Below are positions 1 to 64,000 of a stretch of DNA of 64,000 bases, piece after piece; positions within the stretch are counted from its first letter, which is position 1; each line of letters begins with the position of its first letter. The translations under genes were made by a program, and so were the position numbers. The stretch covers positions 186,001 to 250,000 of the forward strand of contig JASTWF010000180.1 of assembly GCA_030390025.1 (NCBI GenBank), given 5' to 3'. The notes below the pieces were generated by a model. The model saw only the letters and a list, made by a program, of their open reading frames with translations, was not told the DNA's origin and did not search any database. Source of the stretch: Squalus acanthias (Eukaryota).

Positions 1-83
1 AGCTGGTGCTCTCGGCTCTTTCTATTTGATGTTCTGTCGGTTCCTGAGACACAAAAGTACCCTCCAATTCCGGAGCAGCAAAA

Positions 84-1172
84 ATGCGGCTCCCCGTTCT
101 CGCAGTGGTGTGGGTGACATTCATTTTCGGTAAGAAGTTTATAACTTTTAAAAGGGATTCATTTCTAGAGGAATACAATTGAAAAGCAGAGCGGTTACAT
201 TAAACTTGTATCGAACCTTGGTGAGAACAGACTTGGATTCCTCTGCACAATACTGATCTCCATATTACACAAAGACATGGAGGCACTGGAGAAGGTGCAA
301 CAAAGATTCACAAGGACGATACCAGAACTGAGAGATTATAACTTCAGTAAAGATTCAACAGGCTGGGGCTCTTTACTCCAGGAAGGAACTGCTTAGGCGC
401 GACCAGATACACATCTTTAAAATTACGAAGGTGATTGATAGGGTAGACGTAGAGAATATGTTTCCACTTGTGGTGGAGTTCAAAACGCGGCGGCAGAAAT
501 ATTAGATAATCACAAAAAAATCAATTAGGAAATTCAGTAGAAACGTCTTGACCAAGGTTAGAATGTGGAACTCGTTCCCACAAAGTGTCGTTGAGGCGAA
601 CAGCATAGATGCGTTTTAGGGGAAGTTAGATAAACGCATGAGGGAGAAAGGATTTGAGCGATATGCTGATAGGGGGAGATGAAGAAGGTTGGGTGGAGGA
701 TCCTGTGGAGCATAAACACCGGCATAGACCAGTTGGCCGAATGACCTACTTCTGTTCTGTAAATTCTATTTAATTTTATGTAAAACTCGCTGCGCATTTT
801 CACCGACAGTTCGGTCAAATTTGAACCTTTAATCGATGAGTTCCGCTTTCTTTAACTGTGTTTTCCAGATCTGAGCGATGGAGATTCTGTGACTCAGCGG
901 GAGCCCTCGCTCACACAGACAGAGGGAGAAGATGCCACTTTAACCTGCACCTATCCCGGAGATGGTTATTACTTGTTCTGGTACCGCCAATACCCAGGCA
1001 GACAGCCCGAATTTGCAGTCCAGAGGTACACGAGCGGCAGTACTGAACATAAGGCGGATTTCGCTCAAGGCCGGTTTTATGATGCAGTCCGGCAGTCAGA
1101 CAAGTTGTACCGATTGACCATCTCGGGTCTGCGGCTGACTGACACCGCGGTGTATTACTGTGCACTGAGGCT
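84..1172 (+). CDS. TRAV/DV: TCR alpha/delta V segment, family A copy A1, apparently functional (leader exon 84-129, V exon 869-1172)
   Basis: Leader MRLPVLAVVWVTFIF plus phase-1 GTAAG donor; TTCCAG acceptor; open V exon DLSDGDSVTQ...LTC...WYRQ...DTAVYYCALR with canonical Cys/Trp/Cys; followed by a 23-RSS. Confidence 0.92.
190..760 (+). mobile_element. Decayed CR1 LINE 3' fragment filling the family-A leader intron; equivalent copy in all eight A introns
   Basis: Degenerate VRPHLEYC..FW, RFTRxIP and RVVxxWNSL motifs and a CR1-type 3'UTR (GGCCGAATGACCT); boundaries approximate. Confidence 0.75.
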
Positions 1173-1211
1173 CACAGTGATGGGAACGAGCTAAAGCCTC
1201 GTACAATAACT
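1173..1211 (+). other. 23-RSS of A1
   Basis: CACAGTG + 23 nt + ACAATAACT. Confidence 0.95.
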
Positions 1212-1708
1212 GCCGCAGGTTTCTGGGTCACAGCTGCTGCCTGTTGTGGGCTGTTTATCACAGCGGGTCAGACACTGATTCGTGACTACATTCCTGTGTG
1301 CGCAGACCCCGAGCAGAATCCACATCAAACTCATATAAAACCGTTCACATCGAATACTGATTCCGTCTGATTATTGTATTAACTGTGAGAGGGCAGCATT
1401 GGCTGCTGTTTATTTGTGTATCTTTGGGAACTCGCCAGTCCCATTGAGAATAAAGACACCTGTGGGTACTGGAACTGGTTATATCGATGCACCGCTGCTT
1501 CGGATATAACGCACGGCAAACGGGACAAATAATGATTGGTTTAAAATATCAGTCTACAGTGTAGACAGAGATAGGTGGTGTGCGTAAGTTCGCAATAATT
1601 CTAATAACGATAATAAGCAATTCTCAATATTAAAGACACTTAACACATATTAACGTTAATGATCTTCTATATTCGCAGGTTCCAGGAGGTCACATTCAGG
1701 ACAAAATT

Positions 1709-2945
1709 AGAACCTATGAAATAGGAGCAGGAATCTGTCATTTGGCTCTTCGAACTTGCTCCGCCATTCAACAAGATCATGGCTAATCTTCCAGCTCAAC
1801 TCCATCTTCCCGCACTATCCCCATATCCCTTAATTACCTTCGTTCCCAAAAATTTATCGACCACTGTCTTGAATATACTCAACGATCGAGCATCCACAGC
1901 TCTCTGGGATACAGAATTCCAAAGATTCACAACCCTTTGAGTGAAGAACTTTCTCCTCATCTCAGTCCTAAATGTCCTATCGCTTATTCTGTGACTGTGA
2001 GCCCGTGTTCTAGATTCCCCAGCCAGGGGGAACATTTACCCCGCATTAACCCTGTCAAGCCGTTTAAGAATTTTATACGTTTAAATTAGATCACCTCTCA
2101 TTTTTCAAAACTCGAAGGAATATAGGCTAGTCTACTCAATCCCTCCTCATAGGGCAGTCCCCACATCCCACGAACCAGTCTAGTGAACCTTCGCTGCACT
2201 CCCTCTAAGGCAAGTATGTCTTTCCTTAGGTAAGGAGACCAAAACTGTACACGGTACTCCAGGTGTGGCCTCTCGAATGCCCTGTTTAATTGTACTAAGG
2301 CTTCTTTACACTTATACTCTAATCTCTTTGTAACAAAAACTAACATACCATTTGCTTTCCTAAATGCTTGCTGTACCTGTGTGTAAAATTTCTGTGATTC
2401 ATGTACAAGGACATCCAGGTCCCGCTGACTGCAAACATTTCCTAGCCTCTCAACATTCAAAAAATATTACGCTTTTTTGTTTTACCTACCAAAGTGGATA
2501 ACTTCACATTCCCCACATTATATTCCATTTGCCATGTTCTTGCTCACTCAGCCAACCGGTCTATATCCCGAAAATGACCCTTTTATTCCTACTCTCTGTT
2601 TTCTGTCCATTAACCAATCCTCAATCCATGCTAATATATTACCCCAAGACCATGAGTACAAATTTCTGTAATTCACTTTTGTTTGGCACCTTATCGAAAG
2701 CTTTTTCAAAATCAAAATACAGTACATCCACTGGTACCCCCTTATCCATCCTACTAGTTACATCTTCAAAAACTGTGACAGATTTGTCAAACAAGATTTC
2801 CCTTTCATAAAACCACTTATATACCTAATCATATTATGATTTTCTAAGTGCCGTAATAATAGATACTAGCATTTTGCCTACTAGTGATGTCAGGCTAACT
2901 GGCCTGCAGTTCACCATTTTTTCTCATTCTCCTCTCTTAAATAGC
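1709..2945 (-). mobile_element. CR1 LINE, 5'-truncated and internally deleted
   Basis: Minus-strand ORF fragments QRDLDVLVH, RPHLEYRVQFWSPYLRKD, FFTQRVVNLWNS. Confidence 0.9.
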
Positions 2946-3037
2946 TGATGAACACACATTGATCGACTAATAATCTGTAGGACAGATGTGGTGTGTTCTA
3001 TGCACCAGACCAGATAGTCAGAAGACTGTGACTGTGA

Positions 3038-3331
3038 CTGCTGACTGTGCCAATACACATAATGTGCAGCACCGCTTGTTGTCAAGATGTAGGTTAGTGT
3101 GACATTACTTTCCTCCTCAACCGTCATTTCCGGATCCGGCTGTTCCACTGTGTCTTGGTGGCTCTATTCTGACATAAAATAATAGCAATAGTGATTATCA
3201 TCACTATCATCACTGGACCAATAATAACGTCTGGGTTGTAGCAGTCAGGGGGAGAATGGATTTTAACTGGGGAGGAAATAATTACTGGTAAGTGATATAA
3301 TGATGAGGAGAGGTGCCACACGGTTCCGCAT
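3038..3331 (-). pseudogene. Inverted family-D V remnant (leader 3286-3331, V exon 5' half 3038-3168)
   Basis: Leader MRNRVAPLLIIISLT; V half has W>TAG and Cys23>Tyr, breaks off after W(H)SQQ, no RSS; homologous to 27031-27529. Confidence 0.85.
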
Positions 3332-4297
3332 GATGGTCCCTCAGTCTGTAACTCTGCAGTCCGGGAAATCCTCTGTCGGAGCAGAAATACAGATCTCTGC
3401 CGCACTGCACTGCTGATCACACCAATGCCAAACAAGGAACAGCGGCAACAACTCTCCAATAGGACAGTGCAGGCAAGGCGCTTCAGAGCGAGAGCAGGAA
3501 ACGGAAGCTGTAGGCGGGGCTGCAGAAGACTCAAAATTGAGCGAAACCAAGTCTCTGTTTCACGACAGAAATTCCGCTATGCCGCTCAGCTGCACTCGGA
3601 GTTGATGGAGCGGAAAGGGCGTGGCTGTGCCTCGAGAATTCTGTGGTCAACCTGCTCCTGTTCACTGAGCAAGTGACTGGGAATAAATAGAGGTGGAGGG
3701 AAATGAAGGGATGGCAGCGCTTCAGAAATAATGACCGCGTTAAGCCGCTCGAATCTAGAGTTTTGATACACAATATCTGGCACACGTTGTTTTTATATAT
3801 GATCAATAAACCCAAAATCCCCTCAATGGCCTTATTCTAAATCGGATTGAACAAAATCCGCCAGCAGAGAGCGCCAAACTCAAGCATTGTAATTAGAAAG
3901 CCACGTGATGCAAACAGCAAAGCCAATAATGTTCGAAGCCTGAGTGAGGTCATAATTGGGCCTACCCCCTGCAGTGTGTAGGTGGAACAATGAGCTGAAC
4001 AGGCCCCGGGTTACCGCTCTCCTTCTCAATCTCTGCATTATTCCATTCCAAATCACTGTGAGAGATTTAATCAGACATGTTTTCATAATACTGGCGGCTG
4101 TGATGCACAGTAAGTACTGGATTATATTTAAAAAACACAGGTCAGCACATTGAAGCAAAGAGTTTGTGCAGGGCATCAGAAATATCCATATGATGCACAG
4201 TTTGGAACATTGGCGGTAACACACACTCACACAGATAGACGCAAGTTTAAAACGATACTGTTCAAACTCATGTTCTTCTGTTCCCCTTTCTTATCAG

Positions 4298-4590
4298 GCC
4301 GATTATGTGTAGATCCAGCAACTCAGTTTCCGGTGACAATTGCCGTGTCAGCACGGTGTTCGGTGCAGTTAGACTGCTAATATACAACCCTGGATATTGA
4401 CTACACCCAATGATATCGGCAGAGACCGGCACAGCCTCCAAGCCGGATAATTAGCAGAGCAGCAGCACTGAACGGCGTCGAAATCTCGCGACAATATCTG
4501 GAGGCTGTTGATAAGTCTAGAAAGTATCGTTACCTCAATATAAGCGCCCTGAATGTCGGTTACGGTGCGGTTTAAAACTGTGCAGAATGA
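4298..4590 (+). pseudogene. Family-C V pseudogene C1
   Basis: DPATQFPVTIAVSARCSVQLDC then TAA (4378-4380); Trp>TGA; heptamer decayed (TAGAGCG) but nonamer ACAAAAACC remains at 4622-4630. Confidence 0.85.
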
Positions 4591-5575
4591 TAGAGCGTCA
4601 GATAAAAACAAAGGCCCCCGTACAAAAACCTCAGCGAGTATTTACAGCTCCATTGGGTCTGGATGGTAACATTTAAACGGCCTTTGGTGAGCTGTCATCG
4701 GGGTAGCGAGGCACCAGTCACAGTCTGTTTACCAATAACCTGCTGATGGTCTGTATCTCAAACGGGAATATTGATTCAAATTCAAACAGAAGCGTGAGGC
4801 GAGGTTACAGGGAACACCGTCAACCGGCCATTGTTGACAACTATTTTCCAATATTACAAGCGTAACTTTACATACTCCTTCTTTCTTTCTGTTATTCATT
4901 TTTCCATCTAATTATCTCTCATATCTAGATATATATATATCTGTGTGTGTGTGTGATTGAGAGAGATAGCGACAACCACACAGAGGTGTGCACACACAGA
5001 ACGCTCTCAGCAATTTCTGAGGATCAAACTGATGCATTATCTCTCTGTACATGACTGCAAACGTTCTGTAGGACACAGCCTTCCTGTCTAAAGAGGGATT
5101 CAATAAAAATAATCGATATTTAGCTAAAAGGAGAAATTTAGAGGGCTATAGGAAAACAGCAGTTATGTGGCACAAATCAAAAAGCCGACACTGGCACGAT
5201 GGGCCGAATGGCCTCATTCTTTGCTGTATCATTGTTGGAATGAGCAGATAAGGCAAGTTAAAGAGACACAAGGCTGCGACTTCGACCCAGGAGAACAGTC
5301 ATCGTGTAGTTTCAGGCTCTGACCACTTGGTGGCTCCGTGGAGCGAATTTCTGCAGTCTCTGGTTCGCTTTTTGCTGTATTAAAATTACAGTTACTCTCC
5401 CCGATGAAGCTAAGAGCAGCTCAGTACTGTCTATGCAAAATGCCACTGCTACATGCAATGAACTAAAAAACTAAGGAAGGGGGACAATTTCCCTGTTTAC
5501 TGATTGCAGCAAATGGTAAATCCTTCTACGAAGATTTCCTCTGGTCGCTCTGTCTAAATGAACCTTAAAGAAATT

Positions 5576-5696
5576 TATTTGATTTCCTGCTGTCTCCAGT
5601 TCTGATGAAAGGTCCTCGACCTGAAACGTTTACCCTGTTTCTCTCTCCACGGATGCTGCCTCGCCTGCTCAGTTTTTCCAGCGTTTTCTGTTGTTA
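5576..5696 (+). mobile_element. 121-bp Penelope-terminal-derived insertion with a hammerhead-like motif
   Basis: Flanked by 12-bp direct repeat CTTAAAGAAATT (5564-5575, 5697-5708); empty site in the paralogous flank near 51894; matches the 3' end of the Penelope element at 29745-29850. Confidence 0.8.
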
Positions 5697-5993
5697 CTTA
5701 AAGAAATTAAGTTGTTCAATAATATTGAGTGTCTGATTTCCCTAGAACTGCCGATCAGAGGAATGTCCATTGAAACATTTCGGATGTTGCTGCACACACA
5801 TCAGTGACCACAGCAATTCTCCCCACTCCCTTATGGTGTGAAATTATCACAAACGGATGTGACATGGTTGCAGAGTTACTTCCCTTTCTAAGCTTACCAC
5901 AGGGTTAAATAGTTCAGCCTGATCCGGTACTGGTGGCAGTTTTTGCCACAGTAGTGAAGAGCTCGATGCTCATATTGTGACCCCCGGAGAGCG

Positions 5994-6412
5994 ATGTGTT
6001 TCCCTGTTTATTTCAGTGTGGTGTTGGCGCTCTCTCTGCTGTGTAAGTACATGAGGAATCTGATTAAAAAAATACCAATAGGTCCGGTTAGAGGCGAGGA
6101 TATTTGGAAATGTTCACTTTCTCTTCCAGCCTACAGCGTTTGCGGCGAATCCGTGCATCAAGACTTTGCGACCAGGACTGTGCGGGAAGGATAAACGGTG
6201 ACGCTGAATTGTAGCTTTACAACAACATATACAAACCCTGGTCTTTTCTGGTACCGGCAGATTCCCGGTCGAGCCCCAGTAAACGTGTTGTTTATCACCA
6301 AAAACAACACGTTGCCAGGCGACTTCGCCAAGGACCGTTTCACAGCAGAGCTGAGCGCAGAAGAGGGCGCGGTCCGGCTGACAGGCGCCGTGTATTACTG
6401 CGCTCTGAGAGC
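5994..6412 (+). pseudogene. Family-B V pseudogene B1 (leader 5994-6042, V exon 6130-6412)
   Basis: Leader MCFPVYFSVVLALSLL with GTAAGT donor; in-frame TAA at 6192-6194; 8-codon FR3 deletion; RSS CACAACT-23-AGAAATACT at 6413-6451. Confidence 0.88.
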
Positions 6413-7399
6413 CACAACTGCACAGCTCTGTGCCCGTCCTGTAGAAATACTGCAGCACACCGCGTGTAAATAAAACAGTGTGTGGCTGGAATACCTGCCT
6501 GTGATGGTCTCATTCGGACAGTTACTGTCAGGACAGAATATTCCCACAGGACAGCTCCCAACAGCTCTGAAGAGAGGAGTATGATTGTAGATTTCATTCA
6601 CTCTATAATGAGGGATGAACAGGAGGTAACCCGCGCAGGTTTAATCGGCCAATGTACCGTGTAATGTGTGTAAATTTCAAGTTTCCCTCTCACTGCCGCT
6701 GTGCTTTTATTTCATTTTCACACCCCTTAAACCAGCACAGAAGTGTGCAGCTTTGCTTCGGTTTGGGATTATATTCAAAGGGCTCTAAACCTTCCCTTTT
6801 CTGAGTGTTGGTTTAATTTCTGTCGGTGTGTGACGGCTCACCGAGAGCAATAATTTCATTCTCCTTTAACATTCGTATTTACACAGAGCTGTCCACTCAG
6901 TGGTAGAATTCCTCTGGTCGCTACTTCTAGTGGCATAGTGAACGCGTTCTAAAAGAATGAATGACGATTCTCCTAAACTAGCGATCAGACGAGATTTCCC
7001 GCTGTGTTTCGGGTGTCGCTAACGCAGGGAGACCAGATGAAATCATCCCCTTGTTTGTCCCCAGCAGAAGGTAAATCAAACCCGACCTCCTGTCAACCAC
7101 CACAGTCTGATTACTGACAGTGAGAGAAACAAACTAAACATTTTCATCTACATTCAGATAGTTCTTACCACTTTGAAGCTCCTTTCCTCAGAGATGAAGC
7201 TGTCTCTCAGTTCAATTAGTGATCAAGCTGTTACTTGTGTCAATTGGAGAGCAAACTGGCTCGGGTCCGTTAGAGATCAAGATGTCTCCCAGATCAATTA
7301 TAAATTTAGCTGTCTCTTTTTATTGGTATTTCTCGCTCCGATCAGCAGAATGTGAGGTTCGTAGATGACTCAGTTCTCTGCGATAAACACATACTTGTG

Positions 7400-7590
7400 G
7401 TTCAGGGAAATGACGTCAGGCCAGACCGAGCCGGCGCTCTCAGTTTTTCTGATTGAAGTTGTGCAGGGAGTGACGTCAGACCAACCCCATCCCGTGCTCT
7501 CAGTTTTTCTGATGGATGTTCTGCAGGAAATGAGGTCAGACCAGCCCCAGCCGGCGCTCTCGGCTTTATCTATTTGACGTTCTGCAGATT
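7400..7590 (+). promoter_or_regulatory. Family-A promoter: about 61-bp tandem repeats with an ETS-like CAGGAA next to a CRE TGACGTCA
   Basis: TGACGTCA at 7411 and 7471; AGTGACGTCA at 7469-7478; same module upstream of every A leader; function inferred from motifs only. Confidence 0.6.
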
Positions 7591-7631
7591 TCTGCTACAC
7601 AAAAACTCCCTCGAATTACGGAGTAGCAGCC

Positions 7632-8697
7632 ATGCAGCTCTCCTTTCTCGCTGTGGTCTGGCTGACATTTATTTTCGGTAAGAAGTTTATAACTTCTAAA
7701 AGGGTTTTATTTCTCGAAGACTACAGTTGAAAACCAGAGAAGTTGTGTTCGCCTTTGGTGAGACAATACTTGTACCGTGATCTTATCTGGTCTCCATGTT
7801 ATAAAAAATATATAGCGGCACTGGCGAATGTTGAACAAAATTACACGGATGATAAAAGAACTGAGAAATCATAACTATCAGCAAAGACTAAGCAAGCTGG
7901 GGCTCTTTTCTTTAGAAAAGAGAAGGCTGAGAGGTAACCTGATAGAGATCTTTAAAATTATAAAGGGATTGATAGGATAGACGTAGAGAATATGTTTTCA
8001 CTTGTGGGGAATTCCAAAACCAGCTGCCAGAAATGTAACAAAATCATAAAAAAAATCCAACAGCGAATTCTGGAGAAACTTCTTTACCCAGAGAGTGTTG
8101 AGAATGTGGAACTCGTTAACACAGGGAGTGGTTGAGACGAATAGCATAGATAAAGTTAAGGGGAGGCTGGATAAGTACATGAGGCAGAATTAGCAGAAAG
8201 ATATGCTGATATGGTTAGATGAAGGGTGGGTGGGAGTATACACACGGACATAGAGCAGTTTGCCGAATGACCTATTTCTGTGATGTAAATTATTTTTAAT
8301 TTTATGTAAAACTCACTGCGCATTTTCATCGTTAGTTGGTTCAGTTTGACCTTTTAACCGATGAATTCCGCTTTCTTTAACCGTGTGTTCTAGATTTGAG
8401 CGATGGAGATTCTGTTACTCAGCGGGAGCCCTCGCTCACACAGACAGAGGGAGAAGATGCCACTTTAACCTGCACCTATTCCGCCGCTGGTTATTATTTA
8501 TACTGGTACCGCCAATACCCAGGCAGACAGCCCGAGTTTGCAGTCCGGAGGTACACGGACGGCGGTTATGAATATCAGGCGGATTTCGCTCGAGGCCGGT
8601 TTTCTGATACAGTCCAGCAGTCAGAGAAGTTGTACAGATTGACCATCTCGGGGCTGCGGCTGACTGACACCGCGGTGTATTACTGTGCACTGAGGCT
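7632..8697 (+). CDS. TRAV/DV: TCR alpha/delta V segment A2, apparently functional (leader 7632-7677, V exon 8394-8697)
   Basis: Leader MQLSFLAVVWLTFIF; GT/AG intact; open V exon with C-W-YYC; RSS CACAGTG-23-ACAATAACT at 8698-8736. Confidence 0.92.
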
Positions 8698-9021
8698 CAC
8701 AGTGATGGGAATGAGTTGAAGCCTCGTACAATAACTGCCGCTGGTTTCTGGGTCACAGCTGCTGTCTATTGTGGGCTGTTTATCACAGCGGATCAGACAC
8801 TGACTCCTGAATACATTCCTGTGCGCGCAGACCCCGAGCACAAACCATATAAAACCGTTTACATCGAATACTGATACCTCCTGATTATTCGATTACTGTG
8901 TGAGGGCAGAAATGGCTGCTGTTTATTTGTGTATCTCTGGGAACTCGGCAGTCCCATTGAGAATAAAAACACCTGCGGTTACTGGAGCTGGTTATATCGA
9001 TGCACCGCTGCTTCGGATATA

Positions 9022-11518
9022 ACATAAGAAATAAGAGCCAGGATTAGGCCATTTGGCCCATCGAGCCTGGTCCGCCATTCAATAAGATCATCTCCACTTT
9101 CCTGCACTATCCCCATAACCCTTGATTTACTTAATAATCAAAAATCTATCGATCTCAGTCTTGAATATACTCAACGACTAAGCCTCCACAGTCCTCTGGG
9201 GTAGAGAGTTCCAAAGATTCACCACCCACTGAGTGAAGAAATTTCTCCTCATCTCAGTCCCAAATGGCCGACCTCTTATTCTGAGACTGTGACCCTTGGT
9301 TCTAGAGACATAGAAACATAGAAGATAGGAGCAGCAGTAGGCCATTCGGCACCTATAGCCTGCTCCGCCATTCAATGCGATCAAGGCTGATGATCCAAAT
9401 TCAGAACCCTGTCCCTGCTTTCTCCCCATATCCCTTGATCCCTTTTGCCTTAAGAAATATATCCAATTCCTTCTTGAATATATTTAATGAATTGGCCTCT
9501 ACTGCCTTCTGTGGTAGAGAATTCCACAGGTTCGCCACTCTCTGGGTGAAGAAATTCCCCCTCATTTCTGTCCTAAATGGCTTACCCCTTATCCTTAGAC
9601 TGTGACCCCTGGTTCTGCAATCCCCGACCATCGGGAACATCCTTCCTGCATCTAGTCTGTCCTGTCCTGTCAGAATTTTAGAAGTTAAAATGAGATCCCC
9701 ACTCATTCTTCTAAACTCCAGCGAGTATAAGCCCAATCGACCCAATCTCTCCTCATACGTCATCCCTGCCATCCCAGGTATCAGCCTGGTGAATCTTCGC
9801 TGAACTCCTTCCATGGCAAGAACCTCCTTCCTCAGATAAGGCGACCAAAACTGCACACAATACTCTAGATGTGGTCTCACCACGGGCCCTGTACAACTGC
9901 AGCAAGACAACCTTGTTGCTGTACTCAACCCCTCTCGCTACGAAAGGCAACATACCATTTGCCTTCTTAACCGCCTGCTGCACCTGCATGCTTACCTTCA
10001 GCGACTGGTGCACAAGGTCACCCAGGTCCCGTTACACTTCCCCTTCTCCCAATCTATTGCCATTCAGGTAATAATCTGCCTTCCTGTTTTTGACACCAAA
10101 GCGGATAACCTCGCATTTATGCACGTTATATTACATCTGCCATGCTTCTGCCCAATCACCCAACCTGTCCAATTCATCCTGGAGTTTCTCGGCATCCTCC
10201 TCACAGCACACACGCCCACCCAGCTCTGTGTCGTCTGCAAACTTGGAGATATTACATCTAGTTCCCTTCTCTAGATCATTAATATATGTTGTGAATAGCC
10301 GGGGTCCAAGGACCGATCCCTGCGGTACCCCACTAGTCACTGCCTGACACTCGGAAAAATACCCGTTTATTCCAACTCTTTGCATTCTGTCAGACAACCA
10401 GTTCTCTATCCAAGTCAATACCTTGCCCCCAATACCATGTGCCTTAACTTTACACGCTAATCTCTCATGCGGGACCGTATCGAAAGCATTTTTATAGTCC
10501 AAATACACCACATCAACTGGTTCTCCCTTACTATTTTAGCAGTTACATCCTCAAAAAATTCCAGCAGATTAGTCAAGCACGATTTACCTTTTGTAAATCC
10601 ATGTTGACTTTGTCCGATCCTGTCACTGTTTTCCACATGCTCTGCTATTACATCTTTCATAATGGACTCTAGCATTTTCCCCACAAACGATGTCAGGCTA
10701 ACCGGTCCTTAATTCCCCGTTTTCTCTCGACCAACTTTTTTGAATAGTGGGGTAACATTAGCTACCCTCCAATCCATGGGTACTGTTCCAGATTCCATCG
10801 AATGTTGGAAGATGATCAGCAATGCATCTACTATTTCTAGGGCCACTTCTTTAAGTACGCTAGGATGTAGATTATCAGGCCCTGGGGATCTATCGGCCTT
10901 CAATCCCGCCAAATTCCCTAACACCATTTCCTTACAAATACTGTTTTCTTTCAGTTCCTCCCTTTCATCAGACCCTATGTTCCCCGACATCTCTGGGGAA
11001 CATAGGGTCTGATGAAAGGGAGGAACTCCCCAGCCAGGGGAACCATCCTCGCTGCATCTACCCACTCAAGCGCTGTAAGAATTTTGTATGTTTCAATGAG
11101 ATCGCCTCTCATGCTTCTAAACTCTAGAGCATATAGGCCAAGTCTACTCAATCTCTCCTCATAGGACAATCCCCCCATCCTAGGAACCAGTCTGGTGAAC
11201 CTTCGTTGCACTGCCTCTATGGCAAGTATATCTTTCCTTCGGTAAGGATAGCAGAACTGTACACAGTATTCCAGGTGTGGTCTCACCAGGGTCATATATA
11301 ATTGCAGTAAGATGGCTGTACTCTTCTACACATATCATCTTGTAAAAATGACAACATAACACTTGCTTTCCTAATTGCTTGCTGTACCTGCATGTTAACT
11401 TTCAGTGATTCATGTACAAGGACACCCAGATCCCTCTGAACACCAACATTTCCCAATCTGTCAACATTTCAAAAATACTCTGCTTTTCTATTTCTCCACA
11501 TTATATTCCATTTGCCGT
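9022..11518 (-). mobile_element. Nested CR1 LINEs (outer about 9022-9307 plus 11024-11518; inner about 9308-11027)
   Basis: RT motifs YLDYKNAFDTVPH, GVPQGSVLGP, KFADDT; inner element starts with its own (CATAGAAA) tail and interrupts the outer one, which is uninterrupted at 43524-44540. Confidence 0.9.
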
Positions 11519-11869
11519 GTAATGTGTGTTCAATTTCAAGTTTCCCTCTTCACTGCCGCTGTGCTTTTTTTCATCATTACACCCCTTAAACCAGCACAGA
11601 AGTGTACAGCTTTGCTTAGGTTTGGGATTATCTTGAAAAGGCTCCAAACCTTCCCTTTTCAGAGTGTTGGTTTAATTTCTGTCGGTGTGTGACTGCTCAC
11701 CGAGAACAATAATTTAATTCTCCTGTAACATCCGTGTTTGCACCGAGGTGTCCACTCTGTGGTAGAATTCCTCTGGTCGCAACTTCTGGTGTCATAATAA
11801 ACGCGTTCTAAAAGAATGAAGGACGATTCTACTAAACTAGCGATCAGACGAGATTTCCCGCTGTGTTTG

Positions 11870-12035
11870 GCTGTCTCTCAGGTCAATTAGAGATCAAGCT
11901 GTCTCTCAGGTCAGTTAGAGATCAAGCTCTCTCTGAGGTCAGTTTGAGATCAAGCTGTCTCTCGGGTCAATTAGAGATCAAGCTGTCTCCAGGCAATTCG
12001 AGATCAAGCTATCTCTCAGGTCAATTAGAAATCAC
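11870..12035. repeat. 28-bp tandem repeat upstream of family-A promoters
   Basis: Unit TCAATTAGAGATCAAGCTGTCTCTCAGG, about 5-6 copies; also near 18895-19060 and 53068-53205, and degenerate near 7190, 19575, 33670, 41695 and 60485. Confidence 0.8.
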
Positions 12036-12349
12036 CCTGTGTCTTTTTCTAAGTCTTTCTCGCTCTGATCAGCAGAATGAGACGTTAATGTCTCAGTTCT
12101 CTGATTTAAACTAGTGGTTAAGGACTTGACATTAGACCAGCCCCAACCGGTGCTCTCAGCTCTTTCTGATTGATGTTTAGCAGGAAGTGACGGCTGACCA
12201 GCCCCAGGCGACCCTCTCAGCTCTTTCTCATCGATGTTCCGCAGGAAATGACGGCAGACCAGTCCGAGGCGACGCTCCCAGTTCATTATATTTGATGTTC
12301 TGCAGGTACCTGAGACACAAAAAGTCCCTCCAATTCCGGAGCAGCAGTA

Positions 12350-13426
12350 ATGCGGCTCAACATTTTCGCGGTGCTCTGGGTGACATTCCTTCTCGGTAAG
12401 AACTTTATAACTTCAAAAAGGAATTCATTTCTCGAGGAATACAATTGAAAAACAGAGCGGTTACGGTAAACTTGTATCGAACCTTGGTTAGACCAGACTT
12501 GGAGAAATGTGCTCAGCTCTGGTCTTCATATTACACAAAGACATGGAGGCACTAGAGAAAATGCAAGAAAAATTCACAAGAACGATACCAGAACTGAGCG
12601 ATTATAACTTTAGGAAAGATTCAACCGGCTTGGGCTCTTTACTCCAGCTTAGTCGCGACCCGATAGAGGTCTTTAAAATTACGAAGGTGATTGATCGGGT
12701 AGACGTAGAGATTATCTTCCACTTGCGGTGGAGTCCAAAACTCGGCGGCAGAAATATTAGATAATCACAAAAAAATCAACTAAGAAATTCAGGAGAAAAT
12801 TCATTACCAAGGTTAGAATGTGGAACTCGCTGACACAAGGAGGCGTTGAGACGAACAGCATAGATGCGTTTTAGGGAAAGTTAGATAAACGCATGAGGGA
12901 GAAAGGATTAGAAGGATATGCTACTAGGGAGAGATGAAGATGGTTGGGTGGAGGCTCGTGTGGAGCATAAACACGGCATAGACCAGTTGGCCGAATTACC
13001 TACTTCTGTGCAGTAAATTCTATTGAATTTTATGTAAAACTCGCTGCGCATTTTCACCGACAGTTCGGTTCAATTTGAACCTTTAATCGATGATTTCCGC
13101 TTTCTTTAACTGTGTGTTCCAGATCTGAGCGATGGAGATTCTGTTACTCAGCGGGAGCCCTCGCTCACACAGACAGAGGGAGAAGATGCCACTTTAACCT
13201 GCACCTATCCCGGCGATGGTTATTACTTATTCTGGTACCGCCAATATCCAAGCAGACAGCCTGAGTTTGCAGTCTGGAGGTACACGGGCGGCAGTACTGG
13301 CCTTAAGGCGGATTTCGCTCAAGGCCGGTTTTCCGATGCAGTCCAGCAGTCAGACAAGTTGTACCGATTGACCATCTCGGGGCTGCGGCTGACTGACACC
13401 GCGGTGTATTACTGTGCACTGAGCCT
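12350..13426 (+). CDS. TRAV/DV: TCR alpha/delta V segment A3, apparently functional (leader 12350-12395, V exon 13123-13426); not in the ORF track
   Basis: Leader MRLNIFAVLWVTFLL; V exon translated by hand with no stops (...TYPGDGYYLFWYRQYPSRQPEFAVWRYTGGSTGLK...YYCALS); RSS CACAGTG-23-ACAATAACT at 13427-13465. Confidence 0.92.
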
Positions 13427-13960
13427 CACAGTGATGGAACCGAGCTAAAGCCTCGTACAATAACTGCAGCAGGTTTCTGGGTCACAGCTGCTGTCTGTTG
13501 TGGGCTGTTTATCACAGCGGGTCAGACACTGACATGTGACTACATTCCTGTGCGCGCAGACCCCGAGCAGAATCCACATAAATGTCATAAAAAACCGTTC
13601 ACATCGAATACTGATTCCGTCTGATTATTGTATTAGTTGTGCGAGGTCAGCATTGGCTGCTGTTTATTTGTGTATCTCTGAGAACTCGCCAGTCCCATTG
13701 AGAATAAACACACCTGCCGGTTACTTGAACTGGTTATATCGATGCACCGCTGCTTCGGATATAACGCACGGCAAACGGACATATAATGATTGGTTTAAAA
13801 TATCATTCTACAGTGTAGAAAGAGATAGGTCGGGTGGGGAAGTTCACAATAATTCTAATAACGTTAATAAGCAATTCTCAATATTAAAGACACTTACACA
13901 TATTAACGTTAATGATCTTCTATATTCGCAGGTTCCAGGAAGTCACACTCAAGACAAAAT

Positions 13961-15197
13961 TAGAACGTATGAAATAGGAGCAGGAATCTGGCATTTGGCT
14001 CTTCGAACCTGCTCCGCCATTCAACAAGATCATGGCTGATCTTGGACCTCAACTCCATCTTCCCGCACTATCCCCATATCCCTTAATTCCCTTCATTCCC
14101 TAAAATTTATCGACCTCTGTCTTAAATATATTCAACGATCGAGCATCCACAGCTCTCTGGGGTACAACATTCCAAATATTCACAACCCTTTGAGTGAAGA
14201 AATTTTTGCTCATCTCAGTCCTAAATGTCCTACCGCTTATTCTGTGACTGTGAGCCCGTGTTCTAGATTCCCCAGCCAGGGAATACATTTGCCCCGCATT
14301 AACCCTGACAAGCCGTTTAAGAATGTTATACGTTTAAATTAGATCACCTCACATTCTTCTAAACTCTAAGGAATATAGACCAGTCTACTCAATCTCTATT
14401 CATAGACCAATCCCCACATCCCACGAACCAGTCTAGTGAAACTTCGCTGCACTCCCTCTAAGGCAAGTATGTCTTTCCTTAGGTAATGAGACCAAAACTG
14501 TACTCAGAACTCCAGGTGTGGCCTCACGAATGCCCTGTTTAATTGTGCTAAGACTTCTTACACATATACTCTAATCCCTTTGTAACAAAAGTTAACATAC
14601 CATTTGCTTTCCTAAATGCTTGTTGTACCTCAGTGTTAACTTTCTGTGATTCATGTACAAGGACACCCAGGTCCCTCTGACATTTCCCAGCCTCTCACTA
14701 TTCAAAATATATTATGCTTTTTTCCTTTTCCTACCAAAGTGGATAACTTCACACTTCCCCACATTATATTCCATTTGCAATATTCTTGCTCACTCAGTCA
14801 ACCGGTCTATATCCCGAAAATGACCCTTTTATTCATACTCTCTGTTTTCTGTCAATTAACTATTCCTCAATCCACGCTAATACATTACCCCCAATACCAT
14901 GTGTCCTAATTTTGTGTATGACCCTCATGTGTGGCACCTTATCGAATGCTTTTTGAAAAATCCAAATACAGTACATCCACTGGTACCCCCTTATCCATCC
15001 TACCAGTTACATCTTCAAAAAAACTCTAACGGATTTGTCAAACACGACTTCCCTTTCATAAAACCATGTTGACTTTGCCTAATCATATTATGACTTTATA
15101 AGTGCCCTAATAATAGTTTCTAGCATTTTTCCTGCTACTGATGTCAGGCTAACTGGCCTACAATTCTCCGTTTTTTCTCTTCCTCCTTTCTTAAATA
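13961..15197 (-). mobile_element. CR1 LINE, paralogue of 1709-2945
   Basis: Same insertion point and RT C-terminal motifs. Confidence 0.88.
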
Positions 15198-15291
15198 GCC
15201 GATCAACAAACATTAGTCGACTAATAATCTGTAGGACAGATGTGGTGTGTTCTATGCACCAGACCAGATAGTCAGAAGACTGTGACTGTGA

Positions 15292-15585
15292 CTGCTGACT
15301 GTGCCAATACACATAATGTGCAGCACCGCTTGTTGTCAAGATGTAGCCTGGTGTGAAATTACTTTCCTCCTCAAGCGTCATTTCAGGATCCGCCTGTTCC
15401 ACTGTGACTTGGTGGCTCCATTTTGACATAAAATAATAGTAATAGTCATTATCATCTCTATCATCACTGGACTAATAATAACATCTGGGTTGTAGCAATC
15501 AGGGGGAGAATGAATTTTAAGTGGAAAGGAAATACTTACTGAGAAGTGATATAATGATGAGGAGCGGTGCGAGAAGGTTCCGCAT
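15292..15585 (-). pseudogene. Inverted family-D V remnant
   Basis: Leader MRNLLAPLLIIISLL (15540-15585); acceptor AG>AA; truncated after WHSQQ. Confidence 0.85.
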
Positions 15586-16551
15586 TACGGTCCCTGAGTC
15601 TGTAACACTGCAGTCCGGCAAATCCTCTGTCAAAGCAGAAATACAGATCCCTGCCCCAATGCACTGCTGATCCAACCAATGCCAAACAGGGATCATCTGC
15701 AACAATCTTTCCAATAACACAGGACTTGCAAGGCGGGTCAGAGCGGGATCAGGAAACGGAAGCTGTGGGCGGGGCAGCAGCCGACTTAAAATTGAGCGAA
15801 TTCTGAGCTCTGTTTAACGCCAGAAATTGCGCGGCGCCGCTCAGCTGCACTCGGAGCTGATGGAGTGGAAAGGGTAATGGTTGGGTCTCGAGAAGTCTGT
15901 GGACAAACTGCTCCTGTTCACTGAACAAGTGACTGGGAATAAATAGAGGTGGGGAGAAATGAAGTGTTTGCACCGCTTCAGAAATAATGACCGGGTTCAA
16001 TCAGCTCCAATCTAGCGTTTGAGACACAATATCTGGCACACGTTGTTTTTATATATGAACAATAAACCCCAAATCACCTCAATGATCATATTCTAAATCG
16101 GATTGAAGAAAATCCGCCAGCAGAGAGCGCCAAACTCAAGCATGGTAATTAGAAAGCCACGTGATGCAAACACCAAAGCCAATAACGATCGAAGCCTGAG
16201 TGAGGTCACAATGGGGCCGCTCCGGGCAGTGTGTGGGTGGAACATTGAGCTGAACAACCCGGTTTACCGCTCTCCTTCTCAATCTTTGCCTTATTCCATT
16301 CCAAGTCACTGTGAGAGATTTAATCAGACATCTTTTTCATAATACTGGCGGCTCTGATGCACAGTCAGCAGTGGATTATATTTCAAAAACACAGGTCAGC
16401 AGATCGATGCAAAGAGTTTGCGCAGGGAATCAGAAATATCCATATGATGGACAATTTGGAACAGGGGCGGTTACACACACTCATGCAGATAGACGCAAGT
16501 TTAAAACGATACTGTTCAACCTCCTGTTCTTCTGTTCCCCTTTCTTCTCTG

Positions 16552-16627
16552 GCGGATTATGTGCAGATCCAGTAATTCAGTCTCCGGTGAAAATTGCCGT
16601 GTCAGCAGGGTGTTTAGTGCAGGTAGA
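16552..16627 (+). pseudogene. Family-C V 5' fragment C2, truncated by a LINE
   Basis: GGLCADPVIQSPVKIAVSAGCLVQVD then the T-run of a LINE tail; acceptor mutated to TG. Confidence 0.8.
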
Positions 16628-18090
16628 TTTTTTTCTATTCGCTTATGGGATCTGGGCATCGCTTGCATGGACAGCATTTATTCCCCATGCCTAGTTGCCC
16701 TTGAGAAGGTGGTGGTGAGCCGCCTTCTTGAACCGCTGCAGTCCCTGTGGTGAAGGCACTCCCACAGTGCTGTTAGAGAGGGAGTTCCTGGATTTTGACC
16801 CAACGACGATGAAGGATCGCCGATATACTTCTAAGGCAAGATGGTGTGTGACTTGGAGGGGTACTTGGAGGTGGTGGTGTTCCCATGCGCCTGCTGCCCT
16901 TGTCCTTCTAGATGGAAGAGGTCGCGGGTTTGGGAGGTGCTGCCGAAGAAGCCATGGCGAGTTGCTGCAGTGCATCTTGTACATGGTACACACTGCAGCC
17001 ACGGTACGCTGGTGGTGTAGGGAGTGAATGTTTAATGTGGTGGATGGGGTGCCAATCAAACGGGCTGCTTTGTCCTGGATAGTGTCGAGCTTCTTGAGTG
17101 TTTTGGAGCTGCACTCATCCAGGCAAGTAGAGAGTATTCCATCACACTCCTGACTTGTGCCTTGCAGATGGTGGAAAGGCTTTGGGGAGTCAGGAGGAGA
17201 GACACTCGCCGCAGAATACCCAGCCTCTGACCTACTCTTGTTGCCACAGTATTTATGTGGCTGGTCTAGTTAAGTTTCTGGTCAATGGTGACCCCTAGGA
17301 TGTTGATGGGAGGGGAATCGGTGAAGTTAATGCCGTTGAATGTCAAGTGCACATCGTTGGAATCTCGCTTGTTGGAGATAATCATTGCCTGCCACTTGTG
17401 TGGCGCGAATGATAGCTGCCACTTATCAGCCCAAGCCTGAACGTCATCCAGGTCTTGTTGCATGCGGGCATGGACTGCTTCATTATCTGAGGAGTTGTGA
17501 ATGGGGCTGAACATTGTGCAGTTATCAGCAAACATCCCCTTCTGACCTTATGTTGGAAGGAAGGTGATTGATGAAGCAGCTGAAGATGGTTGGTCCTAGG
17601 ACACTGCCCTGAGGAACTCCTGCCTCGATGTCCTGGAGCTGTGATGATTGACCTTCAAACACCACAATCATCTTCCTTTGTGCTAGGTATGACTCCAGCC
17701 AGTGGAACGTTTTCCCCTTGATTCCCATTGACTTCTATTTTACTAGGACTCCTTGATGCCACACTCGGTCAAAGGCTGTCTTGATGTCAAGGGCAGTCAT
17801 TCTCGCAGCACCTCTGGAATTCAGCTCCTTTGCCAATGTTTGGACCAAGGCTGTAATGAGCTCGGGAGCCGAGTGATCTTGGCGGAACCCAAACTGGGTA
17901 TCAGTGAGCAGGTTATTGGTGAGTAAGTTCCGCTGGATAGCATTGTCGATGACACCTTCCATCACTTTGCTGATGATTGAGAGTAAACTGATGGGGCGGT
18001 AATTGGCCGGATTGGATTTGACCTGCTTTTTGAGGACAGGACATACCTGGGCAGTTTTCCACAATGTCGGATAGATGCCAGTGTTGTACA
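16628..18090 (-). mobile_element. Non-LTR retrotransposon of the CR1/L2-group, distinct from the main CR1 family; 5'-truncated with an A-tail
   Basis: NYRPISLLSIISKVME, QFGFR, ALDIKTAFDRVWH, GVPQGSVLGP, MFADNC; A-rich tail reads as a T-run at 16628-16634. Confidence 0.88.
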
Positions 18091-18293
18091 AACCCTGAGC
18101 TTTTCTGGTAATTGCAGATTCCCGGTTGGGCCCCAGTAAACCTGCTGTTTATCAACAAATACAACACGTTCCCAGCCGACACCGCCAAGGACCGTTTTAC
18201 AGCGGAGCTGAGCGCAGAAGGGGGCGCGGTTCGGCTGAGAGTTTCTGGGGCGGAGCTGTCAGACGGCACCGTGTATTACTGCGCGCTGAGAGC
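18087..18293 (+). pseudogene. Family-B V 3' fragment B2
   Basis: NPELFW*LQ...DGTVYYCALRA; no leader or FR1; RSS CACAGCT-23-ACAAAAACT at 18294-18332. Confidence 0.85.
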
Positions 18294-19897
18294 CACAGCT
18301 GCACAGCTCTGTGACCGTCCTGTACAAAAACTGCAGCACACCGCGTGTAACTAGAACAGTGTGTGGCCGGAATACCCGCCTGTGATGTTCTGAATCAGAA
18401 CAATTACTGTCAGGAGAGAATATTCCCACCGGGCAGCTCCCAACAGCTCTGAATGCAGGAGTATGGTTTTAGATTTCATTCACTCTTTAATAAGGGATGA
18501 GCAGGAGGAAAGCCGCGCAGATTTAATAGGCCAACGGACCGTGTAATGTGTGTTCAATTTCAAGTTTCCCTCTTCACTGCCGCTGTGTTTTTTCATTTTC
18601 ACACCCCTTAAACCAGCACAGAATTGTGCAGCTTTGCTTAGGTTTGGGTTTATATTCAAAGGGCTCTAAACCGTCCCTTTTTGAGCGTTTGTTTAATTTC
18701 TGTTGGTGTGTGACGGCTCAACGAGAGCAATAATTTCATTCTCCTGTAACATTCCTGTTTACACCGAGGTGTCCGCTCTGTGCGGGAGATTTCCTCTGGT
18801 CGCTACTTTTAGTGACATAGTGAACGCGTTCCAACAGAATGAATGACCATTCTACTGAACTAGCGATCAGACGAGATTTCCCGCTGTGTTTGGCTGTCTC
18901 TCAGGTCAATTAGAGATCAAGCTGTCTCTCAGGTCAATTAGAGATCAAGCTCTCTCTGAGGTCAGTTTGAGATTAAGCTGTCTCTCGGGTCAATTAGAGA
19001 TCAAGCTGTCTCTCGGGTCAATTAGAGATCAAGCTATCTCTCAAGTCAATTAGAGATCACTCTGTGTCTTTTTCTCAGTCTTTCTCGCTCTGATCAGCAG
19101 AATGAGACGTTAATGTCCCAGTTCTCTGAAATAAACTACTGGTTAAAGACTTGACATCAGACGAGCCCCAGTTGGCACTCTCATTTCTTTCTGATTGATG
19201 TTCTGCAGGAAGTGACATCAGACCAGCCCAACTGGAGCATTCATTTCATTCTTCTGTGACATACTACACTGAACTATCCGCTCCGTCGGGTAGATTTCCT
19301 CTGCTCGCTACTTCTAGTGACATAGTGGACGCATTCTAACAGAATGAATGACGATTCTACTGAACTAGCGATCAGAGGAGATTTCCCGCTGTGTTTGGGA
19401 TGTCGTTAACACAGGGAGACCAGAGAAACTCTTCCCCTTGTTTATCCCCAGCAGAAGGTTAATCAAACCCGATCTCCTGTCAACCACCTCAGCCTGATTA
19501 CTGACAGTGAGTGCAACAAACTGAACATCTTCATCTACATTCAAATAGTTTTTGTCACTTTGAGACTACTTTCCTCAGAGATCAAACTGTTTCTCCGGTC
19601 AATTAGAGACCCAGCTGTCTCTTGTGTCAATTGGAGAGCAAACTGTCTCGGATCCGTTCGAGATCAAGATGTCTCTCAGATCAATTATAAATTAAGCTGT
19701 CTCTTTTTATTATTTTTTCTGGTTCTGATCAGCAGAATGTGACGTTATTGGATGACGCAGTTCTCTGTAATAAACACATACTTGTGGTTAAGGGAGTGAC
19801 GTCAGACCAGACCCAGCCGGCGCACTCAGCTCTTTCTATTTGAGGTTCTGCAGTTTTCTGAGACCCAAAAAGTCCCTCGAATAACGGAGTAGCAGTC

Positions 19898-20942
19898 ATG
19901 CAGCTCTCCTTTCTCGCTGTGGTCTGGCTGACATTCATTTTCGGTAAGAAGTTTATAACTTCTAAAACGGTTTTCGAGGAATACAATTGAAAACCATAGA
20001 ATTTGTGTTAGCCTTTGGTTAGACAATACTTGTACCGTGCACAGGACTGGTCACCATATTATAGAAAAAGTATGGCGGCACTGGCGAAGATTCAAAAAAT
20101 TGCAAGGATGATACAAGAACTGAGAAATTATAACTATCAGCAAAGACTAAGCAAGCTGGGGCTCTTTTCTTTAGAAAAGAGAACGCTGAGAGGTGACCTG
20201 ATAGAGATCTTTAAAATTATAAATGGTTTGATAGGATAGACGTAGAGAATATGTTTTTACTTGTGGGGAATTCCAAAACTAGGGGCCAGCAATGTAAGAT
20301 AATCACAAAAATTCCAGTAGCGAATTCTGGAGAAACTTATTTACCCAGAGAGTGGTGAGAATGTGGAACTCGCTACCACAGGGGGTGGTTGAGACGAAGA
20401 GCATAGATACAATTAAGTGGAGGCTGAATAAGTACATGAGGCAGAAAGGAGCAGAAAGATATGCTGATAGGGTTAGATGAAGGGTGGGTTGGAGTATACA
20501 CACTGATATAGATCAGTTGGCTGAATGGCCTATTTCTGTGCAGTAAATTCTTTTTAAGTTTATGTAAAACTCACTGTCAGTTGGTTCAGTTTGACCCTTT
20601 AACAGATAAATCCCGCTTTCTTTAACCATGTGTTCTAGATTTGAGCGATGGAGATTCTGTTACTCAGCGGGAGCCCTCGCTCACGCAGACAGAGGGAGAA
20701 GATGCCACTTTAACCTGCACCTATTACGCCGATGGTTATTACTTGTTCTGGTACCGCCAATACCCAGGCAGACAGTCCGAATTTGCAGTCCAGACGCACA
20801 CGGACGGCAGTTCTGAACATAATGCGGATTTCGCTCAGGACCGTTTTTCTGATGCAGTCCAGCAGTCAGACAAGTTGTACCGATTAACCATCTCGGGGCT
20901 GCGGCTGACTGACACCGCGATGTATTACTGTGCAGTGAGTCT
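19898..20942 (+). CDS. TRAV/DV: TCR alpha/delta V segment A4, open frame with variant RSS (leader 19898-19943, V exon 20639-20942)
   Basis: Leader MQLSFLAVVWLTFIF; open V ending DTAMYYCAVS; RSS CACAATG-22-ACAATAACT at 20943-20980. Confidence 0.88.
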
Positions 20943-21279
20943 CACAATGATTTAACGAGCTAAAGCCTCGTACAATAACTGCCGCAGGTTTCTGGGTCAC
21001 AGCTGCTGTCTATTGTGGACTGTTTATCACAGCGGGTCAGACACTGACTCGTGAATACATTCCTGAGCGCACAGACCCCGATCAGAATCCACATAAAACT
21101 CATATAAAACCCTTCACATCGAATACTGATTCCGTCTGATTATTGTATTAACTGTGTGTGGGCAGAAATGGCTGCTGTTTATTTGTGTATCTCAGGGAAC
21201 TCGCCAGTCCCATTGAGAATACACACACTTGCGAGTTACTGCAACTGGTTATATCGATGCACTGCTGCTTCGGATATAA

Positions 21280-22548
21280 CATAAGAACATAATAACATCA
21301 GAAATAAGAGTCAGGAGTCGGCCATTTGGCCATTCAAGCCTGCTCCGCCATTCAATAAGATCATTGCTGATCTTCTACCTCATCTCCACTTTCCTGCACT
21401 ATCCGCATATCCCTTGATTCTCTTAATATTCAAAAATATTTCGAACTCTTTAATGGATATACTCAACAACTGAGCCTCCACAGACCTCTTGGGTAGAGAA
21501 TCTAAAGATTCACCACCAACTGAGTAAAGAAATGTCTCCTCATCTCAGTCCTGAATGGCCGGCCCCTTATTTTGAGACTGTGATCCCTGGTTCTAGACTC
21601 CGCAGGCAGGGGAAACATCCTCCCAGCATCTACCCTGTCAAGCCCTGTAAGAATTTTGAATGTTTCAATGAGATCACCTCTCATACTTCTAAACTCTAGA
21701 GAATATAGGCCTAGTCTACTCAATCTCTCCTTATAGGACAATCCCCCCATCGCAGGAACCAGTCTGGTGAACCTTCGTTGTACTCCCTCTATGGCAAGTT
21801 TATCCTTCCTTAGGTAAGGATACCAAAACTGTACACAGTACTCCAGGTGTGGTCTCATCAGGGCCCTATATAATTGCAGTAAGACGTCTCTACTCTTCTG
21901 CTCAAATCCTCTTGTAATAAAGTTAAGCTACCATTTGCTTTCCTAATTGCTTGCTTTTCCTGCATGTTAACTTTCTGTGATTCGTGTACAAGGACACCCA
22001 GGTTCCTCTGAACACCAACATTTCCCAATCTCTCACCATTTAAAAATACTCTGTTTTTCTATTTTTCCTACCAAACTGGATAACTTCACATTTCTCCACT
22101 CTAATTGCATTTGCCATGTTCTTGCCTCTCACTTAGCCTGTCTATATCTCCTTGAAGCCTCCACACATCCTCCTCATAATTTACATTCCCACCCAGCTTT
22201 GTATCAACAACAAACTTGGATATATTACAATTGGTCCCCTCATCCAAAGCATTGATTGAGATTGTGAATAACGGAGCCACAAGCACTGATCCTTGCGGCT
22301 CCCCGCTAGTTACAGCCTGCCAATCCGAAAAGGACCCGTTTATTGCTACTCTCCCTTTTCTGTCCGTTAACCAATCCTCAATCCATGCTTGTATATTACC
22401 CCCAATCCCCTGAGCTCTAATTTTGTTTAGTAACCTCTTGTGTGGCACCTTATCGAATGCCTTCTCAAAATCTAAGTACACCACGTCCACCGGTGCCCCC
22501 TTATCTATTCTGCTAGTAACAACGTCAAAAAACAGATTTGTCAAACAC
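21280..22548 (-). mobile_element. CR1 LINE, 5'-truncated
   Basis: YLDFEKAFDKVPH, QGSVL, RPHLEYCVQFW motifs; (CATAAGAA) tail near 21280. Confidence 0.9.
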
Positions 22549-22727
22549 GTAATCGATTTCAAAGCTCAGGGTAATGTGGGCCGCTGAAAGACACACTCCG
22601 GTGACACTGAAATTTAAAGTAAAGAAATAGCAGTTTTGCTGAATAATCATTTTGTATGGGTCTTCACATCTGCCCGCCGATATATCCGGCTTCAGCCGGC
22701 GGAGCATCTGATCTACAAAGCGGAGGG

Positions 22728-22766
22728 AGTTTCTGTACGAGTGTTTAACTGGTTTCCATCACTGTG
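22728..22766 (-). other. 23-RSS of the inverted family-E V
   Basis: Minus strand CACAGTG + 23 nt + ACAGAAACT. Confidence 0.92.
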
Positions 22767-23325
22767 GGTCCCAGGGCACAGTAATAAACTGCAGTATCGG
22801 TCAGCTGCAGCCCCCAGATGGTTAAACTGGTGAATTTAGTGGCGCTGTCGAGTTGTGCTGAAAAACGGGTTTGGCCAAAATGTGTTTTATCTTCAGAACC
22901 GCTAACGTATTTAGTCAGAAGAAACTCGCGCTGTGTTTCAGGGTGTTGCCAATAACATTATATATAATAGCCGCCGCCCCATGTAGTATTATAGGTGCAG
23001 TTTAGAGTCACCGCTTCTCCTTCTGTCTTGACTCCCGAAGACAGCGGCTGAGTGCCAGAATCTCCAAGACTCGGATCTGAAAAACATGTTCAAACAGGAA
23101 ACGATCAGACCGGCGGGTTTTTAAAATTCAGATTTAATGAATGTAGGAAATGAGAGTAAAGATATAATGTGTGTTGTTCACCATCATCATCATCACCATC
23201 ATTTTACGAACATAATAATAACATCTGGGTTACAGCAGTCAGGGGGAGAATGGGTTTTTACTGGGAAGCAAATACTTACTTAGAAGTGATATAATGATGA
23301 GGTGCGGTCCGAGACGGTTCCACAT
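22767..23325 (-). pseudogene. Inverted family-E V pseudogene, full length (leader 23280-23325, V exon 22767-23076); absent from the ORF track
   Basis: Leader MWNRLGPHLIIISLL; V reads NPSLGDSGTQPLSSGVKTEGEAVTLNCTYNTTWGGGYYI*CYWQHPETQREFLLTKYVSGSEDKTHFGQTRFSAQLDSATKFTSLTIWGLQLTDTAVYYCALG; stop at 22958-22960 and Trp41>Cys. Confidence 0.9.
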
Positions 23326-24627
23326 GACGCTCCCTGAGTCTGTAACTCTGCAGTCCGGGAAATCCCCTGTCGGAGCAGAAATACAGATCCCCAACCCACA
23401 GCACTGCGGATCCAACCAATGCTAAAGAGGGAACAGCGGAAACAATCTCTCCAATAACACAGGGCTGGCAATGCGGGTCAGAGCGAGAGCAGCAAACGGA
23501 AGCTGTGGGCGGGGCTGCCGCGGGCAGTGATGTCACAGGCAGGATCCATCTGTAAGAAACTGTCGCACTGTCCTCACTTAATCTGACAATGATCCCTTTC
23601 TACTTTCTTTGAATGAAACCATCCCAATGAAACAAATCCCAGCACTTATGACCTGCCGCTGGCGGATGTGCGAGTGTTTTAATCAGCACCCTGTCCCAGT
23701 GCCTGACTTCAGTGACATCTAGCAGAGTGTCAGACAGTTCATGCATTAAAACATATCCCGCAATATTATTTTAAATTGAACTGTTGAAGGAGAACAGGGT
23801 AGCACGGGTTCAAACTGTAAAATGTAATTATAAGACAATATCTTCTTCACACATGGAAAGTGGTGAATGTATGAAACAAGATTGCGGATAGAGTGGTGGA
23901 GGAACATGCCTAAGTATCATTTAAGGAAAAGTTTGAGGCCACATTAAGACTGGGAGGGTAGTATCTCTCTGGATCGATGTGACAATACGGGCCGAATGGT
24001 TTCCATCATTCCGATTGATCTTGTGAACTGGAACAAGGCAGGAGTTGTACCTTGTAGTTACATGTAGTGGCCACCAGAGGACAGTGGGAGTATGTGTTCA
24101 CTTGGTTTCACTGTCGGGGCTCGTCACAGACTGAAAACGTTGTTCAGTAAATTTATTGAAGAAAAGGCATTAAAGAAACAATTCAGAAACAAAGGCATTG
24201 CTTTGAAATTGATCTCTGTGTGTTTATGGTTTATTACCATTTTTATTGAGATTTATCGATGTTATTATTACTGTTGATATGTTGTAAATATTAGCAAGAA
24301 AAGTCCACACTCCATCCTTGTAGGGAAGGAGACGGGTTCAAAATATCAAGGCAGATTTTAGGACTGGTATCCGGAAATTCTTCTTCACACACAACTTTAT
24401 CAATGTGTGGAATAAACTTCCAGTTAGAATGGGGGAGGCAATACATTGGAATCATTAGATGTTACAACGGAAGGCGAGAGAAAGGATCTCTCTGGATGAC
24501 GGAGCCATCCCGAGAAGAAGCAAGTAGCTCAGCTCATTTGTCATTAGCTCGTGAACTGCAACGTTTCGGGAATTGGCGTCACAAATTGCACCACGCAATT
24601 ACCAGTATTCGAGACAAGAGGGCAGTG

Positions 24628-25682
24628 TGAAACTGTGAGCGGCCCGGTGTGAGCTCAGAGACAGTGTGAGCTGGTGTCAGTGAGAAACACTGAGTGTGAG
24701 CGGCCCCGTGTGAGCTCAGAGACAATGTGAGCTGGAGTCAGTGAGAAACACTGAGTGTGAGCGGCCCGGTGTGAGCCCAGAGACAGTGTGAGCTGGTGTC
24801 AGTGAGAAACACTGAGTGTGAGCGGCCCCGTGTGAGCTCAGAGACAATGTGAGCTGGTGTAAGTGAGAAACATTGAGTGTGAGCGTCCCGGTGTGAGCTC
24901 AGAGACAGTGTGAGCTGGTGTCAGTGAGAAACACTGACTGTGGTCGGACCGGTGTGAGCTCAGAGACAGTGTGAGCTGGTGTCAGTGAGACCACATTTGG
25001 AATATTGTGTGCAGTTCTGGTCACCTCACTATAGGAAGGACGTGGAAGCATTGGAAAGAGTGCAAAGGAGATTTACCAGGATGCTGCCTGGTTTGGGGGG
25101 GAGGTCTTATGAAGAAAGATTGAGGGAGTTGGGGCTTTTCTCTTTAGAGCGGAGGAGGATGAGAGGCGACTTAATAGAGGTTTATAAGATGATGAGGGGG
25201 ATAGATAGAGTGGATGTTCAGAGACTATTTCCTCGGGTAGAGTCAGCTGTTACAAGGGGGCATAGCTATAAGGTGCATGGGGGGGAGATATAGAAGGAAT
25301 GTCCGAGGTAGATTCTTTACTCAGAGAGTGGTTGGGGTGTGGAATGGACTGCCTGCTGTGATAGTGGAGTCGGACACTTTAGGAACTTTCAAGCGGTTAT
25401 TGGATAAGCACATGGAGCACACCAGAGTGACAGGGAGTGTGATAGCTTGATCTTGGTCTCGGACAATGCTCGGCACAACATCGAGGGCCGAAGGGCCTGT
25501 ACTGTGCTGTACTGTTCTATGTTCTATGTTCTATGTGTCAGTGAAACACTGAGTGTGGGAGGCCCGGTATGTGTTCAGAGACAGTGTGAGCTGGTGTCAG
25601 TGAGAAATACTGAGTGTGGGAGGCCCGGTGTGAGCTCAGAGACAGTGTGTGCTGGTGTTAGTGATAAACACTGAGTGTGGGC
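24628..25682. repeat. 61-bp tandem repeat upstream of family-F V (about 6 + 2 copies), split by a CR1 insertion
   Basis: Unit GTGTGAGCGGCCCGGTGTGAGCTCAGAGACAGTGTGAGCTGGTGTCAGTGAGAAACACTGA; period 61 from positions 24661, 24722 and 24783; two copies also at about 49785-49910. Confidence 0.88.
24989..25534 (+). mobile_element. 5'-truncated CR1 with intact 3' tail and target-site duplication
   Basis: RPHLEYCVQFWSPHYRKD...; (GTTCTAT)n tail; TSD GTGTCAGTGA at 24979-24988 and 25535-25544. Confidence 0.92.
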
Positions 25683-25860
25683 GTCCCGGGCTGGGTAATC
25701 CCCGAGACTGAGCTTGTTTCGTAAGTTAGACAGGAAGAAGTCTCTGAGTGAAGCGGGAGTTTGTCTCTTTGTTAATGCTGCTGAATATAATATCGGTGTC
25801 CTGGCTCTAACCAAACCTTCGTGTGAAACATTTTCAGCCTCCTATTCATCTGATCGGATA

Positions 25861-26194
25861 ATGCTCCGGATTTACAGAGTTTCACTGCTGATTTACACTC
25901 TGATCTGCACGGATGTGAGCGGTGAAGGTGAGGTGACGCAGCTCCCTCGGCGGGTGGTTGTTCGTGAAGAGAGAATCGTGTCCAACAACTGCACCACTAT
26001 CGCTGCGTTTAGCGTCGTGCGCTGGTACAGACAGAACCAGGATCAGACCCTCCAGCACCTGGTGATGGCCACAAGCGGGGCCGATCAACACGGGAGGATC
26101 ACTGCTTCAATCGGGGGAGGCAATAAACTCAGTGCCCTGACTGTGAGAGCCGCGCGAGTGACAGACAGCGCCACCTATCTCTGCGCCGTGAGCC
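25861..26194 (+). CDS. TRAV: TCR alpha-type V segment, family F copy F1; single exon with leader fused to V; apparently functional
   Basis: Continuous ORF MLRIYRVSLLIYTLICTDVSG-EGEVTQ...NC...WYRQ...DSATYLCAVS followed by a canonical 23-RSS. Confidence 0.85.
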
Positions 26195-26233
26195 CACAGT
26201 GCAACAAACAGGCGGTGAGTCCGCACAGAAACC
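26195..26233 (+). other. 23-RSS of F1
   Basis: CACAGTG + 23 nt + ACAGAAACC. Confidence 0.95.
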
Positions 26234-26309
26234 TGCCCCGAGGGGGAGCGCCGCTCTGCTGTGTTTGGAATAACGGGATTGGTAGGGGACCGGCTATAAT
26301 AAATGGCGG

Positions 26310-26595
26310 GTAGAGGGAAAGAACACAGAAAAATTAAGAAATATAGAAGATAAAGATTTGAAGAAAGTCAGAAATGAATAGAGTTGGAAAAAATACAATA
26401 GAAAAGAATGAGAAAACGAAAGAAAGAATGAGAGAGAGAAGGAGAAAAAGCAGTGTAATAATGAGAGTGTAAAGGAGAGCAAATTAGGAAAGATGGGAAA
26501 GAGAGATAAAAGAAAGTGAGAAATAACGAGCGAGAAACACAAAGCTAAAAGGTAAGAGAAAACAATAAAGAAAGAGATTGAAAAATACAGTAAAA
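26310..26595. repeat. A/G-rich low-complexity tract
   Basis: Nearly pure purine GA/AAAG-rich sequence. Confidence 0.8.
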
Positions 26596-26839
26596 TGCCC
26601 TTTCATTTAAACTCATTCATATTTCCTTCCCCCTATGTACACGGCTGGATTGTCTATCACGTCTCTCCCAATAACAGGCCGCTGGAATCTTCCCCTCAGA
26701 GACTCACACTTTATTCTGTCCATTATCCTGACAGTTTAAAATTCTCAGAGTCAGCGCCAGAGGCGCCGTGGTCACTTGATTTCCGCCGTTCTTAGCTGGA
26801 AATTATAGAGACAAATCTTGCGGTAACACTGCCCGCGGC

Positions 26840-26945
26840 CGCCCCGCCCACAGCTTCCGTTTGCTGCTCACGCTCTGACTCGCCTTGCCTGCACTGTGCT
26901 ATTGGAGAGATTGCTGCCGCTGTTCCTTCTTCGGTATTGGTTGGA
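26840..26945 (+). promoter_or_regulatory. Family-D/E promoter module: GC box, ETS site, two inverted CCAAT boxes
   Basis: CCCCGCCC, CTTCCG and ATTGG x2 upstream of the leader; same module in inverted orientation at about 3420-3520, 15670-15780, 23410-23535 and 56800-56910. Confidence 0.55.
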
Positions 26946-27030
26946 TCAGCAGTGCAGTGGGGCGGGGATCTGTATTTCTTCTCTGACAGAGGATATCCCG
27001 GACTACAGAGTTACAGACTCAGGGAGCATC

Positions 27031-27529
27031 ATGCGGAACCGACTCGCACCGCTCCTCATCGTTATATCACTTCTCAGTAAGTATTTCCTCACCAGTAAAA
27101 ATACATTTTTTCCCCTGACTTCTGTAACCCAGATGTTGCTATTGGTAAAATGATGATGATTCTGTTGATTGAGGTGCTGGTGTTGATAGTGATGATGATT
27201 ATGACTATTACTATTTTTTATGTTAGAATGGAGCCACCAAGACACCATGGAACAGCCTGTACCTGAATTGACGGTTGAGGAGGAAAGTCATGTCACACTA
27301 ACCTGCACCTTGGAAGCAAGCGACAGAAGCCATTACTTGTTCTGGTACAGTCAACAACCCGGGAAGCTTCCACAGTACGTGATTCGTCTGATCGGAGGGA
27401 TAGTAAAGCGGAACCCCGACTTCACTGATCGATTTAATTCTACGTTTAATGCAAGTACCAAGATTACCGAGCTAACGATCGGCAAAGCCCTGATCTCCGA
27501 CACCGCCGTGTATTTCTGTGCCATGAGCC
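27031..27529 (+). CDS. TRAV/DV: TCR alpha/delta V segment, family D, the only complete copy (leader 27031-27076, V exon 27227-27529)
   Basis: Leader MRNRLAPLLIVISLL; GTAAGT/TTAG intron; open V KWSHQDTMEQ...LTC...WYSQQPG...DTAVYFCAMS; RSS CACAATG-24-ACAAAAACC at 27530-27569. Confidence 0.88.
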
Positions 27530-27700
27530 CACAATGCCACAGAGATATAGAGGATCCCGTACAAAAACCCACACTGAGTGTTCAAGATAGTGCTCACCAG
27601 AGGGCGCTCTCACTCCGCGAAACGGAAGCGATAATTCAGCCTCCACAATGAGAAGCAGAAGGACCTTCTTAAAAGGGCTGCAAAACACAAAACTCAACAT

Positions 27701-27938
27701 GTCACCGCTTTTCATTCTGTCTTGATTCCTGAGCACAGTCGCCAAGTGACAGAATCTCATGACTGAGATCTGAAACCATGTTCAACATTGATCCATCATT
27801 ATCATCATCAACAAAATCACTTTACCAAGAATAACACTTGTGTTACAGCAGTCAGAGGAACAATGGTAAGTTTACTGGCAAAGTAATATCACTGAGGAGT
27901 GATATAATGATGAGGAGCGGAGCGTGTCGGTTCCGCAT
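27701..27938 (-). pseudogene. Inverted family-E V 5' remnant with a D/E-type leader
   Basis: Leader 27893-27938 (MRNRHAPLLIIISLL); after TTTCAG, a decayed DLS..DSVT...GIKTE*KAVT matching the start of the V at 23076. Confidence 0.7.
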
Positions 27939-28082
27939 GATGCTCTATTTGTCTGTAACGCTACAGACCGGGAAATCCTCTGTCGGAGCACAAATGCAGT
28001 ACCTCTGCTGCACTGCACTGCTGGTCACACCAATGACAAACAGAGAACAGCAGCGCCAAACTCTCCAATAACACAGGGCAGC

Positions 28083-28428
28083 CAATGCTATGGGCCCCAA
28101 CAATATCCGGGCTGTTGTCCTGAAGACTTGTGCTCCAGAACTGGCCACGCCTCTTACCAATCTGTTGCAGTACAGCTCCAGCTCTGGCAATTACCCAACA
28201 ATGTAGAAAATTGCCCAGGTATGTCCTGCCCACAAAATGTAGGACAAATCCAATTCGGCCAATTACCACCCCATCAGTCTACTCACTCATCAGCAAAGTG
28301 ATGGAAGGTGTCGTCGGCAGTGCTATCAAGCGGCAGTTACTCATCAATAACCTGCTCATTTATGCTCAGTTTGGTTTCCTCGAGGAATACTCGGCTCGCG
28401 ACCACATTACAGCCTTGTTCCAAACATA
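28083..28428 (+). mobile_element. Internal fragment of the second LINE family (same family as 16628-18090)
   Basis: AMGPNNIRAVVLKTCAPELATPL...KIAQVCP...LISKVMEG...QFGF. Confidence 0.8.
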
Positions 28429-28446
28429 AACTAGAAAAAAAAACTC

Positions 28447-29888
28447 GCCCTGAAAGAGAAAATTTCATTCACTTTGCTTCCAATTTCCACCCTTCCCTCA
28501 CCATCACATGGGCCATCTCCGACTCTTCCCTTCCCTTCCTCGACTTCTCTGTCTCCATCTCCTGGGATTGGCAAACAACCACTACAAGCCCACTGACTCC
28601 CACAGCTACATGGACTACACTTACTCCCACCCCGCTTCCCGTAATGACTCTATTCCATTCTCCCAGTTTCTCTGTCTCCGCCGCATCTGCTCTGACGATG
28701 CCACCTTCCATACTGGTGCTTCCGACATGTCAACCTTTTTTCCTCAACCGAGGATTTCACTCTACTCTGGTTGAAACGGCCCTTGACTGTGACCGTTCTC
28801 TTTCCCGCACTTCTGCTGTCACCCCTTCCCCTCCCTCCCGGAACCACGATTGGGTTCCCCTTGTCCTCACCTTTCAACCCACCGGCCTCCACATTCAACG
28901 GATCAGCCTCTGCCAGTTCCGCCACCTCCAGCGTGATCCCACCACCAAACACATCTTCCCCTCGCCTCCCCTTTCAGCATTCCGACGGGATCGCTCCCTC
29001 CGCGACACCCTAGTCCACTCCTCTATCCCCAACACCCCTTCCGGCAGCTTCCCGTGCAAGCGCAGGAGATGCAACACATGCCCATTTACCTCCACGTTCC
29101 CACTGTCCAGGGGCCCAAACATTCCTTTCAGGTGAATCAGCGATTTACTTGTCCTTCTTATAATTTAATATACTATATTCGCTGCTCACGATGCGCTCTC
29201 CTCTACATTGGGGAGACCAAACGCAGATTGGGTGACCGCTTTGCAGAAAAACCCCGTTCAGTCCGTAAGGGTAACCCCGAGCTTCCGGTCGCCTGTCACT
29301 TTAATTCTCCGCTCCACTCCCACTCTGACTCTCTGTCCTCGGCCTCTTATACTATTCCAATGAAGCTCAACGTAAGCTCGAGGACCAGCACCTCATCTTC
29401 CGATGAGGCATTTTTCAGCCTTCTGGACTCAACATAGAGTTCAACAATTTCAGATCATATCCTCTGCCCCTATCCTTTTGCTCCCATTTTTTCTGTCTCT
29501 CTCCCACATGGCAGCTATCTTTCATTCTGCCAGTGCCATTTGCACTTCATCTAGAGCCATCTTTTGTCTCTTAACTTATCCCATTACCATTTCCTTTTGC
29601 CTTACACCATCTCTTAAACTCTCTTATTGTCTCTTAATCTCTCCTGCCTTCCATCCTATCACAGACCTTCCCTTTTGTTCTTTTCTCCCCTCCCCCCTTT
29701 CCCTGCCCCTACACTTGCTTAAAATTTGTTACAAATCCAGCTTTTTCCAGTTCTGACGAAGGGTCATCGACGTGAAACTTTAACTCTGTTTCTCTCTCCA
29801 CAGATGCTGCCTGACCTGCTGAGTATTTCCAGTATTTTCTGTTTTTATTTCAGATTGCCAGCATTCGCAATATTTTGCTTTTGTATTA
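28447..29888 (+). mobile_element. Penelope-like retroelement, 5'-truncated (RT C-terminus, GIY-YIG endonuclease, terminal region)
   Basis: YKPTDSHSYMDY..SHP, IPFSQFLxLRRICS, CKRRRCNTC, NLIYYIRCSRCALLYIGETKRRLGDRF...PVACHFN; hammerhead-like CTGACGA...GAAAC at about 29753-29778. Confidence 0.9.
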
Positions 29889-30428
29889 AATAATGACCGG
29901 GATTAATCAGCTCCAATCTAGAGGTTTGAGACACAATATCTGGCACACGTTTTATTTCATATATGATCAAAAAACCCCAATCCGCTCAATGGCCTTATTC
30001 TAAATCGGATTGAACAAAATCCGCCATCAGAGGGCGCCAAACTAAAGCATGGTAATTAGAAAGCCACGTGATGCAACACCAAAGCCAGTAACGATCGAAG
30101 CCTGAGTGAGGTCACAATGGGTCCGTGGGTGGAACAATGAGCTGAACAGGCCTCGGGTTACCGCTCTCCTTCTCAATCTCTGCCTCACTTCATTCCAAGA
30201 GATATAATCAGCTATGTTTCTCATAATACTAGCGGCTGTGATGGACACTGAGTGCTGGATTATATTTAACAATCACACGTCAGCAGATTGATGAAAAGAG
30301 TTTGCTCAGGGAATCAGAAATATCCATATAATGGACAGTTGGGTACATGGGAAGTTACTCTCAGAGAGATAGACGCAAGTTTAACTCGATTCTGTATAAC
30401 CTCCTGTTCTTCTGTTCCCCTATCTTAG

Positions 30429-31221
30429 GCGGACTGTATGCAGATCCACTCACTCAGTCTCCGGTGACAATTGCCACGAAACTCAAAAGGTTAGTATGCA
30501 GGTGCAGCAAGTGATTAAGAAGGCAAATGGAATGTTGGCTTTCATTGCTAGGGGGATAGAATATAAAAATAGGGAGGTATTGCTTCAGTTGTACAAGGTA
30601 TTGGTGAGACCGCACCTGGAATACTGCATACAGTTTTGGTGTCCTTACTTAAGGAAAGACATCCTTGCTCTCGAGGCAGTGCAAAAAAGGTTCACTCGGT
30701 TAATCCCGGGGATTAGGGTGTGGTCATATGAGGAGAGGTTGGGTAGATTGGGACTCTACTCATTGGAGTTCAGAAGAATGAGAGGCGATCTTATTGAAAC
30801 ATATAAGATTGTGAAGGGGTTGGATCGGGTGGATGCGGGGAGGATGTTCCCGATGACGGGTGAGACGAGAACTAGTGGACACAGTCTTAGAATAAGGGGC
30901 TGCTCTTTCAAAACTGAGATGAGGAGGAACTACTTCACTCAGAGGGTGGTAGGTCCATGGAATATGCTGCCACAAAAAGCTGTAGAAGCTACAACATTTC
31001 AGCAGGGTGGTCGGTGCAGTTAGATTGCGAATATACAACCCTGGATATTGACCACATGCAATGGTACCGACAGAACCCGGAACAGACTCCAAGCCGGAAA
31101 ATTAGCAAAGTACCACCACTGAAGGGAGTCGAAATCTCAGGACAATATCTGAAGGCTGTTGACAAGTCTAGAAAGCATGGTTACCTCAATATAAATGTTG
31201 GTCTATTACTGTGCAGTGAGG
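30429..31221 (+). pseudogene. Family-C V pseudogene C3, interrupted by CR1
   Basis: DPLTQSPVTIA | CR1 | SAGWSVQLDCEY...WYRQNP...; net 20-nt frameshifting FR3 deletion; RSS CACACCG-23-ACAAAAAGC at 31222-31260. Confidence 0.85.
30477..30995 (+). mobile_element. CR1 internal fragment inserted in the V exon of C3
   Basis: Open RT C-terminal ORF QVQQVIKKANGMLAF...VRPHLEYC...KAVEA; lacks 3'UTR and tail. Confidence 0.9.
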
Positions 31222-32450
31222 CACACCGTCAGATAAAAGCAAAGGCCCCGTACAAAAAGCTCAGCCAGTATTTACAGCTCAATTGGGTCTGGATAGTGAC
31301 AGTTAGCCGGCCTTTGGTGAGCGGCCATCGAGTTAGCGAGGCACCAGTCTCAGTCTTTTTACCAATAACCTGCTGATGGTCTGTATCTCAAACGGGAATA
31401 TTGACTCAAATTCAAACAGATGATATGAGGCGAGGTTACCGGGAACACCTTCAACCGGCCATTGTTTACAACTACTTTCCGATATTTCAAGCGTAACTTT
31501 ACATCCTCCTTCTATCTTTCTGTTATTCATTTTTCCCATCTAAATATCTCTCAAATATATATATAAATATATATCTGTTTGTGTGTGTGTTTGAGAGAGA
31601 TAGAGACAACCACGCAGAGGTGCGCATACACAGGACACTCTGAGCAAATTCCGAGGACAAAACTGCTGCATTATCTCTCTGGACATGATTGCAAACCTTC
31701 TCCAGGACACAGGATAGTTAGCTAAAAATGAGAAATTTATTTTGCTATAGGGAAACAGCAGTTCAGTAGCGCTATTCAAATAGCCGACACAGGCACGATG
31801 GGCCGAGTGGCCTCCTTCTTTGCTGTATGATTTATGGAATGAGCCGATAAGGAAAGTTAAAGAGCCACTAGGGGGCGACTTTGACCCAGGGGGACAGTCA
31901 TCGTGTAGTTTCAGGTTCTGACCACTTGGTGGCTCCGTGGAGTGGAGTTCTGTCGTCTCTCGGTCGCTATTTGCGACGTTAAAATCCTATTTACTCTCCC
32001 CGATAATGCTAAGGGCAGCTCAGTACTGTTAATATAAAATGCCACTGCTACATGCAATGAACTAAATAACTTAGGAAGGGGGTCAATTTCCCTGTTCACT
32101 GAGTGTAGCGAATGGTAAATCCTTCAACGAAGATTTCCTCTGGTCGCTCACTCTAAATGAAGCATAAAGAAATTCAGTTGTTCAAAAAGAATCATTTGCT
32201 GATTTCCCTAGAAATGACGACCAGTTGAATCTCCTTTGAAAATTGCGTATGTTGCTGCACACACATCAGTGACCAGAGCAATTCTCCTGATGTTGTGAAA
32301 TTATCACAAACGGATGTGATATGGTTGCAGAGTCACTACTCTTTCTAAGCTTACCACAGGGTTAAATAGTTCAGCCTGGTCCGGTACTGGTGTCAGTTTT
32401 TGCCACAGTAGTGAAGGGTTCGATGATCATATTGTGACCCCCGGACAGCG

Positions 32451-32894
32451 ATGTGTTTTCCTGTTTATTTCAGTGTAGTGTTGGCGCTCTCTGTGCTGTG
32501 CAATTACATTGTGAATCCGAGTAGAAAACACATCAATAGGTCCGGTTAGATGGGCGGATATTTGTAAATGTTCAATTTTTCTTCCAGCCAACAGCTTTGG
32601 CGGCGAATCCGTGCATCAAGACTATTCGACCAGAACTGTGCGGGAAGGAGAAGCGGTGACGCTGAATTGTAGTTTTACAACAACATATACAAACCCTGGT
32701 CTTTTCTGGGACCGGCAGATTCACGGTCGAGCCCCAGTAAACCTGTTGTTTATCACCAAATACAACACGTTGCCAGGCGACTACGCCAAGGACCGTTTCA
32801 CAGCAGAGCTGAGCGCAGAAGAGAGCGCGGTTCGACTGAGAGTTTCTGGGGCGGAGTTGTCAGACGGCGCCGTGTATTACTGCGCTCTGAGACC
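32451..32894 (+). pseudogene. Family-B V B3, open frame but probably non-functional (leader 32451-32499, V exon 32588-32894)
   Basis: Donor GTAAGT>GCAATT; WYRQ>WDRQ; RSS CACAGCT-22-ACAAAAACT at 32895-32932. Confidence 0.78.
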
Positions 32895-34107
32895 CACAGC
32901 TGCACAGCTCTGCGCCGTCCTGTACAAAAACTGCAGCCCACCGCGTGTAAATAGAACAGTGTGTGGCCGGAATACCCGCCTGTGATGGTCTGATTAGGAC
33001 AGTTACTGTCAGGACAGAATATTCCCATCGGGCAGCTCACAATAGCTCTGAATAGAGGAGTATGGTTTTAGATTTCATTTTCTCTATAATGAGGGATGAA
33101 CAGGAGGAAACCCGCGCAGGTTTAATCGGCCAATGTACCGTGCAATGTGTGTTCAATTTCAAGTTTCCATCTCACTGCCGCTGTGCTTTTTCATTTTCAC
33201 ACCCCTTAAACCGCACAGATGTGTGCAGCTTTGCTTCGGTTTGGGATTATATTCAAAGGGCTTTAAACCTTCCCTTTTCTGAGTGTTGGTTTAATTTCTG
33301 TCGATGTGTGACGGCTCACCGAGAGCAATAATTTCATTCTCCTGTAACATTCGTGTTTACACCGAGGGGTCCGCTCTGTGTGGTAGAATTCTTCTGGTCG
33401 CTGCTTCTAGTGACATAGTGAACGCATTCTAAAAGAATGAATGACGATTCTACTAAACTAGTGATCAGACGAGATTTCCCGCTGTGTTTGGGATGTCGCT
33501 TACGCAGGGAGACCAGAGGAAATCACTCATTGTTTGTCCCCAGCAGAAGTTTAATCAAACCCGACCTCTTGTCAACTACCTCAGTCTGATTACTGACAGT
33601 GAGTGAAACAAAGTGAACATATTCATCTACACTCAAATAGTTTTTAACACTTGGAGGCTACTTTCCTCAGGTCAAGCTTTCTCTCAGGTCAATTAATGAT
33701 CAAGCTGTCTCTTCGGTCAATTGGAGAGCAAACTGTCTCGGGTCCGTTAGAGATCAAGATATCTCTCAGATCAATTATAAATTAAGCTGTCTCTTTTTAT
33801 TAGCATTTCTCGCTCGATCAGCAGAATGTGACGTTAGTGATGACTCAGTTCTCTGCAATAAACACATACTTGTGGTTAAGGGAGATGACGTCAGGCCAGC
33901 CCGAGCCGGCGCTCTCAGCTCTTTCTGATTGAAGTTCTGCAGGAAGTGACGTCAGACCAGCCCCATCCCGTGCTCTCAGTTTTTCTGATTGATGTTCTGC
34001 AGGAAATGAGGTCAGACCAGCCCCAGCCGGCGCTCTCGGCTTTATCTATTTGACGTTCTGCAGGTTTCTGAGACACAAAAACTCCCTCGAATTACGGAGT
34101 AGCAGCC

Positions 34108-35156
34108 ATGCAGCTCTCCTTTCTCGCTGTGGTCTGGCTGACATTCATTTTCGGTAAGAAGTTTATAACTTCTAAAAGGGTTTTATTTCTCGAGGACTAC
34201 AATTGAAAACCAAAGAAGTTGTGGCAGCATTTGGTTAGACAATACTGGTACCGTGAACAGGTCTGGTCTCCATATTATAAAAAAATATATAGCGGCACTG
34301 GCGAAGGATGAAGAAAATTACAAGGATGATACAAGAACTGAGAAATTATAATTATCAGCAAAGACTAAGCAAGCTGGGGCTCTTTTCTTTAGAAAAGAGA
34401 AGGCTGAGATGTGACCTGATAGAGATGTTTAAAATTATAAAGGGATTGATAGGATAGACGTAGAGAATATGTTTTCACTTGTGGGGAATTCCAAAACCAG
34501 CTGCCAGAAATGTAAGAAAATCACAAAAAAATCCAATAGCGAATTCTGGAGAAACCTCGTTACCCAGAGAGTGTTGAGAATATGGAACTCGTTACCACAG
34601 GGGGTGGTTGAGACGAATAGCATAGATACAATTAAGTCGAGGCTGGATAAGTACATGAGGCAGAAAGGAGCAGAAAGATATGCTGATAGGGTTAGATGAA
34701 GGGTGGGTGGGAGTATACACACGGACAGAGAACAGTTTGCCGAATGAGCTATTTCTGTGATGTAAATTATTTTTAATTTTTGTAAAACTCACCGTTAGTT
34801 GGTTCAGTTTGACCCTTTAACCGATTAATTCTGCTTTCTTTAACGTGTGTTCTAGATTTGAGCGATGGAGATTCTGTCACTCAGCGGGAGCCCTCGCTCA
34901 CACAGACAGAGGGAGAAGATGCCACTTTAACCTGCACCTATTCCGCCGCTGGTTACTTATTCTGGTACCGCCAATACCCAGGCAGACAGCCCGAGTTTGC
35001 AGTCAAGAGGAACACGGGCGGCGGTACTGAACATAAGGCGGATTTCGCTCGAGGCCGGTTTTATGATGCAGTCCAGCAGTCAGAGGAGTTGTACCGATTG
35101 ACCATCTCGGGGCTGCGGCTGACTGACACCGCGGTGTATTACTGTGCACTGAGGCT
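34108..35156 (+). CDS. TRAV/DV: TCR alpha/delta V segment A5, apparently functional (leader 34108-34153, V exon 34856-35156)
   Basis: Intact leader and splice sites; open V with CDR1 one codon shorter; RSS CACAGTG-23-ACAATAACT at 35157-35195. Confidence 0.92.
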
Positions 35157-35481
35157 CACAGTGATGGGAATGAGTTGATGCCTCGTACAATAACTGCCGC
35201 AGTTTTCTGGGTCACAGCTGCTGTCTATTGTGGGCTGTTTATCACAGCGGGTCAGACACTGACTCCTGAATACATTCCTGTGCGCGCAGACCCCGAGCAG
35301 AAACCATATAAAACCGTTAACATCGAATACTGGTACCACCTGATTATTGGATTAACTGTGTGAGGGCAGAAATGGCTGCTGTTTATTTGTATATCTCTGG
35401 GAACTCGCCACTCCCATTGAGAATAAACACATCTGCGGGTTACTGGAACTGGTTATATCGATGCACCGCTGCTTCAGATAT

Positions 35482-38440
35482 AACGTAAGAAATGAGAGTT
35501 GGAGTAGGTCATTTGGCCAATCGAGCCTGCTCCGCCATTCAATAAGATCATCTCCACTTTCCTGCACTATCCCCATATCCCTCGATTTCCTTAATAATCA
35601 AAAACCTATCGATCTCAGTCTTGAATATACTCAACGACTAAGCCTCCACAGTCCTCTGGGGAAGAGAATTCCAAAGATTTACCACCCACTGAGTGAAGAA
35701 ATTTCTCCTCATCTCAGTGCCAAATGGCCGACCCCTTATTCTGAGACTGTGACCCTTGATTCTAGAGACATAGAAACATAGAAGATAGGAGCAGGAGTAG
35801 GCAATTCGGCCACTCTAGCCAGCTCCGCCATTCAATGCGATCACAGCTGATCATCCAAATTCAGAACCCTGCCCCTGCTTTCGCCCCATAAACCTTGATC
35901 CCTTTAGCCTTAAGAAATATATCCAACTCCTACTTGAACATATTTAATGAATTGGCCTCTACTGCCTTCTGTGGTAGAGAATTCCACAGGTTCACCACTC
36001 TCTGGGTGAAGAAATTCCTCCTCATTTCTGTCCTAAATGGCTTACCCCTTAACCTTAGACTGTGACCCCTGGTTCTGGACTCCCCGACAATCGGGAACAT
36101 CCTTCCTGCATCTAGTCTGTCCAGTCCTGTCAGAATTTTATAAGTTTCGATGAGATCCCCTCTCATTCTTCTGAACTCCACTGAGTATAAGCCCAATCGA
36201 CCCAATCTCTCCTCATACATCATTCCTGCCATCCCAGGTATCAGACTGGTGAATCTTCGCTGAACTCCATCCATGGCAAGAACCTCCTTCCTCAGATAAG
36301 GCGACCAAAACTGCACACAATACTCTAGATGTGGTCTCACGAAGCCCCTGTACAACTGTAGCAAGACATCCTTGTTGCTGTACTCAAACCCTCTCGCTAC
36401 GAAAGCCAACATACCTTTTGCCTTCTTAACCGCCTGCTACACCTGCATGCTTACCTTCAGCGATTGCTGCACAAGGACACCCAGGTCTCGTTACACTTCC
36501 CCTTCTCCCAATCTATTGCCATTCAGATAATAATCTGGCTTTCTGTTTTTGACACCAAAGTGGATAACCTCGCATTTATCCACGTTAGATTGCATCTGCC
36601 ATGCTTCTGCCCAATCATCCAACCTGTCCAAATCATCCTGGAGTTTCTCGGCATCCTCCTCACAGCACACACGCCCACCCAGCTTTGTGTCGTCTGCAAA
36701 CTTGGAGATATTACATCTAATTCCCTTGTCTAGATCATTAATACATATTGTGAATAGCTGGGGACAAGGACCGATCCCTGCGGTCCCCACTAGTCACTGC
36801 CTGCCACTCGGGAAAAGACCCGTTTATTCCAACTCTTTGCTTTCTGTCTGCCAACCAGTTCTCTATCCAAGTAAATACCTTGCGCCTAATCCCATGTGCC
36901 TTAACTTTACACGCTAATCTCTTATGCGGGACCTTATCGAAAGCCTTTTGAAAGTCCAAATACACCACATCCACTGGTTCTCCCTTATCTATTTTACCAG
37001 TTACATCCTCAAAAAATTCCAGTAGGTTAGTCAAACACGATTTACCTTTTGTAAAACCATGTTGACTTTGTCCGATCCTGTCACTGTTTTCCAAGTGCTC
37101 TGCTATTACATCTTTTATAATGGATTCTAGCATTTTCCCCACTACCGATGTCAGGCTTTCCGGTCTGTAATTCACCGTTTTCTCTCTAACAACTTATTTG
37201 AATAGTGGGGTAACATTAGCTACCCTCCAATCCATGGGTACTGTTTTAGATTCCATTGTATTTTGGAAGATGACCAGCAATGCATCTACTATTTCCAAGG
37301 TCCACTTCCTTAAGTACTCTAGGATGTAGATTATCAGGCCCTGGGGATTTATCGGCCTTCAATCTCGCCAATTTCCCTAACACCATTTCCCTACAAATAC
37401 TGTTTTCTTTCAGTTCCTCCATTTCATCAGACCCTATGTGCCCCGACATTTCTGGGGAACATAGGGTCTGATGAAAGGGAGGAACTCCCCAGCCAGGGGA
37501 ATCATGCTCGCTGCATCTACCCTCTCAAGCCCTGTAAGAATTTTGTATGTTTCAATGAGATCGCTTCTCATTCTTCCGAACTCTAGAATATAGGCCGAGT
37601 CTACTCAAGCTCTCCTCATAGGACAATCCCCCCATCCTAGGAACCAGTCTGGTGATCCTTCGTTGCACTGCCTCTATGGCAAGTATATCTTTCCTTAGGT
37701 AAGGAGATCAGAACTGTACACAGTAGTCCAGGTGTGGTCTAGCCAGGGGCCCTATATAATTGCAGTAAGACGGCTGTACTCTTATACACAAATACTCTTG
37801 TAAAAATGACAACATACCACTTGCTTTCCTAATTCTGTGCTGTACCTGCATGTTAACTTTCAGTGATTCATGTACAAGGACACCCAGGTCCCTCTGAACA
37901 CCAACATTTCCCAATCTCTCAACATTTCAAAAACTCTGCTTTTCTATTTTTCCTACCAATGTTGATAACTTCACATTTCTCCACATTATATTCCATTTGC
38001 CAAGTTCTTGCTCACTCACTTAGTCTGTTTATATCCCCTTGAAGACTCCTCACATCCTCCTCGCAACTTACATTCCCACCCAGCTTTGTAACATCAGCAA
38101 AGTTGGACATATTACATTTGGTCCACTCATCCATATCATTGATGTAGATTGTGAATAGCTGAGGTCCAAGCATTGATCCTTTCGGTAACCCACTAGATAC
38201 AACCTGCCAACCCGATAATGAGCCTTTTATTCCTACTCTCTGTTTCCTGTCCGTTAACGAATCCTCAATCCAAGCTAGTATACTATCCCCAATCCCATGA
38301 GCCCTAATTTTCTTCAAGAACCTCTTGTGTGGTACCTTATCGAATGCCTTCTGAAAATACAAATGCACCAAATCCATTGGTTCCCCCTTATCTATACTGC
38401 GAGTTACAACCTCAAAAAATTCTAACAGATTTGTCAAACA
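35482..38440 (-). mobile_element. Nested CR1 LINEs (inner about 35768-37486), paralogous to 9022-11518
   Basis: NYRPESLTSVVGKMLE, YLDFQKAFDKVPH, KFADDTKLGG; host flank (GCACGGCAAACGG) resumes at about 38441. Confidence 0.9.
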
Positions 38441-39657
38441 CGCACGGCAAACGGATAAAAAGTGATTGCTTTAAAATATCAATCTACAGTGTAGACGGAG
38501 ATAGGTCTTTTGGGGAAGACTCCAATAATTCTAATAACGTTATTAAACATTTCTCACTGTTAAAGACACTTGCACATGCTCAAACTAACAATCTGCATTA
38601 TAAGTAGATTCCAGTGGTAAAAATCAGGACAAAATTAGAAGCTGCAAACGAACTTTAATGGCTTATAACCTGTAAGAACAGACGTGGTGTGTTCCAGGCT
38701 CCGGGCCAGATAGATAGAGGAACCGACTGAATAAAAAAGTCTAATATGGAAGATATAAGAAAAGACGAGATAGTGAGGTTCAAACCGTATAAAGAACCAA
38801 GTACAAAGACGAGGTAACGCCGTACAGACTCATTACAGAGAATTTCATAATTTACAAGAAGTTTTAATGGGTTAACGTGTTACGTATTAATTATGGGGTG
38901 TTGACATGTTATCATCACGTTACTTAAACGTTACTAAGACTATAACACAAAAGATCAAAACACTTGAAAGGTACAAGCTTGAGGCAGTCAAGGAACAAGA
39001 GGTTAACGCTGCTCCCAATAGGAACGAGAAATATCAGTTCTATTGCATCTATTGCCTTAGCTGGTAAGATTGTTAGCAACCTGAATTATTAACTGTGCTT
39101 TGTCTTGTACTAAAGAAAACTGCTTCATTACCACAACCGTTTTGGCACAGTCGCCTTCTGAATGTCCGAATGTGACTTGGAAACAGTACTTCACCGAATT
39201 GAAGACAAAATGACCGGGGATCAATCCTGACTTATTCCACTAGATGGCAGCAAACACCCAGGAATCACGCGTCCGAACTTGTCTGGAAACGTCGATCTCT
39301 GCCCGTGTTATTCAGGAGTTAACACATACAATCGACCAATAACGACCGAACTAAGGTTACTGGAGATAAGGTCAGCCACCGGCTGGTCTGGCACCTGTTT
39401 ATCAGCAACTCCGTGATTTCCAATCTTCCAGAACTATCAGAAATCAATCAGGTTAAATTGCTGAATTCATCTGTCCAGGGAAGCCAAATCACGGTGATTG
39501 ACTTTGGGCGGAAATCGATGATTGAACACCGTTGCAGAACTGCTGCTGGTAATTTCTTCACTTGAAATCAGGTTGACGATAACACTTGGATGATGCAACA
39601 CACGATCTGCAAGAAAATACATTATTTGGGGATTATTGGTCGCAATCCAGCAATTTC

Positions 39658-40820
39658 TGTACTAGACCATGTACTTGTTTATATTACACTAGACCCTGTC
39701 GATATTTGTATTACACTAGATCCTGTCTCTGTTTATATTACACTAGACCCTGTCTCTGTTTATATTACACCAGACCCTGTCTCTGTTTATATTACACTGG
39801 ACCCTGTCTCTGTTTATATTACTCTAGACCCTGCCTCTGTTTATATTACACCAGACCCTGTCTCTGTTTATATTACACTAGACCCTGTCTCTGTTTATAT
39901 TACACTAGACCCTGTCTCTGTTTATATTACACTAGACCCTGTCTCTCTTTATGTTACACTGGACTATGTCTCTGTTTATATTACACTCGCCCTGCCTCTG
40001 CTTATATTGCACTAGACCCTGTCTCTCTTTATATTACACTAGACCCTGTCTCTGTTTATGTTACACTAGACCCTGTCTCTGTTTATATTACACTAGGCCC
40101 TGTCTCTGTTTATATTACACTGGACCCTGTCTCTTTTTATGTTATACTAGACCCTGTCTCTGTATATATTACACTAGACCCTGTCTCTGTTTATATTACA
40201 CTTGACCCTGTGTCTGCTATTAATACACTAGACCCTGTCTCTGTTTAAATTACACTAGACACTGTCTCTGTTTATACAACACTAGACCCTGTCTCTTTTT
40301 ATATTACACTATGCCCTGTCTCTGTTTATATTACACTCGAACATTTATCTGTTTATATTACACTGGACCCTGTCTCTGTTTATATTACACTGGACCCTTT
40401 CTCTGTTTATATTACACTAGACCCTGTATCTGTTTATATTACACTGGGCCCTGTCTCTGTTTATATTACACTCGAACATTCCTGTGTTTCTATTAAACTG
40501 GACCCTGTCTCTGTTTATATTACACTAGGTCCTGTCTGTGTTTATATTACAGTAGGCACTGTCTCTCTTTATATTTCACTAGACGCTGTCTCTGTTTATA
40601 TAACACTAGATGCTGCCTCTGTTTATATTACAGTAGGGCTTGTCTCCGCTGTTACTGCACTAGACGCTGTCTCTGTTTATATAACACTAGATGCTGCCTC
40701 TGTTTATATTACAGTAGGGCTGGTCTCAGCTATTGCTTCACTCGACCATGTCTCTGTATTTATATTACACTAAGCCCAGTCTTAGTTATTAGGACACTAG
40801 ACCATGCCTCTGTTTATATT
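39658..40820. repeat. 27-bp minisatellite, about 43 copies
   Basis: Unit ACTAGACCCTGTCTCTGTTTATATTAC; source of the spurious YYTRPCLCL / ITLDPVSVY ORFs. Confidence 0.95.
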
Positions 40821-40850
40821 TCACCGTTGTACAACTAATTTTAAATACAT

Positions 40851-40920
40851 GCGCGGTTCGACTGAGAGTTTCTGGGGCGGAGCTGTCAGACGGCGCCGTG
40901 TATTACTGCGCGCTGAGTGG
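40851..40920 (+). pseudogene. Family-B V 3' remnant B4
   Basis: AVRLRVSGAELSDGAVYYCALSG directly after the minisatellite flank; RSS CACAACT-23-CCAAAAACT at 40921-40959. Confidence 0.85.
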
Positions 40921-42136
40921 CACAACTGCACAGCTCTGTGCCCGTCCTGTCCAAAAACTGCAGCGCACCGCGTGTAGATAAACATGTGTGTGGCCTGAAT
41001 ACCCGCCTGTGATGGTTTCAATCGGAGAGTTACTGTCAGGACATAATATTCCCACAGGACAGCTGACAACAGCTCTGAATAGTGGAGTATGATTGTAGAT
41101 TTCATTCACTCTATACTGAGGGATGAACAGAGGAAACGCGCGCAGGTTTAATAGGCCAATGTACCGTGTAATGTCTTTTCAATTTCAAGTTTCCCTCTCA
41201 CTGCCGCTGTGCTTTTTTCATTTTCACACCCCTTAAACCAGCACAGAAGTGTGCAGCTTTGCTTCGGTTTGGATTATATTCAAAGGGCTCTAAAGCTTCC
41301 CTTTTCTGAGTGTTGGTTTAATTTCTGTCGGTGTGTGACGGCTCCCCGAGAGCAATAATTGCATTCTCCTGTAACATTCGTGTTTACACCGAGATGTCCA
41401 CTCTGTGGTAGAATTCCTCTGGTTGCTACTCCTAGTGACATAGTGAACGCGTTCTAAAAGAATGAATGAGGATTCTCCTAAACTAGCGATCAGACGAGAT
41501 TTCCCGCTGTTTTGGGATGTCGCTACGGCAGGGTGACCAGATGAAATCATCCCCTTGTTTGTCCCCAGCAGAAGGTAAATCAAACCCGACCTCCTGTCTA
41601 CCACCTCAGTCTGATTACTGACAGTGAGAGAAACAAACTCAGCATTTTTATCAACATTCAGATAGTTCTTACCACTTTGAAGTTACTTTCATCAGAGATC
41701 AAGCTGTCTCTCAGTTCAATTAGTGATCAAGCTGTCTCTTGGGTCATTTGGAGAGCAATCTGGCTCGGGTCCGTTAGAGATCAAGATGTCTCTCACGTCA
41801 ATTATTAATTAAGCTGTCTCTTTTTATTAGTGTTTCTCGCTCCGATCAGCAGAATGTGACGTTGGTGGATGACTCCGTTCTCTGCGATAAACACACACTT
41901 GTGGTTCAAGGAAATGACGTCTGGCCAGCCCGAGCCGGCGCTCTCAGCTCTTTCTGATTGAAGTTCTGCAGAAAATGACGTCAGACCAGCCCGAGCCGGC
42001 GCTCTCAGTTTTTCTGATTGATGTTCTGCAGGAAATGAGGTCCGACCAGCCCCAGCCGGCGCTCTTGGCTTAATCTATTTGACGTTCTGCAGGTTTCTGA
42101 GACACAAAAATAACCTCGAATTACGGAGTAGCAGCC

Positions 42137-43199
42137 ATGCAGTTCTCCTTTCTCGCTGTGGTCTGGCTGACATTCATGTTCGGTGAGAAGTTTATAACTT
42201 CTAAAAGGCTTTCATTTCTCGAGGAATACAATTGAAATCCAGAGAAGTTGTATTAGCTTTTGGTTAGACAATATTTGTCCCGTGAACAGGTCTGATCTCC
42301 ATATTATAAAAAATATATAACGGCACTGCAAATGTTCAAGAAAATGACAAGGATGATACAAGAACTGAGAAATTATAACTATCAGCAAAGACAAGGCAAG
42401 CTGGGGCTCTTTTCTTTAGAAATGAGAAGGCTGAGAGGTGACCTGAAAGAGATCTTTAAAATTATAAAGGGATTGATAGGATAGACGTAGAGAATATGTT
42501 TTTACTTGTGGGTCATTCCAAAACTAGTGGCCAGAAATATAAGATAATCACAAAAATTCCATAGTGAATTCTGGAGAAACTTCTTTACCCAGAGAGTGGT
42601 GAGAATGTGGAACTCGTTACCACAGGGAGTGGTTGAGACGAATAGTATAGATACATTTAAGGGGAGGCTGGATTAGTAGACGAGGCAGAAAGGAGCAGAA
42701 AGATATGCTGGTAGGGTTAGATGAAGGGTGGGTGGGAGTATACACACGGACATAGATCAGTTGGCCGAATGACCTACTTCTGTTCTGTAAATTCTGTTTA
42801 ATTTTATGTAAAACTCTCTGCGCATTTTCAACGTCAGTTGCTTAAATTTGAATCTTTAACCGATGAATTCCGCTTTCTTTAACCGTGTGTTCCAGATCTG
42901 AGCGATGGAGATTCTGTGACTCAGCGGGAGTCCTCGCTCACACAGACAGAGGGAGAAGATGCCACATTAACCTGCACCTATCCCGGCGATGGTTATGACT
43001 TATTCTGGTACCGCCAATACCCAGGCAGACAGCCCGAGCTTGCAGTCCGGAGGCACACGAGCGGCAGTTATGAATATCAGGCGGATTTCGCTCGAGGCCG
43101 CTTTTATGATGCAATCCGGCAGTCAGAGAAGTTGTACCGATTGACCATCTCGGGTCTGCGGCTGACTGACACCGCGGTGTATTACTGTGCACTGAGTCT
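42137..43199 (+). CDS. TRAV/DV: TCR alpha/delta V segment A6, apparently functional (leader 42137-42182, V exon 42896-43199)
   Basis: Leader MQFSFLAVVWLTFMF with GTGAG donor; open V; RSS CACAGTG-23-ACAATAACT at 43200-43238. Confidence 0.92.
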
Positions 43200-43523
43200 C
43201 ACAGTGATGGGAATGAGTTGAAGCCTCGTACAATAACTGCCGCAGGTTTCTGGGTCACAGCTGCTGTCTATTGTGGGCTGTTTATCACAGCGGATCAGAC
43301 ACTGACTCGTGAATACATTCCTGTGCGCGCAGACCCCGAGCAGAAACCATATAAAACCGTTTACATCGAATACTGGTACCACCTGATTATTGGATTAACT
43401 GTGTGAGGGCAGAAATGGCTGCTGTTTATTTGTGTATCTCTGGGAAATCGCCAGTCCCATTGAGAATAAACACACATGCGGGTTACTGGAACTGGTTATA
43501 TCGATGCACCGCTGCTTCGGATA

Positions 43524-44540
43524 TAACATAAGAAATAAGAGCCCGGAGTAGGCCATTTGACCCATCGAGCCTGCTCCGCCATTCAATAAGATCATCTCCA
43601 CTTTCCTGCACTATTCCCATATCCCTTGATTTCCTTAATAATCAAAAATCTATCGATCTCAGTCTTGAATATACTCAACGATTAAGCGTCCACAGTCCTC
43701 TAGGGTAGAGAATTCCAAAGATTCAACACCCTCTGAGTGAAGAAATTTCTACTCATCTCATTCCCAAATGGCCGACCCCTTATTCTGAGACAGTGACCCT
43801 TGGTTCTAGACTCCACAGCCAAGGGAATCATCCTCGCTGCATCTACCCTCCCAAGCCCTGTAAGAATTTTGTATGTTTCAATGAGATCGGCTAACATTCT
43901 TCTAAACTCTAGAGAATATAGGCCGAGTCTACTCAAGCTCTCCTCATAGGACAATCCCCCCATCCTAGGAACCAGCCTGGTGAACCTTCGTTGAGCTGCC
44001 TCTATGGCAAGTATATCTTTCCTTAGGTAAGGTGATCAGAACTGTACACAGTAGTCCAGGTGTGGTCTCACCAGGGTCCTATATAATTGCCGTAAGACGG
44101 CTGTACTCTTATACACAAATCCTCTTGTAAAAATGACAACATTCCACTTGCTTTCCTAATTGCTTGCTGTACCTGCATGTTAACTTTCAGTGATTCAGGT
44201 ACAAGGACACACAGGTCCCTCTGAACAGCAACATTTCCCAATCTCTCAACATTTAAAAAATACTCTGCTTTTCTATTTTTCCTGCAAAAGTGTATAACTT
44301 CACATTTCTCCACCTTATATTCCATTTGCCAAGTTCTTGCTCGCTCACTTAGCCTGTTTATATCCCGTTGAAGCCTTCTCACATCCTCCTCCCAACTTAC
44401 ATTCCCACCCAGATTTGTAACATCAGCAAAGTTGAATATGTTACATTTGGTCCGCTCATCCATATCATTGATGTAGATTGTGAACAGCTGAGGTCCAAGC
44501 ACTGATCCTTTCGGTAACCCACTAGTTACAGCCTGCCAAT
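43524..44540 (-). mobile_element. CR1 LINE (outer element without the nested insertion)
   Basis: LGPQLFTIYINDMD, QRDLCVLV, FFTQRVLNLWNSLP. Confidence 0.9.
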
Positions 44541-45579
44541 GAAAATGAGGACAAAATTAGAAGCTGCCAACGAACATTAATGGACTGATAACCTGTAAGA
44601 ACAGACGTGGTGTGTTTCAGGCTCCGGGCCAGATAGATAGAGGAACCGACTGAATAAAAAAGTCTAATATGGAAAATATAAGAAAAGACGAGATAGTGAG
44701 GTTCAAACCGTATAAAGAACCAAGTACAAAGACGAGGTAACGCCGTACAGACTGATTGCAGAAAATTTCATAATTTACAAGAAGTTTTAATGGGTTAACG
44801 TGTTACGTATTAATTATGCGGTGTTGACATGTTATCATCACGTTACTCAAACGTTACTAAGAGTATAACACAAAAGATCAAAACTCTTGAAATGTACAAG
44901 CTTGAGGCAGTCAAGGAACAAGAGGTTAACGCTGCTCCCAATAGGAACGAGAAATCTCAGTTCTATTGTATCTATTGCCTTAGCTGTTAAGATTGTTAGC
45001 AACCTGAATTATTAACTGTGCTTTGTCCTGTACTAAAGAAAACTCGTTCATTACCACAACCTTTTTGGCACAGTCGCCTTCTGCATGTCCGAATGTGACT
45101 TGGAAACAGTATTTCACCGAATTGAAGGCAAAATGACCGGGGATCAATCCTGACTTATTCCACTAGATGGCAGCAAACACCCAGGAATCACGCGTCCGAA
45201 CCTGTCTGGAATCGTCGATCTCTGCCCGTGTTATTCAGGAGTTAACACACACAATCGACCAAAAACGACTGAACTAAGGTACTGGAGATAAGGTCAGCCA
45301 CCGGCTGGTCTGTCACCTGTTTATCAGCAACTCCGTGATTTCCAATCTTCTAGAACTATCAGAAATCAATCAGGTTAAATTGCTGAATTCATCCGTCCAG
45401 GGAAGCCAATTCACGGTGATTGACTTTGAGCGGAAATCGATGATTGAACACCGTTGCAGAACTGCTGCTGGTGATTTCTTCACTTGAACTCAGGTTGACG
45501 ATAACAGTTGGATGATGTACCACACGATCTGCAAGAAAATACATTATATGGGGATTATTGTTCGCAATCCAAACAATTT

Positions 45580-46750
45580 CTGTACTAGACCATGTCCCTG
45601 TTTATATTACACTAGACCCTGTCTATATTTGTATTACACTAGACCCTGTCTCTGTTTATATTACACCGGACCCTGTCTCTGTATATATTACACTCGACCC
45701 AGTCTCTGTTTATATTACACTGGACCCTCTCTCTTTTTATATTACACTGGACCCTGTCTCTGTTTATATTACACTAGACCCTGTCTCTGTTTATATTACA
45801 CTCGAACATTTCTCTGTTTATATTACACTAGACCCTGTCTCTGTATAAATATTACACTCGACCCTGTCTCTGTTTATATTACAATAGACCCTGTCTCTGT
45901 TAAAATTACACTAGACCCTGTCTCTGTTTATATTACAATGGACCCTGTCTCTGTTTATATTACACTGGACCCTGTCTCTGTTTATTATACTCCAGACCCT
46001 GTCTCTGTTTATATTACACTCGACCCTGTCTCTGTTTATATTACACTCGAACATTTCTCTGTTTATATTACACTAGACCCTGTCTGTGTTTATATTACAC
46101 TAGGCCCTATCTCTGTTTTTATTACACTCGGCCCTGTCTCTGTTTATATTATAATCGAACATTTCTCCGTTTATATTAATCTAGGCCCTGTCTCTGTTTA
46201 TATTACACTAGATCCTGCCTCTGTTTATATTTCACTCGGCCTTGTCTCAGCTACTGCTGCACCAGTCAATGCCTTTTTCTATATATTTCACTAAGCACTG
46301 TCTCAGTTATCTCTGCAGTGGGCCATGCCTGTGTTTACGTAACACTAGACCCTGTCTCAGTTATCAATGCACTACACCATGTCTCTGTTTATATTACACT
46401 ATTCTCTGTTTCAGTTATCACTGCACTAGAACCTGTCTTTGTTTATTTAACACTAGGTCCTCTCTCTGTTTATATTACACTAGGTCCTGTCTCTGCTTAT
46501 ATTGCACTACACGCTGTCCCTGTTTATATAACACTAGATGCTGCCTCTGTTTATATTACAGTAGGGCTTGTCTCCGCTATTACTGCACTAGACCATGTCT
46601 CTGTTTATATTACACGAGACTATGTCTCTGTTTATTTTACAATAGGGCTGGTCTCAGCTATTGATGCACTCGACCATGTCCCTGTTTTGGTATTACACTA
46701 AGCCCAGTCTCAGTTATTACGACACTCGACCATGCCTCTGTTTATATTTC
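45580..46750. repeat. 27-bp minisatellite, second array
   Basis: Same unit and same unique flanks as 39658-40820. Confidence 0.95.
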
Positions 46751-47799
46751 ATCGTTGTGCAATTCATTTTAAATACATGTGCAGTGAGACAGAGAGTTTA
46801 AAAATAGAGACATTCATCAACCTGACTGTAGGGCGTTGGCTCGGACCTCTCCTGATATAGCAGAGGATTGCAACTCAACCCCCCCATTCGCCCAGTCCAG
46901 AGACCCTCACCTACTATGTAACAGCTGTCTGCATCTCAGACTTCGCCTTCCACGTATGGCAGTGTCCATGGTAAGACGGTCTGTAGCCGGTGGTTTGGGG
47001 GGTGCGGTGATTGTCCGTCTTCCATGTGGCAGTATCCTGAGTGGTTCCTACCTGAGCCTGTGTGGCACCTCTCCCGCTCGGATCCGGGTCTGAGCGTTGC
47101 TACCTGGGCAAAAACGTTCAACCATTGAGTACAGACAGGCACTGAGCTGAGCCACCGTGAGGGCCCTTAAAACCCTGCACAGGTACATTGCTCAGATCTT
47201 CCTTTCATTCAGTCACTTCCATTGTCCTTTTTCATCAGTTTATTTGTTTTATTTTAACCAGCTGTTTATTTTTCTGTTACCTGTCTGTTCATTTTCCTCT
47301 GTTTCCAATGATTTTCACCATCTGTTCTGCTAATTTCTCCCCATCTCCCTCATTCCCTATGCTTTCCACAGATTCCCCCCCATTCCCATGTCCCCAGGTG
47401 ACACCGTGCAGTGTGCAGTCCGTGTGAGTATCCCTGAGATTCAGTCTCTCTGGCCCTGTGTCCGTGTGAGTCACTCTACCTCAGTCAGGCTGTGTTTTCT
47501 CAGCCCTCTCATTGTCCATTTGTATTACACAGAACAGTTCCGACCCCTTTGCCCCGCTGCACGGCTTCAGGGGTCATCCCAATGCTGGAATAGTCAGCAC
47601 AACCTTTATTAACCTGTTCCCTTTCTGTGACTTTATATTTATAAATACACGTCTGGTTCAATCTCGCACTGTTGGTGTCTCTCTGTATGACTGTACTCAG
47701 TCACACCTTTAGCTCTCTCCCTTATTTTGGTGTCTCTCTGCATCACTCACTGTACTCAGTTTCACCTTTATCTATCTCCCTCTTTTGGGTAGCTCGCTC

Positions 47800-48100
47800 A
47801 AAGTGTACAGACAGACTAAGGGCTGATCTATGGAGGTGGTTGCATTCACCTGCACAGCTCCATTGCTCCAATCTTCAACCATGGAGGACAGACAGACCCT
47901 GAGCTGGACCACTGTGGGAAGCCTCCCTCACCTGTATCGGTACAATGCTCTGATATTTAAGCATGGAGAGCAGGCATTGGTGGGGCTGATCCGCCGTGGG
48001 GGGCTCAATCACCTGCACAGTTCCATTGCTCAAATTTTTAACCATGGAGGACAGACAGGCACTGGGCTGATCCACCGTTTGGGGCTCACGCACCTGCACA
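47800..48100. repeat. Degenerate tandem repeat of about 81 bp, with an inverted copy at 48759-48868
   Basis: CATGGAG..CAGACAG..CTG.GCTG motif at 47880, 47962 and 48043. Confidence 0.65.
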
Positions 48101-48956
48101 AGTACGAATCCTGAGGGAGCAGCGAGAAACATGTGACCACGGCGCCCTCTGGCGGATATGATGAGAACATTTACACTGTTCGTATACTGGGTGAAAACAC
48201 ACTGTAAGCGCATCTATGGGGACATTTCCCGCGCCTTATTTGGGGAGATGTTTCGCTGACGCTGGTGCAGTGGCAAATGTCTTGCTTTGTACATGAATAC
48301 TTACAGGACAGAAACATTAATCAAATGAATTGGAGCTTGCAAATTCACAGCTTCCGATCGCAGATTTGACCCTTTCTAATCTGCACAACAAGCAACAATA
48401 ACCCACAACCCACATTCACAACAGCTGACTTTCATTTAATTTCAGTTCAACTTGCTACGAATGTCCGTGATCTTTATGTGCATGCTCCAGACAGTAAGAG
48501 TGTTTTTCCTCCTGCATTTCCCAGTTTCGGTGATTCCTTTCTCCGTGTAGTTGCACTGGGATAACCCTGCTGCAGACTGGCTCCCCTACTCGGGGAGAAG
48601 AAATAATTGAGGCCCAAACAGGCCGCTGGCCTCCTGTTTGTCAGTCATCAGCCTTGTTACATCTATAAAGGCCTTTCGCTCATCTACCTACATTTGTATG
48701 TATAAAAATATATATGTATATTTATATATATATACCTATGCAGATAGATGAGTGAAAGGAGCATTGTACCATACAGGTGAGGGAGGCTCCCCGCGGTGGA
48801 CAAGCTCAGTGTCTGTCTGTCCTCCATGGTTAAAGATTTGAGCAAAGGAGCTGTGCAGATGAGTGAATATATATTTTATATACATACATATTTATAATTA
48901 ATGCAGCTAAATATGTATTAATATAAACAGTTTAAAGTCTAATCTACAAGAACCAG

Positions 48957-49408
48957 GTGTCAGCCGTGGCTCAGTTGGTAGAACTCATGCCTCTGAGTCA
49001 GAATGTTATGGGTTCAATTCGTATTGCAGGGATTTGAGCACAAAATCTGGGCAGACCCTCCCGGCGCCAATACTGAGGGGGTGCTGCACTCTCAGGGGTG
49101 CTATCTTTCGAATGAGACGTTATACCTCGCGCTATCTGCCCTCTCAGGCAATTTAATAGACCCCACTATTTTGAAAAAGAGCAGAGGAGTTCTCCTCAAA
49201 TGCTGACCAAAATTTGTCCCTCAATCAGCATCACTAAAGCATATTATCTGGTCATTATGATATTACTGTTTGTGGGAGCTTGCTGCACGCTAATTGGCTG
49301 TCGCGTTTCCTACATTACAACAGTGGCTACACTTCAAAAGTACTTCATCGGCTGTTAAACATTTTGGGACGCCGTGACAGGCCTCTATCAATACTCTTTC
49401 TTTCTTTA
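48957..49408 (+). mobile_element. tRNA-derived DeuSINE (SacSINE1-like)
   Basis: A box TGGCTCAGTTGG, B box GGTTCAATTCG, Deu-domain-like core (ATTATCTGGTCATT...GTTTGTGGGAGCTTGCTG...TTTCCTACATTACAACAGTG) and (TTTC)n tail; family assignment from recall, not a database search. Confidence 0.78.
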
Positions 49409-50090
49409 CTCGTGTAACTGCATTGGTATATTTCTGTCATATAGTTATTATAACTAAAAGTATATATATATATTATAATTAACAGCAGAAGGTCTAATCA
49501 TAAATATAGGGACCAGCTCAGCCTCGCTCCTGATCACACTGTTCCCCTGACGCGCTGATATGCTGAGCGACGCAATAACTTAATAATTAACCATTTGGAA
49601 CAACGAATTCCATGTGAACTTAATGCCTGCATTTAAAAATGTGATCATGGAATGCCATAATTAAATAAACTGAAGAATGTTCTCAGTCTGTAATTCGCCA
49701 CGAGACTGAAACCAACCATGAACCCATCCTCCTACTGCCCTCTGGTGACGATTACATGCAATCGTTATCAAAGTTATTTCAGAGAGTGGGAGGCCCGGTG
49801 TGAGCTCAGAGACAGTGTGAGCTGGTGTTAGTGAAAAACACTGAGAGTGGGCGGACCGGTGTGAGCTCAGAGACAGTGTGAGTTGGTGTTAGTGAAAAGC
49901 ACTAAGTGTGCGCAGCCCGGGCTGGGTAAACGCCGAGACTGAGCTTGTTTCGTTAGTTCGACAGGCAGAACCTCTGAGTGAAGCGGGAGTTGGTCTCCTA
50001 TTTAATGCTGCTGAATATAATATCGGTGTCCTGGTTCTAACCAGACCTCAGTGTACAATATTTTCAGCCTCCTTTTCATCTGATCCGATA

Positions 50091-50352
50091 ATGCTCCGGG
50101 TTTACAGAGTTTCCCTGTTGATTTACACTCTGATATGCACGGACGTGAGCGGTGAAGGTGAGGTGACGCAGCTCCCTCGGCGGGTGGTTGTTAGTGAAGA
50201 GGGAATCGTATCCATCAACTGCACCATTATCGCTGCGTTTAGCGTCGTGCGCTGGTACAGACAGCACCCGGATCAGACCCTCCAGCATCTGGTGATGGCC
50301 ACAAGCGGGACCGATCAACACGGGAGGATGAGTGTTTCAATCGGGGGTGGCA
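50091..50352 (+). pseudogene. Family-F V copy F2, intronless, truncated in FR3 and fused to the family-C upstream region
   Basis: MLRVYRVSLLIYTLICTDVSGEGEVTQ...WYRQHP...SIGGGN then switches to NELNRPLVTALLLNLCLTSFQEI*; no YYC or RSS. Confidence 0.85.
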
Positions 50353-50647
50353 ACAATGAACTGAACAGGCCCCTGGTTACCGCTCTCCTTCTCAATCTCT
50401 GCCTCACTTCATTCCAAGAGATATAATCAGCTATGTTTCTCATAATACTGGCGGCTGTGATGGACACCGAGTGCTGGTTTATATTTAAAATTCACAGCTC
50501 AGCAGATTGATGAAAAGAGTTTGTTCAGGGAATCAGAGATATCCATGTAATGGACAGTTGGGTACATGGGAATATACTCTCTGAGAGATAGACGCAAGTT
50601 TAACTCGATTCTGTATAACCTCCTGTTCTTCTGTTCCCCTATCTTAG

Positions 50648-50920
50648 GCGGACTGTATGTCGATCCACTCACTCAGTCTCCGATGACAATTGCCATGTCA
50701 GCAGGGTGTTCGGTGCAGTTAGATTGCGAATATACAACCCTGGATATTGACCACATGCAATGGTACCGACAGAACCCGGCACAGACTCCAAGCCGGATAA
50801 TTAGCAAAGTAGCAGCACTGAAGGGAGTCGAAATCTCAGGACAATATGTGGAGGCTGTTGACAAGTCTAGAAAGCATGGTTAACTCAATATAAATGTTGG
50901 TCTCTTACTGTGCAGTGAGG
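50648..50920 (+). pseudogene. Family-C V pseudogene C4
   Basis: TAA at 50881-50883; same FR3 deletion as C3; RSS CACACCG-23-ACAAAAAGC at 50921-50959. Confidence 0.87.
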
Positions 50921-52188
50921 CACACCGTCAGATAAAAGCAAAGGCCCCGTACAAAAAGCTCAGCGAGTATTTACAGCTCAATTGGGTGTGGATAGTAACA
51001 GTTAGCCGGCCTTTGGTGAGCTGCCATCGGGTTAGCGAGGCACCAGTCTCAGTCTTTTTACCAATAACCAGCTGATGGTCTGTATCTCAAACGGGAATAT
51101 TTACTCAAATTCAAACAGATGCCTGAGGCGAGGTTACAGGGAACACCTTCAACCGGCCATTGTTTACAACTATTTTCCAATATTTCAAGCGTAACTTTAC
51201 ATCCTCCTTCTTTCTTTCTGTTATTCATTTTTCACATCTAATTATCTCTCATATATATATATATATCTGTGTGTGTTTGTGTGTGATTGAGAGAGATAGA
51301 GACAACCACACAGAGCCGCGCACACACGGAACACTCTGAGCAATTTCCGAGGACCAAGCTGGTACATTATCTCTCTGGACATGATTGCAAACCTTCTCCA
51401 GGATACAGCCTTCCTGTCTAAATAGGGATTCACAAATAATAATGGATAGTTAGCTGAAAAGGAGAAATTTAGTGGGCTATAGGGAAACAGCAGTTCAGAT
51501 GCGCAAATCAAAAAGCCGACACAGGCACGATGGGCCGAATGGCCTCCTTCTTTGCTGTATGTTTCATGGAATGAGCCCAGAAGGAAAGTTAAAGAGACAC
51601 CAGGGGGCGACTTTGACCCAGGAGGACAGTCATCGTGTAGTTTCAGGCTCTCACCACTTGGTGGCTCCGTGGCGTGGAGTTCTGTCTTCTCTCGGTCGCT
51701 ATTTCCTACATTGAAATCATATTTACTCTCCCCGATAGTGCTAAGGACAGCTCAGTATTGTTTATATAAAATGTCACAGCTACATGCAATGAACTAAATG
51801 ACTTAGGAAGGGGACAATTTCCCTGTACACTGAGTGTAGCGAATGCTAAGTCCTTCCACGAAGACTTCCTCGGGTCGCTCTCTCCAAATCAACCTTAAAG
51901 AAATTAAGTTGTTCAAAAAGAAACAGTTGCTGTTTTCCCTAGAAATGACGACCAGTGGAATCTCCATTGAAAAATTCGGATGTTGCTGCACGCACATCAG
52001 TGACCAGAGCAATTCTCCCCCCTCCGTGATGGTGTGAAATTATCACAAACGGATGTGACATGGTTGCAGAGTCACTTCCCTTTCTAAGCTTTCCACAGGG
52101 TAAATAGTTCAGACTGGTCCGGTACTGGTTGCAGTTTTTGCTACAGTAGTGAAGGGGTCGATGCTCATATTGTGACCCCCGGACAGTG

Positions 52189-52488
52189 ATGTGTTTCCTG
52201 TTTATTTCAGTGTAGTGTTGGCGTTCTCTGTGCTGTGCAATTACATTGTGAATCCGAGTAGGAAACACACCAATAGGTCCAGTTAGAGGGGCGGATATGT
52301 GTAAATGTTCAATTTCTCTTCCAGCCAACAGTAAACCTGTTATTTATCACCAAATACAACACGTTACCAGGCGACTTCGCCAAGAACCGTTTCACAGCAG
52401 AGCTGAGTGCAGAAGAGGGCGCGGTTCGGCTGAGAGTTTCTGGGGAGGAGCTGTCAGACCGCGCCGTGTATTACAGCGTTCTGACACC
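52189..52488 (+). pseudogene. Family-B V pseudogene B5
   Basis: Leader frameshift; GCAATT donor; about 143-nt FR1-FR2 deletion at CAG microhomology; YYC>YYS; RSS CACAGCT-23-AGAAATACT at 52489-52527. Confidence 0.85.
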
Positions 52489-53641
52489 CACAGCTGCACA
52501 GCTCTGTGCCCGTCCTGTAGAAATACTGCAGCACATCGTGTGTAAATAGAAATACCCGCCTGTGATGGTCTTATTTGGACAGTTGCTGTCAGCTCAGAAT
52601 ATTCCCACCGGGCAGCTCCCAATAGTTCTGAATAGAGGAGTATGGTTTTAGATTTCATGCACTCTATAATGAGGGGTGAACAGGAGGAAACCCGCGCAGG
52701 TTTAATAGGCCAATGTAATGTGTGTTCAATTTCAAGTTTCCCTCTTCACTACCGCTTTGCTTTTTTTCATCATTACACCCCTTAAACCAGCACAGAAGTG
52801 TGCAGCTTTGCTTAGGTTTGGGATTATATTGAAAAGGCTCCAAACCTTCCCTTTTCAGAGTGTTGGGTTAATTTCTGTCGGTGTGTGACTGCTCACCGAG
52901 AACACTAATTTCATTCTCCTGTAACATCCGTGTTTACAACGAGGTGTCCGCTCTGTGGTAGAATTCCTCTGATCGCTACTTCTGCTGTCATAATGAACGC
53001 ATTCTAAAAGAATGAATGACGATTCTACTAAACTAGCGATCAGACGAGATTTCCCGCTGTGTTTGGCTGTCTCTCAGGTCAATTAGAGATCAAGCTGTCT
53101 CTCAGGTAAATTAGAGATCAAGCTCTCTCTGAGGTCAGTTTGAGATCAAGCTGTATCTCGGGTCAATTAGAGATCAAGCTATCTCTCAGGTCAATTAGAG
53201 ATCACTCTGTGTCTTTTTCTTAGTCTTTCTCGCTCTGATCAGCAGAATGAGACGTTAATGTCTCAGTTCTCTGAATTAAACTACTGGTTAAGGACTTGAC
53301 ATCAGCCCAGCCCCAGTCGGCACTCTCATTCCTTTCTGATTGATGTTCTGCAGGAAGTGACATCAGACCAGCTCCAACCGGTGCTCTCAGCTCTTTCTGA
53401 TTGATGCTCTGCTGGAAGTGACGGCAGGCCAGCCTAAACCGGTGCTCTCAGCTCTTTCTGATTTATGTTTAGCAGGAAGTGACGGCTGACCAGCCCCAGG
53501 CGACCCTCTCAGCTCTTTCTCATCGATGTTCCGCAGGAAATGACGGCAGACCAGTCCGAGGCGACGCTCTCAGTTCATTATATTTGATGTTCTGCAGGTA
53601 CCTGAGACACAAAAAGTCCCTCCAATTCCGGAGCAGCAGTA

Positions 53642-54705
53642 ATGCGGCTCAACGTTTTCGCGGTGCTCTGGGTGACATTCCTTCTCGGTAAGAACTTTAT
53701 AACTTCAAAAAGGAATTCATTTCTCGAGGAATACAATTGAAAAACAGAGCGGTTACGGTAAACTTGTATCGAACCTTGGTTAGACCAGACTTGGAGAAAT
53801 GTGCTTCTCTCTCGTCTTCATATTACACAAAGACATGGAGGCACTAGAGAAAATGCAGCAAAAATTCACAAGAACGATACCAGAACTGAGCGATTATAAC
53901 TTTAGGAAAGATTCAACCGGCTTGGGCTCTTTACTCCAGCTTAGTCGCGACCCGATAGAGGTCTTTAAAATTACGAAGGTGATTGATCGGGTAGACGTAG
54001 AGATAATCTTCCACTTGCGGTGGAGTCCCAAACTCGGCGGCAGAAATATTAGATAATCACAAAAAAATCAACTAAGACATTCAAGAGAAAATTCATTACC
54101 AAGGTTAGAATGTGGAATTCGCTGACACAAGGAGGCGTTGAGACGAACAGCATAGATGCGTTTTAGGGAAAGTTAGATAAACGCATGAGGGAGAAAGGAT
54201 TAGAAGGATATGCTGATAGGGGGAGATGAAGAAGGCTCGTGTGGAGCATAAACATCGGCATAGACCAGCTGGGCCGAATGATCTACTTCTGTTCTGTAAA
54301 TTCTATTGAATTTTATGTTAAAATCACCACGCATTTTCACCGTCAGTTGGTTAAATTTGAAACTTTAATCGATGATTTCCGCTTTCTTTAACCGTGTGTT
54401 CCAGATCTGAGCGTTGGAGATTCTGTCACTCAGCGGGAGCCCTCGCTCACACAGACAGAGGGAGAGGATGCCACTTTAACCTGCACCTATTCCGGCGCTG
54501 GTTACTTATTCTGGTACCGCCAATATCCAGGCAGACAGCCCGAGTTTGCAGTCCGGAGGTACACGGACGGCAGTACTGAAAATAAGGCGGATTTCGCTCA
54601 AGGCCGGTTTTCTGATACAGTCCAGCAGTCAGAAAAGTTGTACCGATTGACCATCTCGGAGCTGCGCTTGACTGACACCGCGGTGTATTACTGTGCACTG
54701 AGCCT
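53642..54705 (+). CDS. TRAV/DV: TCR alpha/delta V segment A7, apparently functional (leader 53642-53687, V exon 54405-54705); not in the ORF track
   Basis: Leader MRLNVFAVLWVTFLL; open V DLSVGDSVTQ...YSGAGYLFWYRQ...YYCALS; RSS CACAGTG-23-ACAATAACT at 54706-54744. Confidence 0.92.
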
Positions 54706-55239
54706 CACAGTGATGGGAACGAGCTAAAGCCTCGTACAATAACTGCAGCAGGTTTCTGTGTCACAGCTGCTGTCTGTAGTTGGCTGTTTATCACAGCGGG
54801 TCAGACACTGACTCGTGAATACATTCCTGTGCGCGCAGACCCCCAGCAGAATCCACATCAAACTCATATAACACCCTTCACATCGAATACTGATTCCGTC
54901 TGATTATTGTATTAGCTGTGCGAGGTCAGCATTGGCTGCTGTTTATTTGTGTATCTCTGGGAAACCGTCGGTCCCATTGAGAATAAACACACCTGCGGGT
55001 ACTGGAACAGGTTATATCGATGCAGCGCTGCTTCGGATATAACGCACTGCAAGCGGACAAATAATGATTGGTTTAAAATATCAATCTACAGTGTAGACAG
55101 AGATAGGTCGGGTGCGGAAGTTCCCAATAATTCTAATAACGATAATAAGCAATTCTCAATATTAAAGACACTTACACTTATTAACGTTAATAATCTTCTA
55201 TATTCGCAGGTTCCAGGATGTCACATTCAGGACAAAATT

Positions 55240-56345
55240 AGAACGTATGAAATAGGAGCAGGAATAGGTCATTTGGCCCTTCGAACCTGCTCCGCATTCA
55301 ACAAGATCATGGCTAATCTTATACCTGAACTCCATCTTCCCGCACTTACCCCATGTCCCTTAATTCCGTTCCTTCCCCAAAAATGTATCGACCTCTGTCT
55401 TAAATATACTCAACGACCGAGCATCCACTTACCGCTTATTCTGTGACTGTGAGCCCGTGTTCTAGATTCCCCAGCCAGGGGAAACCTTTACCCCGCATTA
55501 ACCCTGTCAAGGCCCTTAAGAATTTTATACGTTTAAATTAGATCACCTCTCATTCTTCTAAACTCTAAGGAATATAGGCCAGTCTATTCAATCTCTCCTC
55601 ATTGAGCAATCCCCTTATCCCAAGTACCAGTCTAGTGAACCTTCACTGCACTCCCACCAAGGCAATTATGATTTTCCTTATGTAAGGAGACCAAATTTGT
55701 ACACAGTACTCCAGGTGTGGCCTCACCAATTCGCTGTTTAATTGTACCAAGACTTCTTTACACGTATACTCTAAACCCTTTGTAACAAAAGCTAACATAC
55801 CATTTGCTTTCGTAATTGCTTGCTGTACCTGAGTGTTAACTTTCTGTGATTCATGTACAAGGACACCCAGGTCCTTCTGAGTGCAAACATTTCCCAGCCA
55901 CTAACCATTGAAAAAATAATCTGCTTTTTTGTTTTTCCTACCAAAGTGGATAACTTCACAATTCCCCACATTGTATTCCATTTGCCATGTTCTTGCCCAC
56001 TCAGTCAACCGATCTATATCTCGCTTATTCCTACTCTCTGTTTTCTATCCAATAACTAATCCTGAATTCATGCTAATAACCTCTTGTGTGTCACCTTATT
56101 GAATGTTTTTTGAAAATTCAAATACACTACATCCACTGGTTCCCCCTTATCCATCCTATTAGTTAAATCTTCAAAAAACAGATTTGTCAAACACGACTTC
56201 CCCTTCATAAAACCGAGTTGACTTTGGCTAATTATATTATGATTTTCCAAGTGCCCTAATAACAGATTCTAGCATTTTGCCTACTACTGATGTCAGGCTA
56301 ACTGGCCTACAGTTCCCCATTTTTCTCTTTCTCCTTTCTTAAATA
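55240..56345 (-). mobile_element. CR1 LINE, paralogue of 1709-2945
   Basis: QSQLGFMKGKSCLTNL, VDVVYLNFQK motifs; same insertion point. Confidence 0.85.
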
Positions 56346-56421
56346 GCCGATGAACACACATTAATCGACTAATAATCTGTTCTATGTACCAGACCAGATA
56401 GTCAGAAGACTGTGACTGTGT

Positions 56422-56715
56422 CTGCTGACTGTGCCAATACACATAATGTGCAGCACCGCTTGTTGTCAAGATGTAGCCTGGTGTGACATTACTTTCCCCC
56501 TCAACCGTCATTTCAGGATCGGGCTGTTTCACTGTGTCTTGGTGGCTCCATTCTGACATAAAATATTAGTAATAGTGATTATCATCACCAACATCACTGG
56601 GCTAATAATAACATCTGGGTTGTAGCATTCAGGAGGTGAATTGATTTTTATTGGGAAGGAAATACTTACTGAGGAGTGATATAATGATGAGGAGCGGTGC
56701 GAGACGGTTCCTAAT
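56422..56715 (-). pseudogene. Inverted family-D V remnant
   Basis: Leader start ATG>ATT; WSHQDTVKQPDPEMTVEGESNVT...WHSQQ then truncated. Confidence 0.85.
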
Positions 56716-57670
56716 GCTGGTCCCTGCGCCTGTAACTCTGCAGTCCGGGGAATCCTCCGTCGGAGCAGAAATACAGATCCTGTATCCCAATGCACTGCTG
56801 ATCACACCAATGCCAAACAGGGAACAGCGGCAACAATCTCTCCAATAACACAGGGAAGGCAAGGCGGGTCAGAGCGAGAGCAGGAAACGGAAGTTGTGGG
56901 CGGGGCTGCAGAGGACTCAAAATTGAGCGAAATCAAGTCTCTGTTTCACGCCAGAAAGTGCGCGGCGCCGCTCAGCTGCACTCGGAGTTAATGGAGCGGA
57001 AAGTGGGATGGTTGTGTCTCGAGAATGCTGTGGCAAAACTGCTCCTGTTCACTGAGCAAGTGAATGGGAATAAATAGAGGTGGAGCGAAATGAAGGGATT
57101 CCATTGCTTCAGAAATAATGACCGGGTTTAATCAGTTCCAATCTAGAATTTTGAGACAAAATATCTGGCACACGTTGTTTTTATATATGATCAATAAACA
57201 CTAAATCCCCGCAATGACCTTATTCCAAATCGGATTGAACAAAATGCGCCAGCAGTGGGCGGCAAACACAAGCATGGTAATTAGAATGTCACGTGATGCA
57301 AACACCAAGATCAATAACGATCGAAGCCTGAGTGAGGTCACAATTGGGCCGCCTCCTGCAGTGTGCGGGTGGAACATTGAGCTGAACAGGCCCGGGTTAC
57401 CGCTCTCCTTCTCAATCTCTGCCTCATTTCATTCCAAGAGATATAATCAGACATATTTCTCATAATACTGGCGGCTCTGATGGACACCGAGTGCTGGATT
57501 ATATTTAAAAAACACAGGTCAGCAGATTGATGCAAAGAGTTGGTGCAGGGAATCAGAAATATCCATATGATGGACAGTTGGGTGCATGGGCGGTTACACA
57601 CACACAGATAGACGCAAATTTAAATCGACCCTGTTTAACCTCCTGTACTTCTGTTCCCCTATCTTCTCAG

Positions 57671-57963
57671 GCGGACTATGTGCAGATCCAGTAACTCAGT
57701 CTCCGGTGACAATTGCCGTGTCAGCAGGGTGTTCGGTGCAGTTAGATTGCGAATATACAACCCTGGATATTGACTACATGCAATGGTCCCGAAAGAACCC
57801 GGCACAGACGCCAAGCCGGATAATTAGCAAAGTAGCAGCACTGAACGGAGTCGAATTCACCGGACAATATCTGGCGGCTGTTGATCAGTCTAGAAAGTAT
57901 GGTTACCTTAATATAAGGGGCCTGAGTGTGGGAGACGGGGCGGTCTATTACTGTGCAGTGAGG
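57671..57963 (+). pseudogene. Family-C V C5: open V exon but no intact leader found (ORF or pseudogene)
   Basis: GLCADPVTQSPVTIAVSAGCSVQLDCEY...QWSRKNP...DGAVYYCAVR; RSS CACCGCG-23-ACAAAAACT at 57964-58002; candidate leader near 57340-57440 lacks an ATG and a donor. Confidence 0.75.
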
Positions 57964-58280
57964 CACCGCGTCAGATAAAAGGAAAGGCCCCGTACAAAAA
58001 CTGAGCGAGTATTTACAGCTCCATTGGGTCTGGATGGAAACAGTTAACCGGCCTTTGGTGCGCGGCCATCGGGTTAGTGAGGCACCAGTTTCTGTCTCTT
58101 TACCTATAACCTGCTGATGGTCTGTATCTCAAACGGGAATATTGACTCAAATTCAAACAGCCTGCGTGAGGCGAGGCGAACACCTTCAACCGGCCATTGT
58201 TTACAACTATTTTCCAATATTACAAGCGTAATTTTACATCCTCCTTCTTTCTTTCTGTTATTCAATTTCTCCATTTAATT

Positions 58281-58302
58281 ATCTCTCATATATATATTTA
58301 TA

Positions 58303-58341
<39 letters not shown>

Positions 58342-58380
58342 GTGTGTGTGTGTCTGTGTGATTGAGAGAGATAGAGACAA
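58281..58380. repeat. Compound (AT)n(GT)n(AG)n microsatellite
   Basis: Direct reading; paralogous shorter versions at about 4920, 31550 and 51245. Confidence 0.9.
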
Positions 58381-59263
58381 CCACAGAGAGGCGCGCGCAC
58401 ACACAGAACACTCTGAGCAATTTCCGAGTACCAAACTGCTGCATTAACTCTCTGTACATGATTGCAAATCTTCTGTAGTACACAACCTTCCTGTCTAAAT
58501 AGGGATTCACAAAAAGAATGGATATTTAGCTGAAACGGAAATATTTAGAGTGCTATAGGGAAACAGCAGTGCAGTAGCACAAAACAAAGAGCCGACACTG
58601 GCATGCTGGACCGAATGGCCTCCTTCTTTGCTGTATGATTTATGGAATGAACAGAGAAGTAAAGTTAAAAAGGCACTAGGGGGCGACTTTGTCCCAGGAG
58701 AACAGTCATCGTGTAGTTTCAGGCTCTGGCCACTTGGTGGCTTCGTGGAGCGAAGTTCTGTCGTCTCTCGGTTGCTATTTGCTATATTAAAATCATATTT
58801 ACTCTCCCCGATAATGCTACTGGCAGCTCAGTACTGTCTATGTAAAATGCTACTGCTACATGCAATGAGCTAAATAACTAAGGAAGGGGGACAATATCCC
58901 TGTTTACTGAGTGCAGCGAATGGTAAATCCTTCCACGAAGATTTCCACTCGTCGCTCACTCTAAATGAACCTTTAACAAATTAAGTTGTTCAAAAATAAC
59001 GAGTTTCTGACTTCCATAGACATACCGACCAGTGGATTCTACATTGAAACATTTCGGATACTGCTGCACACACAGTGACCAAAACAATTCTCCCCGCTCG
59101 CTGATGGTGGGACAATGTCACAAACTGGTTGACATAGTTGCAGAGTCACTTCCCTTTCTATGCCTGTCACAGGGTTAAATAGTTCAGCCTGGATCGGCAC
59201 TGGTGGCAGTTTTTGCTGCAGCAGAGAAGGTGTCATTGCTCATATTGTGACCCCCGGACTGCG

Positions 59264-59707
59264 ATGTGTTTCCCTGTTTATTTCACTGTGGGATTGGCGC
59301 TCTCTGTGCTGTGTAAGTACATGTTGAAGCCGAGTAGAAAACACAACAACAGGTCCGGTTAGTGGAGTGGATATTTGTAAATGTTCAATTTCTCTTCCAG
59401 CCAACAGCGTTTGCGGCGAATCCGTGCGTCAAGACTATTCGAACAGGACGGTGCCAGAAGGAAAAACGGTTACGCTGAATTGTAGTTTTACAACAACAAA
59501 TACAAACCCTGAGCTTTCCTGGTACCGGCAGCTTCCCGGTCAGGCCCCAGTAAACGTGTTGTTTATCAACAAATACGACTCGTTCCCAGCCGACTTCGCC
59601 AAGGACCGTTTCACAGCAGAGCTGAGCGCAGAGGCGAGTGCGGTTCGGCTAAGAGTTTCTGGGGCGGAGCTGTCAGACGGCGCCGTGTATTACTGCGCTC
59701 TGAGACC
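59264..59707 (+). CDS. TRAV/DV: Family-B V B6: intact leader, splice sites and frame, but RSS heptamer destroyed (leader 59264-59312, V exon 59401-59707)
   Basis: MCFPVYFTVGLALSVL / SNSVCGESVRQ...LNC...WYRQLPG...DGAVYYCALRP; heptamer position reads AGCAGCT (59708-59714), nonamer AGAAATACT (59738-59746). Confidence 0.8.
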
Positions 59708-60832
59708 AGCAGCTGCACAGCTCTGTGCCCGTCCTGTAGAAATACTGCAGCACACCGCGTGTAAATAGAACAGTGTGCGGCCGGAATACCTGCCTTTGAT
59801 GGTCTTATTAGGACAGTTACTGTCAGGACAGAACATTCCCACAGGTCAGCACCAACAGCTCTGAATAGAGGAGTATGGTGTTAGATTTCACTCACTCTAT
59901 AATGAGGGGTGAACAGGAGGAAACCCGCGCAGGTTTAGTAGTCCAATGTACCGTGTAATATCTGTTCAATTTCAAGTTTTCCTCTCACTGCCGCTGTGTT
60001 TGTTTCATTTTCACACCTCTTAAACCAGCACAGAAGTGTGCAGCTTTGCTTAAGTTTGGGGTTATATTCAAAGGGCTCTAAACCTTCCCTTTTCTGAGTG
60101 TTGGTTTACTTTCTGTCGCTGTGTGACGGCTCAGCCAGAGCATTAATTTAATTCTCCTGTAACATTCGTGTCTACACCGAGGTGTCCGCTCTGAGTGGTA
60201 GAATTCCTCTGGTCGCTACTGGTCGTGACTTCGTGAACGAAATCTAAACCAATAAATGACGCTTCTACTAAACTAGCGATCAGACGAGATGTCCCGCTGT
60301 GTTTGGGATGTCGCTAACTCAGGGAGACCAGAGGAAATCTTCCCCTTGTGTATCCCCAGCAGAAGGTTAATCAAACCCGACCTCCTGTCAACCACATCAG
60401 TCTGATTACTGACAGTGAGAGAAACAAACTGAACATCTTCATCTACATTCCAGTAGTTTTTATCACTTTGAGGCTACTTTCCTCAGGTCAATCTGTCTCT
60501 CAGGTCAATTAGAGATCAAGCTGTATCTTTTTCTTAGTCTTTCTCGCTCTGATCAGCAGGATGCGACGTTACTTTCTCAGTTCTCTGAAATAAACTAGTG
60601 GTTAAAGACGTGACTCAGACCCGGCCCAACCGGTGCTCTGAGCTCTTTCTGCTTGCTGTTCTGCAGGAGGTGACGTCAGACCAGCCCCAACCGGTGCTCT
60701 CAGCTCTTTCTGTCTGATGTTCTGCAGGAAATGACGTCAGACCAGCCCCAAACGGTGCTCCCAGCTCTTTCTATTTGATGTTCTGCAGGTTCCTGAGACA
60801 GGAAAGTTCCCTCCAATTCCGGAGCAGCAGCA

Positions 60833-61917
60833 ATGCGGCTCCCCGTTCTCGCTGTGGTGTGGGTGACATTAATTTTCGGTAAGAAGTTCATAACTTTTAA
60901 ACGTGATTAATTTCTCGAGGAATACAATTGAAAAGCGGGGCGGTTTCGTTAAACTTGTATCGAAACTTGGTTAGACCAGACTTGGAGAACTGTGCACAGT
61001 TCTGCTCTTCATATTACACAAATACATGGAGGCACAGGAGAAAATGCAACAAAGATTCACAAGGACGATACCAGAACTGAGAGGTTATAACTTCAGGAAA
61101 GATTCCACAGGTTGGGTGTCTTTACCACAGGAAGGAACGGCTTAGGCGCGACCCGATAGACATCTTTAAAATTAGGAAGGTGATTGATAGGGTAGACGTA
61201 CAGAATATATTTCCACTTGTGGTGGAGTCCAAAAGTCGGCGGCAGAAATATTAGATAAACACAAAAAAATCCAATGGTGAATTCAGGAAAAACGTCTTTA
61301 CCAAGGTTAGAATTTGAAACTCGCTACCACAAAGTGTCGTTGAGACGAACAGCATAGATGCGTTTTAGGGGAAGTTAGATACACGCATGAGGGAGAAAGG
61401 ATTTGAGCGATATGCTGATGGGGGGAGATGAAGAAGGTTGGGTGGAGGCTCGTGTGGAGCATAAACACGGCATAGACCAGTTGGCCGAATGACCTACTTC
61501 TGTGCAGTAAATTCTATTTAATTTTATGTAAAACTCACTGCACATTTTCAGCGTCAGTTGGTTCAATTTGAACCTTTAATCGATGATTTCCGCTTTGTTT
61601 AACCGTGTGTTCCAGATCTGAGCGATGGAAATTCTGTTACTCAGCGGGAGTCCTCGCTCACACAGACAGAGGGAGAAGATGCCTACTTTAACCTGCACCT
61701 ATTCCGGCGATGGTTACTTATTCTGGTACCGCCAACATCCAGGCCGTCAGCCCGAGTTTGCAGTCCGGAGGTACACGAACGGCGGTGCTGAACATAAGGC
61801 GGATTTCGCTCAAGGTCGTTTTTCTGATACAGTCCTGCAGTCAGAGAAGTTATACCGATTGACCATCTCAGAGCTGCAGCTGACTGACACCGCGGTGTAT
61901 TACTGTGCACTGAGGCT
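60833..61917 (+). pseudogene. TRAV/DV: Family-A V A8 with a single +1 frameshift (leader 60833-60878, V exon 61616-61917)
   Basis: GCCTACTTTA versus GCCACTTTA in paralogues (extra T near 61684); RSS intact CACAGTG-23-ACAATAACT at 61918-61956. Confidence 0.88.
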
Positions 61918-62449
61918 CACAGTGATGGGAACGAGCTAAAGCCTCGTACAATAACTGCCGCAGGTTTCTGGGTCACAGCTGCTGTCTGTTGTGGGCTGTT
62001 TATCACAGCGGGTCAGACACTGACTCGTGACTACATTCCTGTGCGCGCAGACCCCGAGCAGAATCCACATCAAACTCATATAAAACCGTTCACATCGAAT
62101 ACTGATTCCGTCTGATTATTGTATTAGCTGTGTGAGGTCAGCATTGGCTGCTGTTTATTTGTGTATCTCTGGGAACTCGCCAGTCCCATTGAGAATAAAC
62201 ACACCTGCGGTACTGGATCATGTTATATCGATGCACCGCTGCTTCGGATATAACGCACGGCAAGCGGACAAATAATGATTGGTTTAAAATATCAGTCTAC
62301 AGTCTGGACAGAGATAGGTCGGGTGTGGAAGTTCCCAATAATTCTAATAAAGTTAATAAACTATTCTCAATATTAAAGACACTTACACATATAACGTGAA
62401 TAATCTTTTATATTCGCAGGTTCCAGGAGGTCACATTCAGGATAAAATT

Positions 62450-63853
62450 AGAACATAAGAAATAGAAGCAGTAGTAGGTCTTTTGGACTTCGAACCTGCT
62501 TCGCCATTCAACAATATCATGGCTGATCTTCTATCTCAACTCTATCATCCCGCACTATCCCCATATCCATTAATTCCCTTCGTTCCCCAAAATTTATCGA
62601 CCTCTGTTTTGAATATTCTCAATGACTTAGCATCCACAGCTGTCTGGGGTAGAGAAGTCCAAAGATTCACAACCCTTTGAGTTAAGAAATTTCTCCTCAT
62701 CTCAGTCCTAAATGTCCTACCGCTTATTCTGTGACTGTGAGCCCGTGTTCTAGATTCCCCAACCAGGGGAAACATTTTCACAGCATTAACCCTGTCATGC
62801 CCCTTTAGCATTTTATACGTTTAAATTAGATCACCTCACATTCTTCTAAACTCTAAGGAATATAGGCCAGTCTACTCAATTTCTCCTTATAGGGCAATTC
62901 CCTCAAACCACGAACCAGTCTAATGAACCTTCAGTGCACTCCCTCTAAGGCAAGTATGTCTTTCCGTAGGTAACGAGATCAAAACTGTACGTAGTACTCC
63001 AGGTGTGGCCTCACCAATGCCCTGCATAATTGTACTAAGACTTCTTTACTCTTACAATCAAATCCCTTTGTAACAAAAGCTAACATACCATTTGCTTTCC
63101 CAATTGCTTGCTGTACCTAAGTGTTACCTTTCCGTGATTCATGTACAAGGACACCCAGTGCAAAGATTTGCTAGCCTCTCAAAATTCAAAAAAAATATTC
63201 TGCTTTTTTGTTTTCCCTGCCAAAGTGGATAACTTCACACTTCCCCACGTTGTATTCCATTTCCATTTCTAGCCCACTCAGTCAACCGGTCTCTACCTCT
63301 CTGCAGCCTCTTTGCGTCCTCCTCACAGCTTACTTTCCCGCCTAACTTTGTATCATCAGCAAACTTGGATACGTTACACTCAGTCCCTTCATCTAAGTCA
63401 TTAATATAGATTGTAAGTAGCTGAGGCCAAAGCACTGATCCTTGCGGTACTCCGCTAGTTACAGCCTGCCAACCTGAAAAAGTATCGTTTATTCCTACTC
63501 TGTTTTCTGTACGTTAACCAATCCTCAATCCATGCTAGTGTATTATCCCCAATCCCATGAGTCCTTATTTTATGTAATAACCTCTTGTGTGGCACCATAT
63601 CGAATGCTTTCTGAAAATCCAAATACAGTACATCCACTGGTTTCCCCTTATCCATCATACTAGTTACATCTTCAGAAAACTCTAACAGATTTATCAAATG
63701 CGATTTCCCTTTCATAAATCCATGTTGACTTTGCCTAATCATATTATGATTTTGTAAGTGCCCTAATAATAGTTTCTAGAACTTTTCCCACTACTGATGT
63801 CAGGCTAACTGGCCAACAGTTCCCCGTTTTTTCTCTTCTTCCTTTCTTAAATA
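62450..63853 (-). mobile_element. CR1 LINE, least-deleted paralogue of 1709-2945
   Basis: YLDFQKAFDMVPH, KFADDTKLGG, QRVVNLW motifs. Confidence 0.9.
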
Positions 63854-63947
63854 GCCGATGAACAAACATTAATCGACTAATAATCTGTAGGACAGACGTG
63901 GAGCAGTCTATGCACCAGACAAGATAGTCAGAAGACTGTGACTGTAA

Positions 63948-64000
63948 CTGCTGACTGTGCCGATACACATAATGTGCAGCGCCGCTTGTTTCAAGGTGCA
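63948..64000 (-). pseudogene. Inverted family-D V remnant, cut by the window end
   Basis: Same GAAHYVY..HSQQ segment and junction as 3038, 15292 and 56422. Confidence 0.75.

Follow-up and report, generated by a model that had tools for sequence, protein, structure and literature searches.

An old family of single-exon leader-V segments in a TCR alpha-type locus of Squalus acanthias and its likely origin by loss of the leader intron in place

Introduction

How does a germline V segment that carries an intact 23-RSS come to be without the intron that splits the leader of its neighbours? Recent work on sharks presents the split leader as a universal feature of antigen-receptor genes (PMC12227049). 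Single-exon V genes are on record elsewhere, among them the precedents that an initial annotation of this locus had named: the marsupial TCR-mu Vj is pre-joined (PMC2275272), and chicken TRAV1 is single-exon in 45 of 48 genes, as are most TRGV1 genes (PMC10972964). For TCR-mu Vj, retro-processing was proposed, and its authors name a germ-line rearrangement combined with deletion of the intron as the other possibility (PMC2275272). A single-exon TRAV has been described as peculiar to chicken V-alpha-1 (PMC10972964). We found no description of a single-exon V in cartilaginous fish in the openly available full-text literature; the portions consulted of papers on the catfish, axolotl, salmonid, newt and duck loci and on nurse-shark TCR-alpha make no mention of one in those animals, and a term search of the elephant-shark supplement returned none.

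The segment considered here begins at position 25861 of a 64,000-nt stretch of Squalus acanthias DNA (G000:C911:186001-250000; the window). The initial annotation had attributed its fused leader to precise intron loss through reverse transcription of a sterile V transcript.

Results

The window copy and its locus

The features of the window discussed below are as follows.

25513..25690, no strand: tandem satellite block co-duplicated with the gene (TRF mask; 171-348 nt before the ATG; 30/32 loci)
25784..25791, +: TATA-like AT-rich stretch, candidate promoter (77 nt before the ATG; a similar stretch aligns across copies)
25833..25837, +: acceptor-like TTCAG, probably incidental (23 nt before the ATG; in register in 47/50 copies)
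25861..25912, +: equivalent of leader part 1, 17 codons + 1 nt, predicted signal peptide n- and h-regions (ATG in 48/50 copies)
25912..25913, +: junction, the site of a phase-1 intron in sister families (comparison with L033 and L043)
25913..26194, +: leader part 2 and TCR alpha/delta-type V region (Pfam V-set, PDB, Atlas)
25928..25933, +: cryptic donor-like AAG|GTGAGG (3/50 copies)
26195..26233, +: 23-RSS, CACAGTG-23-ACAGAAACC (exact match)
27031..27569, +: intron-containing partner V of a different family, co-duplicated with the fused gene (22/30 loci)
50091..50357, +: paralogue carrying the fusion, truncated and lacking an RSS (sequence comparison)

The description of an intronless leader-V segment was confirmed. 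From the ATG, an unbroken plus-strand frame (25861-26194) runs through a hydrophobic 17-residue leader directly into DVSG and the V domain, ending in DSATYLCAVS; leader codon 17 is ACG and is followed across 25912/25913 by G|AT. The RSS is the sole exact match in the window, and none of 100 shuffles contained one. Codons 44 and 108 encode Cys and codon 55 Trp, the V-set residues Cys23, Trp41 and Cys104 are all present, and the Pfam V-set score is 28.7 bits (cut-off 26). All 60 PDB matches listed for the V region were named T-cell receptor alpha, NKT or TCR chains, the best among them being TRAV12-3 (E 4.7e-12), and the top Atlas clusters were likewise TRAV. The predicted leader has a basic n-region, a hydrophobic core (8-residue mean 2.6) and small residues ahead of the mature end; cleavage of the signal peptide would fall after VSG.

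The annotation had also reported the same fusion in a paralogue at 50091. This is correct as to the fusion (plus strand, ACG G|AC); the paralogue nonetheless ends near codon 89 and lacks both the second Cys and an RSS, which had gone unmentioned. A nearly exact twin of the window copy (L002, G000:C911:144406) lies 67.5 kb upstream, with an identical protein and 4 mismatches in 550 nt; either the segment was duplicated recently or the assembly contains it twice. Both members of this pair have Asn two residues ahead of Cys23, a position occupied by Ile in 36 of 38 intact copies, and both carry the donor-like AAG|GTGAGG. Because of these two features, the window copy may function less well than its siblings.

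The fused V shares contig and strand with J segments and an alpha-type membrane exon. Six exact matches to a 12-RSS-FGxG J pattern lie on the plus strand at 690-777 kb of the contig (backward control, 0). Near 784 kb, also on the plus strand, lies L077, presumably a TCR-alpha-type TM exon judging by its Arg/Lys pattern, which is that of the TCR-alpha membrane segment. A search with PF09291 when placing the locus gave no match. DAD1 flanks TRAC in bony vertebrates; here it maps to G000:C8:78893176-78895029, a contig other than that of the V, J and C-alpha-type sequences.

A family of fused copies

Searching the genome with the protein of the window copy (150 of 707 candidates scored, places at >=73% identity counted) revealed at least 50 places carrying the family: 41 on C29, 5 on C911, 2 on C449 and 2 on C3620. 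Haplotypes or assembly duplication may account for some of these. Of 50 candidates returned by a DNA query without the leader, 40 were scored; each fell at one of the same places, with no intron-bearing family member among them. The leader is collinear with V in all 50 copies, none of which has a leader intron, and the junction reads ACGG|AT in 44, ACGC|AT in 4, AGGG|AT in 1 and ACGG|AC in 1. The reading CACAG|AT in relatives, named in the annotation as the sign of a mutated splice acceptor, is absent from all 50 copies of this genome.

Most of the family appears intact: 48 copies have the ATG, 40 an open frame, and 38 an open frame together with a 23-RSS. Nucleotide diversity among 29 copies (L013 left out) is highest in CDR1 (pi 0.145; leader, 0.033; FR2-FR3, 0.035). 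The leader pN/pS of 0.65 within the genome is not significant (6/18 variant codons synonymous, p 0.37). Two open copies, L005 (C911:169848) and L015 (C911:87312), have a 15-nt deletion that leaves 8 nt of RSS spacer, as well as Asp in place of the Tyr before Cys104; they are probably unable to rearrange.

Every fused copy sits among other V segments on one of the four contigs. A split-leader partner V lies ~1.3-1.4 kb downstream of the fused ATG in 22/30 loci, a satellite block ends ~170 nt before the ATG in 30/32, and the longest A run within 500 nt after the RSS is at most 8 in 50/50 copies, leaving no poly(A) trace. Since partner and satellite accompany the gene and no longer A run follows the RSS, the family seems to have expanded by tandem duplication of a cassette and not by repeated retroposition. 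The satellite has a unit of ~61 bp (window 24620-24990 and 25513-25690), and the unique sequence upstream of the fused gene resembles a degenerate continuation of this unit.

Split-leader sister families

The annotation had stated that every other family with a recognisable leader has a phase-1 intron after it. We examined 14 further V segments that bear an RSS on the plus strand: nine have a recognisable 15-residue leader and a phase-1 intron of 150-744 nt, two have an acceptor and no leader that we could find, two are broken and one gave no frame. The leader is split as well in one more V (acceptor at 59400). Among the families of this genome, the nearest (L031-L039, 52% identical over the V domain) contains a phase-1 intron of 173-174 nt in 8 of 9 resolved copies and of 262 nt in the ninth.

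The position of the lost intron can be read from two of these relatives, L033 (intron 174 nt) and L043 (476 nt), both phase 1. Since in both the sequence after the intron starts with AT and keeps the register of the fused gene, the alignment indicates that no base is missing on the V side of the old intron site. Leader length differs among families (17 versus 19 codons), which confines the evidence for exact loss to the V side; the fused leader, at 52 nt, compares with 46-58 nt for split leaders here.

One apparent second collinear family (46% identity, matching from residue 4) was rejected, as it has a normal intron with an AT-rich end that translates as hydrophobic. The AT-rich tract at the intron end of L031-L039 translates leader-like and misleads six-frame searches (compare P0018), and probably gene predictors too.

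Relatives in other species

An exhaustive HMMER search over 1.84 billion representatives identified two proteins, P0003 and P0004, collinear with the window protein over positions 1-110; a widened profile also found relatives. A word-index search with the single window protein found nothing, and one with the family profile against longer proteins found no full-length chain. P0004 is a gene model from Chiloscyllium punctatum, for which three further models were recovered (P0160-P0162). Homologous leaders of 17-18 residues occur in these four bamboo-shark models (18 in the three further ones) and in P0003; the bamboo-shark models are known as proteins, so the homology of their leaders is seen at that level.

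P0003, a JGI/IMG ORF, is 63% identical; a single frame runs from its leader through V and the heptamer across a 23-nt spacer to the nonamer, and past V it matches the translation of the sequence downstream in the window. JGI/IMG gene calls of this kind contain no introns. P0003, known from the protein alone, is thus a second genome carrying the fusion; two metagenome scans for its DNA turned up no relative. Met1, Arg3, Leu9, Leu14 and Thr17 are invariant in a seven-row leader alignment, and start Met and hydrophobic core are retained in relatives at 55-63% V identity. The invariant positions fit a translated leader, as would be expected.

The nearest named relatives are cartilaginous fish, the closest being split-leader families of the same locus and models from Callorhinchus and Scyliorhinus. 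We placed the family in a maximum-likelihood tree of 56 V-domain rows and 93 columns, its rows hand-picked from the hits and 7 dropped beforehand. All nine rows of the fused type fall into a single clade (support 99/99), nested in a chondrichthyan group (93/85) with split-leader families and Callorhinchus models. Since the window family and P0003 lie on opposite sides of the clade's first split, a single intron loss at its base would be the simplest reading.

Discussion

Origin of the fusion

Our data indicate that the fused V family is real, old and lineage-wide. The explanation we prefer, with moderate confidence in it as a whole, is one old leader-V fusion produced by ancestral intron loss in place via cDNA and followed by tandem duplication. 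Under this explanation an ancestral V gene would have lost its leader intron cleanly, the intron-free copy being templated by cDNA of the gene's own spliced, unrearranged germ-line RNA; the RSS would survive such a conversion, and the fused gene would then have multiplied in tandem. Precise loss in place is likely, and reverse transcription is a plausible route to it. The part of the annotation's proposal that concerns a real, old and heritable fusion is upheld, while its reverse-transcription step has left no specific trace and is drawn from general knowledge of vertebrate intron loss. The family lacks the features of a retroposed pre-joined gene, in that its members keep the RSS, are unrearranged, have no poly(A) and are not dispersed. 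The intact RSS and the missing poly(A) speak against retroposition of a rearranged mRNA, and would fit cDNA conversion and a microhomology deletion in genomic DNA equally.

That deletion is the strongest competitor, and we regard it as a possible though rather unlikely course of events: the intron would have been removed at the DNA level, by end-joining via a short repeat at both splice sites, with no RNA intermediate. The junction, clade and intron-site evidence accommodates it equally well, and L043, where CAG closes both first exon and intron, shows a usable microhomology. V genes are not expected to be transcribed in the germ line, which we count in its favour. The nearest sister, L033, speaks against it, as its first exon ends in CCGT without such a repeat and the fused junction reads ACGG; exact loss by end-joining is, moreover, regarded as rarer than cDNA-mediated loss in vertebrates. 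In line with the cDNA route, shark germ cells rearrange Ig genes, so V loci can be accessible there (PMC2193156).

The fused leader might instead not descend from a first exon. A new ATG close to where the old intron ended could have turned the intron's pyrimidine- or AT-rich tail into a signal peptide, the acceptor decaying and the first exon being lost. An in-frame YACAG would leave Thr followed by a codon starting with G at the junction, and this is found in most copies and in P0003, P0004 and P0160; 9 of the 14 bases before the junction triplet are pyrimidines, within the 8-13 of real acceptors (a set filtered at >=8); and the intron end of the sister family translates into a similarly hydrophobic peptide, with a BLOSUM score of 12 compared with 0-4 for the first exon. 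Several observations weigh on the other side. AG stands at the junction in 0/50 copies, the true first exons of L043 and L044 also finish in xCA or xCG plus one base, the leader has a GC content of 46% compared with 17-21% for the sister intron end, its length lies within the split-leader range, and no family-wide relic first exon was found within 1.5 kb. It also aligns gap-free with a mammalian TRAV leader, that of human TRAV12-3, up to the junction. Scoring did little to separate the two sources: against a profile of tetrapod leaders, with training leaders chosen by similarity to the fused family, the fused leader scored 2.2, real first exons scored -3.1 to 6.4, and 2 of 13 translated intron ends scored as high as the fused leader; and the fused leader was not significantly closer to the first exon of any sister family than to intron ends, z being 1.3 and 0.7, respectively, for the nearest family. 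On these sequence comparisons we disfavour a leader born from the intron end and consider it improbable.

It is very improbable that the gene is still spliced, with an upstream exon joined at the TTCAG 23 nt before the ATG, whether the intron then lay in the 5' UTR or the upstream exon coded for another leader. The TTCAG is in phase 1 with the ATG frame as well as in register in nearly all copies, and a branch-like CTAAC lies upstream. Equally good sites, however, precede ordinary first exons in 7/9 controls. With respect to a coding leader, an ATG is missing from the upstream 330 nt in 12 of 33 copies, and the interval between TTCAG and ATG contains an in-frame stop in one copy and a frameshift in another. 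Flanks beyond the satellite recur in no more than 12 of 33 others, and the copies have no coding exon in common upstream; a UTR intron would not alter the leader-V fusion.

If the fusion arose by intron loss in place, as we favour, the fused V would be transcribed from a promoter directly upstream and joined by RAG to a 12-RSS J segment, and its transcripts would need J-C splices only.

Comparison with known systems

Like ordinary chondrichthyan TCR alpha/delta V genes, the fused family has a V-set domain, a 23-RSS and a translocon position upstream of J and C; it differs in having no split leader (PMC12227049; PMC5931798). Marsupial TCR-mu Vj also lacks the leader intron, but in opossum TRMVj the germ-line V is already fused to D and J, whereas the shark family is unrearranged and keeps its RSS (PMC2275272). 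Germline-joined shark Ig light chain genes are another heritable receptor-gene change in shark germ cells, and there the situation is reversed: V and J are joined and, according to a figure legend, the leader is split (PMC2193156).

The closest likeness is with chicken TRAV1, in which leader and V form one exon, the RSS is kept and genes are numerous (PMC10972964). TRAV1 recurs in tandem pairs with an intron-type V ~2 kb away, the TRAV1/TRAV2 pairs (PMC10972964), and the shark fused V is paired likewise; our tree gives no sign that the two kinds of pair are homologous. Chicken TRAV1 genes mostly have weak RSS scores and are rarely expressed in spleen, whereas 38/50 shark copies have a near-consensus 23-RSS (PMC10972964). 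The QVQQ N-terminal motif is a feature of avian TRAV1 (PMC10972964) and is absent from the fused copies, which read EVEQ, EVKQ or EVTQ.

Whether the shark and avian genes form one lineage, a check by tree that the annotation had called for, received a partial answer. An avian V with the TRAV1 motif (P0163, from Numenius; 34% identical) falls far from the fused clade in the best tree, yet common ancestry was not rejected when this one long-branch row, labelled by QVQQ alone, was forced into the clade (delta lnL 14.3, AU p 0.083). The tree leads us to favour an origin independent of the avian single-exon V, and the fused family is probably an independent instance of the type known in chicken TRAV1. 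We see little chance that the two families go back to one cDNA-mediated loss in a jawed-vertebrate ancestor; if they did, an intron-free TCR V lineage would have persisted for >400 million years beside split-leader V genes, and V genes would have been transcribed and reverse-transcribed in early vertebrate germ cells.

The existence of an old, mostly intact, 50-copy elasmobranch clade suggests that V genes can do without the leader intron and that its loss probably happened more than once. A V-gene finder requiring a splice acceptor would overlook this large shark TCR-alpha family. Somatic hypermutation acts on shark TCR-alpha (PMC5931798), and the adjacency of fused and split V in one duplicated cassette offers a natural test of the effect of the leader intron on V usage, expression and somatic hypermutation.

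The window also contains, on the minus strand at 22766-23330, a V that is inverted and broken. The leader exon closest to it, ~200 nt upstream, has the type of another family; this V is possibly a chimera from a duplication breakpoint.
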